Source of the DNA: a virus
Lineage: Duplodnaviria > Caudoviricetes
IMG/VR virus record: IMGVR_UViG_3300031566_000311
Coordinates: 1 to 26,615 of that record
Length of the DNA: 26,615 nucleotides
Direction: 5' to 3' (one strand)
Of this stretch, positions 1 to 26,615 are shown in pieces. Numbering within the stretch: position 1 is the first letter of the stretch; each line of letters begins with the position of its first letter. The notes beneath the pieces are model-generated. The model did not search any database. It worked only from the letters and a program-made list of their open reading frames with translations, and was not told the origin of the DNA. The position numbers and the translations under genes are program-made.

Positions 1-183
1 AATTTTTTCAGCTCCTGCCTTATATAGTGTCGGTTTAGATGTTCCAGGTATAGTACCGTAATCTTTGCCTTCCTTTAGATTTGTTTGTACTAAATTTTGC
101 CATTGTGCTATTTTCTTTATGTCACTCCTAAAAGTAGTAATATCTGATTGATCAATTATTGATAAACTATTAACTTCTGACAT
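1..183 (-). CDS. N-terminal part of a phage early protein, putative ssDNA-annealing/recombination protein (runs off window)
   Basis: Hand translation from ATG 183 after SD AAGGAGG: MSEVNSLSIIDQ...KDYGTIPGTSKPTLYKAGAEKI. The DYGxIPGTxKPTLxKAGAEK motif recurs in phage recombination modules; lies near a Gam-like gene. Confidence 0.6.
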   Translation of the reverse strand, partial: MSEVNSLSIIDQSDITTFRSDIKKIAQWQNLVQTNLKEGKDYGTIPGTSKPTLYKAGAEKI

Positions 184-378
184 TTATTTTTCCTCCTTTA
201 AATTTTCTAATGGACACCAGTCGGGAATGATGCTTACATCGTCAATTCTTCTTTGAAAAACATCTTCGTGAAAACAGTAATATACTCCCGTTTTAAAATC
301 TAAATTATCATGGTCACAATATGGACATTTTTCTTTTTTTGTTTTACAACTTTTAATTTTAATTACCTTCATTACCAT
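184..378 (-). CDS. Small Cys-rich hypothetical protein
   Basis: 64 aa, CPYC...YYC...IPDWCPL; SD GGAGGAG; abuts both neighbours. Confidence 0.75.
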   Translation of the reverse strand: MVMKVIKIKSCKTKKEKCPYCDHDNLDFKTGVYYCFHEDVFQRRIDDVSIIPDWCPLENLKEEK

Positions 379-566
379 TCTCCTCCTAACCTTCCATTAT
401 TTTTTTGATATTCATACTTCTCGAACGTTATCACAGAATCCCGCTTGAAGGCGTAACCATAGCCGTGCAAGTTGATATCCCTTTGCCTTCGCTGTAATAT
501 GCTTTCCTCTTCCTCTATGGTGCGGCCGTTACCTTTTGCCAGTAGTCTGGCTGCGCGTGTAGGCAT
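372..566 (-). CDS. Hypothetical protein
   Basis: 64-aa ORF tightly packed between co-oriented genes. Confidence 0.6.
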   Translation of the reverse strand: MPTRAARLLAKGNGRTIEEEESILQRRQRDINLHGYGYAFKRDSVITFEKYEYQKNNGRLGGEW

Positions 567-568
567 AG

Positions 569-1033
569 CTAAAGGCCCCCATTCAGTTTGTAGCTAAACT
601 TTGGGTCCTGCGGTGTGATGGTCAGGCCTTCATCACATACATCATCGTGGCCTATAATCCCTTCTGTACAATCCTTCTTTAGTTGTGCTTTCTTAAATTC
701 TTCGACTACTTTAATATATTTTTCTGCTCTGTCGTCATATCGTTTAGCCCAACTGATTAATTTAGGTATGTCATATTCCCACCTATCCGGCATAGCCCGA
801 TAAGCACAGTAGCCCGCAGGAGTTTCGATTTTACGCTCACCTGACTTAGATAAGTTATTTTCAAGTGAAAGTTCCCTATTCTCGATTACCTCCGCAAACT
901 CTTTAATCTTTTCGTTGTTGTCCTTGCACAAGGTCTCGTTCTGCCTTTGCAGGATTAGGATATCCAACTTTGCTTTAGCTATATTCTTCAAGTCATCTTC
1001 TACTGTCATTTTAAATACATCAGTGTTAACCAT
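569..1033 (-). CDS. Mu Gam-like host-nuclease inhibitor / Gp157-like protein
   Basis: 154 aa, N-terminal coiled coil then KIETPAGYCAYR...LISWAK...YIKVVEEFKKAQLKK, the Gam-family pattern; SD GGGAGG. Confidence 0.7.
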   Translation of the reverse strand: MVNTDVFKMTVEDDLKNIAKAKLDILILQRQNETLCKDNNEKIKEFAEVIENRELSLENNLSKSGERKIETPAGYCAYRAMPDRWEYDIPKLISWAKRYDDRAEKYIKVVEEFKKAQLKKDCTEGIIGHDDVCDEGLTITPQDPKFSYKLNGGL

Positions 1034-1064
1034 TTACTTTTCCTCCCTTAATTAATATTTTTAC

Positions 1065-1184
1065 TTACCACTTAAACCGCCCATTAAAGTGCTTCATAGG
1101 CATACCCCCTTTTTCCTTATGTAGTAGCCAGACTGTCCTTGCGATCATCAGTAGAAACAGTGCGAAAATTATGTTAAGAAACAT
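1065..1184 (-). CDS. 39-aa membrane peptide (not in ORF track)
   Basis: SD AAGGAGG then MFLNIIFALFLLMIARTVWLLHKEKGGMPMKHFNGRFKW*. Confidence 0.65.
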   Translation of the reverse strand: MFLNIIFALFLLMIARTVWLLHKEKGGMPMKHFNGRFKW

Positions 1185-1566
1185 TGTAATCCTCCTTAAA
1201 ATAGATATGTTTTAAATAAAATATTCTACTTTTAACTTCAGCTTCAGTTGGAACATTTTTCAGTTTTCTTAACCACTCAATAATATCAAAGACCATATCC
1301 CAGCTTACCCACCCCATTACTGTATCTCCGTCTAATTCAATCATCACATCATCTTTAACATTCCACATAGCTATTTCACAATTAGTCCTTATAGTATTCC
1401 GGGTTAATTTGCAATGATTTCTTGTTGGGTCTTCAGAACAATAATTTCCCCATCCTGCCTGTGTAGATAAACACCAACCATTTACTAAAAAATGTATTCC
1501 TTTGCCACAACCTTTTTCAACATCATTTGTTGGCATTGTCTCACCAAATAATTTTAAATTTAACAT
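1174..1566 (-). CDS. Hypothetical early protein
   Basis: 130 aa with strong SD AAGGAGGTG. Confidence 0.8.
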   Translation of the reverse strand: MLNLKLFGETMPTNDVEKGCGKGIHFLVNGWCLSTQAGWGNYCSEDPTRNHCKLTRNTIRTNCEIAMWNVKDDVMIELDGDTVMGWVSWDMVFDIIEWLRKLKNVPTEAEVKSRIFYLKHIYFKEDYNVS

Positions 1567-1594
1567 TTCATTTCACCTCCTTCCTTATTTTTTT

Positions 1595-1702
1595 TTACCC
1601 CAGCAACCTAACCCAGCCCAACAGCTTGATCACGCAGAACACCGCGAACCCGAACACGAGCAAGCCTGCGATAATGCTTGCGTTAAGATTTAGTCTTGTC
1701 AT
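1595..1702 (-). CDS. 35-aa single-TM hydrophobic peptide (not in ORF track)
   Basis: SD AAGGAGGT then MTRLNLNASIIAGLLVFGFAVFCVIKLLGWVRLLG*. Confidence 0.7.
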   Translation of the reverse strand: MTRLNLNASIIAGLLVFGFAVFCVIKLLGWVRLLG

Positions 1703-1718
1703 GGTTGACCTCCTTTTC

Positions 1719-1895
1719 TGCCTGCCCTGACAGGATTCCCCACCCTGTACCCCAATTTATATAATCAATTTAGTTACTGGCTTATTTGATTATTCAGCGC
1801 TAATGTAAGCTGACTTCCACAAAGTAGTTATATCGTTTATAACTACGCTACGTCTTTCAGTCCAGACCTGACGCCAGAACGCCACAAGGCAGGCA
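1719..1895 (-). ncRNA. Multi-hairpin structured RNA / 5' leader
   Basis: 11-bp closing stem 1885-1895 with 1719-1729 (G-U on the minus strand); inner hairpins 1824-1846, 1761-1793, 1730-1748. Confidence 0.6.
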
Positions 1896-1902
1896 TGATT
1901 AC

Positions 1903-1944
1903 AAAATAAAAAAAGCCCTGAAAATATTGCTATTCTCAAGGCTT
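1903..1944 (-). terminator. Intrinsic terminator
   Basis: AAGCCUUGAGAAUA-GCAA-UAUUUUCAGGGCUU followed by a U-tract. Confidence 0.8.
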
Positions 1945-1971
1945 ACTAATTGACTTATTCTATTTTAGATG

Positions 1972-2002
1972 TTTACCGTATGGTTACCAGTAGGTTACCA
2001 TA
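1972..2002. promoter_or_regulatory. Putative operator array (TTACC x3 at 11-bp period)
   Basis: TTTACCGTATGGTTACCAGTAGGTTACCATA contains two overlapping TTACC-N4-GGTTA dyads downstream of an HTH gene. Confidence 0.5.
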
Positions 2003-2072
2003 TGATATATTATAGGCCGTTAAAAAAAGACTAAAGAAATGAAAGCCTTGAAAATCCCCGCTTATTCGGTTG

Positions 2073-2105
2073 TTACCGATTTGGGAATTTTAGCACCTTT
2101 TTCAT
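2073..2105 (-). CDS. Putative 10-aa leader peptide MKKVLKFPNR
   Basis: SD GGGAGG shortly before ATG 2105; TAA at 2073-2075. Confidence 0.4.
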   Translation of the reverse strand: MKKVLKFPNR

Positions 2106-2123
2106 TATGTCCTCCCGGTATTA

Positions 2124-2312
2124 TTATTTATTTTCTTCTATAACCTTATCTATCTTTTCGATGGTATTTCTATTGATAGGTTCGGCATCTCCCCTAACCC
2201 AACGATACCAGGTAGTCGTACCGATACCTAATAGATGACACATCGTTACATAGTTGAGGTTCTTTCTAATACTGATTTCTATTAGCTTTTGGATTCTAAT
2301 GTTTTTTATCAT
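2124..2312 (-). CDS. Cro/XRE-like helix-turn-helix regulator
   Basis: YVTMCHLLGIGTTTWYRWVRGDAEP is an XRE-type HTH; ATG 2312 preferred because a promoter lies just upstream. Confidence 0.8.
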   Translation of the reverse strand: MIKNIRIQKLIEISIRKNLNYVTMCHLLGIGTTTWYRWVRGDAEPINRNTIEKIDKVIEENK

Positions 2313-2317
2313 ACCTA

Positions 2318-2345
2318 ATTTTACCATAAGATAATTATATTGCAA
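2318..2345 (-). promoter_or_regulatory. Sigma70-type promoter for the HTH gene, likely leaderless mRNA
   Basis: TTGCAA-16 nt-TAAAAT with extended -10 TG; -10 ends 5 nt before ATG 2312; no SD. Confidence 0.5.
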
Positions 2346-2643
2346 ATCTTATATAGGATGATGGCAAGTAGTATAATACCACAATGACCTATTATATGGG
2401 TATTATATAGTTCAGCCTTATGTATGCTTTAAAATGCTCGTATTTACTCGTATTAACAATAAAGCAGAGGAATAATATTAAAAAAAAATGAAAATAATTT
2501 AAAATATTTTTACCCTACTAAAATTACACGCTGTAAGCCTTTATAATTACCATTTCGTTTTTTAAGGCGTCTGTGAGGCTCGTGGTGGCGTTTCTTGGTT
2601 TTTACATTATATCATAAGCAGGATTTGTAAGATTTGCAGGTGT

Positions 2644-3309
2644 TTAGGCAGGTATAGGTACAGGTTTTGATATGAGGGATATTTTTAGAGCAGGCTGGAA
2701 TGGTTTAAATAATTTACTACCCTTAATTAAATTTTCTTTTGCCGGAAGAAGTCTTAAATTTTTCAATGCCCAACATTTTTTGAAATCAGGGTGTTCTAAT
2801 TTACTAAAGTTAAAAGCAGAGATAGGTATGATATGATCAATGTGAAGTTTACCTTGTAAAAAATCACCCCAAGTGTAATTTTGAGGGAGAGTCTTTTGTA
2901 AATGATTCTTTAAATCATCTAAAGTATAATTTACTATACTTTCCCATTTGCTTCCTGCTTTATTACCTTTTAGGGAATATCTTATACTACTTGAAATTTT
3001 TTCGTTTAAATTAAATTTTAAATCTATTTTATATTTTATTGCGAAACGTTGGTTTGCATTATTTCTTATAAATTCGCAATTGTTGTTAAGATATTGTTTT
3101 CTATATTCTGCTATTTTATCTCTATTATCAATACGATATTGCTTTTTATATTTCTTCGTAGCTTGTCTATATAATTTCATATATTCTTTATTTTCTTTTT
3201 TGTTTTTCTGAATCCATCTGTCGTAACGAATTTTACTTAATTTTGCTATTCTTTCTTTATTATCAATGCGATATTGCCTCATATAATCTTTCTCTTTTTC
3301 TGTAACCAT
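2644..3309 (-). CDS. HNH endonuclease with basic helical N-terminal repeats
   Basis: LHIDHIIP...CWALKNLRLLPAKENLIKG HNH motif; YRIDN repeats; SD AAGGAG. Confidence 0.85.
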   Translation of the reverse strand: MVTEKEKDYMRQYRIDNKERIAKLSKIRYDRWIQKNKKENKEYMKLYRQATKKYKKQYRIDNRDKIAEYRKQYLNNNCEFIRNNANQRFAIKYKIDLKFNLNEKISSSIRYSLKGNKAGSKWESIVNYTLDDLKNHLQKTLPQNYTWGDFLQGKLHIDHIIPISAFNFSKLEHPDFKKCWALKNLRLLPAKENLIKGSKLFKPFQPALKISLISKPVPIPA

Positions 3310-3328
3310 ATTATCTCCTTACCTTTTT

Positions 3329-3357
3329 ATTATAACACTTTGGAGTGGTTTATGCAA
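3329..3357 (-). promoter_or_regulatory. Sigma70-type promoter for HNH gene
   Basis: TTGCAT-17 nt-TATAAT with extended -10 TG. Confidence 0.75.
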
Positions 3358-3395
3358 ATAAATAACCCCCTAGAACTCTTGAATTTCTAGGGGGT
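3356..3395 (-). terminator. Intrinsic terminator ending the late/accessory transcript
   Basis: 11-bp inverted repeat ACCCCCTAGAA/TTCTAGGGGGT (3365-3395) followed by UAUUUAUUU on the minus strand. Confidence 0.75.
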
Positions 3396-3806
3396 AGGAG
3401 GAAAAAATGAATCCAGGATAAAACCCGCCTGGCCGGGATAAGGCTTCTCGATTTGTTACATCAACCTGCTTAATCATGTCCTTAATTATGTATCTAATCG
3501 TGAGCTAACCGGAATTACCGGATAACTGTACTCAAAATCTACTACGATTGTACTCAATATGGGTTACTACCCTATATATCGAACATAGATAGTTGGTTAC
3601 TGTAAGTGTCGCTATTTGGTATAAAACGGTCATGTTTCGTTACTGTATTATTCGCTAAAAATGATTATTTATACCGTTTATTCCGTAATGATAATAGATA
3701 AATCTGTATTATCACTTAGTGCAGGATTGAATAATAGTGGGTAACGTTATTATCATTTATGACACAATCCTGCAATTATTTCTCCAACGTGCTAAAAAAC
3801 GGTCTT

Positions 3807-4016
3807 TCAGGAATTAAATACAAATATATAGATAGCAAATACTAAAGTAATTCCGAATGTCATTGCTGATATAACAAATATAGCACCACCTATAAACCAA
3901 ATAAAGGGATGTTTTATTTCTTTTATATATTCACAATTATTGAAATGTTTATCGAGCCAATTAGTTAATAACATTAATATTGTAGTTATCGCAAATGAGA
4001 TTAAACAACGATTCAT
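3807..4016 (-). CDS. Small two-TM membrane protein
   Basis: SD AAAGGAG before ATG 4016 (MNRCLISF...); two hydrophobic segments. Confidence 0.7.
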   Translation of the reverse strand: MNRCLISFAITTILMLLTNWLDKHFNNCEYIKEIKHPFIWFIGGAIFVISAMTFGITLVFAIYIFVFNS

Positions 4017-4057
4017 TATTATCTCCTTTTTCAGCAAATGCTGAAACGTCTTTTATT

Positions 4058-4165
4058 TTAGTCACCGGGATAATATAATAGCCGACCAAGTAGCTCCAGC
4101 TCAGCATCGTTGCGTTCTTGTGGGTTGTCATTATCTATTTTATCGAGCAAATCAAAATAATCCAT
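4058..4165 (-). CDS. 35-aa acidic peptide (not in ORF track)
   Basis: SD GGAGGAG; MDYFDLLDKIDNDNPQERNDAELELLGRLLYYPGD*. Confidence 0.6.
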   Translation of the reverse strand: MDYFDLLDKIDNDNPQERNDAELELLGRLLYYPGD

Positions 4166-4200
4166 TAATATACTCCTCCGTATAATACTTTACCTGACAC

Positions 4201-4332
4201 TTACCGATAATCAATATTTTGTCTGGTAGATTTGACACACTCCAACTTTCTCCTTATCTTTTCAGGCATATCTTCTATCTTCCAGCCATACCGTAGCTTT
4301 GATAGCCAGATATCGATAATATATATTTCCAT
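4201..4332 (-). CDS. 43-aa hypothetical peptide (not in ORF track)
   Basis: SD AAAGGA; MEIYIIDIWLSKLRYGWKIEDMPEKIRRKLECVKSTRQNIDYR*. Confidence 0.5.
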   Translation of the reverse strand: MEIYIIDIWLSKLRYGWKIEDMPEKIRRKLECVKSTRQNIDYR

Positions 4333-4514
4333 TAACTAACCGTCCTTTATGTAAACCCCTCCGCTATTCTTTGTAAACGTAACTTTCACACTAACATTAT
4401 GTTAAATGTTCGTTTAATAGTGAACAATCCTACGGCGTGAACATTATTTGCCGTTACATTGTAACTGCATTATGTGTCCTATGGTGCTACATTCTGCATA
4501 CTCGATATAACAAA

Positions 4515-4674
4515 GCCCGGCTTTAGCCAATGCCCTCACCGGGCGGTTGATGGACCTGCCTTTTGTGGTAGCTATGGTGACGTCTGCCATAACCTATTAC
4601 TCCTTTTGTTACAGGCATTACTACCCGTCAGGGTGCGCATTGCTAAGAGGCGTAACGAGTATATACAGGCAGTC
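4515..4674 (-). ncRNA. Candidate structured ncRNA
   Basis: GC-elevated intergenic stretch; closing stem 4667-4674/4553-4561, inner stems 4624-4659 and 4571-4593, 3' hairpin 4515-4544. Confidence 0.45.
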
Positions 4675-4698
4675 ATATAAACTACCTAACCGATATAA

Positions 4699-4923
4699 TT
4701 AATCGGGGAGTCGTATAAATTTCTTACATTCCCAAACTGGTGTGGTAACATGATGTAATTTATCAAATTCAAAAAGTAAATTAGCAATCTGACAATTTGC
4801 TTCTCTGTCTTCTGGTTTGAATAATTTACATAAATAACATAGACAATATTCCCGATGTTTACCTTTTAAATATTTTCCAACAGATACCTCTACTCCATGA
4901 TGTTTATATTTAACAATCAACAT
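4699..4923 (-). CDS. Small Cys-rich hypothetical protein
   Basis: 74 aa, CLCYLC...NCQIA...WECKKF; SD AAAGGAGG. Confidence 0.8.
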   Translation of the reverse strand: MLIVKYKHHGVEVSVGKYLKGKHREYCLCYLCKLFKPEDREANCQIANLLFEFDKLHHVTTPVWECKKFIRLPD

Positions 4924-4948
4924 TTATTCTTCCTCCTTTCTAAAAATC

Positions 4949-5032
4949 TGGTGGAGGTGGTGGGGTCTCCCCCACGTGTCCAGAAATAGCTAACCAACAT
5001 AGTTGGCACTATACTGGTCGAATAGCACCCCC
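4949..5032 (-). ncRNA. tmRNA tRNA-like-domain-only RNA (mini-tmRNA)
   Basis: 5' GGGGGUG pairs with CACCUCC-ACCA 3' (G3-U70, discriminator A, encoded CCA); UUCGAC motif, capped P2-like hairpin, T-arm stem GUGGG/CCCAC; no tag reading frame. Confidence 0.75.
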
Positions 5033-5036
5033 ATAA

Positions 5037-5936
5037 TTACTTATACTTACTTAAATCTCTGAACAGCGGATTGAATAAATCAGGGTATCCATTCTCAACG
5101 GTTAAAAAGCCCTGATTCCATAAAGGGTAAGTATTTGTGGTCTGAATATATGCCACTTTATCAGGGTCAAATAACCCTCCGCTGTTAATGACGACATATT
5201 TACCGCTTTCACTAATGGACATATCGCAGAAGTGACCATGTGCAGATATGATATTCATTTCATACTTACCTGCTAAACGGTAAGGGATTCTACCTTTAAT
5301 CTGGCTGTAATTTTTAGGATGACATATTCTCCATTTCTTTTTACCACTTGTCAATATAATATGGTCACGATTGGTAATCTGGTATTGGTATACATTGTCG
5401 GTAAATAGTTTGAATATATCCCTTAAACCGACTTTGCCTTGAAAGATAGACATTAACCTGTTCAGTTCATGATTACCCATGTTGACAATGATTTCTTTAA
5501 AGTTATCTTCTAATATATGTAATGCCTTCATAGTTTCTATTCTCTCGTATGTAAAATCTCTTGCAGTATTTTCTTCCGGTGTTTTCTGTTCAAAATATGA
5601 GAAGGCATCCACGTTAAGCAAGTCACCGTCAATAATACAGGTGTTAATCTTTTTCTCTTTAGAAACATTCAGCATGACATTAAATAATTCTTTATCATGT
5701 AGGGGAATGTGAACATCACAGATTACCATGATTTTCTTTTTTTTGATTTGTAAAGGTTCAAATAAGCGTCTTTCTTTCTCTATACAGTATCGAATATTCT
5801 GTTTTACATCATCTTGTTTATCTTTGGGAAATCTACCGCAATCATTACAGAAATATTTTTTTTTATATTCGCCTTTATAGGTCGAATGACCATAAGGCGA
5901 TAAATCCATTGACCCACAATAAGGACAATTTACGAT
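5037..5936 (-). CDS. Calcineurin-like metallophosphoesterase with N-terminal zinc ribbon
   Basis: CDVH, GDLLN, GNHE, CH and HGH motifs; in-frame extension IVNCPYCGS upstream of ATG 5909 pairs with CNDC; start placed at ATC 5936. Confidence 0.85.
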   Translation of the reverse strand: MVNCPYCGSMDLSPYGHSTYKGEYKKKYFCNDCGRFPKDKQDDVKQNIRYCIEKERRLFEPLQIKKKKIMVICDVHIPLHDKELFNVMLNVSKEKKINTCIIDGDLLNVDAFSYFEQKTPEENTARDFTYERIETMKALHILEDNFKEIIVNMGNHELNRLMSIFQGKVGLRDIFKLFTDNVYQYQITNRDHIILTSGKKKWRICHPKNYSQIKGRIPYRLAGKYEMNIISAHGHFCDMSISESGKYVVINSGGLFDPDKVAYIQTTNTYPLWNQGFLTVENGYPDLFNPLFRDLSKYK

Positions 5937-5958
5937 ATACTCTCACCTCCTACTTTAC

Positions 5959-6151
5959 TTATTCAAATTCAAAATATATTTCTATTCTATCATTGCTTTC
6001 GTCCTCGTATTCTTCCTTACTTATCTCAAGTCTGTCCTTGCAAAAAGGACAATAACTGACATATTTGTCCCCCTTTAAAGTGAAACGATATCACCCAGCC
6101 ACAATTCGGACATTCCCAATACTTCTCATCATTATACTTCCATCTTTCCAT
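5959..6151 (-). pseudogene. Zinc-ribbon protein split by a 1-nt frameshift
   Basis: Frame from ATG 6151 gives YWECPNCGW and stops at 6026; the +1 frame gives YVSYCPFCKDRLEISKEEY... to TAA 5959. Confidence 0.5.
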
Positions 6152-6630
6152 TCCTTCGGTGGTTCACAAATCCCACCATTACAATTATCTTTCTTCTTAT
6201 CTTTTACTTTTACTTCTTCCTTTAAAAGAAATTTAATTTTATCCTGTATCGCAAGGAAAGGATGAAAACCTATAATCCTATCAACCTCTACCCCATTTTT
6301 ATAGAATGCAATAACAGGCAACCCCCTGAAAGGTCTAAAATTGCTATTAAACTTTAAGGATTTGTCCACGTCTACCTTAAACCATGCAATTTTATCTTTG
6401 TTATACTGCTGATTAAATACAATTAATCTTTCGATAATCGGGTCCAACAGCTTACAATATTTACACCACTCAGCCCAAAAATCTATAACAACCAGTTTGT
6501 CAGACTGTAACATTTCTTCATAATTATCAGCGGTCAGGTCGATAGGTTTAGTTTGCTCTTCACATAAACCAAATATCGATAGAAGACTGACCACACATAA
6601 TATTAGGATGATCTTATTAACCATCTTCAT
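6091..6630 (-). CDS. Thioredoxin with N-terminal signal/anchor
   Basis: VVIDFWAEWCKYCK, KVDVD, GLP..FYKNG thioredoxin motifs; hydrophobic N-terminus; extra C-terminal CNGGIC. Confidence 0.9.
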   Translation of the reverse strand: MKMVNKIILILCVVSLLSIFGLCEEQTKPIDLTADNYEEMLQSDKLVVIDFWAEWCKYCKLLDPIIERLIVFNQQYNKDKIAWFKVDVDKSLKFNSNFRPFRGLPVIAFYKNGVEVDRIIGFHPFLAIQDKIKFLLKEEVKVKDKKKDNCNGGICEPPKEWKDGSIMMRSIGNVRIVAG

Positions 6631-6645
6631 AATTACCCTTCTTTA

Positions 6646-7404
6646 TTAGAATGATAATCTTAACGCCCCGTAAAATTCCTTATCGGTATTGTATCCGAAG
6701 GCAAGTTCGATGTTATCCCTTACCATATAGCCAACATCACCGCCAACTACTAATCTAAAATCTTCAAAGTCTTGTATCAGAAGTGATACATTAAGGCTGT
6801 AATCTTTAATGCTAAATATTCCTTTTGAAATGATAACTCCGTAAGAATTATCAAAGGAGTAATAGCCCCCCGCCTTGATATTCCAATTTGCCTTATCAAG
6901 TTTAACTTCTTCTGTCGGTAATGGTATATCTGACACGTCTTTATGCTCTATAATTTTACTTATGTTATCTGAGGCAGGTTGCAGGTTGCCCGATTCATCA
7001 CGGTATAATAGATAAGTTTCATCATTTTTACCGCTTATCAATATGGTGTCATCACTTGCAAGGAATGCTTTTCTTTGTATGGATAAATCTTCCCTTAACT
7101 TTTTTATTTCCTCTTTATTTGCCTTCTCATCTTTCTGTAATTCTAAAATTTTATCTTTTAATTCTACATAAGTGTTGTCAGGTTTCGGAGTGGTTGTAGT
7201 CTTTGCCGTATCATTGACTACTCTTGTTATGGTAACTGACAGGTCGGTAACTTTTTTTAGGAATAAATCCTGATTACTACGGAGCATATTCATTTCACTA
7301 AAACGATTTGCTTCCCATTTAACGAAGTAGTTATAGCCCTTATACCCACAAAATGATAATATAGATATTATTATTATCACTAAAATTATCTTAAATACTT
7401 TCAT
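6646..7404 (-). CDS. Membrane-anchored coiled-coil protein with C-terminal amphipathic beta strands (spanin candidate)
   Basis: N-terminal TM, coiled coil, C-terminus ...FYGALRLSF; located downstream of endolysin. Gene is solid, function inferred. Confidence 0.55.
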   Translation of the reverse strand: MKVFKIILVIIIISILSFCGYKGYNYFVKWEANRFSEMNMLRSNQDLFLKKVTDLSVTITRVVNDTAKTTTTPKPDNTYVELKDKILELQKDEKANKEEIKKLREDLSIQRKAFLASDDTILISGKNDETYLLYRDESGNLQPASDNISKIIEHKDVSDIPLPTEEVKLDKANWNIKAGGYYSFDNSYGVIISKGIFSIKDYSLNVSLLIQDFEDFRLVVGGDVGYMVRDNIELAFGYNTDKEFYGALRLSF

Positions 7405-7562
7405 TTCGATATCCCTTTTAGCCAGTTCCACAACCAGACAAAAGCAACTTTACTTTTATCCCAATACCATCGCAAAAGTTCACCCAAACGATTTGGATTA
7501 AATACGAAATAAACTATACATAATATTTCAATAACACTACATATTAATAATAAAATAATCAT
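7401..7562 (-). CDS. 53-aa Trp-rich membrane protein (not in ORF track)
   Basis: MIILLLICSVIEILCIVYFVFNPNRLGELLRWYWDKSKVAFVWLWNWLKGISK*; ATGA overlaps with both neighbours. Confidence 0.75.
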   Translation of the reverse strand: MIILLLICSVIEILCIVYFVFNPNRLGELLRWYWDKSKVAFVWLWNWLKGISK

Positions 7563-8005
7563 ATTACATTCTCCCTTCCTAAGAATTTTTGTAGTTGCTG
7601 CTCATTCCCCGAATATATCGGAGTTTGACCATACTTCTTGACCAGCCAAAACTTTGAGGGGTTGGGGGGCATCACGTCAATATGCACGTGGTTGGGGTAT
7701 ATACCTATCCTCATACCGCCAATCGTCTCCGCCATCAGGGCAATAAAGACTGGGTTTGACCCTTCCACCTGTATATCAGCCGCCTTCTTTAGCAGGTGTG
7801 GCGAATTGCTCGCACCGCCGACCCTCTTATTTTCAGCCTTACACCTTACCCCACTGGTAATATTAATTGGTTTATTAACTATCTTTGTTCTTATCTCTTC
7901 TAACTTGTTCACCAAATTCATATCAATATGTATCTTCTTTTTCTTACATTCCGAGCAGGGGCATTTAAACTCCCACCTGCTGAAATGTTCACTCAGATTT
8001 CCCAT
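7559..8005 (-). CDS. Endolysin, peptidase M15 family
   Basis: HFSRWEFKCPC, ITSGVRC..N..VGGA.NSPH....AADI, HVHID zinc-peptidase motifs. Confidence 0.9.
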   Translation of the reverse strand: MGNLSEHFSRWEFKCPCSECKKKKIHIDMNLVNKLEEIRTKIVNKPINITSGVRCKAENKRVGGASNSPHLLKKAADIQVEGSNPVFIALMAETIGGMRIGIYPNHVHIDVMPPNPSKFWLVKKYGQTPIYSGNEQQLQKFLGRENVI

Positions 8006-8240
8006 GTTCTCCGTATCCTCCTTTGTCCCCATTTCTCCCTTTATAATAAAATCCTATCGCAATAGTCACCGCACTCGTAAAGGTAATATAGTAATCCCTG
8101 AATTGTTCGGGCAAATCCACTAAATTGATTAACAGCCTGTACCCTGCAATCAGGGTAAAGATCCACCACAAGCTAAACATGGTAGCCGTCATAATACGCC
8201 GAACAATATATTTATGTTGGTTAAAGTATTCGTTTATCAT
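7989..8240 (-). CDS. Putative holin (two TM)
   Basis: 83 aa, two hydrophobic helices, IGFYY then charged tail; directly upstream of endolysin. Confidence 0.6.
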   Translation of the reverse strand: MINEYFNQHKYIVRRIMTATMFSLWWIFTLIAGYRLLINLVDLPEQFRDYYITFTSAVTIAIGFYYKGRNGDKGGYGEHGKSE

Positions 8241-8464
8241 GATGATTTCGCCTTAAACATAGACCACAATATACCAGCTACGGAAATGATAAATGAAACA
8301 CAACCGCTAATCCCAAAAGCAGTCCCCTTTATTCCCGCTATGCTTTGAGAGTTCTTATTAATTGCTTTCCATTGCTCTTTATCATTTGACTTAATTTCTA
8401 TGGTATCTTCTTTAATGCTTTTTACTATTTCATATAAAGCTGCAGTAGTTACTCTTTCAGCCAT
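8237..8464 (-). CDS. Holin/XhlA-like coiled-coil plus C-terminal TM protein
   Basis: Short coiled coil followed by one TM; first gene of the lysis cassette. Confidence 0.55.
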   Translation of the reverse strand: MAERVTTAALYEIVKSIKEDTIEIKSNDKEQWKAINKNSQSIAGIKGTAFGISGCVSFIISVAGILWSMFKAKSS

Positions 8465-8482
8465 CAAATCATCTCCTTCTAC

Positions 8483-10891
8483 TTAATCAAGTTTTATTTT
8501 CTTTGTTTCCTCTTCCCAATCTGTCGTAGGTTTGGTTTCTTTTTCCCAATCTATTGTTGGCTTAATTTCTTCTATCCAGCCAACGTCTACCTTTGTTTCT
8601 TTATCCCAGTTTGTAGTAGGTTTAGTTTCCTTTGTCCAGGAGACATCGCTTTTGGTTTCTTCTGTATAAAGAGGGTGTTCTATCCAGCGGATGAAAGTAT
8701 CAATTAAGTGTAATAGTTCATTGAGGGTTTTTGTCCCTGCTGTAGAAGTAGTATCTGTTATTGATATGGTTTCAAGCAAGGTGAATACAACAGTCCAACT
8801 GTCTACAATACTAAGAGTTTCGGCAAGACTTAACGAACCAGATGTAACCTTGCTATCAATTATAGACAAGGTCTCATATAAAGTTTTGATACATTGAAAA
8901 GTGGCGGAATCTACTATCCCCAAGGTTTCCGTTAATCCTAATGACCCTGTCAGGAGTTTACTATCTATTATTGAGAAAGACTCGGATAGTTGTTTAATTA
9001 TTCCTGTAATAAAACTATCAATAATAGATAATGTTTCTGGGAAAGAAAGACTGGTTGAAGTTACTTTGGTATCGGCAATAGATAAGGTTTCGTCTAAATC
9101 CAATTCCCCTGACATTGTCTCACTATCAATTACGGATAAGGTTTCAAGAAAAGTTATCAATGCTCCCCATGTATCAACGATAGATAAGGTTTCCGCTTCT
9201 GCGAGTGTCCCTGATGTTGCTTTTGTATCTACAATGGATAAAGTTTCAGAGAGTTCAAGTATTGTTACGTCATACTCATAAGTTTGCAGGGTATCCCACA
9301 AACTATTATGGGTTGCCTTTATCCAAGCGGCAGAACGAACTATATTTGAAATACGAAGTTCATCTATAGTAATTGCGTCTCCATAGAAAGCGGCAGCCGT
9401 CCCGAATGCCTTTCGAATGGTTTTAGTTAATGAATTGCTAATTGTATTTGATTGTGTTGCAATACTGCCAGTTTTATTTGAAACACCATTAATAAGAATT
9501 TCTCCATTGGCATCCCTATCAAATACATAAGCTAAATGACGCCAATTTCCGTCATCAACAACTGAAACCGCACTTAGATTGGCAAAATCCCCACCATTAT
9601 CTTCAATTTGTAAGTATGGTAAACCTGTTCCTAAAACTGAAACATACCATCCAGCAATAGCACCAGTAGCCCCTTGTGGTCTATTCCCAAAGATTGGAGT
9701 ATTGTTTGCGTTTGCGGCCAATTTTATACACGCTTCTACAACAAAATCTCCAGTTCCAAAATCTAAAGTATCATTATCTCCGCAATCAATATAATCATCA
9801 GTGCCATCAAAACTTTGTCCCTGCCCTACTTTTCCTGCTGCCTCTACTGGTTCGCCTAAACCTTTTTTCGTGCCGTAATTAGCATTAGAAGTGGAATCAA
9901 GAATATTTGTGTCTACTGCTGGATTATAACTTGCATTAAGGGCATAGTAGAAATAATCAGTCATACTTTTTAGTGAATATCCTGCAACTCCCACATTATC
10001 TCCAAAATATATTATATCGTCACAAGCACTGCTTTCAACATCCTCACTAAGCCTTAGAGTCCCATCAATATAAAGACTTACTGCTGTCCCTTTTATATAT
10101 AGTTCATATGTATGGTATGCATCAGTAGTATCCATTGCATATCCAGTATAACTACCACCACTTGTTCTAATGGTTACATTGTTCTTCCATAATCTAAAAA
10201 AGGTTCTTTCGTTTTGAGTTCCATCATTTAACCAAATAGAATAATAAGCACTGTTTTCTGTATCATCATGCATCTGTATTCTTGTTTTTACATATACACC
10301 AGCATCAAAATCTATGTTTGGGGTTTTAGAATAATAACAAGACCTTGCACCACCTGTTGTGTCAATAGTTAATATACCACCAGCTACAGAGGCATAATCA
10401 GTACCGTTCAAAGTCCAGCCATCGCTATCGGGTTCGACGGTTGCCTCATATTGTGTAGTCCAATTTACAACAACATCTTTCATATCACTCCTGAATTTAA
10501 AAAAATCATCCCATACCTTTTTGGCAGGAGTACTTTGAGTGATCCCTATATAATCTGTATTGTCTGCATGAGTAGAGTCATAATACATATAGAAAATAGT
10601 ATCAGCGTCGTAGTCTATAACCCAACCATCACGAGAGACGTGGAATATAGCCTTTTCTTCCGATACATCGAATAGTTCCATTTCAGCATATAATTGTGTT
10701 TCTCCATCTGCTTTGGTAAAAGCAACTTTGAGATATTCTGCGTCAGTAGTTAGTTCAAGAAAGACTTTATGGGCATTTGTAACAGTTAGGAATACCGTAT
10801 CGGGGAACCACGTCAAGTCGGCAGTATCAATTTTAGTCTGGTCTATTGTAATCTTTATTCGTTGTGTTTTCCAACCTGAAAGATATGCCAT
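8483..10891 (-). CDS. Virion fibre/adhesin with DUF2341-like and LamG/ConA-like domains and C-terminal repeats
   Basis: MAYLSGW...IDQTKID...YMYYD; FDGTDDYI, DGNWRHLA, IDELRISNIVRSAAWI; repeat tail. Confidence 0.75.
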   Translation of the reverse strand: MAYLSGWKTQRIKITIDQTKIDTADLTWFPDTVFLTVTNAHKVFLELTTDAEYLKVAFTKADGETQLYAEMELFDVSEEKAIFHVSRDGWVIDYDADTIFYMYYDSTHADNTDYIGITQSTPAKKVWDDFFKFRSDMKDVVVNWTTQYEATVEPDSDGWTLNGTDYASVAGGILTIDTTGGARSCYYSKTPNIDFDAGVYVKTRIQMHDDTENSAYYSIWLNDGTQNERTFFRLWKNNVTIRTSGGSYTGYAMDTTDAYHTYELYIKGTAVSLYIDGTLRLSEDVESSACDDIIYFGDNVGVAGYSLKSMTDYFYYALNASYNPAVDTNILDSTSNANYGTKKGLGEPVEAAGKVGQGQSFDGTDDYIDCGDNDTLDFGTGDFVVEACIKLAANANNTPIFGNRPQGATGAIAGWYVSVLGTGLPYLQIEDNGGDFANLSAVSVVDDGNWRHLAYVFDRDANGEILINGVSNKTGSIATQSNTISNSLTKTIRKAFGTAAAFYGDAITIDELRISNIVRSAAWIKATHNSLWDTLQTYEYDVTILELSETLSIVDTKATSGTLAEAETLSIVDTWGALITFLETLSVIDSETMSGELDLDETLSIADTKVTSTSLSFPETLSIIDSFITGIIKQLSESFSIIDSKLLTGSLGLTETLGIVDSATFQCIKTLYETLSIIDSKVTSGSLSLAETLSIVDSWTVVFTLLETISITDTTSTAGTKTLNELLHLIDTFIRWIEHPLYTEETKSDVSWTKETKPTTNWDKETKVDVGWIEEIKPTIDWEKETKPTTDWEEETKKIKLD
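8495..9262 (-). repeat. Coding tandem repeats: ETLSIxD (mostly 12-14 aa units, about 14 copies) then WxKETKP (10 aa, about 6 copies)
   Basis: Read directly from the translation. Confidence 0.85.
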
Positions 10892-10913
10892 AAATTACTC
10901 CTTAAACCCAAAT

Positions 10914-11393
10914 TTACGAAAGTGTAAAAGTCGCTACAATAGTAAGTGAATCAATCGTGATTGCGTCGAACCCAGCGGTATTTAACATACTCCCTGCAGA
11001 GGCATCATTAAATAATCCATATTCAGTCGCAGCTACAACGGTAGTAAATACTCCTGTAAAAGTGCAGGTCATTTCGCCAGGGGTATGGGCATAGGCTGCA
11101 GTTTCTCTTTGGTCTTCACTTGTTAAAGTAGTACCATCAATATCTTCCACTGCACCAGAACCAATAGCCATGTGGGTAATATCAGATGGTTGTGAATTTA
11201 AACCCAGACAGTCCATAGCTAAATCAAACCCTGCATAAGTGATTAGGTTGGGGTATTCCCTATCGAAGGCAAGACTACCATCTTTGTTATGGCCTATAAG
11301 TCTTACCTTACCGCAGATTTTCAGACCTTCTTCTGCTTTCTTTGTTCCCGACATTTTAAACGAATCTCCAATTTTAGTTTTTTCATTAAACAT
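10914..11393 (-). CDS. Putative tail/fibre-attachment structural protein
   Basis: NLITYAG...ITHMAIGSG...TEYGLFNDASAGSML pattern typical of phage tail-fibre-associated proteins. Confidence 0.65.
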   Translation of the reverse strand: MFNEKTKIGDSFKMSGTKKAEEGLKICGKVRLIGHNKDGSLAFDREYPNLITYAGFDLAMDCLGLNSQPSDITHMAIGSGAVEDIDGTTLTSEDQRETAAYAHTPGEMTCTFTGVFTTVVAATEYGLFNDASAGSMLNTAGFDAITIDSLTIVATFTLS

Positions 11394-11421
11394 TATTGTT
11401 CTCCTTTCTTTTTATAATAAA

Positions 11422-11450
11422 TTGACATTTTGATTAAAAAGGTGTATATA
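11422..11450 (+). promoter_or_regulatory. Sigma70-type promoter, antisense to the late operon
   Basis: TTGACA-17 nt-TATATA. Confidence 0.65.
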
Positions 11451-11472
11451 TTAGGTATATGATAAGTGAAGT

Positions 11473-11709
11473 TAGGTGAGCCGAGATTTTCACAGGGTCG
11501 TTATAACCTTGTGATCACTTCCTTTTTTCTTGGTTCGCCTATTATAATGTAGGTGAGCCGGACTCCTGTCTTGAAGTAGGTTCGGTTGATGTTCCTACTT
11601 TAATTCACGTCCTTGTCCGGCTTGCCTATAAATGAGGTAGGCGGGTTAGGTTGTATTTTCACAAGGTTGCCATAATCTTGTGACACGTCCTTTGAGCTTA
11701 ACTCGCCTA
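11473..11709 (+). ncRNA. Array of three homologous structured RNA units (11473-11541, 11550-11628, 11638-11709)
   Basis: Each has a 14-15 bp outer stem UAGGYGRG.../...YUYGCCUA, a 9-11 bp inner hairpin and an unpaired CAC(U/G)UCCUU; compensatory changes between copies; G-U pairs indicate plus strand. Confidence 0.85.
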
Positions 11710-11726
11710 TATAAAGGGGGTCTATT

Positions 11727-11966
11727 ATGAAAGCGTATATAAATAAGGTCGGCAAAACCTTGCTGTTGGGGCTTATAATATTGGTAGTTGCAGGGATAAT
11801 ATATTTGGTTGTGCCGAAGTATCAGATACAGTCTGTCAGGGTTGACGATGATACGGTGGTGGTGGTGAGGATTAATACGTTGACCGGTGAGATAGTTATT
11901 ACTTCCCAAACATTAGTTGAAAGTGCTTTTGATAAATATGGTGTGGGGCATAAATATAGATTCTAA
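11727..11966 (+). CDS. 79-aa membrane-anchored protein (moron)
   Basis: SD AAAGGGGG; N-terminal TM then beta-rich VVRINTLTGE; fills the gap on the opposite strand. Confidence 0.75.
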   Translation: MKAYINKVGKTLLLGLIILVVAGIIYLVVPKYQIQSVRVDDDTVVVVRINTLTGEIVITSQTLVESAFDKYGVGHKYRF

Positions 11967-14900
11967 AAACTAAACTTTTTCCCTTCACTTTTTCTCAAAG
12001 AAGTTTCACTAAATGTAAATTTCTTACCACTTTTAGCGAAATCTATTACAAGTGGTGTCTTTTTCTTTTCCGCTTCCCTCTCTTTTATCCCTACATCTAC
12101 TCCTGCACCAGCTAATAAATACTGTAATTTCTGCATAGCATTTCGTTCTATTTCGTAAGCGTCGCCCCTTGTCTTATATTCCTTATCAAAGATTTCCCTA
12201 ATCTTCCTTATCGCCCTTACGTCTACATTCTTTTGATTGGTAGCTGCTTCGTATCCCCTTAAAGTATAATCATAAAAAGGCATCCACATATTAGCAAGAC
12301 GAGGTATGGCAGTGCTTAAAGCCGCTATAGATCTCTCATCACCGCCGACCGCCAATACAGTACTCACATAAACATCAGTTGCTGCCTCTATTGTTCCTAT
12401 GGCTAATCCTCCTGGCTCATAAGCAAGTAACTCTAAAAATCCATAAGGGCTTTGCCTTCTCCCTGTAACCTTCTTATATATAGCGCTCATAATCATACCA
12501 CCGATTATGATACTCATCACTACTTTGGAAGCCCTTACTTTCTGACTTATTGTTCCTTCTTTAAAATGTTTAGCTTGTTTTAATAGCATTTCATTGTAGG
12601 CACGGGGAAACAACATCAGATTAGTTAACCACTTGCCTTTGCCCATTTCAGCAAAGGATCGTTCTGCACGGTTATATTGAAATTGAGTATCAGCCGTAAA
12701 GACCCTTGCCATATATCTTGACATTGCCTCTACGCCGTCTTTGGCTAATATCTCTAATGCCATTATTCTTTCGGTTCGTTCCATATCGTTAAACTTGGCT
12801 TGCCCCATTGCCTTGCTTAACTGTTTTTCGGTTGAGTTTTTATCTATATCGGCAAATGCCCTATGGGTCTGATTAATTCTCGCCCAAAAAGAAGTAATCC
12901 TATTTAACTGGTCGGAGTAAGGATATATACCTACCTTGTTAACTAATTTCATCAGCCCTTTGCCTAATCTGCCAAAATAGGGTTTCTCTCCTACCATAAA
13001 CCAATCTATTTTCATAGACTGTATCTGGCTGACATAAGTATTCATATAATCTGTTTCTTCGGAAGTTAATTTTTTGTTTCTTGGGTCTATTAATATGGAC
13101 TTATCAAAACCGAAAGCATAAGGTTGTAGAACATTCCTGGCAAACATAGCAGGACTTGGCAAGATAATGACTTGCATTGCCTGTGCATATGCCCTATTCA
13201 ATTCCCTTTCAACCAATCCTTCGGGTCTGTTATATCCCTTTAATTCCCTTAAAAATATTTCTACGCCTTCTTTTATTCTTTGGGGGTTTTGAAATTTATC
13301 TATATTCTCATCTATTAAAGTCATAAAAGCCCTTACTTTGGGTCGCATATCTACGAGATTATCCATCTGCTTTTTGTAAGAAAATAATCTTTCAAGTATA
13401 TTCTTGTCCTGCTCGTGATATTCTATATCGGTTCTCACTTTGATATGACTTTTCCCAAAGGTCTGGGGTTTTGGTTTCCACATTCTTAATTCATTCGATA
13501 CAACCTGTAACGGATCATACCCATTTCTAATTATCCCCCATTCTTGGGTTTTCATATATTCAACTAAATCATCATAGCCCTTACCCTCGTAGATATCTTT
13601 AGCCTTATCTATCTCTTTCTTATATTGTTCGTATTGAGGTATCTTCTGGGGAAATTCTATATCTTCTAAAAACTTCTCTGTTCTTGCTTTTGCCTGATAA
13701 TCTTTTAATATCCCTTCAATCTTCTTTGCCATTTTAATTTCCTGCTCGGTAATCTTTTCCGGATATTCAGGCTTATTCTTCAGGTTACTTTTAGATGTTA
13801 TGTAATCTGCTACTCTTTTTATTGCTTTTTCATCTTTAATAATATCTTTATATTCTTCAAATTCATGGAGAAATACTGCTGCTTTTTCTTTATTTTCCAA
13901 TGAGATATCTATTAAACTCTGATACATACGATAGATAGGCGCACCTGTTATCTCTTCCATTTTCTGGAAGATGATACGAGCGCTATTTAATTCTTTGGGG
14001 TCTCTTAATCCCTTATCCCTATATTTACCTATAATCTCTTTTTCTTTATCTATCAGCTTCTTTATTGCAGGTTGTTTTTCTACTGCTTGATTATACGGCA
14101 GGGTTTCTCTTAATATGTCAGACTCGCCAATTAGCCGATAAATAACATCTTTGCCCTGCTTCTCGGTGATAAAATTTGAAGCGTCAGTATATTTCGGCTC
14201 TTTATACACGCCCTCGCTTTTTAGGATAGAGGTATAGGCTTCTTCTGACATCTGAAGTTTATCTATTAGGTTATCTTTAAGGGATTGGATTTTCTTTTCG
14301 GTCTTAGGAGTAACCACATCTTTATAGCCGATACGCTTTGGTCTGGCTCGGTTGACTGCTTGTAGGACTGCTTCTAACTGCGGTATAGTCATACGCTTGG
14401 TAGCAGTGGCTAAATGGGGAGACATACCATGTTGACGTTTTAGGTCGGCAAACTTTACTCCGGTTAACCCTTTTTGATTAACTACCTTGTGAATTTGCCC
14501 CATTAGTTTATTGCCTTCTATCCTTTGTTCAGGGGTTAATTCTTTGTTTAGTGAGTAAGGTTTTTCAGCTTTAACTTCCGCTTTGGTCGGCACAGTCGTT
14601 GCCTTTTCTGCAACAGGTGCAACTGCCGAGGGTTGCTCGGTGGCTTGGGTGTAGATAGAGGAGAGTTGTGCTTTGGTTTTTATTATGTCTTTATTTATTA
14701 CTGCTAATGATACTCCATGCCCTTCTGGTTCTATTGAACGGATAGCATCATAACCCTTATCTTTAATTTTCTGTATAAATAATGGGTCTTCAATGGCATC
14801 ATGTATATCAGCATTACCTTCATCAATATCATCAGCCCATTCAGGGTCAATTTCTCTAATCTTTTCTAAGTTTTTTATTAGAGTGTTTGTATTTTTTAAT

Positions 14901-16453
14901 CCTGTAAAATCAATAATTTTTGCATCTTTAGAGATAAACGCTTTAACGATATTCTGCCCACCCCTTAAATCTGCAAAATATTCAGCATCATTTCTATTTT
15001 CTGCAAAAAATATAACAGGTGATTTTGCATCTGTTTTAAATATCCCTAATCCATAACGATTTTTTATATCAAATTCTTTAATATCAGAAGTTGTCCCATG
15101 ATAAACATTCTTCTGACTACCTACAAATTCATCTACATCTTTCGCCTTCCTCGCTTCCTCTGCCAGCCCTTCAAGCTCGGCGGGGATAGCGGGGGTGGGT
15201 TGTGGCTCTTCCGCTTCTTTCCCCAACGCAACCGCCTCTGGCTGTCTTGGTATAATCCCCTGTGCCTCTGCTATAACTCTTAATGTTTCCCTTATATCAC
15301 CCTTGTTCTGTATAAAGTTATCTATTGCCTGTCCTGTCTTGGTGGCAACTATAGTGCTGCCTGCAACACTACCGCCTAAACCGCCTAACACCAATGCCAT
15401 AGCCATGCCGCCATAAGCATTTACTCCCATCTCTTTGATTAAAGGTTCAATAGACCAATCTTGCGGCAACCCAATAGCCTGTTTTACTCCCTTTTCTATA
15501 GGAACCATTTCAGCTTCTTGCCAGGATTGTAAAGCTACATTTTTAATAAATTCAATACCTAATTTGCCATATTTATCAATTAAGGTTTTAGCCCCTTCAT
15601 TAACAAGAGCTTTACCGCCACCCTTTAATAATCTTGCTACACCCATAAATACAGGTAATTCAGTAGCCATTTCACCAACACCGGATAAAGCCCCGCCAAT
15701 AACCATTGCATAATAAGGTGCTTCTTTGCCTAATGCTTCATATTCTTCTTCAATCTGTCTTGCCTGCCCGCCCATAGCACCTAATCCAAAAGGTATCATT
15801 TGTGTTACACGAGTGACTATTTCGGCAAGTGGTTTCCCTGCTGCAATTCCAGTAGGAACAGGCATACCAGTTCCTAACGCTACCGAACCAAGTATTTGCG
15901 GTGCAGCCTGTAAACCTGTGCCGACTAATTTCTTTAGCCAATTCTTACTTTCTACTTGCTCTTGACTTTCAGAAACTATCTTTTCAGACTCTTCTACTAT
16001 TTTGGTTAACATATCGGTAGTATTTATATTAGGATCTACGCCATATTTTTGCTTAAATGCTTTTGCTTTTTCGGGGTCAATAGATATTATTTTACTAATA
16101 GGGTCAGTTAGTTTTGTTACTCCCATATCAACCAGTCTAAAAAGATTGACCAATGAAGCCTGAAATTGAGCTGTCCCTGCTTTAAGACGGTATTTTACAA
16201 CATCGCCCCATGTGGGGTCAGGTTTATCTTCTGGTTTAGATATAGGTAAGTCTTCGATTAGTGGCTTAAACAAGGTTGCACCACCAGCCACAGAAGCTCC
16301 TGTGCCAAATGGAGTTTGTATGGGTGTAGTAGGAGTAGACATCGGCAATCCTTCTATTAGTGGCTTTGCACCCATACCAATACCAAAATCAAATTTTTTA
16401 TTATTAAGTTTTTCTTCTTCCTCTTCTTCTAAAAGGAAATTAAATTTTTTCAT
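11963..16453 (-). CDS. Large internal virion (ejection) protein with ADP-ribosyltransferase-like insert
   Basis: 1496 aa, mostly helical with Gly/Ala-rich hydrophobic region; position after tail nozzle and pilot genes; VYHGT...FFA...GYDAI insert. Confidence 0.7.
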   Translation of the reverse strand: MKKFNFLLEEEEEEKLNNKKFDFGIGMGAKPLIEGLPMSTPTTPIQTPFGTGASVAGGATLFKPLIEDLPISKPEDKPDPTWGDVVKYRLKAGTAQFQASLVNLFRLVDMGVTKLTDPISKIISIDPEKAKAFKQKYGVDPNINTTDMLTKIVEESEKIVSESQEQVESKNWLKKLVGTGLQAAPQILGSVALGTGMPVPTGIAAGKPLAEIVTRVTQMIPFGLGAMGGQARQIEEEYEALGKEAPYYAMVIGGALSGVGEMATELPVFMGVARLLKGGGKALVNEGAKTLIDKYGKLGIEFIKNVALQSWQEAEMVPIEKGVKQAIGLPQDWSIEPLIKEMGVNAYGGMAMALVLGGLGGSVAGSTIVATKTGQAIDNFIQNKGDIRETLRVIAEAQGIIPRQPEAVALGKEAEEPQPTPAIPAELEGLAEEARKAKDVDEFVGSQKNVYHGTTSDIKEFDIKNRYGLGIFKTDAKSPVIFFAENRNDAEYFADLRGGQNIVKAFISKDAKIIDFTGLKNTNTLIKNLEKIREIDPEWADDIDEGNADIHDAIEDPLFIQKIKDKGYDAIRSIEPEGHGVSLAVINKDIIKTKAQLSSIYTQATEQPSAVAPVAEKATTVPTKAEVKAEKPYSLNKELTPEQRIEGNKLMGQIHKVVNQKGLTGVKFADLKRQHGMSPHLATATKRMTIPQLEAVLQAVNRARPKRIGYKDVVTPKTEKKIQSLKDNLIDKLQMSEEAYTSILKSEGVYKEPKYTDASNFITEKQGKDVIYRLIGESDILRETLPYNQAVEKQPAIKKLIDKEKEIIGKYRDKGLRDPKELNSARIIFQKMEEITGAPIYRMYQSLIDISLENKEKAAVFLHEFEEYKDIIKDEKAIKRVADYITSKSNLKNKPEYPEKITEQEIKMAKKIEGILKDYQAKARTEKFLEDIEFPQKIPQYEQYKKEIDKAKDIYEGKGYDDLVEYMKTQEWGIIRNGYDPLQVVSNELRMWKPKPQTFGKSHIKVRTDIEYHEQDKNILERLFSYKKQMDNLVDMRPKVRAFMTLIDENIDKFQNPQRIKEGVEIFLRELKGYNRPEGLVERELNRAYAQAMQVIILPSPAMFARNVLQPYAFGFDKSILIDPRNKKLTSEETDYMNTYVSQIQSMKIDWFMVGEKPYFGRLGKGLMKLVNKVGIYPYSDQLNRITSFWARINQTHRAFADIDKNSTEKQLSKAMGQAKFNDMERTERIMALEILAKDGVEAMSRYMARVFTADTQFQYNRAERSFAEMGKGKWLTNLMLFPRAYNEMLLKQAKHFKEGTISQKVRASKVVMSIIIGGMIMSAIYKKVTGRRQSPYGFLELLAYEPGGLAIGTIEAATDVYVSTVLAVGGDERSIAALSTAIPRLANMWMPFYDYTLRGYEAATNQKNVDVRAIRKIREIFDKEYKTRGDAYEIERNAMQKLQYLLAGAGVDVGIKEREAEKKKTPLVIDFAKSGKKFTFSETSLRKSEGKKFSF

Positions 16454-16461
16454 TTTTCACC

Positions 16462-17706
16462 TTAATAGTAAATTGATTTATATTGACCTTTACCTACTCC
16501 ACTAAATGTTTTAACACCTTCCCAAAACCCTACTTTTTCTATTTCGCTTAATGGTTTTAATTTTGGGAATTGACTAACATCTACGCCTGCTTTTTCTAAT
16601 AAATCCCTGTATTTCATATATTCTTTTCTAAATTCTTCATATACATCTGGTGCAGGTGCATTTTTATCAATTTGATTACTTACTTCCTGTGGGGTTATTT
16701 CGCCACTTTTTAACCAACCTTTTTCGTTAGCGGTAGCTTTTATTGCTTTTAATAAGTTGCTTAAATATTCTGTCTGGCTATTCGCCCACGCCTCTTTATC
16801 TATCCCTAATTGTGATGGATCATAACCTGCTTCGGTATAGTCATTGATAATCTTTTCGGCATCTTCCCAGCTATCGGCATTTAAGGTATTCTCTCTATAC
16901 TTCTCAAGAGTCGGTAATGAAGTAACCCTATGCTTTTCTGTTGCTACTCCACCTTCGCCAATCGCCCCCGGCTTCTCATACCCCTGCTTATAAGTGTCAA
17001 AGGTCGTAGGTATATTCAAAGATTTTGCCATCTGATTAAAATAATTGGCATTGCCTGTCGCATAAGCGGCATCGAGCTTCTTCTGTGTTTCGCCCATCTT
17101 ATCAAGCTCGGTTGCTGGTGCTTCTGCCGGCTGTGGTATCTCTATCCCTTTTGACCTTAAATATTCGGGTCTAACATCTTGAGGTAACGTTGCCGCCTGC
17201 CCCCATATATCCTCTGGCTGATTTTGTGCTATTGTTGCTCTCTTTTGAATTATATTATTATATGCTTCCAGCGTGTTTTTACCCTTTTCACTGGTAATAT
17301 ATGGCTGAACATACTCATACATTGCTTGAATATCCCCAGGGGGCAATCCTTCAACTCCGCTTGTAAATAAATCCATCCATTCTTTTTCCTGGTCATATTT
17401 TGCCTTATTCATACTTTTTATAGCTTCCATTGCACCTTGATAATGCTCCATAAATTCATAACCGCCGGATAGATATATTGTGCTTATTTGGGCTATTTCT
17501 TCATCTGAATATATATTATCAGTACCGGCTTCTTTTATTTTGGCATTCCAAAGATTGCTTACCTCTAACATCTTGGCTTGCTTTTCCTCTAATTCTTTTC
17601 GCTGCTTCTTCTGCCACCGCATCTCTTGTAATTGCGTTCCCATATTTATACCAGACTGTATTCCGCCCGCTAATCCCTTTAAAAAATGTCCTTCATAGCC
17701 TGTCAT
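16462..17706 (-). CDS. Internal virion protein
   Basis: 414 aa, FLKGLAGGIQSG N-terminus then helical Q/E/K-rich body; synteny. Confidence 0.6.
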   Translation of the reverse strand: MTGYEGHFLKGLAGGIQSGINMGTQLQEMRWQKKQRKELEEKQAKMLEVSNLWNAKIKEAGTDNIYSDEEIAQISTIYLSGGYEFMEHYQGAMEAIKSMNKAKYDQEKEWMDLFTSGVEGLPPGDIQAMYEYVQPYITSEKGKNTLEAYNNIIQKRATIAQNQPEDIWGQAATLPQDVRPEYLRSKGIEIPQPAEAPATELDKMGETQKKLDAAYATGNANYFNQMAKSLNIPTTFDTYKQGYEKPGAIGEGGVATEKHRVTSLPTLEKYRENTLNADSWEDAEKIINDYTEAGYDPSQLGIDKEAWANSQTEYLSNLLKAIKATANEKGWLKSGEITPQEVSNQIDKNAPAPDVYEEFRKEYMKYRDLLEKAGVDVSQFPKLKPLSEIEKVGFWEGVKTFSGVGKGQYKSIYY

Positions 17707-17707
17707 A

Positions 17708-18145
17708 TTAAATCACTTCCTTTATCATTATCTTTTCAATAACTGAACATCTATGTTTATATCCGAATTTACCATATTTCCTTTCAACCGCCTTGGGGTT
17801 TCTATGGGTGGTAAAACTTATCTTTTCGGCTTTAAGCTCTTTTGCCTTTTGCTCTATAAAATTTACATACTCTACACTTAATTTCGGACAGTGCTTATCT
17901 ATAAACATATAAATCACAAATAAGGTTAAGTCGCCGATTATATCCCTTTGTATAGTTAATATCACGCACCCGTTCATCTTATCCCCGTCATAACTGACAT
18001 GGGTAGATATCCTATCATTAAATTGACCGGCAACCATATAACTATATAATTTATCTTCTTTTAACTTACAATCTTTGGTTTCCTTTAATTTGTCACATAC
18101 CTTAAAGAAATCATCGGTATCTAAAGTAAGATTTATTTTATCCAT
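17708..18145 (-). CDS. GNAT-like acetyltransferase-fold protein
   Basis: LFVIYMFID...KAKELKAEKISF...KFGYK pattern; such genes commonly sit among podovirus internal virion genes. Confidence 0.6.
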   Translation of the reverse strand: MDKINLTLDTDDFFKVCDKLKETKDCKLKEDKLYSYMVAGQFNDRISTHVSYDGDKMNGCVILTIQRDIIGDLTLFVIYMFIDKHCPKLSVEYVNFIEQKAKELKAEKISFTTHRNPKAVERKYGKFGYKHRCSVIEKIMIKEVI

Positions 18146-18147
18146 TA

Positions 18148-19206
18148 TTAACTCCCCGGTAAGAGGCTGAATATCCCGCCTAAAATTATACCAAATATAT
18201 TGCCTGCCCCTTCTGCTTTCGCTGCCTTTCTATTTGCTTCTAATTCCATTTGTGCTAATTCCAAATCATAACCGTGTTGCTTTTCGGCAAGTTGGCTCTG
18301 TAATTGTGCGGTTAATTTAATATTACTCTGTTGATATGCCTGATTAATAGCTAATTTCTGGAAGTCTATATCTGCCTGCCAAGCCTGCATTTTAGCCAAC
18401 TGCTCTGCCGACCAGGTAGCAAATTCAGGTGCATACTTTAATTGACTTTGCTCTGATAAATAACCCAGGAATTGACCTGCCTGTCCCATTGCAGTTTCAA
18501 AACTGGCCATCTTCATAAGTGCCGATTTAATCTGAATATCGGCAATTCCCGAAGCTATTGCTTTAGAAGTGTTAGACCTGATTGCCTGCTCGTTAGCAAA
18601 GACAAAACCGCTGTTGGTGATCCCCCGCCGTTCCATGTTATTCCGCATGACCCGCAAATTCTCTGCCTCACTTGCCTTCAATGAATCGGTCTGTTGCTGT
18701 ATCATCTGTGCCTGTGTTTCTTCGGGGATACCGTAACCACCTGCTTCTGCCCAGTCGGTTATCTTACCGCCGAACATATCTTCAAAGGCCTGCTGTGCGG
18801 GTGATATCTCATAAGGTGGTGCTGGGGTGACTGCGGCTGGTGTAATTCCCCCGCCTGCTCCACAGGGTGGTTTACCACTCTGACTACAAAGGTTGCCGTC
18901 TTCGTCAATAGGAGGACCCGTTGGAACATGCGGTTCTTTCCCTGGAGTAGGAATAGTTGTAAATTCCACTGATGGCATTACCGAACCTTCTGGAGGTGTT
19001 TCTGCTGTTGGTATATTTGTTGCCGTAGTTGGTGTAGTAGTTGGTGTTACAGCCGTTCCTCCCCACGGCAATACTCCTGTATTCTGATAGGATGTCCATG
19101 CAGAAGCAGCAGCGTCATTATATCCTTCACGTTTTGCCGGCCCTTCCGAATAATACCAATGGAAATGTTGTTTTATAAAATCACTTTTACCCAATAAATC
19201 TGCCAT
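18148..19206 (-). CDS. Internal virion / pilot-like protein
   Basis: Pro/Thr-rich N-terminus, RRGITNSG motif, Q/A-rich coiled coil, Gly-rich hydrophobic C-terminus. Confidence 0.6.
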   Translation of the reverse strand: MADLLGKSDFIKQHFHWYYSEGPAKREGYNDAAASAWTSYQNTGVLPWGGTAVTPTTTPTTATNIPTAETPPEGSVMPSVEFTTIPTPGKEPHVPTGPPIDEDGNLCSQSGKPPCGAGGGITPAAVTPAPPYEISPAQQAFEDMFGGKITDWAEAGGYGIPEETQAQMIQQQTDSLKASEAENLRVMRNNMERRGITNSGFVFANEQAIRSNTSKAIASGIADIQIKSALMKMASFETAMGQAGQFLGYLSEQSQLKYAPEFATWSAEQLAKMQAWQADIDFQKLAINQAYQQSNIKLTAQLQSQLAEKQHGYDLELAQMELEANRKAAKAEGAGNIFGIILGGIFSLLPGS

Positions 19207-19260
19207 AATAAAATCACGCTCCTTAAATTAATCCATAAGAAATCCCCCCTGTTTATATTT

Positions 19261-20418
19261 TTATCTTGCCTTAATGTCTAACTTGCACATTACTTGTGTC
19301 GATATCCCCGTTAATACACCTGATTCAAATTTGACCTGATATTTACCTGTGCCTTCGATCATAACATCAGCTACCGCTATATCTACTTGGTCGGAAGTAT
19401 ATGGTCCATACTTTTTACTCCATTTACCGCCAACTTTCCTCACATAAAAACTGATAGTATTACCACCTGCGTATGTCCCATCAGCATCGGGTCCAGAATT
19501 ATCTTCTTCATATATATCATAAGTGTGGGTAACAACAGCAGTAGTACAACATAAAACCCAATCACCATAACCAATTCCAAAGACATTTCCTGCAAAAGCA
19601 CGAATCCAATAACAGGTTAACGGTTTCAAACCGTATAGGGTCATACGATATATAACAGGAGTAGCAAATCTACCTATCTCTCTTACCGCATACATACTGG
19701 AATCGTATTCACCCTCCTCAGTATATTGGTAATACTCAAATCCCCGATAAGTATATCCGTCCCCCGTGCCAGTAATCTCACCCACTGCGGTTAGGGTAGT
19801 TGATTGCCTATCTTCACATTCCTCATTAATAGTTTCAACGGTAGGTGCTTCCGTAGGTTCAAAATAGGTGATGGTTAATTTAATTTCATAATGTACAATA
19901 TGTGCATCGTAATGAACAATTTCATTACCTGTAGGTGGAATGTTATCAATATCTCTTTCTGATAAAAGAACGAATTGAGTTGTTCCTGATGTATTGATAT
20001 GGGCGATGCCTAAATCATTTAGTGTGAAACTTTGATAATATGGGGGACCTGAAGTTAATTTCCCCAAATCATCTCCGTTATAGTGAGTGAGGTCATAATC
20101 ATCTAAAACCAATGGATTACTCGCACTACTTGCCCCTCTGATAATGATATTAAAATTTCTGTCAGGGTAACCTAATAATGGACTGGTAAAGGTAATCGTT
20201 GCTCCAGTAATTATTGCATCATTGGGTATTCCCGAAGTATCAAAATAGAGAAAACCACGATAAGTATAATACCAGACTCCGAGAGCCTGATACAGTTGCC
20301 CTACTGTACAACCAGCATACACGTCGTAACCACTGTCTGCATTTCTACAGGTATAATAATCGTGATTACGGTTTTCTGCGATTCCAACATAAGAGGCATA
20401 AAAATTTGCTGTACTCAT
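19261..20418 (-). CDS. Tail-associated protein with DNRLRE-like and FN3-like domains
   Basis: YRGFLYFDTSGIPNDAIITGAT; GLKPLTCYWIRAFAGNVFGIGYGD. Confidence 0.6.
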   Translation of the reverse strand: MSTANFYASYVGIAENRNHDYYTCRNADSGYDVYAGCTVGQLYQALGVWYYTYRGFLYFDTSGIPNDAIITGATITFTSPLLGYPDRNFNIIIRGASSASNPLVLDDYDLTHYNGDDLGKLTSGPPYYQSFTLNDLGIAHINTSGTTQFVLLSERDIDNIPPTGNEIVHYDAHIVHYEIKLTITYFEPTEAPTVETINEECEDRQSTTLTAVGEITGTGDGYTYRGFEYYQYTEEGEYDSSMYAVREIGRFATPVIYRMTLYGLKPLTCYWIRAFAGNVFGIGYGDWVLCCTTAVVTHTYDIYEEDNSGPDADGTYAGGNTISFYVRKVGGKWSKKYGPYTSDQVDIAVADVMIEGTGKYQVKFESGVLTGISTQVMCKLDIKAR

Positions 20419-20427
20419 AATTTACTC

Positions 20428-20703
20428 CTATAAAGTTACCGGACTACTAAAATTTCTTATCTTAAAACTTACTTTACATTCCACTAATTTTGTCATCTCG
20501 CTTATTAGTTCAAAATCCATGATAAAGGGATAGGTTGAATCACAATTACCCCAGTCATTGAATATCATTGTATTGCGGTATTCGATGACATTAGAGGACT
20601 TGATACGCCCCTCTAATTGGTCATTTATCGCCTGTAATTGAAATTTAACTATTCGCAGGTCTTTTTTAAGTTGGTCAAGTTCTTCTGTAGAGAGTTCTGG
20701 CAT
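20428..20703 (-). CDS. Small tail-region protein
   Basis: 91 aa, N-terminal coiled coil; overlaps nozzle stop. Confidence 0.65.
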   Translation of the reverse strand: MPELSTEELDQLKKDLRIVKFQLQAINDQLEGRIKSSNVIEYRNTMIFNDWGNCDSTYPFIMDFELISEMTKLVECKVSFKIRNFSSPVTL

Positions 20704-22892
20704 TATTCTTTCTCCTCCGCAAACGGTTCAATCTCATAACATACCATATAATCGTGTATCTCAAAATAATACTTATCGCTTATATATGGTCGTGGTTTAA
20801 ATGTTCTTGCCCTTTTACCGCCACTGCCTAAACCGACACGATACCATTTAGTCGTATTGGCTGTTAAGACTTTTGCTTTGATGATTACAACATCATCTCC
20901 CTTAATTTCTCCTGTCAGACTGGCAGTAGCGACATTGATTGTTTTTGCCACAACAGACACGATAGTATAATTACCATTATTCTCACTATCACCAGTAACT
21001 ACGATAACATCTCCGGCCACAAATCCAGCAGCCACAAAATCACCGGCAGTTGTGGTTATTGTATCTTCTTCACCCGCACCACCATCTACAAAAGCAATAT
21101 CATCCCTGCTTATAATTACTGACGAGGTTTCATCGTTATTATCTAAAGTGTAAAACATAGCCAAAGCAGTTCCATCAGTTGTCTTAATCTTAATAAATAT
21201 CGAATACCATTGTTTATAAACTTCGGGTATTCCCATGTCTAAAGGTTCGATACTATCATAAGCAGTAATAGCCTCGCCACCGTCATCTAACCCTGAAAAA
21301 ATAGAATAGACCTGACCAATTGTGTTACTGCCGCCTTTAAGTTGTAGACCGTCAGTGCCTCTATTCCAAACCGAGAAACACGAGAAAGCAAAGTCATATA
21401 CACCATAAGTTTTATTTTTTAAATCAATCCATATCGTTTCTGAAGGCACAGTATTTGCACCCTTCGGATAGCAGAGCATATATTTATTATCCCAATAGGT
21501 TGCACAAGATAAGTGCCTGTAAGCACCATTTATATTCTCTCTTATATATTTATTGACTGCTTCACTGAATATCCCACTTGTTACCCCATCAAAATAATTT
21601 ATTCCGTTAAAGCCAAGATAAACAATCAAATTATCACAATTAACATAAGACCTTAAAGCTACACAACCTTCAGTTGAATAACTGTTTATAAACTCAAAAT
21701 TATCTTCATCAGTACCCACCAGTCTTTCAATACTATCTTCTGTGGCTGCAGGTAAGGCGGTTAACTGTTCGAGTAAGCCCATTATCTTCTGACTGTTACC
21801 TGTCCGTAATCTCCAAAGTGGTGGGAAGTATTCTACATCGGAGATGTGAGAAGGATATAAATAATTATTATAGGCTAAATATAATTTCTCTCTACGCTTA
21901 CAAATTAAATGAGAAGTTGTTTCGGGTGCGGTATGGTTTGTTGCCAATACAGACCCTAATGAACTATCGGCTATCGTTGAAGAGAAAGTAGTCGTGGTAT
22001 TATTGTCAATAGCCCCCTCATAATAATAAATCGCACCTCCAACGGAAGTACGATAGATATTCTTTGATACTATTTTTGGGTCAGTAGAATTGGCTACTCC
22101 GGTTAAACTTATTGTAGCTAAAGCTGTTGCTGTTATAGCGTCACTTATAGGTGCGCCGTTACTTTCATAGCCGTCCTCATCTACCCAAGTATATATATAT
22201 TTATAATCTCCTGCACCTAAATATCCCGAAGTACCGGCGGCTGTTCCTGCACATTTTACAGTCGGTGCAGTAATCCCCATAGTCCTTATAGTTGAAATTT
22301 TAATACGGTTAGCCCCTGCATATAATGTGCCAGTTATAGTTACTGTACCAGCAGCATTGTCCGCTATGACAGTCCATTTTCCAACCGTAGGAGCAGTATC
22401 AACATAGGAAAATGCATATTGTCCTATTAAAGCATCAATATCCCAAGTTCCAGCTGTTCTCGTAAATATGGTATCAGATGTTCTTGTTCCCGCAACCTCA
22501 TCAGTGAGAGTGCCTTTAAAAACTCCATCAACACCATTAACAAAGTAATAGTGGTTAAGAAAATCAACAAAATGCGTGTCACTATCAGCAGTTAAACTTG
22601 ATTTAATTAAAGTTGCTCCATAAAGTGAAGTATCCGATTTTACATATATACCTGTATTCCAAGCTACAAGAAATTCTTTAACTGAATTGTCTTGTCTATA
22701 AAAGCGGTGCATTCCCACTATCTTATGGGAATCACCTATTGAAGCACCATAAGTAGAATACCCTGCCCGCTTGACAAGTTGCCCGTATTCATTAAAGCTT
22801 AAATTATGTAAGCCGTCAGGTTTGCGGGGTAATTGGGATAGTTTAATATTTGAGGGAGAAAGGTTATCGAGTGCCTTCCAAATTTGTTTCAT
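20703..22892 (-). CDS. Tail nozzle / tubular protein B-like
   Basis: 729 aa beta-rich, N-terminal GQLVKRAG motif; follows adaptor gene. Confidence 0.7.
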   Translation of the reverse strand: MKQIWKALDNLSPSNIKLSQLPRKPDGLHNLSFNEYGQLVKRAGYSTYGASIGDSHKIVGMHRFYRQDNSVKEFLVAWNTGIYVKSDTSLYGATLIKSSLTADSDTHFVDFLNHYYFVNGVDGVFKGTLTDEVAGTRTSDTIFTRTAGTWDIDALIGQYAFSYVDTAPTVGKWTVIADNAAGTVTITGTLYAGANRIKISTIRTMGITAPTVKCAGTAAGTSGYLGAGDYKYIYTWVDEDGYESNGAPISDAITATALATISLTGVANSTDPKIVSKNIYRTSVGGAIYYYEGAIDNNTTTTFSSTIADSSLGSVLATNHTAPETTSHLICKRREKLYLAYNNYLYPSHISDVEYFPPLWRLRTGNSQKIMGLLEQLTALPAATEDSIERLVGTDEDNFEFINSYSTEGCVALRSYVNCDNLIVYLGFNGINYFDGVTSGIFSEAVNKYIRENINGAYRHLSCATYWDNKYMLCYPKGANTVPSETIWIDLKNKTYGVYDFAFSCFSVWNRGTDGLQLKGGSNTIGQVYSIFSGLDDGGEAITAYDSIEPLDMGIPEVYKQWYSIFIKIKTTDGTALAMFYTLDNNDETSSVIISRDDIAFVDGGAGEEDTITTTAGDFVAAGFVAGDVIVVTGDSENNGNYTIVSVVAKTINVATASLTGEIKGDDVVIIKAKVLTANTTKWYRVGLGSGGKRARTFKPRPYISDKYYFEIHDYMVCYEIEPFAEEKE

Positions 22893-22903
22893 TTAATCAA
22901 CTC

Positions 22904-23596
22904 CTAATCGAATACGTCGGTTCTTCCATATCTAACAGCATAACGGTGTCCCCTTGCTCGATATCCGGGGATTATCATTGCCCCCTGATTTTTATTGCCA
23001 TTAATTATTGCATTGATGTTATATATCCCCCTATCAAATCGTGCCATAAACCTATCACCCCTAACATCTTCATGTTTCGCATACCAACACATGGCAATAG
23101 CGTAATCCCTCATATATCTGCGGAAGGCTATTGTTCTATAATCACCTGATAAAGGCACGGTTGCACCTGATAGCTCGGTTGCCCTCTCTATACCGTAATA
23201 CTCAACAACTGCACCGGCGGAAGGTATAGGGTAAAATCCTATCATATCACTGCGGAAATAAAAACGGGACGGTGTGTCGGTAGTAGTCCGCCAGCTCCCA
23301 GCATGCTCATTTAAGGCATTCAGGCTTATCTGCTCTAATGGTTTCCCGTCATAGACAATACCGCCATCATCAAGGGCAACAAAATCAGAATACATTCGTA
23401 TTTCCCGGCTATTAACGATATCGGCAGCAATTAACGTATGCTTATAATATTTAGATAAGCACTTAGTTTCAGTGCCGATAATCTCCTGTCCTTCATTCAC
23501 ATAGCTCGTAATCTCCGTATCAGTCCAGAACCCGGCAGTGGCTTCTCTAATCTGATATCGGACAGAAGTTATTATTTCGGCTATGGTCGCTAACAT
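22904..23596 (-). CDS. Head-tail adaptor / tubular protein A-like
   Basis: IITSVRYQI.E....FWTDTEITSYVNEG, TPSRFY...GFYPIP motifs. Confidence 0.75.
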   Translation of the reverse strand: MLATIAEIITSVRYQIREATAGFWTDTEITSYVNEGQEIIGTETKCLSKYYKHTLIAADIVNSREIRMYSDFVALDDGGIVYDGKPLEQISLNALNEHAGSWRTTTDTPSRFYFRSDMIGFYPIPSAGAVVEYYGIERATELSGATVPLSGDYRTIAFRRYMRDYAIAMCWYAKHEDVRGDRFMARFDRGIYNINAIINGNKNQGAMIIPGYRARGHRYAVRYGRTDVFD

Positions 23597-23613
23597 TTTT
23601 TAAATCACCAACT

Positions 23614-23796
23614 TTATTTTTTCTTTGTCATAGGTTGTATAAGTATCTTCGGTGTCTTAATTTCTATTTTCGGTGTCGGTATCGGTTCATTAAATTTGGC
23701 AAGTATAAGCAGGGCAACATCATTTATCTCTTTCTTTATCTCCGCCTTATCCTTGTCCATCCTTGCAAATAATTCTATTCTGTCTATAGGTATCAT
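23614..23796 (-). CDS. Hypothetical protein
   Basis: 60 aa, SD AAAGGAGG. Confidence 0.7.
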   Translation of the reverse strand: MIPIDRIELFARMDKDKAEIKKEINDVALLILAKFNEPIPTPKIEIKTPKILIQPMTKKK

Positions 23797-23823
23797 GATC
23801 TTCCTCCTTTAATTTATTTATAA

Positions 23824-24108
23824 TTAATCTACGGTCAAAAACACTTCTCCTGCAGTAAATTCTACATAGCAGCCAGCAGCAAACTTAACTCCTCCTGCCG
23901 GAATATATGCTTCATCGGTTGATTTATAAGTAGCTAATGTTTCTAATCCAATTCTCTTTAATTCAGCAGTAGGACTGTCTGGTGTTGCCCCTGCTTCGTC
24001 ATAGATAGCAGCAGTAGTAGCACCTTGATATTGTAACCTTGCCGCATATATTGTAATCGGCACATCATAAACTAACTGTGTATCAGCTACAATTCTTATA
24101 ATTTGCAT
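23824..24108 (-). CDS. Small beta-rich structural-region protein
   Basis: 94 aa, SD AAAGGAAGTGAT. Confidence 0.7.
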   Translation of the reverse strand: MQIIRIVADTQLVYDVPITIYAARLQYQGATTAAIYDEAGATPDSPTAELKRIGLETLATYKSTDEAYIPAGGVKFAAGCYVEFTAGEVFLTVD

Positions 24109-24121
24109 AAAATCACTTCCT

Positions 24122-24517
24122 TTATTCTTCTATTAATTTTCCTAATTGATATAAAATATTGGGGGTAATGGTTTCGCCGAATACTTCCTTTGTTGCTTTA
24201 AGTGGCTCGAAGGGTATTTCAATTTCCTTTTGATTAATCTTGTCCCATTCCACACCCATACTAATACGGTTATCTTTGGCCAGGTCATGCTCATATTTGC
24301 CCTTCTTATTCTTTTTAAACAAAGGTTTGCCGTCTTTGTCTTTTTTAGCATATTTCACGGCTAATCTATTTATCTCTTTGTCAATGTCTTGCAGTTCTTT
24401 TATAAAACTGAAAATTAATCGGTTAAACAGGTTTGCAGTGGGAGGGGGTAATTCTCTCATCATAATAGAGTTAATGCCTGTATTTAGACCCCTCACTTCA
24501 TTTAAAGTAACTTTCAT
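24122..24517 (-). CDS. Hypothetical helical protein (possible fibre chaperone)
   Basis: 131 aa, KYAKKDKDGKP motif; SD AAAGGAGG; follows a beta-helix gene. Confidence 0.6.
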   Translation of the reverse strand: MKVTLNEVRGLNTGINSIMMRELPPPTANLFNRLIFSFIKELQDIDKEINRLAVKYAKKDKDGKPLFKKNKKGKYEHDLAKDNRISMGVEWDKINQKEIEIPFEPLKATKEVFGETITPNILYQLGKLIEE

Positions 24518-24544
24518 TTATTTAATCCTCCTTTTTAATTTGGT

Positions 24545-24574
24545 TGCGGTTGTTTACAAAGGCACAACCGCAAA
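24545..24574. other. Intergenic 10-bp hairpin
   Basis: TTGCGGTTGT...ACAACCGCAA; no U-tract on the minus strand. Confidence 0.55.
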
Positions 24575-24589
24575 GCCTGTTGAGTTTAA

Positions 24590-25507
24590 TTATGCGGAAT
24601 ATTGAGCTAAATCAGGTACTACCGTCATTGTTCCGTTATCATTTGCGTAATTGTTTTTAGACAATAATGCATTTATATCATAAGGTGTTCCACCAACGTG
24701 GAACACAGTATTGTCTATACACATAGCATCATCGCTATTATCATCTATTCCAACACCAGCACCATTAAGTCTAATTATGTTATTTCTGATTACAGCACCA
24801 TAACCTACGCTGTTTATATCTATTGATATTGCAGTTCCTGTGGCATCCATACCATCAAATATGTTATCTTCTATTACAGCAGCACTAAACCAAGATGTAA
24901 ATTTTAGGCAATAACTAAATCCAGGAATAGCTATTTGACTACCAAATTTACAATGTCTTATAGTCATAAATTTCCCGCCACCTGTATTAGATATGGCAGC
25001 CAAGTTAGCAGTATCTCCACATTCAAATTCACAATTTAAGATTTCAACATTATTACTAATATCAAAAGCAAGTAAATTAACAGCACCAACTGCTTCAAAT
25101 CTTAGATTCACAAGACGCAGACCCGATACTGTGCCTGTTATACAAGCACCGGCAGCAGGAATAATTTTGACTGATTTATCAGTTCCTGGAATCCCCAATC
25201 CGATTATAGTAGTAGAAAATGGCAGAGATGTAAGAGCTTCTGCGTAAGTTCCAGGTGCTATAATTATGTATGTATTACAAGATTGTTCAGCAGAAGGTAG
25301 TAAGGCTCTGTCTGCTCTTTGTTTAGTAATAGCTTCCGTAAGAGTATTAAAAGCGTTCTCCCAAGATGAGCCATCTGTACTATTTCCACCCTTACAAACA
25401 TAGTAAACCTTAGTTTGTGTTAGTAATGCCATATTCTGTAATTGAGTTAAGATATCGTATAGCTCGCCACCTGCAAATCCTTCTCCGATATGTTTACTTA
25501 TTTCCAT
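24590..25507 (-). CDS. Right-handed beta-helix (pectin lyase-like) virion protein
   Basis: YYVCKGG..DGSSWENAFNTLTEA, IIIAPGTYAE, repeated IxNxxF/IxDN strands; SD before ATG 25507. Confidence 0.75.
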   Translation of the reverse strand: MEISKHIGEGFAGGELYDILTQLQNMALLTQTKVYYVCKGGNSTDGSSWENAFNTLTEAITKQRADRALLPSAEQSCNTYIIIAPGTYAEALTSLPFSTTIIGLGIPGTDKSVKIIPAAGACITGTVSGLRLVNLRFEAVGAVNLLAFDISNNVEILNCEFECGDTANLAAISNTGGGKFMTIRHCKFGSQIAIPGFSYCLKFTSWFSAAVIEDNIFDGMDATGTAISIDINSVGYGAVIRNNIIRLNGAGVGIDDNSDDAMCIDNTVFHVGGTPYDINALLSKNNYANDNGTMTVVPDLAQYSA

Positions 25508-26165
25508 TATGTTTATCTCCTTTCTCAAATATTTCTATTTGATTATTATTTTTAAGTTTTTCATGGATACTTTTATGACATTCTTCGCATAAGGTAATTC
25601 CGTTATTTATATTCCAAAGTTCTTCACATTCTAAAGCTTCTTCCGATGTGGTAATTTCGTAGTATTGTATTATGCTCATAAAGGGTTTCATGTGGTGAGC
25701 ATTTAATTTGCCACCCCATTGTCCACACTGTTGACAGGTAAAATCATCACGTGTAAAAATGTCAGAACGCCATTGACGATATTTAAAATTCGCTTCAATG
25801 ATTTTTCTAAATGGTAATACTCCACCTTTCCAAGTAGGACTAAGTTCACCCTTTTTGGCTTCACTCATCTTTTTTCTACTTTCCAATGTGTGATGTTTTC
25901 CTTTCATTGGACAAGGTTTACCTTTATTTTCCTTGCCAATTTTTTTCTTTATCTCTTCTGACCAAGGAATGCCTTTATTCCAAGGAATGTGTTTTTCTTT
26001 ATATATCCCTTCCATCCCATTCTTATAATGAGATTTATATTCAGAACCAGATAAATCTTTGTTCCAAACTTCACGTCCTTTCAAAGATTTACATAATTTT
26101 TCTCTGGTCTTTTCAGATATTGGAATACCTACATTCCAAGGGATATTACCTTTCTTAAATGCCAT
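25494..26165 (-). CDS. NUMOD3/HNH homing endonuclease
   Basis: PWNKG repeats, GKHHTLESRKKMSEA, RDDFTCQQC...HH...NGITLCEECH. Confidence 0.9.
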   Translation of the reverse strand: MAFKKGNIPWNVGIPISEKTREKLCKSLKGREVWNKDLSGSEYKSHYKNGMEGIYKEKHIPWNKGIPWSEEIKKKIGKENKGKPCPMKGKHHTLESRKKMSEAKKGELSPTWKGGVLPFRKIIEANFKYRQWRSDIFTRDDFTCQQCGQWGGKLNAHHMKPFMSIIQYYEITTSEEALECEELWNINNGITLCEECHKSIHEKLKNNNQIEIFEKGDKHNGNK

Positions 26166-26180
26166 AAATATCCTTTCTTT

Positions 26181-26205
26181 AAAAGTGGGGGTAAGCCCCC
26201 CACTT
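26181..26205 (-). terminator. Weak terminator/hairpin after capsid gene
   Basis: AAGTGGGGG/CCCCCACTT stem with a short U run. Confidence 0.5.
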
Positions 26206-26214
26206 GCTTAATTT

Positions 26215-26615
26215 TTAGGCGATAGTCGAGGCTCCGCTAATTAGCGAAACGCCAAATAATGCGTTTAGTGGTACAGCAACGAAGAATACTCTCCAAGATA
26301 CCTTTGAGAAAGCATTGGTTGCATTGGAAGTATCTTGCGGTCCGGATACTTTAACGATAAGTTTGTCTTTTACTCCAGCAATTCTTGTTCCAGCATAAGC
26401 ATGTTTTCCGAATATGGGAGTGTGATTGATAGTTCCAGTTGCAGAGTAGACTCCAAATCCTATGTCATGGGCATCATATACAGTCCCATCAGTAATTGTT
26501 TCAGTCCAACCTTCAGTATCTTCTACCCAGCGGACTCCGCCCCATTTACCAAGTTCACCCTCGTATAGTTTGGCTGAACCTGCATATTCGGCAGCATTAA
26601 CCCATTTACTATCTT
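26215..26615 (-). CDS. Major capsid protein, N4-gp56-like (C-terminal part)
   Basis: Hand translation: DSKWVNAAEYAGSAKLYEGELGKWGGVRWVED...PIFGKHAYAG...PQDTSNATNAFSKVSWR...TIA*. Confidence 0.8.
   Translation of the reverse strand, partial: DSKWVNAAEYAGSAKLYEGELGKWGGVRWVEDTEGWTETITDGTVYDAHDIGFGVYSATGTINHTPIFGKHAYAGTRIAGVKDKLIVKVSGPQDTSNATNAFSKVSWRVFFVAVPLNALFGVSLISGASTIA

Follow-up and report, generated by a model that had tools for sequence, protein, structure and literature searches.

The window analysed here, 26,615 nt in length, is an entire 26.6-kb virus record (labelled G000) with a completeness estimate of 60%. Nearly all of its genes lie on the minus strand. Profile searches identified an SU10 adaptor and an internal virion protein in the window, and portal, major head and terminase families in its relatives; on the basis of these matches and of the absence of a tape measure, the phage is predicted to be podovirus-like. 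The products of 352, 414 and 1496 aa are called putative ejection proteins from their position and size, and no profile names them. In the largest of the three (11963-16453, minus strand), a profile match placed an ART-PolyVal ADP-ribosyltransferase domain at residues 445-579. A search for tRNAs and tmRNA returned none, and the Rfam family abiF gave a weak match at 4623-4659 on the minus strand (31.6 bits, gathering score 37).

Between the 1496-aa gene, which flanks it, and a 159-aa gene, the plus strand carries a cassette that is antisense to the late operon and comprises a promoter, three RNA units and the gene of a 79-aa membrane protein. As the initial annotation had claimed, TTGACA (11422-11427) and TATATA (11445-11450) are present at a distance of 17 nt. 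Sequence and conservation suggest a sigma-70-type promoter (11422-11450, plus strand), with TG ahead of the -10 element. It was missed by a simple consensus promoter scan, the rule of which demands a T at position 6. A TTGACA was found 41-51 nt ahead of the first unit in 10 of the 12 arrays examined. The units themselves also proved to be as described: they are 69-79 nt long, are separated by spacers of 8 and 9 nt, and have outer stems of 14, 14 and 15 bp that enclose inner hairpins. Unit 1 (69 nt, 11473-11541) combines a 14-bp outer stem with a 9-bp inner hairpin, and folding placed its loop at 11499-11505 and its open 3' guide strand at 11515-11527. Loop guide and strand guide are located at 11585-11592 and 11602-11614 in unit 2 (79 nt, 11550-11628), and at 11668-11674 and 11684-11693 in unit 3 (72 nt, 11638-11709), all on the plus strand. 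The 3' strand CAC(U/G)UCCUU, previously noted as unpaired, is present in all three units, but in unit 2 it is only partly open (mean probability of being unpaired 0.65, compared with 0.99 in unit 1 and 0.88 in unit 3).

The array folds far better than expected by chance. For the plus strand (11455-11735), we obtained a folding energy of -107.1 kcal/mol (z -6.66), and none of 200 shuffled sequences was as good; the minus strand of the same segment reached -68.9 kcal/mol (z -3.24). All 24 units were more stable on the plus than on the minus strand, with z-scores from -5.0 to -10.9. The covariation of the stems, claimed on the basis of three units, holds across 20 aligned units: 95% of the outer-stem cells are paired, compared with 29-48% in slid controls, and two-sided changes occur in 12 of the 16 pairs; none of 500 shuffles scored as high. 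G-U pairs account for 65 of the 320 outer-stem cells, and the stem base consists of invariant AGG/CCU pairs. The inner hairpins, as seen by folding and without a count of covariation, vary freely in sequence and keep 7-11 bp, their arms being mutually complementary. Two segments of each unit are largely open, namely the apical loop and the 3' side of the internal loop; the latter is semi-conserved, and the 5' strand measures only 3-9 nt. A minus-strand reading of the array, with SD-like or CsrA-like sites or tiny ORFs, was rejected in view of the better plus-strand fold of all 24 units and of the many G-U pairs.

In line with the earlier remark that the array could not be assigned to a known RNA family, the covariance models of Rfam 15 matched nothing in the cassette of the window at E <= 10, and on five unit-bearing loci they returned a single weak and unrelated match. 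A literature search, which covered mostly open-access main texts, found no prior description of this RNA. The folded RNA family is real, previously uncatalogued and phage-borne. The suggestion that RNase III releases the units by cutting at the stems is unsupported; a cut in the closing stem would open the unit.

We analyzed the distribution of the units with the help of the 79-aa gene, relatives of which were found at 60 metagenome loci, including the window. One to three units were present at 14 of these loci, whereas at 11 the promoter directly precedes the gene without any unit; a different hairpin leader was found at 19 loci, another arrangement at 14, and two loci were too short. G007 and G008 contributed further units. 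A DNA pattern search additionally uncovered one unit in a contig with a tape-measure gene (L131), with a near-identical promoter upstream and a lipoprotein-like gene downstream. An obligate linkage of the units to the 79-aa gene is therefore not supported, because other genes follow the units in G008 and L131 and 11 of the 60 gene loci are unit-free. Two relatives with direct terminal repeats (G012, G013) and a 42-kb contig (G009:C2) also contain no unit. Given these unit-free gene loci, the units before other genes and the unit-free relatives, the RNA is an accessory module that occupies an antisense moron slot in zero to three copies, without being tied to the 79-aa gene.

Outside the slot, searches of 74 and 35 sources with a covariance model of the outer stem only (R1) yielded no match in plus orientation at E <= 0.01. 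In 52 JS1-class genomes there was no match among the 93 candidates scored per genome, out of 275-1369. A strict DNA pattern yielded no match in viral contigs and four single chance-like matches in genomes, of which only that in L002 was scored (E 0.094); with a looser pattern, one of 11 matches was a real unit. Between two intact units of L009, positions 3854-3904 hold a degenerate remnant with the loop motif and the strand but without the stems, which suggests a turnover of units within arrays.

The predicted membrane-protein ORF behind the array (11727-11966, plus strand) is indeed present and has 57 homologues. It is preceded by a GGGGG-type SD, and its product consists of a single N-terminal hydrophobic segment (residues 12-29, approximately) and a small conserved domain. 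The protein had no Pfam match (E <= 0.05), no PHROG and no NCBIfam near the cut-off; all matches in the ESM Atlas were below 0.9 and without names. The family was not found in the genome contig collection, and a fragment of it occurs in a JS1-class genome (G018) with no unit upstream. Its position and context allow the guess that it may act in superinfection exclusion at entry. P22 sieA sits in an equivalent place, after the ejection genes.

The slot otherwise houses pilin and lipoprotein morons. Lipoprotein-like genes were observed within the cassette, between or after units (L036:396-827, L067:2086-2508, L131:6111-6500), and the protein of L036 weakly matches the Cor exclusion protein (E 0.0023). 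At three loci, the membrane-protein gene is truncated or replaced past its first codons (G007:C1:12873-12956, L142:14049-14219, L129:2514-2819), with promoter and start region retained, pointing to cassette swapping. A second conserved element of the slot was seen at L012:3890-4000 and at 18 other loci, and also in G012 and G013. It has its own promoter, a GC-rich hairpin of 8-9 bp and a CCUCCU-like strand able to pair with the downstream SD, and it could be either a cis leader or a second sRNA. Of the 18 loci checked, 14 have a pilin gene upstream of this element.

Type IV pilin morons were found in several of the phages (L012:3442-3867, L014, L015, L038, L053, L073, L145 and L146). Their closest genome match is a pilin of Candidatus Phoenicimicrobium oleiphilum (Atribacterota), with 57% over the length, the first 58 aligned residues identical and an O-antigen-ligase-like gene adjoining. 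The agreement with the JS1 chromosomal pilin lies in these N-terminal 58 residues, the remainder being variable; a role in receptor masking is possible. On sequence grounds, the host is probably a member of Atribacterota JS1. Against this assignment, two contigs with capsid genes belong to assemblies that carry the labels Bathyarchaeia and Bacillota, which are taken to be due to mis-binning.

As for the lifestyle of these phages, the near-complete genomes G001, G012 and G013 carry almost every gene on a single strand, and searches for an integrase, a resolvase or a clear repressor found none in them. Profile searches returned a tyrosine integrase (PF00589) in none of seven records, two of which have direct terminal repeats, a resolvase (PF00239) in none of five, and HTH_3 above the cut-off in none of seven, with no clear repressor among them. 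In the window, no minus-strand terminator-like site was detected between 9500 and 14000.

The variable segments of the units point to start sites of genes as their likely targets. Across 21 guide strands, the C and A columns vary almost only to U and G, respectively, one U is constant throughout, and one position varies freely; this is the pattern expected of pairing that tolerates G-U. Such G-U-containing pairing argues for mRNA rather than DNA as the target. All 20 distinct apical loops contain a triplet that could pair with AUG or UUG, a feature that is absent from the initial annotation. When the loops were paired over the start codons of core genes, the mean energy was -2.69 kcal/mol, compared with -0.89 +/- 0.17 kcal/mol for shuffled loops.

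Virion genes throughout the group use mismatched SD variants (for example at window positions 17712-17723 and 24112-24123), also in phages that lack the RNA; early genes and the genes of the putative host seldom have these variants. The variant SD was found at 28 of 36 core virion start sites and at 19 of 364 other phage sites, although both the core class and the variant pattern were fixed after matches had been seen. A position-based test, in which the class is fixed as the block from the portal to the 400-aa ejection gene, answers this concern: the variant occurs at 27 of 102 sites within the block and at 11 of 227 outside it. In five near-complete genomes, 70 of 100 unit-by-genome tests placed the best site of the unit inside the block, with 32.0 expected and 35.8 obtained for shuffled guides, and the observed value exceeded the highest of 10 shuffles in every genome. 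Neither homologous start sites nor related units are independent of one another, so that nominal p-values from these comparisons are too small.

When the three units of the window were compared with 582 start regions of related contigs, the ten best sites included 6, 6 and 8 core virion genes, respectively. Each unit finds its best capsid match in a different allele of relatives. The best capsid allele for unit 1 (L086) would form a 12-bp strand helix with no G-U pair and an 11-bp loop helix with three. Among 465 sites, unit 2 ranks the capsid gene of L080/L121 first (strand 13 bp without G-U, loop 10 bp with three), and unit 3 that of L122 (strand 10 bp, loop 7 bp, both without G-U). Over 14 capsid alleles, the best matches fall near the diagonal, with L026 paired with L094 and L007 with L090. 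Unit 1 of the window and L026 are one strand base apart, and the capsid alleles that they match differ at that very base. Unit 3 of L036 matches portal genes, including their UUG start. No virion enrichment was seen for L028 and for unit 1 of L043 (one and none in the top 10), and in the held-out genome G012 the core class accounted for 3 of 20 top matches, with 8 more on the adaptor gene. Strand and loop of a unit agreed in their targets, relative to permuted pairs, with p 0.083 in a first statistic (19 units) and with p 0.011 and 0.007 in a second, which was chosen after the first (20 units). Taken together, fold, covariation and complementarity to start sites support the initial proposal of a plus-strand RNA array that most likely occludes ribosome-binding sites.

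The units are likely to be trans-acting antisense RNAs that block the translation of virion genes in kin and self. Each would consist of a conserved two-stem scaffold that presents two variable open strands, the 3' strand to the SD and the apical loop to the start codon. Transcription would start from the host-type promoter; since no integrase, resolvase or HTH_3 protein above the cut-off was found, the RNAs may act at an early stage of infection or in a carrier state without integration. The transcript would be processed to single units, probably in the AU-rich spacers, and these would keep ribosomes off the capsid, portal and ejection-protein mRNAs of the own phage and of related ones, thereby excluding kin phages and braking the own late genes. 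Because no terminator-like site interrupts the minus strand across the cassette, late transcription would yield a full antisense copy of the array, which could neutralise the RNAs and so provide late relief. The resident state that would let an exclusion RNA accumulate is the weakest link of this proposal.

The same pairing could serve self-regulation alone, so that the array would only tune or delay the late genes of its own phage, in a genome with its genes all in one direction. We regard this purely self-regulatory brake, a sub-case that overlaps with the mechanism just described, as possible though rather unlikely. In the window, the start of the 414-aa putative ejection gene (17704-17723, minus strand) is a candidate self target with a perfect 12-nt match to the unit-1 strand (rank 15 of 465), as is that of the 352-aa putative ejection gene (19200-19224, minus strand), which has a 10-bp match to the unit-3 loop, a bulged match to its strand and rank 5 of 465. 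The start of a 94-aa late gene (24106-24123, minus strand) also shows a 12-nt match to the unit-1 strand. The best own sites rank 15, 18 and 5 of 465 for units 1, 2 and 3, with the own capsid start lying off the contig. In L067, the divergent capsid SD and the ejection gene of the same phage come first and second of 465 for unit 2, and unit 1 shows a 12-bp loop match to an own tail-region gene. The unit of L051 fits the SD of the capsid gene and that of the post-capsid gene in each of the two genomes that carry it. A brake would also be in keeping with the finding of no repressor or integrase.

Other observations speak against a function confined to the own genes. The complete relatives G012 and G013 and the contig G009:C2 keep start sites of the target type although they have no unit, and the slot otherwise holds pilin and lipoprotein morons. 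Moreover, the single array of the window best matches three different capsid alleles of relatives, and unit 1 of G007 mismatches its own capsid gene (8+5 bp, compared with 14+9 bp for others). The unit of L131, which stems from a long-tailed phage with a tape measure, found its best of 400 sites in a podovirus ejection gene, its own capsid gene being unseen. Self and kin would thus both be covered, as expected of an immunity-like system.

The units might instead mimic the 3' end of 16S rRNA and soak up a host nuclease or RNA-binding protein. With its hairpin and the CAC-N-UCCUU strand behind it, a unit looks like the 16S 3' end of a JS1-class genome (L181), which has the canonical tail, and binding of a protein to the scaffold is suggested by the invariant AGG/CCU pairs at the base of the stem. 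We nevertheless consider a decoy improbable. The strand, called anti-SD-like in the initial annotation, is no generic copy of the 16S tail: position 7 is a C, as in that tail, in only five of 21 units, and the strand and loop variants track virion alleles, including the portal gene with a UUG start and the divergent capsid SD. Neither the canonical anti-SD nor the true 16S tail had a core gene in its top 10 (59 core sites), and the true tail placed 14 of 50 best sites within the block. Plain mimicry of the 16S tail was rejected on these grounds.

A general or host-directed inhibitor of translation acting through the host SD has in its favour that every strand contains a UCCU-like core, which pairs with any AGGA, and that host sites reach -15 to -24 kcal/mol. 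In the putative host, which is assigned indirectly (G053, 620 kb of one genome), however, the variant SD occurs at only 6 of 425 start sites, and within this part of one genome the best phage virion site surpassed every host site for 17 of 20 units, three units being matched or beaten by a host site. From these two counts, the guides are predicted to avoid most putative-host messages, and an action on the host seems even less probable than a decoy.

It is very unlikely that the units are cis-acting leaders or processing signals for the downstream membrane-protein gene or for the crossing late transcript. They always lie between promoter and gene, and a double-strand RNase could cleave their long stems, but the gene lacks units at no fewer than (at least) 11 of 60 loci and unrelated genes stand behind some units. 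The RBS of the 79-aa gene stays open (probability of being unpaired 0.83), the unit strands pair weakly with its start site (-8.0 to -9.5 kcal/mol), and the G-U content favours the plus strand. Least probable of all are guide RNAs for a protein effector encoded elsewhere, with DNA or RNA as target. The tandem stem-closed units, each with two variable segments, and the UGCCA motif in the loop do recall the TIGR units described in PMC12045711. Symmetric box C-spacer-box D strands are absent, however: the 5' strand has 3-9 nt, and each inner arm is the reverse complement of the other. The Nop profile PF01798, which may miss Tas, matched none of five records, one of them 92% complete.

If virion-gene antisense is correct, these RNAs would constitute an RNA-only, repertoire-style system of exclusion or dormancy, the guides of which are re-pointed at different virion genes and alleles. 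More tentatively, and as a conjecture that is somewhat less likely than not, we picture a protein-free, retargetable repertoire of RNA guides for rivalry between phages. Phages of a subsurface bacterium would swap scaffolds tuned to the capsid, portal and ejection start-site alleles of their competitors, with guides that exploit an SD variant barely used by the host and with the own antisense late transcript as off switch. To our knowledge, proteins make up the defences that block virion formation by kin phages, and known phage antisense RNAs have one fixed target. The scaffold would represent a natural programmable translation silencer, and it makes sharp predictions in the form of unit-target pairs and rescuing base swaps.

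Phage RNAs of similar size are known. CI of P4, C4 of P1 and P7 and sar of P22 are structured RNAs of approximately 70-80 nt that confer immunity through pairing-based repression. CI and C4 pair in two segments, and P4 CI and P1 C4 are processed by RNase P. All of them act on their own antirepressor or leader transcript and have one fixed target, whereas the predicted targets of the units described here are start sites of structural genes in several alleles and phages, far from the cassette. The C4-type families of Rfam gave no match to the units, either in the window or at five unit-bearing loci.

In place and predicted purpose, the cassette recalls Tab and SieA. The gene of Tab in phage JBD26 lies on the minus strand within the late operon and has a promoter of its own; Tab stops virion formation by near-identical phages, self-protection being provided by an anti-Tab protein (PMC10884400). 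SieA of P22 has 162-164 aa and three predicted membrane spans (PMC10883804). Both are described as proteins of integrated prophages (PMC10884400, PMC10883804); in the present case an integrase was not found (PF00589 in none of seven records, PF00239 in none of five), and the predicted effector is an RNA.

Stem-loop TIGR arrays share with the units a tandem, stem-closed layout, two variable guide segments and a phage-borne location (PMC12045711; bioRxiv 10.64898/2026.09.09.750476). An identity with them was rejected by the published definition in PMC12045711, since the units have no box C/D-flanked symmetric spacers; they also differ in that no Nop-domain partner was found in five records (PF01798, a profile that may miss Tas).

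The layout of the array is closer to that of the Cuckoo RNAs CcsR1-4 of Alphaproteobacteria. According to PMC8034643, these are tandem sibling RNAs with an exposed anti-SD, derived from one precursor and co-transcribed with a small-protein gene, with an invariant CCUCCUCCC in their hairpin loops and an adjoining DUF1127 gene. An identity was rejected because CCUCCUCCC is absent from the loops and strands of the phage units and no DUF1127 gene adjoins them, the 79-aa protein having no Pfam match. The anti-SD of the phage units, in contrast, lies in an internal loop, is non-canonical and varies from unit to unit, and the accompanying gene encodes a membrane protein or a lipoprotein.

Finally, the streptococcal csRNAs, CiaR-dependent sibling sRNAs, are chromosomal, 87-151 nt in length and directed against host genes, as stated in PMC4507080. 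The phage units likewise expose segments that are predicted to be complementary to the SD and start codon of their targets. Unlike the csRNAs, they have no Rfam match, are stem-closed, tandem and phage-borne, and carry guides that vary with the alleles of virion genes.
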